In this document: piece by piece, positions 1-64,000 of the stretch
Position numbering within the stretch: position 1 is the first letter of the stretch
How the letters are laid out: each line of letters starts with the position of its first letter
From: Eledone cirrhosa
Taxonomy: Eukaryota
DNA: 64,000 bases
Direction of reading: 5' to 3'
Assembly (NCBI GenBank): GCA_964016885.1
Contig: OZ024745.1
Location: 18,910,001-18,974,000, forward strand
Position numbers and translations under genes: made by a program
Notes under the pieces: generated by a model
What the model saw: the letters and a program-made list of their open reading frames with translations, nothing else
Told to the model about the DNA's origin: nothing
Databases searched by the model: none

Positions 1-804
1 TTTCAATTTCTTCCAAAATCTAACGTCGATTTTGCATTGTTGTAGCCTTCAATTAACTTAGTACTTTATCAAAATTATATTTAGTTTATTATATTTGCTC
101 CATTTTATTGTTTATTTTGTACGTTTTATACAGATATTTCATCATTCTTTTCTTTTCTTTTTTTTTTTCTTCAATTACTTATCTGGCCAGGAATCGTCAT
201 TATAGAAGCCATGAGATATTGTGGACTATATGTGAGATATGCATCTCTCAAGAGAAGAAGAATTATCTTTTACTTTTTTTTACATTATTAAAGCAATACT
301 TTTGAATCTATTAATAGGTGCTGCCACCATATCCACGTGCTGTCTAATCCGTGTCATTAACTAGTTTATGATATATTAACTAGTTTATGACATTTGTTTT
401 GCTTCGGGTCACGTAGATAAATATATAATTAGTGAGAACAGATTCGAACATACCAATCTTAATTCATCTCCTGAACTATAAATATATCATATGTAATCTG
501 TATTTTGAAAGAAATGAAATGAAATCAATAGTTACAGATTTGGTATTGCTTATTTACATTTTTCTTCTCTTGCGTCCCTGCTGACAATACCTCGTCAGAT
601 AACTAATTTTAAAAGATATGTAGGAAAGGAGGTGAAATATTGGTATTCACAGACAAAATATAGAGAATAAAATTGACTAAGCACAATGAATTAAATGTGA
701 TTTTGGTGTCAGTTTCTTTAAAAATCTTTAAAATATTTTCTAACCAGTTAGCACCATATGTTTCAAACCAATGAAATACAAGCTACCGCTTGCGTAAATA
801 AATA

Positions 805-901
805 CACACATATATATGTGTGTGTGTATATGTGTGTGTGTGTATATATATACATATACATGCATATATTCATATATATATATATATACATATATATATA
901 C

Positions 902-933
<32 letters not shown>

Positions 934-973
934 GCAAGTATGTATGTATACATATATATACATATATATATGC

Positions 974-1050
<77 letters not shown>

Positions 1051-1112
1051 CAAGTATGTATGTATACATACATACATACATACATACATACATACATACA
1101 TACATACATACA

Positions 1113-1143
<31 letters not shown>
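805..1143. repeat. Compound microsatellite (TG)n/(TA)n/(TACA)n; representative of dozens of such tracts in the window
   Basis: Direct reading; others include 1488-1648, 20423-20513 (CT)n, 29441-29567 (TG)n, 43618-43927, 48281-48437. Confidence 0.97.
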
Positions 1144-1493
1144 CAATGTCTATTATATATATATTTCAATTGAATAGTCTTTAGTTGCGGTTCGATAGCC
1201 TGTTTGTGGAAAGGGAAATTGGAAATAGTTGTTAAAAGCGTAATTATCTTTCTATCCAGCTGAGAATTTCCACATCATGCAGGTGATGTTGATAAAGAAA
1301 AGTCCATCAATTCACTCCAACATTTTACGCAACAACAGTTTATTGGCTCCGATAAGCAATGATAAACATCTTATTTGCTTTTCATAATAAGCCTTTAAAT
1401 TTACCTGAAATATATATCATACATACAATGCATATATATATATAAATTCACCTGAAATATATACATTCATACAATGCATTCAAACGTATATAC

Positions 1494-1542
<49 letters not shown>

Positions 1543-1558
1543 TGTGTGTGCGTGTGTG

Positions 1559-1652
<94 letters not shown>

Positions 1653-1932
1653 AATACATTGTACATACAGACAAAGGTAAAAAAAGAGAGACAACAATGC
1701 AACTTGTATAATCTCCGGCCTCATGAGGTCCTAGGTTTGGGAAAGAAAGAAAGAAAGAAAGAAAGAAAGAATGAATGAATGAATGAATGAATTAGTGAAT
1801 TAGTGAATGATTAATTTTATATATATTCATATATGTATGCATATATTTACATATAAGTGTCTTTGCCTAAGTGTGTATGCATACATATAAATACACAGTG
1901 AACGTTTGAATGTGTCTTTGCACATATCAACT

Positions 1933-2022
1933 CATATATCTGATGAGATGTCGAGGACGATTCGCGTGCTGGTCATTATAACTGTACTCTGAGCTGATCG
2001 ATATTGAAACGATCGTAGTATG
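1933..2022 (+). ncRNA. Type I hammerhead ribozyme, extended stem II
   Basis: CTGATGA at 1940, stem II GATGTCGA...TCGATATT, GAAAC-GATC-GTA, weak stem I; AATAAA at 2025. Confidence 0.7.
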
Positions 2023-2209
2023 ACAATAAACTTTATATATAATCTGCAATAGTGACTTCGATCCTACTTTCCTTTATTTCCACTCTGTATACTACAGCCC
2101 CCTTAACTCTGGAATGAAATCCAACACTTGACGGACCTTGTAACAGTACCGAGTGCTTTGATCGGCGCACCACCTGTAACGTAGTTACACATTTAATTAA
2201 CATTTAGTT

Positions 2210-2276
<67 letters not shown>

Positions 2277-2336
2277 TATTATAAAGTATAAAGTCTCGAG
2301 ACTTGACGGCTGATCTCTTGCCGTTTCAACAGCTAC

Positions 2337-2411
<75 letters not shown>

Positions 2412-2415
<4 letters not shown>

Positions 2416-3120
2416 CAAAAGGAAGGAATATTTAATTTGTTGGGAATTCAACAAATATATATATGTTTATAACTGATTCGAAGCACTCGACAAGTTTTCT
2501 GGAGTATAATATCAATAAAATAACGTTTTTCAGCCCTATACCTCAGCCTCATTTGCATATTCATCTTAATAATTTGAAATATTTTACTTTTCCTCTCTTT
2601 CCCCTCTTTCCTTTTACTATCCAGGAAAGACTTGAACCGTTAAGATCTCCTTCCTGGATATGTCAATATTTATAAAACAAACTTTGTATTTTATCTGATG
2701 AGAGCGTACCAAAGTTTTGGCTCCTTTGTAATATATATAATAGAATAAATATGGTTTTATAAATACAGTTTCCATTTATTAATATCATTGATATTATACT
2801 TCAAGTGCTTCGAATCAGTTATAAACATATATATTTGCTGAATTACCAACAAATTAAATATCCCTTTTGCTTATAAATAGCTCCTTCAATGTTGAGCAAT
2901 TTAAACTATAACTGACTGCAAAAATGAATAATGGAATTCTTTGGGATTTCTTCTTCTTTAAAGGATGTACCCTTACCTAGAAATAAGGAATCTCTGAAAC
3001 AACTCATAGAAAAATCTGACTCCTTCATAAGAAGACTTAGATGGCGTGCTTTCCATTTAGATAAAAGAAAATCGGAAAACAAAATAAATAAATCCACACT
3101 TAAAACGCCCGTATGAGTAA
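2412..3120 (+). mobile_element. PLE pLTR remnant with inverted arm, followed by the start of a PLE-like ORF
   Basis: 2412-2487 inverted to 2804-2875; ORF 2931-3116 (SLKDVPLP...LIEKSDSFIRRLRWRAFH) resembles PLE N-termini; degenerate HHR at 2687-2830. Confidence 0.65.
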
Positions 3121-4769
3121 AAATACTTACACACAGACACACACACTATTGTTGGTTGGGGAGTGGAGGTATGTGTTGTCGATGTTGATGAAGTATGGAG
3201 TTGTGTTTTGCGGTGGTGGTGGTGGAGTTGTGAGGGACAAAAGTATATATACCGGATCGAATACCGGTTAAAAGGTGACATAGGGAACGCGGAGGAAAAG
3301 CGTTTATGGACGTACAGCGATGTGTGTTGTGGACATGGTGATGGGGTGATATGTTCGACAAGATGATTACATGATCAGAGGTTACGGTGTGTTATATGAT
3401 AGGCAGACGGGGGGTGGGGGATATATAATACATTCTATTTGGGAGCGAAGGATGATATGTGTTGATGATGTTAATGATAATGATTGTTGAAGTATGTATT
3501 TAGTGGTGGCGGTGGTTGTGTGTGCGTGTGACAGTACAGTTACAGGGTCGAATTTAGCGTGGGGTTGTAGGTTAGGGTAGATAGAGGGAACATGGGGGGA
3601 TGAGGTTGTAGGCGAGTATGGTAGGCACATGACGATGTGTGGTGTGGTGGTGGTGGCGATGGTGTGATATGATCGACATTGTATTTACAAGGTCCCTTGT
3701 CATTGTGGATTGCAAGGTAGAACGTATCATAAGATACCGATTTAATACGATGTTGCAACTATGAGGTGTGTGTGTTGATGTGAATTTTGGTGGTGGTGAT
3801 GATGGTGATGTGTGCGGCATGATATACAAATTCGGGCTTAGAAATGGTAACATAGAGTACAATACAATAAGTTCATTGAGGTGGGCGATGTTGAGACGGG
3901 GTATAGGTGGTTATTAATATGGTGTGTCATGGTTAGTGTGATTTTTGGTGTGGGTTATGTATGCGGCATGATATACAAAATACGGGCTTACATATGGTTA
4001 AATTCAATGCAATGAAATAAGATAAAGTGAAGTTAGATTAGAGTTGAAGTTCGTTGAGATGGGCGATGGTGAAACGGGGCAGGTGTGGTTATTATTATGG
4101 TTGGTCATGGTTAGTGCGTGGTCTTCCCGCGAAAGTTTGTGCAGAAAAGGTGCATCCTAGTGTGTCTGCAATTGGCAATTATGTCCGACCTATAGTGTAT
4201 GACGGAATCAAGTTTAATTATTTCCGCCACCTCAGCTAGGCACAATCTGCTGTGGTTTCTGTCACTGGGGATGTATGTCACACGTCATTTTACTGACCAC
4301 GAGAAAATGTTGATATGTATTATTAAAAAAACAAAAGTAATGTAAGTAAGGATATATTGTGAGATGAGCATGAATAAGTTAGATGAAAGGGAGAAAAAAA
4401 TAATGAATTGAGGATGAATAATCTAACGTCAAAAAAAATGTGTTTATGTTTACGAAGGATTTTTTTCAAGGTGATATAAGGTAAGAATATACTGTATTGT
4501 GTAGTAATTGCTTCTATGTCAGGCACAGTGAGAAAAGGTACAGATTAGGGGTTAGAAATTAAAAGAAAAAGAAAAGAAAAGGAAAAGGAAGAAAGGGAAG
4601 TGATAAATAGGAGTGATATAGAATGAGTAACAAGTATTATATAATGTATAATAAATAAGTTTGAAATAAGGTAGAAAGATGGGTATAATTTTAAAGAAGT
4701 ATATATATATATATGTGCCTTTGAGAAAAGGATTCTAAATTGATAAAGTATTGGATATTAACTGTATAC

Positions 4770-5872
4770 TTATATAGTTTCTTGATTTAGAATGGGATTA
4801 AGAACATTTAGCGAAGTTGTGTTTGACGTTGTATTTGGGTTTGCAGAAATTAGCCTAGAGTTTACAATGACGTCGGGAGTACTATTACTATTATTATGAT
4901 ATTCAGTGTTGGAAGGAAGAGATTTAGTATTTAGTATTTTATTGTTGTGTTTAGAGATAATGTTGGAAATGTTGGAGGATGTCGAATAGGAAAATTTTAT
5001 AGTGTGTTTGTTAAATATTTTACTATAGATATGTGAGGGAGGGAAGCATTTATTTAAGGCACTAAAGAATAATTTAGGAATATTATTATTAATAGAGATA
5101 GAGAAAGGAGCATTATACCAGATTATGCTTTTGTATCTAGGTCTTTTATTAAAGTTATTGGAATGATCATGATTAATTATTCTACTGTAAGATCTTCTAG
5201 AATTTGTTTCTTTACTATATTTGATTTTATCAGGATAGCCGGCTTTAGAAAGAAAGCGCGTTATTATAGTAATTGGCGTTAGCATCAAAGATATTTTTAT
5301 TAGAAGATAGGTTAGATATTCTTTTTCCAATATTACTAACTATAGCATTCTTAATATTAGTGGGGTGGTTAGATCTAAAATTAACATAATTTAGGTTCTC
5401 ATTGTTTTTTATGGTAAGGGATTATCCTTAGGCCAGTGTCAAGATTAAGAGATACATCCAAGAAATTAACTAGTTTGATGCTGTTATCAAATTCAATTTT
5501 TAAGTTATGTTTGTTAAAGAGATTACGTATATTGTTCTTAATAATATTAAGGTTAACTATGTTGCAATTTAAGATAGTAAAGAGTTCATCGTCACGATAA
5601 ATTCCACCGCGAAGTTGAGGAATTTTCCGACTCGAAGAGTTCAAAATGAAGATACCAATTAAATCTGTCAATTGGGATGAATCGGATGCTCCCATTGTGA
5701 TGTCGAAGTTGTTAGAGGTATCAGCTCTGGTCCAATATTCATTGTTGAATTCTAGGATGGTTTTACGTGCGGTTAGAATGATGTGAAGTTCATCTGTGGT
5801 GATGTCAGAATATTTAAATGCGAAAGATAGAGCATTGTTGAGAAGTGAAGGCGAAATCTTATTCATGCTCAT
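4770..5872 (-). pseudogene. Hydra-type PLE RT fragment
   Basis: FDITMGASDSSQLTDLIG, GGIYRDD, VNFLDVSLNL, WYNAPFS; collinear with the 54-56 kb ORF; 5857-5934 is an inverted copy of 4303-4380. Confidence 0.85.
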
Positions 5873-5914
5873 CTCACAATATATCCTTACTTACATTACT
5901 TTTGTTTTTTTAAT

Positions 5915-6085
5915 AATACATATCAACATTTTCTTTCCATCGCACATATTATTAAACCCTTAAATATTATTCTTAATACATATTAACATTTTCTTTCCAT
6001 CGCACATATTATTAAACCCTTAAATATTATTCTTAATACATATTAACATTTTCTTTTCATCGCACATATTATTAAACCCTTCAAT
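5915..6085. repeat. 60-bp tandem repeat, ~3 copies
   Basis: AATACATATTAACATTTTCTTTCCATCGCACATATTATTAAACCCTTAAATATTATTCTT. Confidence 0.9.
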
Positions 6086-6445
6086 ATACAAACCTTAACT
6101 TTACATTATTTTTCTCTTCGTTAATTTTCAAATTCTTTTAATTTATACATCTTACAACGGTTTTTCAACCTCTCTATGTAAAACAATATATTTTTCTCAG
6201 TTATAAAAGCTATCTCTCTCTCTCTCTCTATCACCCATCTCTCCTCCTATCTCATCCTTCCTCATTATACTCCTCCCCCTCCACTTTTTACTCTCATCTC
6301 CTCCTCTTTTTCATCCTTTCCAACCTCCCTCCCCCTCAAAAAATTTTTTTCAAAATATCACACATCAATCTAAAACTACTTTTCATATGTTGATTTAAAA
6401 CTGCACTATCCACAAGTGTTTTTTAACCTTCATATCATGTCTTCC

Positions 6446-6516
6446 TATTTTATCTGATGAAAACACAAATATTATTGCATGATGATATTTGTTTTTGAAA
6501 GGCGCATAATAAAATA
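6446..6516 (+). ncRNA. Type I hammerhead (one stem III substitution relative to the 51-kb copies)
   Basis: TATTTTAT-CTGATGA-~16-bp stem II-GAAA-GGCGC-ATA-ATAAAATA. Confidence 0.75.
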
Positions 6517-6639
6517 CATGGAACTCTTTTAACCATCTTTTGATCTTATATATTATGTATACTCCAGTCCTACAAACTGTGGAGTGCTTCTTATCCGATA
6601 TCTGCATTGCTTTATTGTACTACAATAAAACTCACCTCC

Positions 6640-6760
<121 letters not shown>

Positions 6761-6802
6761 GGTGTGGGTGTGTGTGTGTATACATACATATATAAATATA
6801 TA

Positions 6803-6994
6803 TAACAAAGAAAGTGTGGTAAGGAACCAGGTGGACCATAATGCACCAGAGTACTCGATTCTTAGGGTAGTAGAGTGGGTAATAGGAAAAGAGTCAGGAC
6901 CCCGACGGCTAAGCTCCGGCCGTTTCGACAGCTAGATCCGAACTAGCTGTCGAACGGCCTGAGTTTAGCCGTCGGGGTCCTGACTCTTTTCCTA
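6803..6994 (-). mobile_element. ~135-nt (TA)n-inserted element (family B) with inverted arm; other copies at 10036-10137, 25624-25761, 37322-37521, 50881-50989, partial 2290-2340
   Basis: Shared GTGTGGTAAGGAACCAGGTGGACCA and AGGAAAAGAGTCAGGACCCCGACGGC blocks; hairpin arrangement 6882-6934/6943-6994. Confidence 0.75.
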
Positions 6995-7213
6995 TATATA
7001 TATATATATAATCATTTATTTTTTGACTGTTTATCAATGGGTAGATCCGGTAGTTCGGGTTGGTAAATTATGATGCAACAAACTAATTAAAGCACTCAAC
7101 GTTATGCAAATCCTCCATCGTACATGGTTGGTGCAGGAACGGAGTAAAGTATTCATTAAAAAAACAACAGAAGGTCGGACTGGAAAATTTCTTCAGAATT
7201 TTAATTCTACGAA

Positions 7214-7288
7214 AACACTATACGTATTTCGATGGCCCAGCTCAATCATCCTATTATGATGCAAGACAAGGCTATTTCATCAGGTGTT
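7214..7288 (-). ncRNA. Type I hammerhead
   Basis: Reverse complement: AACAC-CTGATGA-aATAGCC...GGCCATc-GAAAT-ACGT-ATA-GTGTT. Confidence 0.75.
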
Positions 7289-7470
7289 ATTTGTAGAATT
7301 ACGTAATAGGATTACGCTGAAACCAAACATAGAATGGAAGATAGGAGAAAAAATAGAAGATAGAAAATAGATAATTCAATTCGAGGAAAGCCTGCAAATA
7401 TAGTGTTATATCGGTAGGAGACGGTCCCCGAATTATCCAGTCGGGCCTTCTGTTGTTATTTTAATGTATG

Positions 7471-7805
<335 letters not shown>

Positions 7806-7810
<5 letters not shown>

Positions 7811-9998
7811 TACAGAATAATCAAAACTATGGTCAAAACATTTTATTGCTGACAATCGTTTCTTCCAAACTTTCGTTTGGAATCATCGGAGCGTTAGCAA
7901 AGTTTAGACATATAATTAACCTCCTATTCCACAGAACAATCGTAAAGGCACGTAGATATTACTGTTGTCACTAACGGTGTCATATTTAAAGATTGAAGGG
8001 TGATGTTAGAATCATTGGGTGCGACAAAGATTATAAAAGAATAATACAACAATTATAGAAGAATTAAAGAAGAAAGTTACTCTCAAAATGAGGACTTTAG
8101 CGGTACATAGGCAAACATATAGAAAGAGTGCAGATGTATTAGGCATGTACAGAGTAACAAGGTGAAAAAACGAACAATGGTACTAAGCATATATATTACA
8201 GTATGGAAAAGGTATCACATAATACAATACAGGTGTAAAAGCATATCTAGCAAACAGAGATGCGTGGGTATGAAAAGCAGTTTCTATGATAGTTTATGGT
8301 GAATGCAATGTGAAAATTGTTCCGGTAATGTTCAAATGTATGTGTTGTGAGTGTTAATACCAAGGTTTTCTTTCCATTACATTGGTTATATTTTAGGAAA
8401 TGTTTATCAGTAGCTACAACTATGGATTGTGTATTGGTCTCACTACAATCTTATCAAAGGCTAGAGATGTTCTGGAGTGATCTGTCTAACGGTTTAATTT
8501 CAGGAAGTGATTAGAGATCTACACTAAGGGGAGCTAATGGGAAGGGGGGGGGGGGGCTAATTGCTGATTAATTTGTGTATAAGAGAAAAATGTATAGTCT
8601 GGTGTTAGTTATTTATGACTCCAATTAGTTAAATTCTATGTGTTAATATACAATATATTATATTATAAGTGAATCCTTTTATATAATGCTATTTATTTTT
8701 ATAATTTTATATTTTTATACTTAATTTTATATACAATCTGTTATCTATATAATATTTTTAAAGTTTCAATTTACCACTACCTACCCATATACTAATTAAA
8801 TGAATGAAATATTGGTAAGGAAGGTATTGTAGTTATATTAAGTGGTGGTAACTTTATGTTTATTCCCAATAGTTATTGTTGAGTATAAGATCTGAGATAA
8901 ACAGGAGATAAGTGGAGGGATGAGCTGATACACGAATGTGATCTATGGAGGTATTATATGCTGATAAAACCTAGAGGTAAAGTGTTAACGGTGGTGAGAA
9001 ATCCAATCTGACATTGTTATATATTAGCAGCTAGGTTTGAAATTGTGGAAAGGGTGTCAGTGGTAGTGTTGGCACGTGAAAAACTTTCTGATTTTCTATT
9101 TTAAAGGTTTAGCTTAGAATAGATTATAGTGTGAGTCTCTAGAAGACAGATGTTACATAATCTATTCGGTGGTTTATACGAGGTGGCCCTATCTATTACT
9201 TCCCATTGAAGTGTATATGGTCTATTCCTAGTTTTCAGAGAGTGTATGTAGGTAGATAAAGAAGTGTAATTAGCTAGATTGCAATTTTTGAAAAGGTGAA
9301 GATGCGAGTTATATCTCGTCTTGAAGTAGTTCGAAGTATAACCAATATATGTTTTCGAAGTGTTTTTTGTAACAACTGTGCATGAGTAAATGATGTCTTT
9401 GATTAAGCAATTTTTTTCCCAAGGGGCAAGTTCTATTTGTTCTACAATTACAGTTATTTTGGTTGTTTACTTGCTGGTTAATAGGGTGTGTAGATGCATG
9501 GTTGTTAGGGAGAGAATTTGGGTAATGATGATTATAATTCCCATTGTTATTAATTTCATTAGTGCTATTAATATTATTATTACTGCTACTAGAATTCTCC
9601 GGTACTATGTTGTTATGTAGGTTCACCCCCTGTTGTGATTTATTTAATTTGGAAATTATTAATCTTCCTTTTATTACTACTAGCTATATGGTTCGCGATG
9701 TTAGGTGTGGTAGAGTAAGAGATTTTAATGGTATTTTTATTGATAAAATTATGGTTTTCTATGGCCGACTGGGAAGTTATTTTCTAAGATTGAGAAGAAA
9801 GCCTTAGGCAAGTTGGTGGAAACGTTTAAAAGGGGGATTGAAAATGTATTAGTTCTTCTTCTATTTATGCGATTATTTTTTGTAATGTTAGTTGTAGTAT
9901 TGTTTATATTTCTGTTTATATTATTATTATTAGGATGTTTATTTTGGTGCGAGTTAACTTTGTTATTACCCTTCATACTAGAGTTAGAGTGGCCAGTA

Positions 9999-10000
<2 letters not shown>
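7806..10000 (-). mobile_element. 5'-truncated decayed Hydra-type PLE (C-terminal region + 3' UTR)
   Basis: STNLPKAFFSILENNFP, CNCRTNRTCPLG and a frameshifted GIY-YIG remnant at 9100-9400, similar to the 54-56 kb ORF; variant HHR at 7846-7900. Confidence 0.8.
7846..7900 (-). ncRNA. Variant hammerhead, CCGAUGA core
   Basis: Reverse complement: GCT-CCGATGA-TTCCAAAC-GAAA-GTTTGGAA-GAAAC-GATT-GTC-AGC-AATAAA. Confidence 0.75.
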
Positions 10001-10037
<37 letters not shown>

Positions 10038-10315
10038 CGAAGGAAGTGTGGTAAGGAACCAGGAGGACCATAACGCACCAGATTACTCAATACTTAGGGT
10101 AGTAGAGTGGTCCAGAAATAGCCGTCGAAACGGCTTAATATATATATATATATATATATTAGGCTTGTTGGTTCACCACTGGTTCACCACTGGATAGAAC
10201 TGCTCATTCGAAGACGGCCGACTGAGGTAGAAGCTGCTAAAGAGTCGGTCGTCCTCTTGTCTCTGATTTTCAGCCCCATGGATTTTATCTGTTATATTCC
10301 TTTGTTATATTTTGA

Positions 10316-10373
10316 ATACCTGATGATGTCACCGGATTCATACTGAACCCGGTCATTGAAATGATCATAGTAT
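10316..10373 (+). ncRNA. Type I hammerhead
   Basis: ATAC-CTGATGA-stem II (ACCGG..TTCA/TGAA..CCGGT)-GAAAT-GATC-ATA-GTAT-AATAAA. Confidence 0.75.
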
Positions 10374-10418
10374 AATAAACCTTTCAAGGATTTACACCAG
10401 TCCAGCCACCTGTTATTT

Positions 10419-10450
<32 letters not shown>

Positions 10451-10453
<3 letters not shown>

Positions 10454-10501
10454 TATGTATTTATACGTACATACATATATGTATACAGACGTACAGTAGC
10501 A

Positions 10502-10537
<36 letters not shown>

Positions 10538-10968
10538 CAGGTACACATACATATATGCACGTATCAGTTTAGCGGACGCTTATTATATCGCCGCTTTGTT
10601 CGTTTGTAAACAAACTGAACAGCCTGTATTTTTATGCCGTACGGTGTTAAGGCAACCACGTCACCTTTTTGTTCAACACTGACACAGGAACGATGTACTA
10701 GTTTCAAGCTTGTTAGCTATCATCAGCACCGTATACCCTTCTGCCAGATAGTTGAACGTTCGAAAGTATATACTTTCCTTATGAAAATTAACGGCTGAGC
10801 AGCCTAATTTGCATATCGAGTGAGTCAAGTCGGTCAGGCATACCGAAAACGATAAGTTGAAATAAAATGAAAACGAAATTTCATTTCTCACTCTTAGTAC
10901 GGCACTTACTTAAATGTAAGTATGTGTGTATACGTACATACATATATGTATACAGACGTACAGTAGCA

Positions 10969-11024
<56 letters not shown>

Positions 11025-11160
11025 CTACTGTACGTCTGTATACATATATGTATGTACGTCTGTATACATATATGTATGTACGTATACACACATACTTACA
11101 TTTAAGTAAGTGACGTACTAAGAGTGAGAAATGAAATTTCGTTTTCATTTTATTTCAGCC
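10451..11160. mobile_element. Non-coding HHR element (family A), more than one unit plus inversion
   Basis: Direct repeat at 10451 and 10918 (467-nt period); 11020-11157 inverted to 10860-10970; HHR and ATTTGCAT at 10807. Confidence 0.8.
10690..10732 (-). ncRNA. Type I hammerhead in ~467-nt non-coding unit
   Basis: Reverse complement: ACGGTG-CTGATGA-tAGCTaacaAGCTt-GAAAC-TA-GTA-CATCGT. Confidence 0.85.
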
Positions 11161-12412
11161 TATATATATATATATATATATATATATGGTATGTATGTAT
11201 TTATGTATGTATATATATATATGGTATGTATGTATATTGTTTGCGTATTTAGATATGTGTACATGTGTGTGTCTCCTACCTTGATTAGAATGTGATATTC
11301 ATACGAGCTGTTATGGTAGGGTGACTAAGTACAGCTTTCTGTGTATAATGAGTTAACTTTTGAGGAGTGAAGATATAAAGTTTTAATCTAAAGTTAGATT
11401 GCCTTTTAATGTAGTGTCTGCGAGCATCTCTGTGGAAGACTGCTGTCATAGTTCCTATGACAGTCTTGGATATTTGGGCTTCACTCAAGTGCCATTTCAC
11501 ACTCCATAAATAGTTTTCCTGTCAAACATATTGTTCGTTTTTGTTATGACTCATAGCTCTTGTTATCGTCGTCGTTGTTGTTCTTGTTATTGTAGTCGTA
11601 GTGATAATTGTTGTTGTGGTGTTGGTCGTAGTCGTGGCGGTGGTGGCTGTGGTGTGGGGGCGATCTGGGGTGGGGCTGTGGTGGTCGTGGTGGTGGTCGT
11701 GGTGGTGGTCGTGGGGGGGGGGGGGGGGGGGGGGGCTGTGGTGGTGGTAGTGGTGGTGGTGGTGATTGTTTTTAACGTTGTGTTTGTTGTGGTGGTGGCG
11801 GTTGTTGTCGTCCTGGTGGTATTGGTGGTGCTGGTGGTGGTAATGGTAGTGGTGGTGTTGGTGATGGCTATGGTTGTGATTGTTATTATCGTTGTGGTGA
11901 TGATTGTTGTTATCTGTTGTGTGGTTGTTGTGGTAGTGTGGGGTGAGGATGTGGTGATGGTTGTTATTGTTATGGTAGTGATTGTCGTTGGTTATTGTGT
12001 TGTTGTTATCGTTGTTGTTGCTATTGTTGTTGTTGCTATTGTTTCAATATCGAATGACTTCACATGGTTGGCTACCATTGATCGTATTTTAGGATTAAAA
12101 GTTAGATATCTGTCTGTGGATAATATTAGAAATATAAACAATATAAATAATAACAAAATAAATAATATAAATATCAATAATATAAATGGCGAGTTAGTTC
12201 CACTTCAGTAATTAGTAATATATAGGGGAGTAGCCACAATGTAATGTTACTAATTAGATAATTCACTGGTAGATTTAATGATGTGGTCGCAGTAGGGCTA
12301 AGTGGTTAAAATCAGTGACGTAGCTAGAGTAAGTGCTGCCCGGAGCAGCAGTTTGTGGCGCTCCCGGACCACCACAAAAAATACATATGTTAAAGTTATA
12401 TATATATATAAG

Positions 12413-12478
<66 letters not shown>

Positions 12479-12609
12479 GTGAGGTTTTTTTTACAAAATG
12501 AAAAATAACCGAGGTGTCCTACACGAGTGAAAGTATAAAGAAAAAGAGATGAAATCGAAAATGCAACTGAAGTCTTATTTTTTTTTTAAATATATATATT
12601 TATTTGGTT

Positions 12610-12647
12610 CCTTTACCGGTTTCGCAGTTCTTCTGCTTTTCAAAAGG
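12610..12647 (-). ncRNA. Variant hammerhead, UUGAAAA core (U3-A8)
   Basis: Reverse complement: CCTT-TTGAAAA-GCAG-AAGAA-CTGC-GAAAC-CG-GTA-AAGG; sense to the PLE ORF. Confidence 0.75.
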
Positions 12648-13160
12648 TGAGTTGAGATGAAGGGTCTGTGGTTTTTCTCACATCTGGTTGGTCTCTGAAT
12701 GTTACTTGTTTTATATGGAAAAAGTGGCTCGAAATTCCAGGTTTTTCGAGAAGTAATTTGATTGGTTTGTCAATAATTATAATAAATTTCGCGCCAGTTC
12801 GCGTTACAATAGTTCTTCAAATAAGAGAGGGGGTGGGGGGTTGTCACAGGTTGTTTTTTCATATATGAGTGTTTGAATTTCTTTTTACTTGAAAAAAGGA
12901 GGCTCACGAAGGCTTTTTTTGGTTGGTTATAAATGAAATTTGGCTGTCACGTGAACAAGTTTTTATTACATTTTTGCGCCCTTATTTGGAAAACTATTCT
13001 GTAGTCTTTATAGTGAATGTTATGACAATGGAGAGATAGTGGTCAAGAGAAAAGGGATTGGGAGAAATGTTCTGGTTCAGTGAATATGGCCAGCTCGCCG
13101 GGGTGTCAGAGTTCAGATTTTCTATTGAGACTGAAGATATGTATGTTTATTTGTGTGCTT

Positions 13161-13199
<39 letters not shown>

Positions 13200-14644
13200 T
13201 ATTGGAAGATGATTCTATTAGTAGAGATGGGGGAGGGAGTTGTGTGTGTGTGTATATGGGTGTTATGTGTGTGTGCGAGTATGTTAAGATGGAGAGAATA
13301 TATATTTTGTGTGTGTGTATATATATATATGTGTGTAGGAAAGTGGTTCTATTAGTAGAAATGGGGAGGGAGTTGTAGGTGTGGGGGTTGTTATGTGTGT
13401 GTATGGGTGTTATGTGTGTGGGAGTATGGTTAGCATGTTAAGATGAAGAGAATATATATATATATATATATTGTGTGTGTGTGTATGTGTGTGTGTAGGA
13501 AAGTGATTCCTTTAGTAGGAATATTTTTGAATGAACATATTTTCCTTACTTTTTCGTGTTTGCTGTTGTATTGTCGGTGCAAACGTATGTTAAGGTTTAT
13601 TTAGTTCGGGTTTTTATTTTCTAAAGTAGGTGTTATGTGTGTGTGTGTATGTCATATTGTGGTGTTGACATAATGTATATTAAACCTTATTTAATGTTGG
13701 TCTATATTTTTGAATAAACATATTTTCTTTATTTATTCGCATTTGTTCTGTTGTATTGTTAGCGCAAAGGTAAAATGGGAAGACTTGGAATTTGGGTGTC
13801 TTATTACTTGCGCAAATGTCTAGATGTGCACTTAGTGGTATCTGTCTCGTGGTTGGATCTCGTAATTGTTGGCGATGAACTGTCATTCTGTTTCTGAGTG
13901 TGAGTTTAGTTTGTCCTATATAATCTTCATTGCATCCTTTACATTTAATGGCATAAATTAGATTTTTTGATGAGCAAGTGAAGTGATTTTTTTACAGTAA
14001 AATTTTGTCCTGATTTAAATGTATACGTGTTGCCTTCAATGAGGTGAGTGCAGGTTCCACAATTAGAGCGACCACATTTTTTGATACTTGGTTGTGGGTT
14101 TGTGGTAGGTAATTTGGCATTGGTGAGTAATGTTTTCAGTGATTTTGGTTGTCTTTTGCTTTTGATTATTTTGTGTGTTTCAAGGGCTTTTTTCATTCTT
14201 GGGTTTTGTTTTAGTAGTGGGATGTTATTGTGAATAGTGTTGTAAGCTTCCGCATTTCTTGGGTTGTGTGTTGAGATATATGATAGAATATTGGACGTTT
14301 TTCAAGTAAAAAGAAATTCAAGTAAAAAGAAATTCAAGTAAAGAGAAATTCAAACACTCATATATGAAAAAAACAACCGTTTTTCAAGTAAAAAGAAATT
14401 CAAGTAAAAAGAAATTCAAACACTCATATATGAAAAAACAACCTGTGACAACCCCCCACCCCCTCTCTTATTTGAAGAACTATTGTAACGCGAACTGGCG
14501 CGAAATTTATTATAATTATTGACAAACCAATCAAATTACTTCTCGAAAAACCTGGAATTTCGAGCCACTTTTTCCATATAAAACAAGTAACATTCAGAGA
14601 CCAACCAGATGTGAGAAAAACCACAGACCCTCCATCTCAACTCA

Positions 14645-14682
14645 CCTTTTGAAAAGCAGAAGAACTGCGAAACCGGTAAAGG
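14645..14682 (+). ncRNA. Variant hammerhead, UUGAAAA core (inverted-arm copy)
   Basis: Identical to the reverse complement of 12610-12647. Confidence 0.75.
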
Positions 14683-14751
14683 AACCAAATAAATATATAT
14701 ATTTTTTTAAAAAATAAGACTTCAGTTGCATTTTCGATTTCATCTCTTTTT

Positions 14752-14793
<42 letters not shown>

Positions 14794-14796
<3 letters not shown>

Positions 14797-15403
14797 TATG
14801 TATACGTAACTACATATATGTATACAGACGTACAGTAGTATGTATATATATATATACATACATGCACACATATATATACTTATATTTACTTATATTTACT
14901 TATATACATACTTATACATACTTATATTTAAGTAACAGCCGTACTAAGAGTGGGAAATGAAATTTTGTTTCATTTTTTCCGTTTATCGTTTTCGGTGCAC
15001 CCGGCCGATTAACCCATTCGATATGCAAATTAGGCTGCTCAGCCGTTAATATGCATAAGGAAAGTATATACTTTCAGACGTTCAATCATCTGGCAGGAAG
15101 GTATACGTTGCTGACGATAGCTAATAAGCTTGAAACTAGTACAGCGTTCCTTTGTCAGTGTTGAACAAGCGAGCAACGATGGTTGCTAGACACTACGGCT
15201 TAATACGGGATGTTTGTTTACAAACACACCGAGCATTATAATAAATGTTCGGTGAATCCATACGTACATATATATGTGTGCATGTATGTATATATATATA
15301 TATACATACTACTGTACGTCCGTATACATATATGTATCTACGTATACATACTTATATTTAAGTAACAGCCCTACTAAGAGTGGGAAATGAAATTTTTTTC
15401 GTT

Positions 15404-15405
<2 letters not shown>
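14794..15405 (+). mobile_element. Non-coding HHR element (family A)
   Basis: Direct repeats ~14919-14967 and 15349-15397 (430-nt period); 14794-14878 inverted to 15265-15352; ATGCAAAT at 15023; HHR at 15105. Confidence 0.8.
15105..15147 (+). ncRNA. Type I hammerhead in ~430-nt non-coding unit
   Basis: ACGTTG-CTGACGA-tAGCTaataAGCTt-GAAAC-TA-GTA-CAGCGT; stem I has a G.U/U.G swap relative to the 10690 copy. Confidence 0.85.
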
Positions 15406-15438
<33 letters not shown>

Positions 15439-15567
15439 CCTTTCCATATACTGTACCGATTGTGTTGTTATTTCTGTTTACCTTTTACATACATATATAT
15501 CACCTTGATCACCTTGACCGACCAGTCGATGACGCCATCCCACTGGCTGGGCGGTCTAAAGCCTGTC

Positions 15568-15837
15568 TTATGCCAGAAGGCTCATTTGGCCGGTGCTTAT
15601 CCCGGTTTCATGGCGTGAAGAGACTGAGAGTACAAGACTCCTCCCTGGACAGGACGCCAGTCCATTGCAGGGTTAAACCTCCAGCTATAGCTGGTACTCA
15701 TTTTCAGGTGAGTAAACTGGAGCAACGTGAAATAAAGTGTCTTGCTCATGGAAACAACACATCACCCGGTCCGAGAATTGAACTCACAACCTTTCGATTG
15801 CAAGCCTACTACTCTAACCACTAAGCCATGCGCCTTC
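15568..15837 (-). mobile_element. tRNA-derived SINE with Meta/V-like body; copies at 15975-16250 (+), 28960-29102 (+), 44612-44830 (+)
   Basis: Box A TGGCTTAGTGG, box B GAGTTCAATTC, then TGAGCAAGACACTT...GAAACCGGGATAAGC. Confidence 0.8.
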
Positions 15838-18599
15838 ACGTATGTATGTATATATATATATATAGATAGATATATATAGATAGATAGATAGATAGATATA
15901 ATATATAATTTATTTACCACACCACGTTAACTGTATATTTGAAAGTGTTTTTATTACTACATATACAGACTTAGGTATGGTAAATAACAATTGGCTAAGA
16001 TGCTTGATGTAGAATCGTAATGTCGTCGGTTCGATATCTGGACAAGCTTCTGTTTTGTGTTCTCGAGCAAAACACTTTAATTCCCGTTGCTCCAGTACAT
16101 TCAGTTGAGAGTGAATACCAGCAGTATAATTAGAGAGTTAAATCCTACGACTGACCGGCAGTCTATCCAGGGCGAGTCTTTGTACTCTCAGTCATTTAAC
16201 GCCAAGAAAACCGGGAGATAAGTACCGACCTTATGAGCCCTCGGCTTAGAATGGACTTTACTTAACTCGATTCCATGCAGTGAGATCGAACTAATGAATG
16301 ATGATTGCAAAGCGACCCTCTTAACCATTTAGCTATGCTGCGACCAGATCACTAAATCTAGCAATGAATTACCTAATTAGTATCATTATATTGTCGCTAC
16401 TCAGAGAGTAGCGTAGTTAGAGTGGGTGAGGGGGTGGTCCACCCGGGTGGTCCACCCCGGGTGACACTTTTATGGGGCGGCGCTTTTAGGTCTGTTGTAG
16501 GCTATAAGCGTCTATGTCAAGTAGAAGCTATGTTAAATGACACTTGACCAGGACGCCACACAGTGGTATGAAAACTGGAACATCATGATTGCCAAACGAA
16601 CTTCTTAACCACTCAGCCATGTCTACAAATCCTTAATCACTCAATCAAGCCTGACTTCCTTTAACCTCTGTCATGCCTGAGTCGTTTCAGCCACCCATCC
16701 ACACCTGCCGCGTTCTTAACCATTTAACCATGCCTGCATGCTCTTAACCACGCGACTATGCCGGCCTCCCCTTAACCATTGAACCATATCTGCATCGCCT
16801 TAACCACTAAACCATGGTTTCGCTTCTCCCGCTTAAACTCCGCCCAACCATACCCGAGTCCATTTAACCACTCAACTATGCTATCGCTTTCCCCCTACCT
16901 GAGTCCACTTAGCCTCTCAGCCATAAATCAACGATAAGTTATGTGATGACGTTTTAAAGATATAGCTACTACCACTAGTAGAAGCTATATCTACAGATAA
17001 CAGCAGCTACGAAGTCTGAGACTTATTACTTATTTACTTTAATAGACATGATATATCAAAACATTGTGCGAGTAAAAACAGCTGCTTTTATTGAGAACGT
17101 TTAGGAAATTTGAGTTATTGTTGTTATTTGAGTTGTTGCCGAAGGTGGGGGTATCTTGGAGATGGTAGTGGTTATAGTTGATGTTGTTGATGTTGTAGTT
17201 ATAGTTGATGTTATTGATGGGGTCTGATGCTATCAATATCGTTGATGTTGATGAAAGAGTTTGATGTGGTAGACTTGGTTGATGGTAATATTGATGTTGA
17301 TGATGTTGTTGACGTGGTTCATGTTATACATGTTGTTGATGTTATCGAAGTTGTTGTTATTGTTTTTTGTCAGTGTGGTTGGTGTTGTTAGTGATCAATT
17401 TGTTATTTAGTAGGTCAATATCTACGTAAAAGACGTAGGTGTGGATGAAAACTACAGCTCAGCTCACTAGAAGAAGGACTTGTTAAGTATTTCAAACGAG
17501 ATCTGTAAGGTGAGGAATTATATAGGTGGAGAAAAACTGAAGCGAGTCGAGTACACTGCATGGATTTGCATGTGTGTAACGTGTAGGAACGTTGAAATAA
17601 TGGTTTCTGATTTAGGCTCAAGGCCAACAATTTTGGAAGAGGAGAAAGGCGATTAAATCAACCCCAGTGCGTTACTGGTACTTTATCTTATCGATCCCGT
17701 AAGGATGAAAAGCAAAGCTAACATCGCCAAGAGGTCTGAAACCATCTCATATTTTGTGCAGAAGCAGTGACCAGCAAACCTTGTACGACATCCAATCAGT
17801 CGCGCACTTACTTTTGGGATTTTTCTTTATACAAAAGTAACAATACATAGCCCAATTATTATTGAGAGACTTGTAAAGAATCCTTAAACTTGCTATTTCA
17901 AGGACCGCAAATACTACTCAGAGGCTTGTAAAGCATCCTTAAACTTGATAATTGAAAGAATATATATGTAAACATTTTCCTTTACAAAAGGACAACACAA
18001 TTTCATAAAGGAATAACATATTGAAGTTGAGTATTTAAAATGTTATCGAAAATGTCACGAAAAGCTGTCAAACTGAAAAACCCTCCTTTTTTTTTCACGA
18101 AACCTAAACATATTTTACTGAAACTTTTGGATTCGTATGAACCTAGGTTGGTGAACATTGATCGATGATAATTATGTGTGTAACAGCAGACCGTTAGATA
18201 TGTGGGAAGATCTCATTTAAGTTATACATGAGCTTTTGTATGGGTAGAGATTCAAGAGAAGAGAGATATTATCTGGACCTAATCATGCTTGTGAAGCAGT
18301 TAATCCAGTATTAGAGACAGTGTGAAGAACCAGTTGTTTGTTGCTTATATATATATATTGATTGTATGTGGGTATTATATAAGAAATTATGTAAATATGC
18401 CACAAGAGATGTTTTCTTAGTCTTTCACCAAAGAAACAATGTAGGTGTGGTGTAAGGGTATTTTACATAAAATAAAGACAAATAGAGAAGCAAAGAAATA
18501 TATATAGAGACCAATACAGAGTGTATGGGAATAAGATAAAGAGAGAGATCAAAATTTACTGTTTTCTTTTAAAAAACATGATGTCTGATATAGATTAAT

Positions 18600-19080
18600 C
18601 GATAAAATATTATGGTGGTGTGTTAACGGTGTTGTGGGTTGATAAAATATTGTGGCGCTGAGTTACTGGTTGTGGGCTGATAAAATATTGTGGCGATGAG
18701 TTTCTGGTTGAGGACTGATAAAATATTCTGGCTCTGAGTTACTGGTTGTGGGCTGACAAAATATGGTGGCGATGTTTTACTGGTGTTGTGGGTTGACAAA
18801 ATATTTTGGGTTTGAGTTACTCGTTGTGGCGATGATATACTGGTGCTGTAGGTTTGGACAATATTATGGTGGTATGTTAATGGTGTTGTGGCTTGATAAA
18901 ATATTGTGGCGCTGAGTTAATGGTGTTGTGGATTGATAAAATATTGTGGTGATGAGTTACTGGCGGTGTGGGTTGATAAAATATTGTGGTGATGAGTTAC
19001 TGGCGGTGTGGGCTGATGAAATATCGTGGCGCTGAGTTAATGGTTGTGGCCTGATGAAATATGGGCGATGTGTTACTGAT
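18600..19080. repeat. 38-41-bp degenerate minisatellite, ~12 copies
   Basis: GATAAAATATTGTGGCGCTGAGTTACTGGT(G)TTGTGGGCT. Confidence 0.9.
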
Positions 19081-19556
19081 TATAGGTTGGTTGACTGGTT
19101 GTGACTGGCTAAGTTATTAAGGTATTGTAGATTGTGAATAGATATTAGATATATTATTGTAGTGAATTCCAGTTGTGTTACCTTTGCTTTGTACTTGCTT
19201 ATAATACTTTTTATCCTTCGTTAGCTCTGGAGGTAATTACTGTCTTCTCATGCCCTCTAAGACAGGGGTCATTGGTACCGTTAACGTTTCATTCAAAATG
19301 TTGGCTATTGACGACTGCAGGAAAGACTGCGTGTGTAGGGAGGGAATTCTAGCGGGTCAACATTCTGGTAAAAAGAATTGGGTATAGTTGTTAGTGCGGG
19401 GCTTAGAAGTTAGACACTACATTAGTGATGAGAACATGAGAGACGAGTTGGAAGTGCCTGGGTTGGGAGTGCCTGGGTTGAGGTGATATATCACTAGTCA
19501 ACAATAAGAAACCATTGCAGTAGCCATATAAATGTCTATATTTCTTCATTTCAGAT

Positions 19557-19742
19557 AATTGTTTCTACTTTTGGCACAAAGCCAGCAATTATCCCAGTAC
19601 ATTACTGGTACTTTATTTTATCGACCCCGTAAGGATGAAAGGCAAAGTTAACCTCGGTGGGATTTGAACTCAGATCGTAAAGGGACGTAACTATGCTGGA
19701 AAGCATGTCCGACCCTCTACCGATACTGCCAATTCACCGCCC
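19557..19742 (-). mobile_element. tRNA-derived SINE with Nin/Deu-like domain; copies at 17618-17730, 23485-23671, 30160-30230 (-), 28510-28660 (+)
   Basis: Box B GAGTTCAAATC followed by GCCTTTCATCCTT.CGGGGTCGATAAAATAAAGTACC. Confidence 0.8.
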
Positions 19743-20417
19743 TCATTTCAGATAATGATCAATGTTTCTGTTAAAGTTCTTCCGATTGATTATTACACCT
19801 AACCAGGGACTCATGTACTGCTCATCTGGTAAATTCTACAGAAAGTAAAGCTGAATGCCGCTACAATAAATCCTTCTGAATTGCTGAAGAAATAATGATG
19901 CGAGAGTTTTAATCAGGGGAGTATCAGTTTAAAAATAAATAGCATAGCAAGATATAAAGATTCACTAAATACTAAAGGTACTGGGGTAATATGATTCAGG
20001 AATACATTTTGACAAATATAACTTATGTGAATTATTAGCAAACATCTCCGTCTCTACAATCATTTGATCCTTCACAGTATTTAGTCAATGAAAAGCTGAG
20101 AGCTGTCTTTGCCATACTCAGGTGCTTGTCGTTTCCAAATAGACAGGAGAATTGTCAAGAAAAGTAAGTGGAGAAATAACAGTAAAAGCCACAGTAGATA
20201 ATATTTGATGACAGCTAACAGTGTGTAAGTTTGTTAAAATGTTCAGTTGCTATTTACTGCAACGAACATTAACCTCACAGGATTTACAGATTTTCAAATA
20301 TTCTGCCTTTCTTGGCATTCTTGTTGCCTATTTAGTCACAGACTTGAATGCAAACGACAAGAATATCTCCAAGCTTTTATTAAATCCACTTTGACCAGAA
20401 GTTATAAAAGACGGATT

Positions 20418-20514
<97 letters not shown>

Positions 20515-22122
20515 TGATCAACAAAGACATGTCCAAAGGTATTCGTTCTTATTTATACTTTGTTGCACCAAAATTCGTGTTTACTATTTTATCTAGAGAT
20601 TCCACTTGCCTAGTCAATATTCCAGCCTCTTCATAGATGCTCGACCTGCTTGAAGTAACAACCAAATCTACTTGAAACCACTCACTATCGTCTTAAATAA
20701 AGGACGCATTAAAAATGCAATCCTACATAGCCAGAAAAGGATTGGATGATCACAAGCACCCGTCTCTCAAATAACAACCCATAATGTTTCCTTGTGATTG
20801 ATTTGTTTAATAAGAGCAAACCTGAAGATAAACAACACCATCCCTTCACTCTAGAGCTAAACAAAAACATCGCTCCACTTCAGAGCTGAATGATAACTAA
20901 CCTTTAACAAACCTCAATGAAGCCTAAAAGCAAATGATGCTGCTACAGACAGAGACATTTTACTCTCCCACCTGGAATAAACAGATATAATATAAGCACG
21001 GTGGAATGCTGGTTTTACATCTGGAATAAATTTGATGCTACACACAGAGACATTTTACACTCCCAGTGTAATTTCAAACCTGTAATAACTGCTACATAAA
21101 CAGATATAACAGAAACACTGTAGAATACTGCTTTCACATCTTGAACCAAAATTGTAGTACTGCTCTTGTATCTGGAACGGTGCTACTGCTACCCAAAGAG
21201 ACATCCTAGGTTTCATCCAAAGAAAAGTCGCTCCATTGATTGGAATTATATCGCTCAGAAACAAAGCCCAACTCCCGCCCCACAGATCAATTGTTTCCGC
21301 TCATTGAGAGTTCTACCACTACTAACTACTACAGTGACCTCTACTCAACAGATGTATCTGATCGCCTGCCATCTCCACAACAGAAAGACCCACCAACTCA
21401 ATCGTTACTTCTTCTCCTCTTACCTCCCATATGATGTCCACCATTTTTCTGAGGTCGATAAAGAAATTAGCAGCCCAGTGATCTCTCTACTTCCAACTGT
21501 CACCTTCTGGGTGTTACATTGGGTCAATCAAGAATGGCTTGAGAAGGTGTCTGTATCTGTTCACAACTGCAGGGATACATAAAGCCGTTAGTGAAACCGT
21601 GGTACACACTACCAAATATTACTCGATTGCTAGTGACGGTCGTAGTTACTACTCACTCCACTAACACACGCTTTAATTAAAGAAACCTCTAGAAATATGT
21701 TTTATATCATTACCTCCTCTTGTCTGTTAACTCTCGTTCATATTTTTATATTTTTCTCTGTTGGTGTTTATCGTATATATTTTAGTCTGTTTATCTGCTA
21801 CTTTTACATCCACAATAAGTTTCTATATATTCTAATAAACATCTTATTTTTGTATATTTTTACTGACGTCTCATTCAGAAGATATACAAGGATTCATTCC
21901 ATACAAAACAGAAAAATATATTTTCTATGGTCTCCATTTTTCGTTGTATTTTTTTGTATTCATAATTGCAAATAAGTTTCAAAAACTTAAGACACACTCA
22001 TACATACATTCATACATACATACATACATACTTACATACTTACATACTTACATACATACATACTTACATACATTCATACATACATGCATACATACATACT
22101 TACATACATGCATACATACATA

Positions 22123-24272
22123 GTGGCTGCTAACTCGTTTTCGAGTAGGGCCACTACTTTATATCCATGTAGGAGAACCCCTACCGATGCGCTGAACGAG
22201 TGTGACTTTTTAGTCCAGCCAGCGACTTGAAAACTCTGGTACAAACACTACACTTGTGACAATTATTGACACATTGTGCTGGGCCCATGGTACCATGTGA
22301 CGACAAGTGCAGACAGATCTCCAGATATAAAACAATGCCTGTGCCGTGAAGCTTTTATAGTGAGCAAAGGCACTGCACAAAGCCAGTCCCACTCTCTTAA
22401 CCAAGCTGATATTTACCAAAAAGAAGAACAAGTCAACATCATTGGATACCATCAGGGTTGCAGGTGTTATATCAGAGTTTTCCTTCTGCTAGAATTCTGC
22501 CTTGACAAAGGCTAAGGGGTCATCTCTCCCGGTGATTTTGGATGGCCATTGACTCTTAAGAGCTCCTTTGCCCTTTGACAGGTTTTGTTTTTAGTCCTGC
22601 AGGATCTCCAAAGTCACCCTCCTCACCAAGAAACCTTGGTGGGGTTGCCAGTTTAGTCGCCAACGACGCGACCATGGGACAGGTTGTACTGGAATACATG
22701 TTACCAGTAGCACCAACTGGTGACCTGACATACATACATACATACATGTTGGCTGCCAACTCGTTTTCGAGTACGGCCACTACTTTATATCCATGTAGGA
22801 GAACCCCTACGGATGCGCTGAACGAGTGTGACCTCCCCCAGTCCAGCCAGCGACTTGAAAACTCTGGCACAAACACCACACTTCTGACAACCACCAACAC
22901 ACAGTGCCGGGCCCATGGCACCACCCGACGACAAGCGCAGAGAGATCTCCAGATATAAAGCAATGCCTGCGCCGTGAAGCTTTTATAGTGAGCAAAGGCA
23001 CTGCACAAAGCCAGTCCCACTCTCTTAACCAAGATGATATGTACCAAAAAGAAGAACAAGTCAACATCATTGGATACCATCAGGGTTGCAGGTGTTATAT
23101 CAGAGTTTTCCTTCTCCTAGTATTCTGCCTTGACATACATACATACTTACATACATGCATACATACATACATGACAAAAACAAAACTTGTCAAAGGGCAA
23201 AGTAGCTCTTAAGAGTCAATGGCTATCCAAAATCACTGACATACATACATACATACTTACATACATACATACACATATATATATATATACATATATACAC
23301 ACATTTGTACATGCATATATACATACATGCATGCATACATACGCACATATATATACATATATACATACATACAAACATACATACATACATACATACATAC
23401 ATACATACATACATACATACATACATACATACATACATACATACATGAATAAACATACATACATAAATTCATACATACATATATAATTGTTTCTACTTTA
23501 GGCACAAGGCCAGCAATTATCCAGTGCATTACTGGTACTTTATTTTATCGACCCTGTAAGGATGAAAGGCAAAGTCAACCTCGGCGGGATTTGAACTCAG
23601 ATCGTAAAGGGACGTAACTATGCTGGAAAGCATGGCGTCCGACCCTCTACCGATACTGCCAATGGCTGCCCCCTCGTTATCGAGTATGGCCATTGCACGA
23701 TATACCATTATTAATAATTATTAATTAATTCTATCGTGCAATGCCTGTGCGTGAAGATTTTTTTTAAGTGCGGAAAGACTGTGCCAATCCCACTCTCTGA
23801 GCGACAGTAGCTATAACTCGGAAAGAAGAAAAGATCAACATCATCGGTAACTACTGAGCCGCAGGTTTTATATCGGAGGTATCCCAGTTTCCTGAGTTGC
23901 CTTCTAGAAGAATGCCCTGACAAAGGCTAGGGGTCCTTCACTCCCAGTGGTTTAACCGCGCGATCGGGTGTCCAGCCTGACTATGTTTATGTCCCCGCGC
24001 ATATACATACACATGCATCCATGTATATACGCATCTACATATACATACATTTGTACATATGTATATACATATTTACACACTTTTAGATGGCCGTTGACCC
24101 TTATGAGTTCTTCCGCCCTTTGTCAGATTTTGTTTTTTGTCCTGCAGGGTGTCCAAAATCACCCTCCTCACCAAGTAAACTTGGTGGGGTTGCCGGTTTA
24201 GTCGCCGACGACCCGACGATGTGACAGGTTGTACTGGGTTACATGTTACCAGTAGCACTCAAGAGTGACCTG
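22123..24272 (-). mobile_element. Cluster of related non-coding repeats in (ACAT)n; possibly LINE (RTE) 5'-UTR-derived
   Basis: 22123-22506 ~ 22750-23135; 22540-22728 ~ 24085-24272; inverted piece 23172-23240; diverged piece 23700-23945. The motif AGAAGGAAAACTCTGAT recalls RTE 5' UTRs (recollection only). Confidence 0.5.
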
Positions 24273-24541
24273 ACATAATACATACATACATACAAACATA
24301 CATAAATACATATATACATAATTAAACATACATACATAAATTCATACATACATACATACATACATACATACATACATACATACATACATACATACATACA
24401 TACATGCATGTATATATACATCCATGCATACATAGATACATACATACATACATATGTGCGCGTGTAATACGTATCTATGTATGAATTTCTGTATTCGCAC
24501 ACACAAACACACACACACACACACACACACATGTATGTATG

Positions 24542-24611
<70 letters not shown>

Positions 24612-24728
24612 TAAGAAGCAAAGATACTAAAGAGATGTCAACATGAATGGACCTGTTATTTTTATCAAAAGACATTTTTTCAAATCCCATCCGGCCCGTC
24701 CCCTCAATCTATTTTATTTCTCATTCTT

Positions 24729-24768
24729 TCTTCTGATGAAGGACTAGTGAGCGTCCGAAACGTTAAGA
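24729..24768 (+). ncRNA. Minimal PLE-type hammerhead in solo pLTR-like fragment (24612-24850)
   Basis: TCTT-CTGATGA-aGGAC-TAGTGAGC-GTCC-GAAAC-GTT-AAGA; stem III has no loop (AACGTT palindrome). Confidence 0.8.
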
Positions 24769-24846
24769 CCCTCTTCCTGCTATATCAAGCGTTAACCTAA
24801 TATATACTGTACCGATTGTGTTGTTATTTCTGTTTACCTTTTACAT

Positions 24847-24932
<86 letters not shown>

Positions 24933-24934
<2 letters not shown>

Positions 24935-25547
24935 TAGGGCGGGTAAAATTCCCAAGATCCATGGACGAGTTCACTCCAGCAGTCTCCGTCCCTCATTATC
25001 GCTGCCATGTCCTGCGTCTCCAACAGACCAGTGTCTGTCCTTAGGGCATCAACATACGTTAACCTTGGTCTTCCTCTTCCGGTGTGTCCATTTAGGGGCT
25101 CCCACAGGAGCACTGAGTGCAATATCAACTCTGGATGTCGGTGAGCATGTCCAGCTAACCTCAGTCTCCTCTGTGTCACTTTTGAGCTGACTTTTGGGAG
25201 GCTCCCATACAATATCTGGTAGAGAATGTTGAGAAGCCAGAGGGGATCACTACTGTAGGCGGGAAGCTGCTATAATTGGTTGAGGACTTCCTGTATTTGG
25301 GAGCAAAGATTGGGAATACGGAAGATGATGTGGTTGAGTGGAAGAGCAAAGCCTGGGCGGCGTGCCACAGCTTGAGTTCGCTGTGGAAGTCGGACCTTCG
25401 TAAGGACTTGAAAATCCGCCTCCTCTTTGCTGTAGTGGAGCCTGTGCTGCTGTACGGGTCTGAGACGTGGACACTGACCAAGAAACTCACTCAGATGGTA
25501 GATGGATGCTACACGAGAATGCTGATGATGGCTCTGAACATTAATCA

Positions 25548-25548
<1 letters not shown>
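24933..25548. mobile_element. RTE-type LINE 3' fragment with 5' inversion
   Basis: + strand DFLYLGAKI...VEPVLLYGSETWTLT...CYTRML; - strand RRLRLAGH...LLWEP..GRGRPRLTYVD. Confidence 0.85.
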
Positions 25549-25628
<80 letters not shown>

Positions 25629-25794
25629 GATGGAAGTGTGGTAAGGAGCCAGGTGGACCACAGCACCAGAGTAATCGATACTTTGGGTAGTAGAGTGGGT
25701 AATAGGAAAAGAGTCAGGACCCCGACGGCAGCACTCAAGCCGTTCCGACGGCTATTTCTGGGTGTGTTTGTGTGTGTGTATGTATGTATATACA

Positions 25795-27172
25795 TAAGCT
25801 GGAATCCGGCCTCGGATCAGCAAATAAACTTTTCTGGCAGACGATCCACCGACTTCGTAATAAGAAGTCCACCTCCACACCTGCTATCAAGAATGCGTTG
25901 GGATTGTCCTCTCTTCGGAGAGGTGCATCCTCGCGAGGTGGAGAGAATACTTTGCTGATCTCTTAGACCCGATCACAACAGCATCTTAGGATTTTCACGA
26001 GGTACATCTGGGAGCGATGACTAATCTCTCAGAGTTTGAGGTCACAAAAGCAGTTAAAGAGTTCAAATGTGAGCTAGGCTGCTGGGGAAGATGAAATCCA
26101 GCCCGATATGTTAAAAGTCTTAAATAGAGAAGGCATTCAATGGCTGACTCATGTGTTCTGGGTGGCCTGGATATCTGAAAAGGCACCTGAGACATGACAA
26201 TCGGGTGTGATAATCCTAATTTTCAAAATGAGGGACAAGAGAGATTGTTCCAATTACAGGGGATCTCCTTTTTAAGCTTCCCCGGTAAAATCTATGGTAA
26301 GTGTTTGGCATAGAGATGCAGGGATATTGTCGAGTCCAAGCTAGCTGATGGACAGTGCTGTTTTTCCCCGGACGCAGGTTTTCGAGAAATTGTGAGAGTA
26401 TTGCCAAGAGGTATATTTTTGTTTTGTCTGGAGCAGGACAACCGACCAAATATTCACGTTGCAGAAGGTCTTCAAGAAATTGTGGAAGTGTTGCCAAGAG
26501 ATGTATGCTTATTTCGTGGACAAGGAAAAGACATACACCACGATCCGAACGAATGGTTGTGGATGGCTCTGCAAGAGTATGGGATCCATGGACAGCTTCT
26601 TATTGCCTTGAAGTCCCTATAGGAATGTCCTAGTATTTGTGTTTGTATAAATTGTGCTAAGTCAAAACCATTCAATGTGGGTATCAGACTCCTCCAGAGA
26701 TGCGTACTATCACCTTTCTTGTTCCTGACCCTCATGAATTCGGAGTTCATGCCTTCCATTACTTTGGTCTTGAATTGTGGGTAATGAGCGAAAGAATACG
26801 ATCACGAATGCATGCAACTAAAATGGGTTTCCTCCGAACGGTCATTGGAGTGGCGTTACGTGATAAAGAGCGTAACTCGGAGATCAACGAGTCACTTCAG
26901 GGAGGCTGCTACTTCTCCGAATTGAGAGATCACAGATCCGATACTACAGATATGTGGTTAGAATGTCGAAGAAACAATTGCTGAATAAATTTTACGGGCA
27001 AAACCAGTTGGTAGAAGGCCCAGGTTTAGACCCCCAAGTAAAATTGTTGGATAACATCCATGAGCTTGGCAGATATCACATAGAAATCTAGCCTGATCAG
27101 TTGAAGAAGGCTGCATCTGACATGACCCACTGGAAAGAGTGTTTGAGGTCTCTACCACCACGACCCTGCCAT
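25795..27172 (+). mobile_element. Decayed RTE-clade LINE (Rex3/Expander-like), internally deleted
   Basis: SANKLFWQTIHRLR, AAGEDEI.PDMLK, KRDCSNYRGIS, LQEYGIHGQLL, ELWVMSERIRSRMHATKMGFLR. Confidence 0.8.
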
Positions 27173-27284
27173 CAATAAATGGAAAAAGAAGAAAACGAAG
27201 AACTATTTCAACACATTTATGTGTGAATATATATTATATATATTTTAAATCAACCAACATTTTCTAATTAAATAAATACACACG

Positions 27285-27377
<93 letters not shown>

Positions 27378-27485
27378 TCATCATCATCATCATCGTAATA
27401 TATGTATATATATATGTATATATATATATTGAACATATATATATATCATCATGATCGTAATATATGTATATATATATATATTGAA

Positions 27486-27533
<48 letters not shown>

Positions 27534-28103
27534 AACATCTAGAGTGCTGGAGGGCCGTATTGAAAGTATTTTAGAAAAAGCACTGCGGTAGATAATTAGC
27601 GCCTTTCAAATTGAAAATAATGTAAATCTACCTGTGAATGTGATTTATTGTTCAAGCACTATATTGTTTATACATAAATCAGTCTTATTATTCTCTCCTG
27701 CTTCTTCTACTTGTTGTTGCTGTTCTTGTACTAATAATTCTTCTTTTTTTTTCTTTCCTTCTTCATCTTCATATTGTTTCTCTTTGCCGTCGTCCTCTTC
27801 TTCGTGTATTTTCGTTCATGTTAGTCTTTTTGCTGTTTCTTATCTTCGTTAACATTGTTGTTGATACTCACTTGACAAATATATACACTCACAGTATATA
27901 TCTTTTCAAATATCAACTTTTGGTTTTCTGTTTGTTTGGGGATGGGGGTTGCTTTATATTTGTTTGTTGATGTTTTTTTGTTGTTGTTTTTTTTTCATTT
28001 TTTCTAATTAAAAAATTCATTTAAATATAGAAATTATAATGTTTAATTCCTGCAATCACACACACACACACACACACACTTTCTTTCTCTCTCTTTCTCT
28101 CTC

Positions 28104-28146
<43 letters not shown>

Positions 28147-29439
28147 TTTGTTGCTTCTGACAGGACCCGCTGGAAGGATTGTTTAAGGACTCTGTCCCCT
28201 CACCCACTCAAGAAAGAAGAAGAAGAAGAAGAAGAAGAAGAAGAAGAAGAAGAAGAAGAAGAAGAAGAAGAAGAAGAAGAAGAAGAAGAAGAAGAAGAAG
28301 AAGAAGAAGAAGAAGAAGAAGAAGAAACATTTGTGTTATATCAAATTACTTTACTGGGATTAGATATCTAAGACTTATATTACTTAAACAGCTTACATTG
28401 ATGAGATGTTTATTAAAATTCTTGTAATAGTTATGGGATGCCGGGGAATGGATATGTATCAATATTATGAAAAACCTAACTGTATGATACTGTGATATTA
28501 TTCTGCCATTTACGTTCTGAGTTTAAACCCCACCGGAGTTAGCTTTGCTTTTCATCCTTACGAGGTCTATAAAATAAAGCACCAGTAATGAACTGAGGTG
28601 ATTTGATAGACTTTCCCTTCCCCTCAAATTGCTGGCCTTGTGCCTACAGTGAAACCAATTATTATATAGAATAACTTCCATATCCTCGGGAATGTTTGGG
28701 AATCCTGCCACTCATCAAAGCCAATCATGAGTCAATCTCTAGTCAATCCTGTATTAGTCCTGTGCTTTAAGAATTTCAAATATGATGAGTAAATTGACTA
28801 ATTATGAGTATAAAAGAACGTGAAGTAATACCAGTTTTGTATCTCCTTTCTATTGTCAAGACAACTAGTAATCCTCTATTCAATCTCTCCCTAACTCCAT
28901 TCTTGCAATTTTCTTTTGGAAAGCGGGTGCTGCCAATTACTATATGTCCATGTATGTATGAAGGCGGGTGGCTTAGTGGTTAGAGGATTGAGCTTGCAAT
29001 CGAAAGGTTATGAGTTCAATTCTCGGACCGGGTGATGTGTTGTTTCCTTGAGTAAGACACTTTATTTCACGTTGCTCCAGTTTACTCAGCAGTAGAAATG
29101 AGATGATAGGACTGGGGTCCCTATCATTAAATTACCGAAGACACCTCCAACAACGAGATATACCTTGGAGGAGGCCAGCTAAACCTGCATAGGTGTGAGC
29201 TGTCACACACACATGTTTATTTGTATTTAGGCATAGGTTTATGTATGTGTGTGTACCTTGTCGTGTATATATATATACACACAAAGGTACACACACACAT
29301 AAATACATTTATGCACATGCATAAATACTTACAAACATAGAATCATATATGTGCTTATGTATATATGTGTATGTGTGCAAAGTGTAATATGCAAATAAAA
29401 TTTTTACGTATGTTGCAACACTGACTTCGGCTCTTTTAA

Positions 29440-29551
<112 letters not shown>

Positions 29552-30725
29552 TTGTGTGTGTGTGTGTATATACATATTTACATAAGCTGAAGTAGATTCC
29601 AGTTGTTACTGACTCAGTTCATGTCCATTTCCATAAAACCACCCGATCATTAAATAAGATAACTTACATTGAGCACGTTTGTCCGTTCGTGCAGTAAATT
29701 AATATGTTCCGATATTTATCTGGATACGAGATACGAGAGGTTTATCCTGCATGTTCAGGAAACAATTCATACATTTAATGGACAATATTCAATAAAACTG
29801 AAATATTAAATTCAAGTAGTTAACTGTACGTTTTATGCATTTTCTTTTAAGATTTAGACATTGAAAGGAGTTGAACTCTTTGAGGATCTCATTTCGAGTG
29901 TGATTTTTTTGTATTGTGTGTGTGTGTTTTTAGATAATCTTTAGTTAGACTTTCATATCATCATAGGTTTTGATGTACACCTAATATTGTGAGGATGAAG
30001 AATTTCTACATTTGCAGTAATAATTAAACTATATTTAAACTGCCTACGTCATCCCATTAGTCCAAGACAATCATACGTAGCTGTATGGTTTGTTCCACAA
30101 CTATATATTGCTTCAGCTTAGCTCTCGCTGTACGCCATCTTAGAAAAGCTTCTTATAATAACTGTTTCTATTTTTGGCACACGGCCAGCAATTACCCCCA
30201 CTGTATTACTGGTACTTTATTTTATCAATAGGTTTATCAATACCTTGAGAGTACAATTTAGCAAAGAAAAACTGTACAAAAGTACCTTGAATATGCAGGT
30301 GTCTGTATTTATGTTTACACCGAGCTATAACTCAGTATATTTTCTTAAATATTTTATTAGTTTCTTTATATCCTGGAACTGCGTGGGTCGACAACTAAAA
30401 GATCAATAAAGTATAACTTACCAGACTGTAACAAGTAATGGCATCGATATGATTGACTAAACTCTACACCAGTGTAGCATGGCCGCATGGAGCCAATAAA
30501 ATAATTTAAGTGATTTTTTTTTTTTTTGTAAAGTTTCAGTTTTATGTGAGAAACTGATTTTTTGCTCTCTTTTGGGTAAAATTCATTATTTTACACATCA
30601 CATTAAATTGTCTCCAAAGTGTATTAAAATTTTTCATTATAATTCTGAAAAAGTTTTAACATTAAAGTTTAATCTCTACCCCATGGCTAGATTGTGTGTT
30701 TCAAGATATAGTATTTATTATCTGA

Positions 30726-30756
<31 letters not shown>

Positions 30757-30784
<28 letters not shown>

Positions 30785-31312
30785 CTTCTTCTTCTTCTTC
30801 TTCTTCTTCTTCTTCTTTGTCATCTTCTTTTACTTTTTCTTCTTCGCCCACCAATTCCTGGGGACAGAGTCCACAAACACTCCCTCTAGCGAGTCCTGTC
30901 AGAAGCAGCCGTCTCAAATTGATCAGGCTGGATCCCCAAGCGAGACCAGCTAAACTGATGGATGTTCTCCAACCATTATGCTCATGATCTGCTCCTAGTT
31001 CTCCTGTTGGTTGGTTTGGCTCGTAAAATCTGTCCAGCGATTCTTTCATGAGATATTCTAACCTCATGTCCGTAGTGTTGGAGCTGTGATTTCTCAATTC
31101 GGAGAAATAGCGTCTCTATCTGGAGTGACTCTCTGAACTCCGAGCTACACACTCTATCGAGTAACGTTAATCCAAAGACCCTTCGGAGGAACCCCATTTC
31201 GGTCGCTTGTATTTGCGATCGTATTCCTTTGGTCATTACCCAAGGTTAATGACCATATGTAAGGGTTGGTATGAATCCCGAATTGAAGATAGCGAGCTTG
31301 GCTTGTATCTGA
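30757..31312 (-). mobile_element. RTE (Rex3-like) 3' fragment with (GAA)n tail; related ends at 28148-28326 (+) and 31746-31985 (-)
   Basis: MTKGIRSQIQATEMGFLRRV.GLTLLDRV.SSE.RESLQIE.L.LRIEKSQL; abuts (CTT)n. Confidence 0.8.
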
Positions 31313-31744
31313 TACTGATGATTTAAATAAATATACAGAAGTACCAACCCAATTTCCCTGTCTTCCTCACTGACTGGAACAAGAGATCTATATTGTGAAA
31401 CCACAAGAATTCATGAAAGTTACTGAAGCGGGATTAATAAGTAAGTCTAATGCATCTAACCGATCTCTCTATCTTGGAGAATCTAAGAAACCGAATGGAA
31501 TATAAATCTATCAATATAACACAGTTCTATATTTTCAAAGATTGATACGGTGTTAACATTCTTCGAATGGTGGGATATATTCCTCTTACCACACCATTAT
31601 GATATATATTTTTTACAAGCCAGGCCTCGGGGAGGGAGTTCTAATCTACCCCTACTTTTGCATTTAAGCCAGTTATTAAAATGACGTTCTAATCTTATGT
31701 CTGATAGAAACACTCTTTGTCCACATATCATATAACAACGGTAG

Positions 31745-31775
<31 letters not shown>

Positions 31776-32261
31776 CTTCTTCTTCTTCTTCTTCTTCTTC
31801 CAGAGAGGGCCATGACGACAGAGTCCTCAAATACTCCTTCTAGCAGGTCTTTCAGAAGCAACCGTGGATCCCCAAGCGAGGCCAGCCAAGCTCATAGATG
31901 TTATCCAACCATCTTGCTCAGGGTCTACCCCCTGGGTCTCCTACCGATTGGTTTTGCCCGTAAAATCTGTCCAGTGATTCTATCCTAAGACTCGCTGTAA
32001 ATATACAACAACGGTGGTGTATAAGCAATTAGTAGCCTGACATAATGGTTCCCAACAAGACAATTTCAATGTGGTATTAAAGGTTCGCGTTTCTAACTGA
32101 TATTTAAATCAACTGACTGTTCCACATAGCAAAGCTAATACAGTGAAGTCTTTAGATATTACTGATCAGTTGCACAAGGCTATGTGAGAGTCTTGGGGGA
32201 AGAGAAAGGGGGGTATCTATCTATCTATTTCGATCTCTCTCTATATATATCTATATATCTG

Positions 32262-32311
<50 letters not shown>

Positions 32312-32320
<9 letters not shown>

Positions 32321-33841
32321 CACCATTTGCAACGCGCAGCCATCATTATTATCATATTTACACATAATTTTTCTTCTGCTGCCACCCGTCTGTTTCGTTC
32401 TTTGTACCTTTTACCCTTTCTCGTTCTTTGTACCTTTTACCCTTTCTAGCAGTCTCTCTCTCTGTTAGCCTCCTCCTCAACTTTCACTCACGCATTCTCT
32501 GTCACTACCTCTCCTCCTCCTCTTTCCTCCTCCTCCTTCAAGTTTGACCTGTGTGTAATTCTTTTCTCGCGCGGTCTTGGTCAAGCTGGTATGGAATTTT
32601 TTTCTCTCTCTCTCTTTCGTCTGCGACTTCACAAAACTTATGTTTACCGAATTCGTAGACCAGACCCCTTCTTCTTCTTCTTCTTCTTCTTCTTCTTCTT
32701 CTTCTTCTTCTTCTTCTTCTTCTTCTTCTTCTTCTTCTTCTTCTCCCCCCCCCCCCCGTTAGACCTGTGCGAAATTCCTTCCTTGCTCACATTTCAACCA
32801 GGTTTGATGGTCTTTTGTCTCTTATTCACGATTTCACCGAGTTTATATTCATAGAGATCTGGGACTTGTCTATTTCTTCTCACTTTCCGTTGCTTAAACC
32901 ATTTTGTTTGTTACCCTAACGTCCCCTTTATTTACGTGTCCCAACGACTTTTTTAAGCCGTTGTTCGCACCAACCAGAGGCATATGGCCCTTAAAGCGAT
33001 GAAATGCCTGGGACGGTTGGAGGGTCACTGATGAAGGACTTACTTTTTCATATGCACCACCATTTGCAACGCGCAGCCATCATTATTATCATATTTACAC
33101 ATAATTTTTCTTCTGCTGCCACACGTCTGTTTCGTTCTTTGTACCTTTTACCCTTTCTCGTTCTTTGTACCTTTTACCCTTTCTAGCAGTCTCTCTCTCT
33201 GTTAGCCTCTTCCTCAACTTTCACTCACTCATTCTCTGTCACTACCTCTCCTCCTCCTCTTTCCTCCTCCTCCTTCAAGTTTGACCTGTGTGTAATTCTT
33301 TTCTCGCGCGGTCTTGGTCAAGCTGTTATGGAATTTTTTTCTCTCTCTCTCTTTCGTCTGCGACTTCACAAAACTTATGTTTACCGAATTCGTAGACCAG
33401 ACCCCTTCTTCTTCTTCTTCATCTTCCTCTTCTTCTTCTTCTTCTTCTTCTTCTTCTTCTTCTTCTTCTTCTTCTTCTTCTTCTTCTTCTTTTTCTTGCC
33501 CCCCCCCCCCCGTTAAACCTGTGCGAAATTCCTTCCTTGCTCACATTTCAACCAGGTTTAATGGTCTTTTGTCTCTTGTTCACGATTTCACCGAGTTTAT
33601 ATTCATAGAGATCTGGGACTTGTCTATTTCTTCTCACTTTCCGTTGCCTAAACCATTTTGTTTGTTACCCTAACGTCCCCTTTATTTACGTGTCCCAACG
33701 ACTTGTTTTAGCCGTTGTTCGCACCAACCTGAGGCATATGGCCCTTAAAGCGATGAAATGCCTGGGACGGTTGGAGGGTCACTGATGAAGGACTTACTTT
33801 TTCATATGCGCCACCATTTGCAACGCGCAGCCATCATTATT

Positions 33842-33846
<5 letters not shown>
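32312..33846. repeat. Tandem ~740-755-bp duplication (2 units + ~40 bp) between (TA)n tracts
   Basis: ATATGC.CCACCATTTGCAACGCGCAGCC at 32312, 33051 and 33805. Confidence 0.9.
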
Positions 33847-33935
<89 letters not shown>

Positions 33936-33953
33936 TGTATGTATAAATATATA

Positions 33954-34027
<74 letters not shown>

Positions 34028-35382
34028 GATTACAAATATATATACATATATATGTGCGTGTGTGGGTGTGTGCTTATAAATCTAAATACATTAAGACATA
34101 CATCCTAAATGTATATATGGGAATACATGGGAATACACAACTACATGTACATACGCTCACAATATACAGCTACAGATAAATGTTTCTGAATGTATAAACA
34201 TGTTTATGAAGACGGAATGTGTGCACAAGTTCAGAGTAATGACAAATATAATAAATCACTTAGCATTCTTCAAAAATGTAGCTACTTGAAAAATCATAAC
34301 AACCATAATGGAGGTATTTCTCTACTATTTCTATCAATAGATCTTCCAAACAGCCATTATCAACGGAATGTACCCCTAATTTAGTTAAATTGTTTTAGTT
34401 ACTTTCATCTATGTTGGCTCCGTCGAGTCTGAAATAAGTGTTTTACAGAAATGGATGTTTACGAAGCCTCACATCTAAAAAGTAATTTTGATATACTGGA
34501 GTATTTTGACAAATAAACCATATATACATCAAAGTATAATTAGCCTCGCTATGTAAGAATGGATTGGAGGTTAAGACCTTCGTTTAGAAAACGAATACGC
34601 TAAGAGCTCTGGCAAGGTCTCAAGTACGTCCGAAACGTGAGATGAAATCTATACTAAGGTTTCTCGCTTATATCTGAACTGATACCAGTGATTATCAGTC
34701 GTTTAAATGGATATGAAATTTGGTTTCTTAAATTAGATTTCGTAACAATCACGTTTTAATCAAAAAACAAAATTAGAATTTGGTTTTTCGTTCTAACATA
34801 GCGGATACGTAAATGCATTCGTGAGTTTGTCAAGATTGTGTATCTCTCTTCTGTCAGTCACTAGAACTCTTGAGAATATATAGTATTCTCTAAAGTATTC
34901 ATCGGCTGATTAGCCTAATTTGCATACCAAATGATTTTTACGATACACAATCTTGACAAAGTGCAATAACCCAGAAACAATATTGTCAATTGTTTCTCTC
35001 CGCTAGAACAAACAGATGGCGATGATCATCTAAAAGTCATAGCATAATAAGGCTGTTTGCTTGCAAACGAATCAAATATTGTTATTATTCGATATAAAGC
35101 TCATGAATGCAAGTTTTAATCATTTGGCATATATAATAATTATGCTTATCTAGTTAGATTATATAAGTGTATATTTAAATATTTATATAGACTCTCCCGT
35201 CAAAAACGGCCTATAAGCGCCCAGTTGTACGATTAACTGAACGGCCTACTCATGGCATTAGCATGCAAATTGGCAGAGCATTCCACAAACACGGATACCC
35301 TAAATGTAATTAATTCTCATGTGGAATTAGCTATCACAGTGTGACAAGATTGTAATTTTGAATTACAGCTGCAGTTCACCTG

Positions 35383-35768
35383 ACGGGCTGCCATACATTT
35401 TCTATCTACCCAGTTTTACGGGCTTCCCTACACTTTCTATCTACCCAGTTTTACGGGCTTCCCTACATTTTCTATCTACCCAGTTTTACGGGCTTCCCTA
35501 CACTTTCTATCTACCCAGTTTTACGGGCTTCCCTACATTTTCTATCTACCCAGTTTTACGGGCTTCCCTACACTTTCTATCTACCCAGTTTTACGGGCTT
35601 CCCTGCACTTTCTATCTACCCAGTTTTACGGGCTTCCCTACACTTTCTATCTACCCAGTTTTACGGGCTTCCCTGCATTTTCTATCTACCCAGTTTTACG
35701 GGCTTCCCTACACTTTCTATCTACCCAGTTTTACGGGCTTCCCTACACTTTCTATCTACCCAGTTTTA
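35383..35768. repeat. 35-bp minisatellite, ~11 near-identical copies
   Basis: ACGGGCTTCCCTACACTTTCTATCTACCCAGTTTT. Confidence 0.95.
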
Positions 35769-37517
35769 CTCTCAAGGATTGAGTCGAACTGATGCTATGA
35801 TAAAATACGTTTGCTCGAAATGACACGCAGTGAGACCGAACACTGAACCTCATGAATACATATAGAATTCTTTAACTATTCGGTTATACCCGTATCCATG
35901 ATGAACATAAGATTAGACTCTCGGTGTATATGCATCATAGTTGATGCCATTGAAATAAAAAAATGATCCCTGTGGCGGCGTTAAACCACGTGAAGGAGCG
36001 TGAAAGATTAAGTCTGGCAACCAAAAAATAGGAACCATTCGTCCTACCAAACAATGTTTTTCTAAATGTTTCACTTACAAGACTTCGTTTAACCCTACAC
36101 TAAAGTAGAAAACACTTTCCCAATGCCCTCTGCTGTGTGGACGTAACAGAAAACACGTAGCTACGAAGCGAAATTGTTAACCATACAGCGAGACATACTC
36201 CTATGAAAAAGCTTAGTAAGAATTAACTATATAAAACATAAACAGTTCCAAGCAAAATAAGAACCGTCGTCGTTTCGGATTGTAGACGGAATCACTAAAC
36301 ATGTATCATCTATTATCTTTCTAACGTTTTATGTGAATGCCACTTCTAAACAATGTCAGTTATTGATGTTGGTTGCGGTTATGAATACATGTTTGTGTGT
36401 TTGTTTGGGCGTGCGCAAGAGAGTGCCTGTTTCTGCATGCGTGCGTATGTGTGTGTGCACGCATATGTCTATGCATGTATATATATATATATGTGTGAGC
36501 ATTTCTATGGACCTCTGTCTATGAGTATGAGCATACATCTGTGTGCGTATACATGAATGTATGAGCCATTGTTTTCGTATGTCTCTGCATATCTGTATGT
36601 CGTATTGTAACATTAGAAGTCTGTGTGTGCATGCAACGTTGTTTTCTATATGTACGCATGTGTATTCCTATATATGTATATATTTGTATGCATATTTTCT
36701 AATGCGTGTGATCTTCTCAACACGCAAATATATCTCATATGTCAAAATATTAAAGCAAACTCTTGCATTTAAATATCAATATTGTCTTCCATATTTATAT
36801 CTTTCCTTCAGGAAAATCTTGATGTTCTCTGCAGCTTTCACTCTTCCATCTATTGTTTTCATCCAGCTTTTCTCTTTCTATAACCGTGCCTATCTTTATG
36901 TCTATCTTTATGTCTTCATATATTTATGGCTTCTTCATACAACTATGTATTCTTATCTGCAATGTTTCATATCTTTACGCCAGCCTATATTTCTGTTGGT
37001 CTCTCTACTTATCATTCCGCTGAAGCTATAATAAGATTTCTCTGCCGATGGGACCAAGGAAATTCACTACCCCCCTCCTCTCACCTCACCACCAATCTTT
37101 CAAACAGATTTTTCTTGTTTGTTTTGTCTTTACATTCCGTTCTGTTCTTTATCCGTTTATCTCGCTCACCGGTTTTTATTCTTCGTCTGTTTCAATCCAG
37201 ACATCGTTCATTTATAAAGACATTTTGGGATACCTTTTGTATTATTCGTGACAAAATGCTGAACTACTCTGCTACATTGATACGTGTATGAATACATACA
37301 TATATATATATGTATATATATAACAAAGAAAGTGTGGTAAGGAACCAGGTGGACGATATCACACCAGAGTACTCGATACTTAGGGTAGTAGTGGAGTGGC
37401 TAATAGCAAAAGAGTCAGGCCCTGACGGCTGATCTGCAGCCGTTTCGACAGCTAGATCTAGTTCAGATCTAGCTGTCGAAACGACCGGAGCTCAGCCGTC
37501 GGGGTCCTGACTCTTTT

Positions 37518-37602
<85 letters not shown>

Positions 37603-37702
37603 AAGCATATAATGGTGAAACTGGTACTACGATTAAATGCGGAAATCCCCACTTTATAAATAAATGTTTTGATATTATAATTCTTTTCCTTTATACTATT
37701 TG

Positions 37703-37737
<35 letters not shown>

Positions 37738-37826
37738 GTTTTACCAAGGCTAAATATTTAATCTTGTTACTCTGGTGTTTCGCCTGTTTATCACACACAG
37801 AGTCATCAAACTAGAACGACATACGG

Positions 37827-37947
<121 letters not shown>

Positions 37948-38081
37948 TCATAGATTACTTTAAAGCAGTGGTCTGAGATATCACAGAAACTCGGATCTAT
38001 GATAAACACCAATAATTTATACTTTCCATATATAAATATCTGAGGTTTGTGAGCAACGTTACTCCTCTGTCATTGCTAACA

Positions 38082-38530
38082 AGCTCTATAGGTTGCATAA
38101 GATCTATAGGCTTCATAAGATCTATAGGCTGCATAAGCTCTCGAGGCTACATACATAAGCCCTATAGGCTGCATTAGATCTATAGGCTGCATAATGTCTA
38201 TAGGCTACATAAGCCATATAGGCTGCATAAGCTCTATAGGCTACATACATAAGCCCTATAGGCTGCATTAGATCTATAGGCTGCATAAGCTCTATAGGCT
38301 GCATAAGCTCTATAGTCTACATACATAACCTCTATAGGCTGCATTAAATCTATAGCCTGCATAAGCTCTATAGGCTACATAAGCCCTATAGGCTGCATAA
38401 GCTCTATATGCTGCATAAGATCTATAGGCTGCATACATAAGCCCTATAGCCTACATAAGACATATAGGCTGCATTAGATCTATAGGCTACATAAGCTCTG
38501 TAGGTTGCATACATATAAGCCCTATAGGTT
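38082..38530. repeat. 18/22-bp minisatellite
   Basis: CTATAGGCTGCATAAGCT variants, more than 20 copies. Confidence 0.9.
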
Positions 38531-39774
38531 GAGTGGTTAAAAAATTCATTTTTCAATCATAAAGTCCTGTGTTCGATCCCACTGCATAGCATTATGGGTA
38601 AGCGTTTTCGCCATAGCCTCGGGTAACTGAGGGAAACTGTTTAGAAACCCATCGGAATGGTTGCACCTGTAATTTACGGATTTGATCTTGACACCTAGCT
38701 TATGTGTGAGTCACATTCAGAGTACACGTGTATATGGAATATTTAACGGTTTATGCGTTAATTCAACAACCGAATCTTCAGCTGATCGAACAACAGAATG
38801 TTAATCATAAGAACTAACTTATATATTTTATTTAAGATGCTGATGTAATATCTACTCTATCAGGAATCAGAAGATAGTGGAACAAATGACTTGTTCGACT
38901 TCAACTTTCACTTTCACAGAAAATTACAATAATTCTGTCAAAATCAACAATCTCCTCGGAATTATTATTCATAGTTTTTTTTCTTCAGTCATCATCTTCA
39001 AATCATTCGGTTTCATTTCTTCTAAGATTCCTGTAATTTCTGTAACTAATTCTGCATTTTATCTTAACAACTACCACCGCACTTGAAATAAATTTCTGCT
39101 AAGACAGAAATTTAATAAAAGAAATTCTTGAATAATTGTCCTGGTTTTTAAATAACAAAGTAGATTTTTTATACATAAAAAGAACATCGTTTCTTTGTTG
39201 CAGTTTATGTTGTTTTATTATTTGCTGTTGTCTTTTATTTTATTTTTTATTTTATTTTGTTGCTGTTGTTTTGTTGTTGTTGTTTTGTTGTTGTTGTTTT
39301 TTTGTTGTATTTTTGTTATGTTGACGTGAATCAAATTACAGCCATATTTATAAATGCAACACAAAGTCTTCTGACTTTTGATCTTTTTTTATGTCGTTTC
39401 ATAGCGTATAAAGGTTATTGTTAGTGGTTAAAACATTACTCTGTAACATATGATCGGTCACATTCGCATAAAAGCTAGCCTTGCCTCTCACCATTTCTAA
39501 CAAGAGTGGAAAACACTCAGCACAGGAAGAAATACATTTTTATACGCTCGTTAAAATCTCTTAAAATTCCAAGCTTCTGTTGTTACTTTTATATTCAACA
39601 GTCTTTTGGAAATGTTGCAAATACTGTATGTCAGACTGTAGCAGTTCCATACATCTCTAGTTAGACGTTATATCAAATAGATATACTTGCTTATTCCTTA
39701 GTTCGAATCCTAAAAACTTCTTCTCACTTAGTGAAGAATCATACCATATATATATATATGTGTGTGTGTGTGTA

Positions 39775-39885
39775 GGAGGGCACTCCGTCGGTTGCGACGA
39801 CAAGTGTTCCAGTTGATTCGATCAACGGAATTGCCTACTCGTCAAATTAACGTGCAAGTGGCTGAGCATTCCACAAACACGCGCA
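39775..39885. mobile_element. SINE-like interspersed fragment (related pieces at 35190-35375 and 44320-44410)
   Basis: Shared AAATTAACGTGCAAGTGGCTGAGCATTCCACA block. Confidence 0.55.
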
Positions 39886-40134
39886 CTCTATCTACATCGG
39901 AAGATAGAGTTAAAAATAGAAGATAAATAGAAAATAACGAGTGGTGAGAGGAAGGAACGGGGAAAATGAGAAGATAAAACACCCGCTCGTATTCTTGGAG
40001 TTGTACTAGGCAGAGTGTAATATTAATAATTAGTATGGACGAGGTGTCAAATTTCACGATTGATCAGCTCAAGGTTTGATCTCTGTTGATCGGGCCCGAC
40101 TCTGGAATCAAATGCTCATCAGACTTCTGTTTGC

Positions 40135-40199
<65 letters not shown>

Positions 40200-42914
40200 G
40201 GGTGTGTATGATTGTGTATAGAAGATTATATTAATAAAAGGAATTCCAACTGATTTACTCGTTTTATTTACAATCCTTTAAAATTTATAATGGTATTAGA
40301 ATGAAATAGTATGGTAGAATATTAAATGTTAAGTGTTAATTGAACAAGTACTTTCATGCTTTCGCAATCTTCAGGTTCATATTCTGTGGTGACAGTCAAG
40401 TTTGCAATTTTCAACTGTAATGAGATGGGTAAATTTTGTGCCTTATATACAGAGAAAAGCGGCTACAGAATGCTAAATCTTGCAAACTGTATTTCGACCA
40501 ATCGGTGTGTAGTTTCACTGGATTACTAAAGCTGATTGGTTTAGGCGTCACGGTTGGTTTAGCATGTCTAACGACTACTAATTGACCCTATCCAAAGCAT
40601 CAATTGTTTTGCTATTTTTAGAAATGATGAAAATAGCATTTTCTAGTAATCATCATCATCAACATCACTTTTATAATTATTATTGCTAGATGGTTACTCA
40701 GGGGTATCTGACGGACATTTGGGTCTCTGATTTGCTGTCGGTGTACCCGTGCACGTTCCGATAGTGTATTTCCAGTTTGACCGACATATAGTTCTTCACA
40801 ATTCGGGCATTTGATGCAGTAAATTAGATTTCTGCTTTTGCAGTATATATTTGCATTTGGGAATATTTTTCCAGTTTTTGTTTTCATATATTGACCGGCG
40901 TGTATGGATTGACATGTGCCACATCGACTATCATTGCATTGAGATACAGTGAATGATTGGTCTTTGTTGTTAAGAGTCAAAGATCGATCTATGATTAAGC
41001 CTTTTAATTCATTACTTTGTGCAATGATCGGTTGGTTTGCTTTGGCAGTGTTGAAGATATTCTGGTGACATTGGTTGTGTGTCATTATAAATGGTATGAC
41101 CAGTTCTTGGTTTCTTCTTCCTTGGGTTGTCCTAAGTTGTTGTATAGGTATTTTTATAGCCCGCTGTATGCCATTTTCTATAAGTAGAGATGGGTATTTT
41201 TGTTTGAGCAAAAATTCTCTTAGTTCTGTTAGGCGGTTGTTCCTGGTATTCGTATCTTCTACAATGGTACAAATTCTTCTGGCTAGGCAGTATGGGATGT
41301 TGCGTTTTGTATGAGGTGGATGGCACGACTTAAAATTCAGATATTGATGGGTGTCTGTGTGTTTATAATATATATCCGTGGTAATGGTGGTGTCGTTTTT
41401 GATTATCATTATATCTAGGAATGGTAATTTGGTACTACTCATCTCTTTTGTGAATTGGAGAGATGGGTGTAGGTTATTCAGGAGGATATTGAACTCATCC
41501 AGAGTATCTAGAGATTCTGTCCAGATGATAAAACAGTCGTCAAGGTATCGCTTCCAAGATTTTTCAATGTACTTTCTAAAGTCAGTACTATATTTTTCCT
41601 CTATTTCTTGGTAGAGTTGTTGTTCTAAGTATCCCATTACAGAGTTACTAAACGGGACCAAACTTCGTTCCCATCGCTGTGCCTCTAATTTGGATGTAAT
41701 TCTTTCCATTGAAGAAGAAAGTGTTGTTTTCCAGAATAAGTTTAACTGCATCTAATATAAATGGCGCTGTGAATCTGATGGGAATCACTTCTCTATGTTT
41801 TTCCACGCAGTATTTAACCGCCTTTATTCCTAAATCATGTGTAATGTTGGTGTAAAGACTTACCATATCAAAATTAAGTAGAAGTGAATTCGTTTCCGTG
41901 GTTTTGGGAAGATGGGACAGGAAGTCGATATCATCCCAGATGAAACTGGGTATGTGAATACATAGTGGTTTCAAAATAATGTCAACAAAATTGCTTAGAC
42001 GGTGGGTAAGGCATGTTGGACCAGCTATAATAGGTCTAAGTTTTAAGTCTTTTGGGTGTAGTAATTTAATGTACTCACTGTTTTGTTCTTTTACTGCCAG
42101 TTGTATTTCTTTTGACTTATGAACTTTCGGTAGGCCATACAGGTTGCTGGGTTTTGACTCAAAATTGGTGATGTAGTCTCTTTCCTTATCAGTAAGTGAG
42201 TTGTGGTATTTTGAAGCCAGGTTGTTGATCTTCTTCATGATGTTGTGGTCTATATTTGACGGTATTTCATGATAGAATGTTGTGTCTTTCAGTTGTTCCT
42301 CAACCAAATCCTTGTAGTATTCAGTATCCATTATAACAACTGCACCCCCTTTATCTGCTTGTTTAATTATTATTGTTTTATTATTTTGTATACGCAGACA
42401 TTTCTGATTTGTTAATGTTTGGCCTAACATTAGTATTACGTCTAAGAGGAAATTTAGACAGGATGTCAATGTATTGGTCGAGATAGATATTTCTTCCTTT
42501 TGGCGGAATGAATTTTGATTTATTCTTTACTAGTGATTCATCACTCTCATTACTTTTATCAGCGAAGAATTCTACAAGACGTAATTTTCAACAGAATTCT
42601 TGGGTATCCTCCTTCAGTTCTTGGTGGTTGACTGTTGGAGACGGTGTGAATTTCAGTCCTTTTGACAGAATTTGCATTTCATCATTGTCAAGATCTCTTT
42701 TGGATAAATTAATTATTTTAGGATCTACGTGTACAGTTGTTTATATATATCCGCAACCGGTAAAAACTTAAAACTAAAACTGAATACTAACCAATACTTA
42801 TTACTAATTTTTACTTATTCCTAATTAAACTATTTTTCACTGGGAAAAAATTGTCAGCATTTTCTTTTCCTTTTACTAATATATCACAACTCGTGTGTTA
42901 CACCTCTATTCTTT

Positions 42915-42915
<1 letters not shown>
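40200..42915 (-). mobile_element. Near full-length decayed Neptune-type PLE (frameshifts and stops)
   Basis: LSKGLKFTP near the N-terminus (~42670), ADKGGAVV, YGLPKVHK, LRPII, GTAMGT, KRYLDD, CNDSRCGTC, LIYCIKC...YVGQTG...ERARVH; HHR at 40341-40379; (TA)n flanks. Confidence 0.9.
40341..40379 (-). ncRNA. Minimal hammerhead of Neptune-type PLE
   Basis: Reverse complement: TGAAC-CTGAAGA-tTGC-GAAA-GCAt-GAAAG-TA-CTT-GTTCA. Confidence 0.8.
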
Positions 42916-42991
<76 letters not shown>

Positions 42992-43927
42992 CATAGATAA
43001 CTGTGTTTGCATGCGTGTGTATATATATGGGAGGAGTGTTTGTGGGTTTATGTGTTAAACATACACTGGATTAAATATTCATTTACAATATGTCAATGTA
43101 ATTGTTATTAATGGTGACTGTTTATTTCGAAGTTCCCCAACGTTATTGACTGAATAAAACATTATAAATGAAATACAACTGACGTTATATATAACCTGAA
43201 TCGAGAGTATGGGATGAGGTTCCTTTTTTCTTTTACTATTTTGATAAGAAAATAACATATACGAAACTTTGAAGTAAGCAATCACCTTTATACAATGTAT
43301 ATATATCAGCATTTTTTTATCTTTTTACTAACTGACGTCCTTATCTGTCTAATATTAGCTGTATTAATTTTTTTTATGACCATAATTAATTTGTGGGGTA
43401 TATGTCTTTATTGGATGAGCTGATGATCGTTACGTCGCTAATGATGAATTTGTTCAATTTTTGCCACCTCACTATCGTATTCCGTAGAGATATACTCTAT
43501 AACTGTTTAACCCAAGTTAGCATTGAGTAGAAGAGAGAGAGGTATGATGTTGCTGTAGTACATACATTGTGTGAGGAAACTTGTGGTATTGCCATTTTGT
43601 CATCCTATTAATATAAATGTGTGTGTGTGTGTGTTTGTGTGTGTCTGTGTGTGTGTGTCTGTGTGTGTCTGTCTGTGTGTGTCTGTGTCTGTGTGTGCCT
43701 TTGTGTGCGTGTGTGTATATGTGTGTGTGTATGTGTATGTGTGTGTGTGCCTGTGTGTGTATATATGTGTGTGTGTGTCTGTGTGTGTGTATGTGTGTGT
43801 CTGTGTATGGGTGTGTGTGTGTGTATGTGTGTGTGTATATGTGTGTGTGCGTGTGTGTCTGTGTCTGTGTGCCTGTGTGTGTGTGTATTTGTGTGTGTGT
43901 GTGTGTCTGTATGTGTGTGTGTGTGTG

Positions 43928-44170
43928 TACAGTTCTGAGTCCTGGACGTTGAATGCTGTCCGCTGCAAGAGACCCAATGGTACATACACTAGAATGTTAA
44001 GCTCAAAATACAACATCTCCTTGAAACGTCATCCATCAAATATGTATGGATCCATACCTCACATCTCTGAGGCGTCGTCGTCTGCCCATTGCCAGATGAA
44101 TCTGCTGGAAGATTGCTCCTCTGAATTCCGGATGCAAAGAGACGAGTTGGCTGCTCGTATTTCACCTTGA
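43928..44170 (+). mobile_element. Decayed RTE fragment (related copy at 46345-46520)
   Basis: YSSESWTL...NGTYTRML...YGSIPHIS. Confidence 0.6.
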
Positions 44171-45380
44171 GATCAATCATCGAGATAGACATAGGCTTCA
44201 AAAGAACGGATTTACGTGCTACAATGACAGAGGTGTCTGGAGCTCTAATCTTGTCAATGCCTCAGCACCAGTAAAGGCATCAGATGACTCAAGAAAGAAG
44301 AAAAAAAAACACGTATCTGTGGAATGTTCAGCGACTTGTACATTAATTTCATGGGCAGGCTCTTTTGTTGGAACACTCATCATCCAACCCGACGGAGATC
44401 CATGATTCCACCATATATATTTCATAGGATCATATTACCCTGATGAACCTTCGTATTATTATAACATACAAATTCATTCAAGATAGTGAAGTTCCTTTCC
44501 TGCTTTTGTGAATGACAGATTTTATTAATCTAAGCCAAAATATTTTCACCCAACAACTCTAGATATAACAGTAAGCCATAAATATTTCAGCCTACTTTTA
44601 TTATAGTGTGTACAGCGCGTGACCCAGGGGTTAGGGGACTGGGTCGTGATTCGATTCCAGGACCGGGTGATGCCTTCTTTTGCTAATCAAAATATTTCAT
44701 TTCACGTTGCTCCAGTCCAATAGGTTGAAACAAAGTGTAGCAGCAATAGCTGGATGTTAACCTTACGCCAGACTAGCTAGGGGAGATTCTTGATGTGTTC
44801 TTAGTCACCTGACGTCGATGAAACCGAGATATATTTCGTCTTGGAGTAGATTTTAACTTGTTACAGTGCTTAACATCGCTTCTATCATCAGAATTTAGTA
44901 TTTCCTCTAGTCAATCGGTCACAATATTTCCTTTAACGCTAAATTAGAAGGTCTGTTTGCTTCAGCGCATATACACAATAACGACATTGTCACTTTTACG
45001 ACGGTTCACTTAACATCCAAAGGACCTTACGTGGATGGAAGATTTGTCATCGAATACAAAGAAAATTCTGACTAATTTAATTAATTCTCAGGTATAGTCT
45101 GATAAAATAGTGTGACATTTCTCACGTCGTGCTAAACGGTTCCACTTTGAAGAAGTTGGCAAATACTTGAATATTAAGCGATAGAACTATCTTGTTGGGG
45201 TAGTAAGGCGGAAAATCGGGTGCAAAATAAGTATTTATTGAAATCTACGAATGAAATATACAGTATACTAATGATTAGGCCGATAGTTCCACAATTACAC
45301 ACACATGCACTCACACATATGCACATATGCACATACACATATACAGTAACTGACTATTATACACATGACAATGAACACAC

Positions 45381-45427
<47 letters not shown>

Positions 45428-48272
45428 CATATATATATACATACATACATACATACATACATACATACATACATACATACATACATACATACATAGAATT
45501 ATATCTGTATGCAGGATTGTGTATACGTGTTTATGCACGTGCATGTATGTGTGCGTGTGTATGTGTATGTGAAGCAGCAGCAGCAGTAGTAGTAGTAGTA
45601 GTAGTAGTGTCTCCCCTATTCAGAACAGTTTACTACAGTAGCCAGCGCCATCTACGATAAGATGTTTCTATGTCAACTAATGCCAGTAGTTCACACCTCT
45701 ATCTAAATACATTCTACTTTATTCTCACTTGATTTACACCCCTTGCACACTTCTGTTTTAATCAAATTTCTCATTGGTTATTTTACCAATATTGGTGACA
45801 AGTTTGTAGTTAATTATATGAAGTATGTTAAACAGTTGGTGTCGTGTTTTTCCTGTTCAAGATCATTGCCCGATAGCATAGTAAAGTGAATTCTAATATA
45901 AATTCAGATCGATCAAAGCTACGTGAAGGAAATTGGATAAACGAGACGTATGAGGATGCCCTCTAATGGACCGTTCCTATTGTTGAGGTTTCGAGTTAAT
46001 CTTACCTTTTTTTGGCCTTTACCAAAATTAATTATTTTACAAAGTTTCGAGTTCAAGTATGCGGGTTGAGGATAACGTTCTCCCTGTTTTTCCATCTGTG
46101 TGGGTTACTCTGTAGAAGGATCATAGGTGGTGCTAACTTTTCTCGTCTTACTAAGCCATTTAGGATGAAATATCCCTTTATATTCCAGTGTATACTGCTC
46201 AATTCCTTTTGAGATTAACTTCCAAATTGTGGCAGTTATTTCATTTATTTATACTGTGTTTAATTCCATTTTCCGTGGCAATGCCTTCACCATTCTGCCC
46301 GTGGAGCACGACCAAGTTACCACTCATACACCAGAACGCTACACTCAACATACATCTAACAAATAAGTCTCTGTATGGATCCCTACCTCACATCTCTGAT
46401 GTTGTGTGACGTCGTCGTCTAGCCATTTACAGTCATGTCACTTGCCATGATGAACCTACTGGAAGATTACCCCGTTGAACTCCGGATGCAAAGAGGTGAG
46501 TTGACCGGTCGTATATCTCCCTTCATCTCTCCCTTTCCTTCCTTGTTTCATTCTCTTTTGTTTTCTTGTTCTTCTTTCTCTTTCCTTTCTATTTTTTTTT
46601 TTTTGCTTCATTTAAATATTGCTGTTGTTGTTGTTCTAACTTTACAATGTTATACAACTAAGTCAAATCTGATACACATACAGTCCAAAAATGTCGTAGA
46701 ATTGCAACCACATTTAAAACTTTATTTTAAATACTTTTTCTTAGAGAAGAAAAAAGGTTAAGATAGATTCTAACAAAAGATATACTTTCTGTTTGGCATT
46801 AAAGCAAGTCATACAAAAGTTTATTGATAAGACAATGATAGCTGCTATACTGTAAATATCATCTTTCGACTGCCACTTTATTTAACAATCAACAGGAGAA
46901 GGCAACATAGAAAACTTAATATATAACATGTTACATTCCCATAATAAATACTAAAAACTGTCACTCTGTTTATATGAAGCTTTGTGAGTAGGAGGATCGG
47001 CTAAAAAGTGCATAAGCTGACTATGAATGAGTTATGCTAGAGCAGTGAAATCGTACATGCATTAGTTTCAACTCTTCTTATTAACTGTATTGTTTCTTCT
47101 CGGAGACTGTGCATGCATTAGTTTCAACTCTTCTTATTAACTGTATTGTTTCTTCTCGGAGACTATGTAAAAAAATAAACCTTATTTGGTTATTCTATGA
47201 GAAGGTCAGCCTATGAAGTTTTCAGCTGACCCTCGTATGTGATAAAAACCGTTTTAAAGAAGCCCGTATAATGCAGGTTAGATATATAGGTGATAAAACG
47301 GGAGTAAAGTAAGATAAAACAAAAGAAAAATTTATACTTTATGAAATTTCGGGGTTAAGATTCTATTTTCAAAGGAAAAGAAAATGAACTCTATTCGGTT
47401 AAATCCATCACAGCTTTCAGATAAATTCTTTCTTGTTTCAGTTAGGGGTACATTGTATCTTTTGAATCAAATGAAAGTGAGAAATATCTTTAAATAGATA
47501 GATGCTAACGTATCGAAACTTTTCAAACAAATTTATTTAGCCAAAAAATAACCATTTATCATAGCCGATCTATATGTGCACACACAAACATATTTACACA
47601 CATACACACACACATACATGCACACACACACACGAACACACAGAGTCACATACACACATATACAGACACACACATACGTATACACACATACAGGCTCGCA
47701 TACACACATACAGGCACACAAACACAGAGAGGCACGCGCACACATACATGCATACACACACGTACACAAACACATACCTAACACATACACACAAATATAC
47801 ACAGATTCACATATATACATGAGTATATATTCTCACAAATTTTTTTTTTTTTTTTAAAGAATGAACCAATATTTCGCCACAATTCACTGAACAACCAGTG
47901 ATCAATCAGAAACGACCACTCGCCCGTTGAGAGTTGAATGATTGCAGTTCTATTTTCCGAGTCAAACCGAAAACTCTGCTACCTTTGTGGACTCAGGCCA
48001 CCAAGTCTGTTAACCCAATTACATTTCATTTCGCTCATAGATCTTCTGTATAAAGTATTTCTCATAACTTGATGATTTTTACTTGATAATTTCATTCCAA
48101 GATAACAAACAAAATACACATTCATACAGACATACAGACTTTCTACATCACTTTCCTATTAACAACGGCTTACTAACTCCTCATATACACACATATGTAT
48201 GTGTGTATATATATGTGTGTGTGGTGTGAATGTGTGTGTATAGGTGTATATATATGTGTGTGTGTATAGGTG

Positions 48273-48396
<124 letters not shown>

Positions 48397-48403
48397 TGTG
48401 TAT

Positions 48404-48441
<38 letters not shown>

Positions 48442-48664
48442 AATATTTATATACATATAGAAATTTATTAGTGTAGATACTTACATTTATATATATATAT
48501 ATATATTTATTAAAATAACAGATTAAAGTTTAAGCAAAGAATCGGCGCTTTCACCCTTAACGGGATCTTCTGAAACTCTATTTGCTCTACGGTTCTTATA
48601 TATTTGATATATATTTATCCTTATCGAGCCCTCTTTGGATTTTAGTCTTCAAATTTATTATTAT

Positions 48665-48718
<54 letters not shown>

Positions 48719-49316
48719 TGTAGATGAGTGTGTGTGTATTCTTTCATAAATCTGTGTAATATGTATCCCTAAAATCACTAAATCAGTGAATCACTAAATA
48801 TGCACTGAAGGAAGGTCTCGTGCACTAGTTATATATTCAAAATAATATTTCTAATTGATAATGACTGTTTACTTCGAAGTTTCAACGGAACTATCGGCTT
48901 CTCAAAACAGTACTAATGAGGGAAGCTATCCTAATAATGAGGCATAGGTAAACTGTATGTTTATTGTGGTATGTATATTTATATGTATAGGAAAATTATG
49001 ATGGTAGTATTTTTTCTTTAAAAGGGTCACAATAAAAATTATATATATATATCATCATCACCATCGCCGTTTAACGTCCATTTTCCACGCTAGCATGGGT
49101 TAGACACGTCAGATGACCATATATTGCTCATACAGAACTGATGTTGGCTTGTTTTCTACGACTGTATGCTCTTCCTAATGCCAACCATATTTACAGTGTG
49201 TTCTGGGTGCTTTATGTTGTGAGTTCTAGGCGACTACAGTGTGGGCGAGGCTTACATATATATATAAAGTATATAAATATATATATTTATATTTATTTAT
49301 TTACTTATTTATATGC

Positions 49317-49395
<79 letters not shown>

Positions 49396-49693
49396 TATAT
49401 ACATATATATACATATAAAGTTATATATATATTTGTTTATATGCATATATATATACATATATATATATATACATATATATATATACATATACATATATAT
49501 ACACACACATATATATATACATATATTTATAACGGCAATGAATTAGTTTTGCGAGGTTTTTGATATGAAATCGTGTGTCGAAACAAATATTGTTATACTT
49601 GGGGAGAGAAGAAGGCAAAAATAAATAAATAAATAAACGGATTAAATAAAGATGGCGTAGACATACAATACAACAGGGGGAAACATAATAGCA

Positions 49694-49733
49694 CAACTGA
49701 CGATGTTGCAGATGTGCAACGAAAGAACTTTGT
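49694..49733 (+). ncRNA. Hammerhead, probably slightly decayed, in pLTR related to the 58-63 kb PLE
   Basis: ACAA-CTGACGA-tGTTGCA-GATG-TGCAAC-GAAAG-AA-CT-TTGT; same GAAAGAACT as 63155; stem I register off by one. Confidence 0.55.
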
Positions 49734-50009
49734 TAGACTATATATATGTGTTTGTGTCTATATTATATCTGTATTTTTTACCGTTGGTCAGTCAATGGTA
49801 ACATTGAGGACCTAATAAATTAAATTAACTGATATAAAAGATACAGAAGCGAAAACCAACCAAACAGTGAGTGTGTTCTGTTATTAATTCTGGCAATATT
49901 ATTACACAAATATGACCCTCCCCAACTATAACAATATATTTATACATATATATATACATTCGCATGCCAACACAAGAGCAAGAATGAAGTTGTCATTCTA
50001 CTGACAAAT

Positions 50010-50845
50010 TTGGATTTTAAAGTTTAAACTTATCTACGGAACAGGTTTGATTTTGAAATTTAAATGTGTCTAAACATCACGGCCATTTGGCAATACAGTT
50101 TGTCTTTGTTGATTTATTATTTTAAATCGATATGGACAGACTGTAATATTATAATTAGTATACTTCATTCTAGCTAACTAAATTTTCTTTTACAATATAA
50201 ATACAGATATGTTGGTATTTGTGTTTCATCATATATATTAATTTATATTTAAATGTTTTACATGGCTCAGAAATATTTCTTTCTTTGAGCTAATTTCATT
50301 GTGAAAGAATTCATTACACTTAATATTATTGCTCCTTAGGTTGAGCTGAAAGTAGCCTCATATATACGGCTGTTATTTCTAGCAGTACGGTTATGAGGCT
50401 AGCTAGAAACTGTGAACCATGTGCGTTACACAGTCTTTTAAAATATTTGGAAGTGAAGCATATCAATTTGTTCTTGGATGTTTACTGAAGAGAGCAGGAC
50501 ATGATATCCTTACACTTTTTTATCTCGAAACATATTTGGATTTTAAAGTTTAAACTTATCTACGGAACAGGTTTGATTTTGAAATTTAAATGTGTCTAAA
50601 CATCACGGCCATTTGGCAATACAGTTTGTCTTTGTTGATTTATTATTTTAAATCGATATGGACAGACTGTAATATTATAATTAGTATACTTCATTCTAGC
50701 TAACTAAATTTTCTTTTACAATATAAATACAGATATTTTGGTATTTGTGTTTCATCATATATATTAATTTATATTTAAATGTTTTACACGGCTCAGAAAT
50801 ATTTCTTTCTTTGAGCTAATTTCATTGTGAAAGAATTCATTACAC

Positions 50846-50851
<6 letters not shown>
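50010..50851. repeat. ~316-bp direct duplication
   Basis: 50010-50325 ~ 50535-50851. Confidence 0.9.
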
Positions 50852-50882
<31 letters not shown>

Positions 50883-50987
50883 CGAAGGAAATGTGGTAAG
50901 GAACCAGGTGGACCATAACGCACCAAAGTAGTCCAGAATTAGCCGTCGAAACGGCTTGAGCTCAGCCGTCGGGGTCCTACTCGTTCC

Positions 50988-51020
<33 letters not shown>

Positions 51021-51052
51021 TTATATATATTTATATATATATTTATACATAC

Positions 51053-51083
<31 letters not shown>

Positions 51084-51135
51084 CACATATATATATATAT
51101 ATACACACATATATATACATATATATAATATATTT

Positions 51136-51228
<93 letters not shown>

Positions 51229-51232
<4 letters not shown>

Positions 51233-51640
51233 GGAGGTGAGTTTTATTGTAGTACAATAAAGCAATGCAGATATCGGATAAGAAGCACTCTACAGTTTGT
51301 AGGACTGGAGTATACATAATATATAAGATCAAAAGATGGTTAAAGGAGTTCCATGTATTTTATTATGCGCATTTCAAAAACAAACATCATCATGCAATAA
51401 TATTTGTGTTTTCATCAGATAAAACAGGAGGACATGATATGAAGGCTAAAAAACACTTGTGGATAGTGCAGTTGATTTAAAACTGTTGATTTAAAACTGC
51501 ACTATCCACAAGTGTTTTTTAGCCTTCATATCATGTCCTCCTGTTTTATCTGATGAAAACACAAATATTATTGCATGATGATGTTTGTTTTTGAAATGCG
51601 CATAATAAAATACATGGAACTCCTTTAACCATCTTTTGAT

Positions 51641-51648
<8 letters not shown>
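51229..51648. mobile_element. Head-to-head inverted pLTR fragment with two hammerheads (51356-51426 -, 51542-51612 +)
   Basis: ~51320-51473 inverted to 51495-51648; TGTTTTAT-CTGATGA-stem II-GAAAT-GCGC-ATA-ATAAAATA; same family as 6389-6642. Confidence 0.85.
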
Positions 51649-51738
<90 letters not shown>

Positions 51739-52175
51739 TGCATATATATAGAGATACATATATCTGGGAACACAAAGCAATGTTCACGGTAGCCTTGTAG
51801 ACCAATTTTTGGTTAGGCATTGTTCTTTGAAGCGTTCTGCAGACTGTTATTAGTGCAATGGTAATTATGAGAGTTGGGAGGTAATGTATTGTTCGAGTGA
51901 ACACTTATAATTTGACACCGTTTGAAGAAGCTACTTTCTGTATAAAATTGAGTACGTAAGTATAATTAGGTCTCTGTTGAACAATTTATTGTATATGTAT
52001 GTTTATCTAGAAGCCTAATGAGTGTTTTTGCTTTCGGCGAAAAAATATATTACACCGAATACCTGTTGCGTTGCTGAGAAAACTCACTGCTAAAATTTCT
52101 CGCTGACATGAACAATAATTGTACACTCTAGATGAATGCGCATCCATCTAACATATGTCTGTGTGTGTGGGGGGT

Positions 52176-52294
<119 letters not shown>

Positions 52295-52605
52295 GTGCAT
52301 AAATAATATATATATATGTATAATATAATATATATATATATATATACACACACATACTTCAACAGCATTCTAATAAATATTACCTGTACAGATAATCAAA
52401 GTTTTTTGGAATGCCCTATATATATATATGCATTAGTCAGTCACTAATTTGTTATTTTGTATCCTACATAAACAAGACGGGTAGAACAGAAGAGACACAA
52501 AATAATAAACAACAGGTTATTAGACTTACTAACTGGACGTTTATAATAAATTGAAGTGGAGACCAACATGACCTTCCCAAAGTATACGAATATATATATA
52601 TATGA

Positions 52606-52742
52606 TCATCATTTCTGAAGACAGCATATATATGTGAAGGTTTGTATATTTCCTCTGATAGTTTGTAATATTTTTACATAGATCTATATGATATACAATA
52701 CCAACACACATATATATCCTAGAAACGATCGTAAAATGATGA
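52606..52742 (+). ncRNA. Type I hammerhead with ~100-nt stem II domain
   Basis: TCATCATTT-CTGAAGA-(ATATATATGTG...CACATATATAT)-GAAAC-GATC-GTA-AAATGATGA; perfect 9-bp stem I. Confidence 0.75.
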
Positions 52743-52851
52743 ATTTTTTTAATATAAGGAACTTGTTCTTTGTTTTTATTCATTGTTTTTATTAATGTAT
52801 ACAGATATAAATATATATTTATATATATATGCATATATAAATATATATTTA

Positions 52852-52918
<67 letters not shown>

Positions 52919-53457
52919 CAGGAAAGAAGGTTTACATGGTTTGCTATACAAAAAAGTTTTTAATCACATAGCTTACATTTGTTTCACTGAACTGGTATGT
53001 CTAGAGATCGCTATCCGCTTAATTTTGCGTTACTCGATCGCCAATACAGAATTATAACCAGTCAGATCTTCGGAGCATGCGAGAATGAAGAAAATACACA
53101 GGCAAGAAAAGAAAAGAAAATACAGGCTACTATATGAAGTAGTAACGGCATTCAATTAGAACAATAACAACAATTACAACAATGCTATCAATAAATTATT
53201 TAAGGAGACCCTGACATTACTTAGGTGGGGGGTATATAATGTATCTAATGTTACGGCGTGAAAACTAGCTGTCATAAGGCAAAATGAAGCGTTGACATGT
53301 ACAAAGTATCGTAGTGTATATCAATTTTAAATTATAAAGATAAGCTAGTTTTTACAGTCTTTCTCTTCATCTTCGACAGTATACATGAGTGGGACCACTG
53401 TCAAAGCTAAATAGTTGTAGAGTTAATACAGAGGTTAACGAATTAATATACGCATAT

Positions 53458-53598
<141 letters not shown>

Positions 53599-54134
53599 TA
53601 CACATGCATGTGTACATAGACACATACATACACATCAATATACACTCGTACAAAAATATACATACATGCAAAGAGAAAGCGTGCTAATTGTAATTATGGC
53701 AAAAAGAAGGTAAAGTAACATTGTAGTAGTGAAATGAGAAAAACTAGGATTTAGGATCAAATGATGGCAGCAGCTGAGAAGGAGTAAGATTGTTGGTAGA
53801 TGAGGTACTTACAGACAATTTTGTGGTATAGACTTGTGAAGGATATAGTATACTTAATGAATATATTTCTGTGGGTAGTAGGTATCCTAATTTAAAGCTA
53901 TGTTATGTTGGTTCGATTCACGGAGGTTTGAATCTTATGAATTTAGTGGCTATTCTATGTCTGCAGAAGATAGATCTTTCTAACTTATTGTTAAGTAGCC
54001 TTTTAACATTTCTAAGGATATACAATAGCTCAAGATCACACAGCCCGCAATCCCTGTACTATAGGTTTTAGCAGCCGACAACTTCGACCAGTTGATACTG
54101 TAGTTAGTGTTGCTGTCCTTCAATTCCCATATTT

Positions 54135-56215
54135 TAAATACATTACTTAAAAAACTAAAAGACACTAACGGTATCATAGTAAAAGCAGACAAAACATCAA
54201 ACGTATACTCTATGGACATTAACACATACAATAACTTTATTCAGCGTGAACTACATAAAAAATATAAAAAAACAAATGAATCTACACTCACCAGCATTAA
54301 CATGGAGGGCCTCAAGATAGTTAATAAACTCGGAATTTCAGATAGGACCGAACCGCTTACCCCGTGCAACCCTACATTTAACCTGAAGGATCACAAAAAT
54401 AACTTTGAAACTAATCCCACCATTAGATTAATATGCCCATCCAAGTCAGACATAGGTAAAATTAGCAAAAACATTCTAGATAGGGTAATCGCACAAATAA
54501 AGGGTAAACTAAAAATCAATTTATGGGGCAACACTAACGAGGCAATTAAATGGTTCAATAAAATACAAAATAGGGAGACGTGTAACTTCATACAATTTGA
54601 TATAGACGACTATTATGCATCCATATCCCCAGCTACCCTAGATAAGGCGCTTATATTTGCCCAAAATAACTCTGATCTTACCCATGATGAAATTGAAATA
54701 ATAATAGCGGCTAGAAGGACTATCATAAAATTTGAAAATAACTACTGGGTAAGAAAGGATAGAATAAATAGCTTCGATATAACAATGGGATCAAATGATT
54801 CTGCGCAAATCACAGATATCGTGGGGCTATTCATAGCACACAACCTACATAAGGAATTCAGTAACCTCCAAGGAGGAATTTATAGGGACGACACGTTACT
54901 TATAGCTAGGAACATAAACAACCAGAGCATGGAAAGACTAAGGAAAAATATTAGAATATTCTTCAAAAAACTAGGCCTAAGTATTACCTACGAACTAAAC
55001 CATAAGAAGGTAAATTTTCTAGATGTAACTCTAAATCTAAATACTGGATTAATAGAACCTTTCCACAAAAATAATGAAAATCTTACCTACATTAGTTACA
55101 ACTCAAATCACCCCAAATCCATAATTAAATCCATAGCACGTAGTATATCCCTCCGAATATCCCGCTTATCCTCAAACCTAGAAATCTTTAACGAGCATGC
55201 TGACTATTATAATGCAGCATTAAGTAGGGCCGGTTATAAAGATAAACTACAGTATATAGTGAATAAGGACAACATAAACAATCCTAGTAATTACTACTCC
55301 AACCGCTCACATAATAATAGGAATAGCTTGACTAGACATAGGGTTAGACATGTAACACCTGGAGTAAACGGCCAAAACACTAATAACGTAAACCCAAGAA
55401 ACAATAGAAGAAACAGACAAAGAAAATACCTATGGTTCAACCCAATATTCAACTCCTCTATAAAAACTAGACTGCCCTCTACATTCTTTAAACTAATAGA
55501 TAAACACTTCCCTATCTCGCATAGATATCACAAAATACTCAATAGATCTACTATAAAACTCTCATTCTCAACAGCAGCTAACATAGAATCACACATACGC
55601 AAGATCAACCACAGAAATATCTCTAGTAAATCAATTGCACCTATACATAGGCACAAACTCATCACAACATCACAACCACAAGCGCATACAAACGCGCAGC
55701 AGCAAAACCCCATTGGGCATATATCACAACCCACTTATAACAGAGTACTAAATAGGAATGTAAAAGCTGCACAAAATAGCGCCTCAAACTGTAACTGTCA
55801 CCTCCCAGATAGGTGCCCATTGGCGAACAGATGCCTCGATTCGAGCCTGGTGTACATGTGCACTGTCATCTCGGGTAACTCCACCTGGAATTACATAGGA
55901 TCCACCGCGGGTTCTTTTAAGAAAAGATGGTATGTGCACAGGCACTCAATGAAAAACCGTGCACTTATGGGTTCCACCACCCTCGCCAGAAAAATATGGG
56001 AATTGAAGGACAGCAACACTAACTACAGTATCAACTGGTCGAAGTTGTCGGCTGCTAAAACCTATAGTACAGGGATGTCCTATTGCGGGCTGTGTGATCT
56101 TGAGCTATTGTATATCCTTAGAAATGCTAAAAGGCTACTTAACAATAAGTTAGAAAGATCTATCTTCTGCAGACATAGAATAGCCACTAAATTCATAAGA
56201 TTCAAACCTCCGTGA
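54135..56215 (+). CDS. 5'-truncated PLE ORF (RT + CxCx5C linker + GIY-YIG), Hydra-clade-like
   Basis: KADKT, LKDHK, RLICPSKSDIG, QFDIDDYYASI, FDITMGS, GIYRDD, VNFLDV; CNCHLPDRCPL; LVYMC...YIGST...FKKRWYVH...CGLCDLE...CRH. The first ~10 codons of ORF call 54107 come from the inverted arm. Confidence 0.9.
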
Positions 56216-56534
56216 ATCGAACCAACATAACATAGCTTTAAATTAGGATACCTACTACCCACAGAAATATATTCATTAAGTATACTATATCCTTCACAAG
56301 TCTATACCACAAAATTGTCTGTAAGTACCTCATCTACCAACAATCTTACTCCTTCTCAGCTGCTGCCATCATTTGATCCTAAATCCTAGTTTTTCTAATT
56401 TCACTACTACAATGTTACTTTACCTTCTTTTTGCCATAATTACAATTAGCACGCTTTCTCTTTGCATGTATGTATATTTTTGTACGAGTGTATATTGATG
56501 TGTATGTATGTGTCTATGTACACATGCATGTGTA

Positions 56535-56693
<159 letters not shown>

Positions 56694-57073
56694 AAATATA
56701 TGCGTATATTAATTCGTTAACCTCTGTATTAACTCTACAACTATTTAGCTTTGACAGTGGTCCCACTCATGTATACTGTTGAAGATGAAGAGAAAGACTG
56801 TAAAAACTAGCTTATCTTTATAATTTAAAATTGATATACACTACGATACTTTGTACATGTCAACGCTTCATTTTGCCTTATGACAGCTAGTTTTCACGCC
56901 GTAACATTAGATACATTATATACCCCCCACCTAAGTAATGTCAGGGTCTCCTTAAATAATTTATTGATAGCATTGTTGTAATTGTTGTTATTGTTCTAAT
57001 TGAATGCCATTACTACTTCATATAGTAGCCTGTATTTTCTTTTCTTTTCTTGCCTGTGTATTTTCTTCATTCT

Positions 57074-57190
57074 CGCATGCTCCGAAGATCTGACTGGTTA
57101 TAATTCTGTATTGGCGATCGAGTAACGCAAAATTAAGCGGATAGCGATCTCTAGACATACCAGTTCAGTGAAACAAATGTAAGCTATGTG
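57074..57190 (+). ncRNA. Variant hammerhead, CCGAAGA core, long stem II (inverted copy at 52965-53081, -)
   Basis: CGCATGCT-CCGAAGA-tCTGACTGGT...ACCAGTTCAGt-GAAAC-AAAT-GTA-AGCTATGTG. Confidence 0.7.
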
Positions 57191-57482
57191 ATAAAAAACT
57201 TTTTTGTATAGCAAACCATGTAAACCTTCTTTCCTGATTTATTATTACTCCAAGTGTTTACAACATAGGAATTACAGCATACCCGCATCATCACTATGAA
57301 AACGCCTTGTTGATTCAAACCAAGCCAAGCATTAATATCATCCACTACCTGGAATACCATAACTGGACTTCACCTAAGTGGACTGCATTTAACTATTATT
57401 TGTTAATCCGTATATATATATATATATATATGTATATATTAATTCAAAATATTAACAACATAGATATTCTTGTGATCAAGTA

Positions 57483-57549
57483 TATTTTATTATACATATT
57501 TCAGAGGTACTGAGTTAACTTCAACAGTACGTCCTCATCAGATAAAATA
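57483..57549 (-). ncRNA. Type I hammerhead in solo fragment
   Basis: Reverse complement: TATTTTAT-CTGATGA-GGACGTACTG...CAGTACCTCT-GAAAT-ATGT-ATA-ATAAAATA. Confidence 0.8.
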
Positions 57550-57639
57550 AGATGATGTATGACATACCCTGACATAGTAGATGGTTAAGATTCAGTCATG
57601 GTAGTTCTTTGATTTATTCATTGAACCTTGTTTAACCTT

Positions 57640-57764
<125 letters not shown>

Positions 57765-57977
57765 CGTTTCTGAATTTGTTTAGCAAGATTCTTTATCTGA
57801 AATCGTGTGTTGAAACCGATATTGTTATACTTTGGGAGGGTCATGTTGCCAATAAGAAACACACGCACCAGTCGCTTTCACTTCAATTTAATTTATTATA
57901 TATTTATAAATTTACAAATTTATAAATTTCTGGTTGGTTGGTTGGTTCCACAACCAGATAGTTGTTTATATATATAT

Positions 57978-58022
57978 AGTCATAGTTCTTTCGTCACACA
58001 CTCTGTGACCTCTTCAGTGACT
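57978..58022 (-). ncRNA. Minimal hammerhead in 3' pLTR of intact PLE
   Basis: Reverse complement: AGTCA-CTGAAGA-gGTCACA-GAGTG-TGTGAC-GAAAG-AA-CTA-TGACT. Confidence 0.85.
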
Positions 58023-58305
58023 GGGGATTTCTTTCTTCGTTTCTGTGCCTTTCCTTTCTTCTATCCTACGCCATTTTGTTTGTGTGTGGGTTGCGTGCTC
58101 AGTTTGCGCATGCGCCACATCCGGGTGTCTGTGTGTATTTGTGTTCATTTTTCTATTTGTTTGTTTATTTATTTATTTATTGTTGGTTGGTTGTTTGTTC
58201 TATATGTGTGTGTGTTTTCATTTTGTCTTGTGTGTGTTTTCATTTTGTGTGTGTTTTCAATTGTAAGTTGTTTGTTCTATGTGTGTGTGTGTTTTCATTT
58301 TGTCC

Positions 58306-61300
58306 TTAATTGTAAGTTGTGATGTTGCTGTTCCACTCATATTTTCTATTTAATTTTGGTTTTAATTCTTTTATGCTTACTGCCTCTGTAATTTGCCTAA
58401 ACATTGCGTCTTTCTTGTGTGTGGATTCTATTTTTATTTTTATTTCTATGCTCTCTAATTTACCCCTGTGTTCTATCTTAGCATGTTGGTAGAGCACAGA
58501 TGATTCTTTATTATCTTGGAGGTCTCGCCAGTGTTCATTTATTCGTTCCCCTATACTACGAGCTGTCTCACCTATGTACACTATATTTTTGTTTCTACAT
58601 TGTCCTTCAGTACATCTTATGCTATATACTACATTTCTAGTTTTACAGTTAATATGGGGGCTTATTTTACAGGTTATACATTTCTTATCTATACATGAGG
58701 GTCTTTGGAACGGGTATGTCTTGCTAATAAGTGTTTTTACGGAGGTACCAGGTCTTTCTACTATCTTAATATTGAGATTATGTTTCTTTAGGGCCCTTCT
58801 AAATTTGTAGGCTAGTTCGCCTCTAGGGGTTGTATTGATGAACATTACACTCTGGTATTTATTGCTATCATACCATGAGTTTATTCTATTGGCCTTGTTC
58901 TTAGTTCTTTCTATTCTATTCCAAAATTTGCTCCTATACAAGGGGCAGGTCCCATTTATGTCATTATTTACCATTTTTTCCCATTTGGTTCTGGCTCCTT
59001 TATACACTCTGATTCTATCTCTCTGATTGTAGCCAGAGAACTGCATACAGTGGATGAAGTGTTGTATGTGTCTCTCTAGTTCTTCGGGGTTGCACATGCG
59101 GGACACATTTCTCATCACCCGTACCAAATCCGCAATCAGTATGTTGATTTTGGTATGGTCCGAAATGGCCGAGTTTCGGTGGATCAGATGTTTGGAAGTC
59201 ATGGGTTTGGCATAATGGGAATGGAGGATTTGTTTTTGGTTGTTAATTGTATCTAACCAGAGCTCTGTGTCTAGTACAGGTAATCGATGGTTGGGGTGTC
59301 TACTTGGGTAGTCTATAGTAACTCTAATGCTCTGGTGGATGGAGTTTGTTATTTGCTGGATGCTTTCCATTGTGTTTTTCTCTAGTTCCTGACTGTTCTT
59401 TAGTGGGGGTGTCTTAACTACGATGTTTATATCATCTACGTAGCGGGAGTACATTATCAGGGTTAAGCTGTCTTCTAATTGTTCATTAAGTTTTTGTTTA
59501 AGTTTACTGTCCCACCATACCATGAATAAGTTAGCTATGTCGCCTGCAATGCTAACACCAATGGCTGCTCCTTCCTCTTGGGCATATGTTTTACCATTAA
59601 ATTTGAACATATGTTCCTTAAGGGTTAATTTTATGCTGGCCCCTACCGCATGTGCAATCATTTTCTTCAGTTCATCGTGGTTTTCGGGTGTCCGTATGGC
59701 TCTGGTCCACCCGTTCCATCTATCTGTGTGGGTTTTCTTGGCCATTGAGGTAATGGTAGGTGGTCTGCCTCTTGCTGGTCTTGTAGGGCACAGGTTGCTA
59801 AGGTCATAAGTGTCTAGGTAACTATTACTATGGGTAAGCTTAAGTAGAAGTCCCAGCTCACTGGTATCAATCCCACGGAACTCAACCTTGCTCTCGCTGA
59901 TCATTTCGACGCATTTCTCCACAGCAAAATCCACGTCAATAGATGGATACAGGGACACAACATCCATACTGCCTATTATGCAGTTTGTTAGGCCCCCAGA
60001 TCGGTTACCCGCGCCGATTCTGCTGAGGAGGTCCTCCGTGCTGTCACACACATCTGGGGACATCTCAATGATGGGGCGTATGATCAGGGAGAGGAAGTAA
60101 GACAGTCTGTAGTTACTAGCAATGTTAGCCCCACAGACTGGCCGTGTTGGTGGTCCCGCGACAGGGTCCCAGCCCGTTTTATGGTCTTTTCGAAGCCCAT
60201 ACAACGCCGGCACGTCATTGTTCCAGGCCTGGAAGTTGTTGGCAGTCCTTTTGTTGGGCTGCATTATATTTGTCCACATCACCATATGGGCATTGAGGGT
60301 TTTTTCTCTATCCTCATGCTCCTGTGGTGTTACCTCTCTTGTGTTAGTGATGTGGGGTTGCATTGCCTGGATGTAGTTTGGCAGGCTGTCAACCGACATT
60401 CTGCCAGACTTGTCTGTTGGAAAGCATGCTATCTCTCCATTACGCGAGCGCTGCATGAGCTTACGCAAGCCATTTGCAGATTCTTCTCCCAGTTGCTGGG
60501 CCTCTATTCTATTATGCTTCTTGCTATACTGTTCTATAATATTTCTAAGTTCGGATTTAGCTATACTAAATTGTGCTTCTGTTTGTTCATCGACCTGCGA
60601 CGGCAACTGCGTGCGTTTGTTAAATGGCAAAGTCGTGGCGTGGACTCGTCGTAGGTCGAATGATTTATCGGAGGGGTTATAAAACGGAGAGTTCCAGGCT
60701 GCTGCTTTATGTGTACTAGTGCTATTGTTATTGTTAGTTGTGTTGTTTCTATTTCCACCAACAGCAGCAGCCTCAGCTTCATGGTTGTTTCTATGTCTCT
60801 CATAATTACTCCTGTCTCTTTCCACTGGCTCAATGTTGTTATCTACCCTATTTTGTGTGTCTGTGTGTTCGTCTTGGTTATTCTCTTTGTCCTTAGTCTC
60901 CCATCTCCTTTTCCTTTTAATCCTATTACTTTCTCTTATTTCTCTGATTTCTGTGCTACTGTCATTACTTGTTTTCTGTGTGTGTGTGTTTGTTAAGATT
61001 GTGGTGGTGGTGAGAGGCATTGAATGCGTGTGTGTTGTTGTTGTTGATGTGTGTTGTTGTTGATGTGTGTTGTTGTTGTCTCCGTGTGTGTGTGTGTTAT
61101 CGTTGTTGTGTGTGTTGTTATTGTTGTTTGTGTTTGCGTGTCTGTTGTTGTTGTATCTGGGTATGTTGCTATTGTTGTTGTTGTTGATGTGTGTGTTGTT
61201 GTTATTGTTGTCTCCGTGTGTGTTGTTATTGTTGTTTGTGTCTGCGTGTCTGTTGTATCTGGGTATGTTGCTATTGTTGTTGTTGTATCTGGGTATGTTG

Positions 61301-62037
61301 CTATTGTTGTTGTTGTATCTGGGTATGTTGCTATTGTTGTTGTTATTGTTGTTTGTGTCTGTGTGTCTGTTGTTGTTGGAATGTGTGTTGTATATGTGTG
61401 TGCGTATATTGTTGCTTTTGTTTTTGTTTTTGATGCTCCAGCGTAGTTTCGTAAATGATTTTTCTATTTCTGACAGACAACTAATCATATTTACCTTCTT
61501 GAATGTCGCAAATTTGGGTGGCAGACGTAACACAGACATTTCATTATTATCTATTTCCGTGTTTCCATAAATGTTGGTATTTTCATTGTTGAACTCTTCA
61601 GATAATGAGGTGTCGGCCATGTTGATACCGTCAATTTTGTCGGGATATCTATCGGTATACTCTATAGTATCCCGATTTAGCTTTGCCTGTTTAAGCCACT
61701 TTAATTTTCTGTTAAAGTGCTTATTACATTCTTGAGTAATGTACTGTTCTTCGGGGCGTATAAGGCTTATAAATGTTAGTTTTTCTGCTGGTGTGGTGAT
61801 TTTAGATATTTCTTGTATTAGGTTACGCTTTAGTTTTTCTTGATGACTTAATTCTCTATAGATCTTCTTTTTTATGTTTAGAATTAAAGTTCGTTTTAGC
61901 CTATCTGCTTGTTTTTTGGTGAGTTGTAATCTTCTAACGTCGGTATTGATGGTGTTGGTGTAGATTCTAGAAGTGGTGCACAGTTTTATGAAGCGTAGTT
62001 GTCGAGATGTTATGGTTTTTCGTAGACAACAGAACAT
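58306..62037 (-). CDS. Penelope-like element ORF: RT + Cys-rich linker + C-terminal GIY-YIG endonuclease (Neptune-like architecture), apparently intact
   Basis: Uninterrupted 1243 aa. RT motifs PTDKSG, GSMDVVSLYPSI, GAAIG, YSRYVDD; linker CIDKKCITC; endonuclease VVYSIRC...VYIGETARSIGERINEH...QHAKIEH...ITEAVSI...LNRKYEW. Confidence 0.95.
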   Translation of the reverse strand: MFCCLRKTITSRQLRFIKLCTTSRIYTNTINTDVRRLQLTKKQADRLKRTLILNIKKKIYRELSHQEKLKRNLIQEISKITTPAEKLTFISLIRPEEQYITQECNKHFNRKLKWLKQAKLNRDTIEYTDRYPDKIDGINMADTSLSEEFNNENTNIYGNTEIDNNEMSVLRLPPKFATFKKVNMISCLSEIEKSFTKLRWSIKNKNKSNNIRTHIYNTHSNNNRHTDTNNNNNNNSNIPRYNNNNSNIPRYNNNNSNIPRYNRHADTNNNNNTHGDNNNNNTHINNNNNSNIPRYNNNRHANTNNNNNTHNNDNTHTHGDNNNTHQQQHTSTTTTHTHSMPLTTTTILTNTHTQKTSNDSSTEIREIRESNRIKRKRRWETKDKENNQDEHTDTQNRVDNNIEPVERDRSNYERHRNNHEAEAAAVGGNRNNTTNNNNSTSTHKAAAWNSPFYNPSDKSFDLRRVHATTLPFNKRTQLPSQVDEQTEAQFSIAKSELRNIIEQYSKKHNRIEAQQLGEESANGLRKLMQRSRNGEIACFPTDKSGRMSVDSLPNYIQAMQPHITNTREVTPQEHEDREKTLNAHMVMWTNIMQPNKRTANNFQAWNNDVPALYGLRKDHKTGWDPVAGPPTRPVCGANIASNYRLSYFLSLIIRPIIEMSPDVCDSTEDLLSRIGAGNRSGGLTNCIIGSMDVVSLYPSIDVDFAVEKCVEMISESKVEFRGIDTSELGLLLKLTHSNSYLDTYDLSNLCPTRPARGRPPTITSMAKKTHTDRWNGWTRAIRTPENHDELKKMIAHAVGASIKLTLKEHMFKFNGKTYAQEEGAAIGVSIAGDIANLFMVWWDSKLKQKLNEQLEDSLTLIMYSRYVDDINIVVKTPPLKNSQELEKNTMESIQQITNSIHQSIRVTIDYPSRHPNHRLPVLDTELWLDTINNQKQILHSHYAKPMTSKHLIHRNSAISDHTKINILIADLVRVMRNVSRMCNPEELERHIQHFIHCMQFSGYNQRDRIRVYKGARTKWEKMVNNDINGTCPLYRSKFWNRIERTKNKANRINSWYDSNKYQSVMFINTTPRGELAYKFRRALKKHNLNIKIVERPGTSVKTLISKTYPFQRPSCIDKKCITCKISPHINCKTRNVVYSIRCTEGQCRNKNIVYIGETARSIGERINEHWRDLQDNKESSVLYQHAKIEHRGKLESIEIKIKIESTHKKDAMFRQITEAVSIKELKPKLNRKYEWNSNITTYN

Positions 62038-63124
62038 GGTGGTTTTCAGTATCTTGTTAGCCTGGCTAAGGCTTACGATATTTCGTTTCTGAATCTGAGG
62101 AGGTCCTCCGTGCTGTCACACACATCTGGGGACATCTCAATGATGGGGCGTATGATCAGGGAGATGAAGTAAGACAGTCTGTAGTTACTAGCAATGTTAG
62201 CCCCACAGACTGGCCGTGTTGGTGGTCCCGCGACAGGGTCCCAGCCCGTTTTATGGTCTTTTCGAAGCCCATACAACGCCGGCACGTCATTGTTCCAGGC
62301 CTGGAAGTTGTTGGCAGTCCTTTTGTTGGGCTGCATTATATTTGTCCACATCACCATATGGGCATTGAGGGTTTTTTCTCTATCCTCATGCTCCTGTGGT
62401 GTTACCTCTCTTGTGTTAGTGATTAGCAAGACATACCCGTTCCAAAGACCCTCATGTATAGATAAGAAATGTATAACCTGTAAAATAAGCCCCCATAACT
62501 GTAAAACTAGAAATGTAGTATATAGCATAAGATGTACTGAAGGACAATGTAGAAACAAAAATATAGTGTACATAGGTGAGACAGCTCGTAGTATAGTGGA
62601 ACGAATAAATGAACACTGGCGAGACCTCCAAGATAATAAAGAATCATCTGTGCTCTACCAACATGCTAAGATAGAACACAGGGGTAAATTAGAGAGCATA
62701 GAAATAAAAATAAAAATAGAATCCACACACAAGAAAGACGCAATGTTTAGGCAAATTACAGAGGCAGTAAGCATAAAAGAATTAAAACCAAAATTAAATA
62801 GAAAATATGAGTGGAACAGCAACATCACAACTTACAATTAAGGACAAAATGAAAACACACACACACATAGAACAAACAACTTACAATTGAAAACACACAC
62901 AAAATGAAAACACACACAAGACAAAATGAAAACACACACACACATAGAACAAACAACCAACCAACAATAAATAAATAAATAAACAAACAAATAGAAAAAT
63001 GAACACAAACACACACAGACACCCGGATGTGGCGCATGCGCAAACTGAGCACGCAACCCACACACAAACAAAATGGCGTAGGATAGAAGAAAGGAAAGGC
63101 ACAGAAACGAAGAAAGAAATCCCC

Positions 63125-63169
63125 AGTCACTGAAGAGGTCACAGAGTGTGTGACGAAAGAACTATGACT
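63125..63169 (+). ncRNA. Minimal hammerhead, inverted-arm copy
   Basis: Identical to the reverse complement of 57978-58022. Confidence 0.85.
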
Positions 63170-63320
63170 ATATATATATAAACAACTATCTGGTTGTGGA
63201 ACCAACCAACCAACCAGAAATTTATAAATTTGTAAATTTATAAATATATAATAAATTAAATTGAAGTGAAAGCAACTGGTGCGTGTGTTTCTTATTGGCA
63301 ACATGACCCTCCCAAAGTAT

Positions 63321-63391
<71 letters not shown>

Positions 63392-63461
63392 AAGGTTAAA
63401 CAAGGTTCAAAATATAAAGGGGTAATATTATATATATATGTATATATATATATATATATAT

Positions 63462-63750
63462 AAGTATGTATACGTACATACATATATGTATACAGACGTA
63501 CAGTAGTATGTATATATATACATACATGCACACATATATATATGTACGTATGGGTTTACCGAACATTTATTATAATGCTCGGTTTGTTTGTAAACAAATG
63601 TTCGGTAAACCCATACGCACATGCGTGCATGTATGTATATATATACATACTACTGTACGTCTGTATACATATGTGTATGTACGTATACATACTTATATTT
63701 AAGTAACAGCCGTACTAAGAGTGAGAAATGAAATTTCGTTTCTTTTTTTC
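63462..63750 (+). mobile_element. Truncated, inverted family A copy
   Basis: 63462-63565 inverted to ~63598-63693; same TAAGTAACAGCCGTACTAAGAGTG.GAAATGAAATTT tail. Confidence 0.75.
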
Positions 63751-63756
63751 TATGTA

Positions 63757-63790
<34 letters not shown>

Positions 63791-64000
63791 CATATATATT
63801 TATATATATATATAGTGAGTTAGAAACTCAGAGTAGTCTCTTACAATTAAATAGCTCTAAGAAAAAAGCTTTTCCGAGCCTTACAATATAATTGAATAAA
63901 CAAGAGAGATGAACACTAATATAAACATACATGTTTTCGAATCGTAAGGACCAAGTTTGCTAGAGTGAAAAAATACGAACTACAGCAATATGGTTTGTCA

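What the first reader, a model, noticed from the sequence alone, without database searches (positions are those of the whole stretch)
7846..7900. Hammerheads with a CCGANGA core in two different Hydra-type PLEs
Seen: CCGAUGA with a perfect 8-bp stem II, GAAA tetraloop and GUC site here; CCGAAGA at 57082 and in its inverted copy near 53070. The two families have unrelated stem II sequences, yet both have GCU/AGC stem I and C at position 4. Known: U4 of the CUGA turn is highly conserved, although PLE-associated variant HHRs exist. Inference: a lineage-fixed U4C variant that CUGANGA searches would miss.
Basis: partly seen in the sequence, partly recalled or inferred. Interest (0 to 1): 0.75.

Follow-up and report, generated by a model that had tools for sequence, protein, structure and literature searches.

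The report
Retroelement hammerheads that flip core U4
Two Penelope-like jumping-gene families in this animal genome carry a hammerhead self-cutting RNA motif with C in place of a normally fixed U in nearly all copies, and close sister families keep the U, which likely means slower cutting is tolerated because these elements are copied from uncut RNA; cutting itself is untested.

Summary
Confirmed. Both motifs are type I hammerhead folds in the pseudo-LTRs of Hydra-clade Penelope-like elements. C4 is the family state: 22 of 23 and 48 of 48 protein-picked copies. One genome-wide pattern gives 10,706 C4 against 832 U4 hits. It is not one lineage-fixed change. The window's two C4 groups are not a clade (AU p=2e-30), U4 sister families sit between them, and at least three U/C switches are forced. 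One related family also amplified A4. Another PLE group in the genome keeps U4 (100 of first 100). All 39 3' ends of family B lie about 61 or 237 nt past the predicted cut, so templates were uncut. Five or six of 15 junctions near the cut start at it, a post hoc hint of cleavage. U4C is known and active in viroid-like RNAs; family-wide fixation in retroelements was not found in my searches. This scan reported C4 Hydra hammerheads before, in this genome and three findings elsewhere. Likely a slow, still-working cutter under relaxed constraint.

The parts
7848..7892 (-). Type I hammerhead fold, family A, core CCGAUGA (C4 at 7888), 8-bp stem II, self-complementary helix III, predicted cut between 7851 and 7850
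7806..10001 (-). 5'-truncated Hydra-clade PLE copy, family A, between (TA)n runs; 3' end about 43 nt past the predicted cut
9101..9683 (-). Broken C-terminal ORF of family A: CxCx5C linker and GIY-YIG-type endonuclease part
57079..57184 (+). Type I hammerhead fold, family B (youngest subfamily), core CCGAAGA (C4 at 57083), 81-nt stem II domain, predicted cut after 57181
54104..56215 (+). Family B ORF (703 aa here, 5'-truncated; 808-aa open frames in other copies): RT with DKT, CxCx5C linker, C-terminal endonuclease
54097..57418 (+). Main family B copy; 3' end 237 nt past the predicted cut, at (TA)n
   Evidence: L061
52913..54051 (-). Inverted, 5'-truncated partner copy of family B; 3' end 61 nt past the predicted cut
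52971..53076 (-). Inverted copy of the family B hammerhead (C4 at 53072)

Best explanation
These are the pseudo-LTR hammerheads of a subclade of Hydra-type Penelope-like elements in which core position 4 has switched between U and C several times, and the C4 form is likely a slower but still working self-cutter. Shown: C4 is fixed in families A/C, young B and G; sister families keep U4; the other core nucleotides stay fixed; the copies were made from RNA that was not cut at the 3' hammerhead. Inferred: two hammerheads pair through the self-complementary helix III, possibly helped by the element's protein, and cut after N17. Inferred: because reverse transcription starts 61 or 237 nt downstream of that site, cutting would separate the start site from the element, so a lower rate costs little and U4/C4 drift nearly freely here.
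For: Family state from samples not chosen by the motif: 47 CCGAAGA + 1 CCAAAGA of 48 hammerheads in 30 protein-picked B loci; 22 C4, 1 U4 of 23 cores in 21 of 30 protein-picked A loci. With position 4 left free, first 100 listed hits counted by eye: A 86 C/11 U/3 purine (1,778 hits), G 98 C/1 U/1 A (1,074 hits); with Y at position 4: B 88 C/12 U (1,913 hits), E 2 C/98 U (2,738 hits), D 35 C/14 U of 49. Tree: at least 3 switches forced by well-supported branches, AU p=2e-30 against one clade for A/C plus B C4 rows. Rest of core: 0 of 12 columns vary across four C4 B subfamilies and 1 of 12 across five A/C subfamilies (that one from a two-copy tie), against 70 of 224 and 145 of 230 flank columns (partly circular). 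N17 is A, C or U in all 19 representatives; G17 has 45 hits against 10,706. Helix III is fully self-complementary in 16 of 19 representatives with different sequences. Uncut templates: 39 of 39 3' ends at about +61 or +237, and 14 of 30 loci cross the upstream cut site into the ORF. Hint of cutting: 5 clear and 1 ambiguous of 15 (TA)n-joined 5' ends within -11..+20 start at -2..+2 (binomial p=0.007 for 6 of 15, window chosen after seeing the data). Literature: CCGA hammerheads cleave in vitro (ZV1, bioRxiv 10.64898/2026.09.16.752053, passages; PLMVd as cited in PMC9608096, passage); U4C lowers activity in vitro but allows viroid infectivity (PMC3088659, passage); an anole PLE inserts from uncut RNA and its hammerhead needs protein (PMC11167929, passages).
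Against: No cleavage assay and no RNA data. In a pairwise mutagenesis of a type III hammerhead all single and double mutants of the CUGA turn had low activity except the C3-G8 swap (PMC9901934, passage). Family D amplified an A4 subfamily (20 of the first 53 non-satellite purine-4 hits; upstream ORF pieces), which fits a motif that need not cut at all. The youngest B subfamily also lost the helix III palindrome (duplex -0.7 against -6.4 kcal/mol). A large non-Hydra PLE group keeps U4 (100 of first 100, 82,777 hits), and so does Hydra family H (18 of 20 loci show the motif, all U4); if uncut templates are general to PLEs, they alone do not explain why only this subclade is relaxed. The stub signal rests on 15 loci of one family and could reflect TA microhomology at the junction.
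Confidence: 0.58

Rival explanations
1. C4 is positively selected: slower cutting leaves more full-length template, so C4 arose in parallel and replaced U4 in several lineages.
For: In B the U4 subfamilies are the more diverged ones (non-CpG medians 0.062 and 0.034 against 0.031, 0.027, 0.021, 0.014 for C4 subfamilies) and sister B2 is U4. In the A lineage the diverged-looking A3 is mixed (44 C/35 U/5 purine of 84; only 7 G5A) while A1/A2 and C are mostly C4. The youngest B also weakened helix III.
Against: E is large, homogeneous and U4. The root inside B is unresolved, so C-to-U reversion fits as well; parsimony is about tied. Constancy of C4 along the A/C and B ladders is no more than a neutral site could show (flank variability 63% and 31%).
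Confidence: 0.2
2. The motif no longer cuts; the hammerhead fold is kept as a binding or dimerisation site for the element's protein.
For: Templates are uncut; an A4 subfamily amplified; CUGA-turn mutants are weak in deep mutagenesis; hammerhead activity is not needed for insertion in vitro.
Against: G17 never expanded (45 hits) while A, C and U alternate; catalytic G8 and G12 are unchanged between families 38-54% identical in protein; natural CCGA cores cleave; stubs start at the cut.
Confidence: 0.12
3. C4 is fully compensated in this subclade by a structural partner or by the protein, so cutting is as fast as with U4.
For: Relaxation is confined to one well-supported subclade (100/100); tertiary contacts are proposed to offset core variants (PMC3088659); protein assistance is known.
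Against: No feature covaries with C4 in 19 representatives: stem I, N7, pair 10.1/11.1, N17 and helix III are shared by U4 and C4 forms of B and D. No rescuing double mutant in PMC9901934.
Confidence: 0.1

Closest known systems
Hydra clade of C-terminal-endonuclease PLEs (Craig et al. 2021, PMC8557442; section 11, passages, supplement part 2 read)
   Same: RWK and DKT motifs, CxCx5C linker, C-terminal endonuclease, (TA)n targets, type I hammerhead with short palindromic helix III in the 3' region
   Different: All 26 Hydra hammerhead rows (25 families) in File S2 have U4; here four lineages carry C4 and one subfamily A4
Minimal and variant PLE hammerheads (Cervera and De la Pena 2014, PMC4209133; parts 1-2 of 4 read)
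   Same: Type I, short helix I, long helix II, extra nucleotide after A9, palindromic helix III, proposed dimer activity, low in vitro rates
   Different: The core variant in the parts read is U3-A8; no position-4 change seen there. Lunse et al. 2017 and its variants could not be read
Natural CCGA (U4C) hammerheads of PLMVd, the citrus-associated viroid-like RNA, zeta virus ZV1 and betaviroid-like RNAs (PMC3088659, PMC9608096, bioRxiv 10.64898/2026.09.16.752053; passages)
   Same: Same core change; reported to cleave
   Different: Those are monomer-competent ribozymes (type III where stated) in circular RNA replicons, often as minority variants; here it is fixed in over 10,000 genomic copies of minimal type I motifs and switched repeatedly
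PAc Poseidon element of the green anole (PMC11167929; passages)
   Same: Two reverse-transcription start sites downstream of the hammerhead, AT-rich targets, uncut RNA as template
   Different: Different PLE clade; tail here is 176 nt in family B against 30-40 bp; position 4 not discussed in the passages read

Membership tests
Hydra-clade PLE | RWK motif and DKT in place of DKG | tested here: met
   Family B: both seen in the 808-aa frame of L394 and DKT in the window ORF. Family A: N-terminus not read cleanly; placed by tree with C and E
Hydra-clade PLE | CxCX5C linker before a C-terminal GIY-YIG-type endonuclease | tested here: met
   Seen in A and B; Pfam gave no hit for the B protein, so the domain call rests on motifs and homologues
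Hydra-clade PLE | No CCHH motif in the endonuclease | tested here: met
   By eye in the translations of A, B, D, G
Hydra-clade PLE | Insertion into (TA)n | tested here: met
   Family B 3' ends abut (TA)n; family A copy flanked by (TA)n
Hydra-clade PLE | Canonical hammerhead core (U4) | tested here: not met
   C4 in A, young B, C, G; U4 in E, B2, old B, H
Hydra-clade PLE | Phylogenetic grouping with named Hydra elements | tested here: inconclusive
   Trees used unnamed homologues; the published Hydra proteins were not in the alignments
Type I minimal PLE hammerhead | C3, G5, A6, G8, A9, G12, A13, A14, A15.1-U16.1 | tested here: met
Type I minimal PLE hammerhead | U4 of the uridine turn | tested here: not met
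   C4
Type I minimal PLE hammerhead | NUH cleavage triplet | tested here: met
   GUC in A, GUA in B; G17 rare
Type I minimal PLE hammerhead | Palindromic helix III for dimer formation | tested here: inconclusive
   Met in A (8 of 8 pairs) and older B; only 6 of 8 in the window's B subfamily
Type I minimal PLE hammerhead | Self-cleavage | not testable with these tools
   No assay; genomic stubs give a hint only

The most novel reading that the evidence does not exclude
Position 4 of the hammerhead is a rate dial that Hydra retroelements have turned down independently at least three times (U to C, and once on to A), because an element copied from uncut RNA gains by slowing its own ribozyme; the genomic stubs that begin at the cut site are the fossil record of residual cleavage.
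Probability: 0.25. Interest if true: 0.72.

Novelty: new variant of a known kind. Interest (0 to 1): 0.48.

Why it matters
What PLE hammerheads do is open: they are conserved, yet not needed for insertion in vitro. This genome holds a natural allelic series (U4, C4, A4) on near-identical scaffolds inside families B and D, each of which amplified, so rate against mobility can be tested directly. It also means CUGANGA descriptors skip over 12,000 motif hits here (10,706 short-stem hits plus most of 1,913 B and 1,074 G hits), and PLE families may be wrongly scored as lacking a hammerhead.

Tried and rejected
Private mutation: rejected by protein-picked copies. CpG decay as the source of U4 copies, and so as proof of selection for C4: CpG sites were not more diverged than others in B (27 of 849 against 474 of 10,518 sites), and U4 exceeds G5A five-fold in A3 (35 against 7); only in family C are U4 and G5A equal (17 and 18 on contig C1, by eye). 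One C4 clade: my first tree suggested it, but family E had been labelled C4 from C4-selected hits; one search showed it is U4. Only pyrimidines tolerated: contradicted by D's A4 subfamily; 47 of the first 100 purine-4 hits were a 16-bp satellite and were set aside. Family F: only 3 hits, all C4, no ORF found; left unclassified. Subfamily trees with untrimmed flanks and for family D (5 of 41 rows kept) were uninformative. Rfam: no hammerhead hit for the C4 motifs, nor for the U4 motif at 57541, so uninformative. Metagenome scan: 118 hits, 5 with weak stems, none beside a PLE ORF. Sequencing runs: no RNA holder listed. Contigs of four runs list no variant at position 4, but both tables were cut. 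Papers not held: Ambros and Flores 1998, Lunse et al. 2017, two guessed PMC ids. The replicate of the stub test in families A/C was not done.

Full report
Observation. A descriptor scan with position 4 free found three C4 motifs in the window, against a mean of 0.1 in 60 shuffles. The window also holds nine U4 hammerhead folds of other repeat families. It lies in a 3.0-Gb animal assembly at G000:C5:18910001-18974000.

Host elements. Motif B lies 870 nt behind a 703-aa ORF with DKT and a CxCx5C linker and no CCHH. Other copies have 808-aa open frames, 93-98% identical for most, with RWK near the start, so the family is young. Motif A lies about 1,250 nt behind a broken endonuclease part with the same linker. 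These are the features given for the Hydra clade in PMC8557442 (section 11). All 26 Hydra hammerhead rows in its File S2 have U4.

C4 is the family state. In loci picked by protein, 48 of 48 B motifs have C4 (47 intact, one G5A) and 22 of 23 A cores have C4 (21 of 30 loci reached the motif). One short-stem pattern gives 10,706 exact hits with C4, 832 with U4, 332 with G5A, 359 with a purine at 4 and 45 with G17; reversed controls were 4, 10, 3, 41 and 1. Counts within listings below are by eye on the first 100 rows or on all rows when fewer.

It is not one lineage. With position 4 not fixed to C: A1/A2 86 C, 11 U, 3 purine; A3 44 C, 35 U, 5 purine of 84; G 98 C, 1 U, 1 A; B 88 C, 12 U; D 35 C, 14 U of 49; E 2 C, 98 U; B2 27 U, 2 C (after dropping 3 spurious and 2 duplicate rows; the query had U4); H 18 of 20 loci with a motif, all U. 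I first mislabelled E as C4 because I had sampled it from C4 hits. In the corrected protein tree E is sister to A/C (99/99) and B2 to B (100/100), within a subclade (100/100) that excludes H. At least three U/C changes are forced, and holding the A/C and B C4 rows together is rejected (AU p=2e-30; broken ORFs were read through with X, and two rows fill under half the columns). Inside B, two subfamilies are U4 (10 of 10; 14 U, 3 C, 1 A of 18; plus 2 intermediate U4 copies) and four are C4. The direction is not settled. The U4 subfamilies are more diverged and B2 is U4, which favours a gain in B, but the root inside B is open. Family D has an amplified A4 subfamily with coding sequence upstream. 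A large non-Hydra PLE group, which includes the window's motif at 57541, keeps U4 in 100 of the first 100 of 82,777 hits across several stem II types.

The rest of the core is held. Twelve core columns are constant across four C4 B subfamilies and, apart from one two-copy tie, across five A/C subfamilies, while 31% and 63% of flank columns vary. This is partly circular, since many loci came from core patterns. The non-circular part is that protein-picked A and B copies, 38-54% identical in protein, share these nucleotides. In 19 representatives N7, pair 10.1/11.1, stem I and stem II vary, N17 is A, C or U, and helix III is fully self-complementary in 16. No feature tracks C4. The window's B subfamily has lost part of the palindrome (duplex -0.7 against -6.4 kcal/mol). 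CpG decay does not explain the pattern.

Mechanism. In 30 B loci all 39 3' ends fall about 61 or 237 nt past the predicted cut, 14 loci run across the upstream cut site into the ORF, and no long copy starts at the cut. The templates were therefore intact at the 3' hammerhead (or religated), as reported in vitro for an anole PLE with two start sites and a protein-assisted hammerhead (PMC11167929, passages). I took the idea of copying from uncut RNA from earlier finding e1-10319565 and tested it for B. A search for (TA)n-joined 5' ends within -11..+20 of the cut gave 15 loci: five short stubs start at -2..+2, one more is ambiguous, eight start at +3..+20 and one long copy at -11. Run-off from a cleaved RNA would give such stubs; p=0.007 for 6 of 15, but the 4-nt window was chosen afterwards, TA microhomology may contribute and the test was not replicated in other families. 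My reading is a slow, dimer- or protein-dependent cutter under relaxed constraint at position 4 (0.58). Selection for slower cutting (0.2), a non-cutting binding fold (0.12) and full compensation (0.1) remain.

Known versus new. U4C is a reported natural variant that lowers activity in vitro but permits viroid infection (PMC3088659, passage), and CCGA hammerheads of ZV1 and betaviroid-like RNAs cleave in vitro (bioRxiv 10.64898/2026.09.16.752053, passages; PMC9608096, passage). Deep mutagenesis found low activity for CUGA-turn mutants (PMC9901934, passages; its supplement was listed, not read). I found no report of family-fixed C4 in PLEs in searches, nor in the parts read of PMC4209133 (parts 1-2), PMC6765202 (passages) and bioRxiv 10.64898/2026.07.22.740005 (part 1 of 5). 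Lunse et al. 2017 and Ambros and Flores 1998 were not held, Arkhipova et al. 2017 was not looked up, and supplements of PMC4209133 were not read; any of these may bear on novelty. This scan has already noted C4 Hydra hammerheads in this genome and in three findings from other genomes (AI notes, not independent evidence).

Verdict. Real, family-fixed, a new variant of a known kind, function untested. Interest 0.48.

Noticed in passing
window +1940, -7283, +10320, -10726, +15111, +51550, -51418, +52615, -57541: Nine canonical U4 hammerhead folds of other repeat families in the same 64 kb; the group of the 57541 and 51550 motifs has 82,777 pattern hits genome-wide.
   Followed up: partly
window 58306-62115 (-), with inverted arms 57819-58651 and 62496-63328: 1269-aa frame of a non-Hydra PLE (weak RVT_1 hit) with a long Asn/Thr/His-rich N-terminal stretch and a U4 hammerhead at 57541.
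   Followed up: partly
window 4770-5890 (-): Fragment of a further Hydra-subclade RT (50-57% to family B); no hammerhead found downstream.
   Followed up: partly
window 40618-42526 (-): Frameshifted RT plus GIY-YIG-type ORF of another PLE family.
   Followed up: no
window 7630-7770: About 140-nt imperfect inverted repeat between two (TA)n runs, next to the family A 3' end.
   Followed up: no
L541-L550 (e.g. G000:C1:174247900-174251500): Family D subfamily with A at core position 4, several upstream flank types and ORF remains: amplified despite a purine in the uridine turn.
   Followed up: partly
G000:C2:255.7-262.8 Mb: 16-bp tandem satellite whose units resemble the two halves of a hammerhead core; gave 47 of the first 100 purine-4 pattern hits.
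   Followed up: no
L576, L578, L580, L587: Short family B stubs carry 5-12 extra nucleotides at the 5' junction that look like the inverted +237 end, i.e. tiny head-to-head pairs from both start sites (by eye).
   Followed up: partly
listing: In subfamily A3 the U4 share looks higher on contigs C8-C26 (23 of 39) than on C1-C7 (11 of 37), by eye.
   Followed up: no
L174, L571-L573: Three dispersed C4 hammerheads with a GC-rich palindromic helix III (family F); no ORF found nearby.
   Followed up: partly
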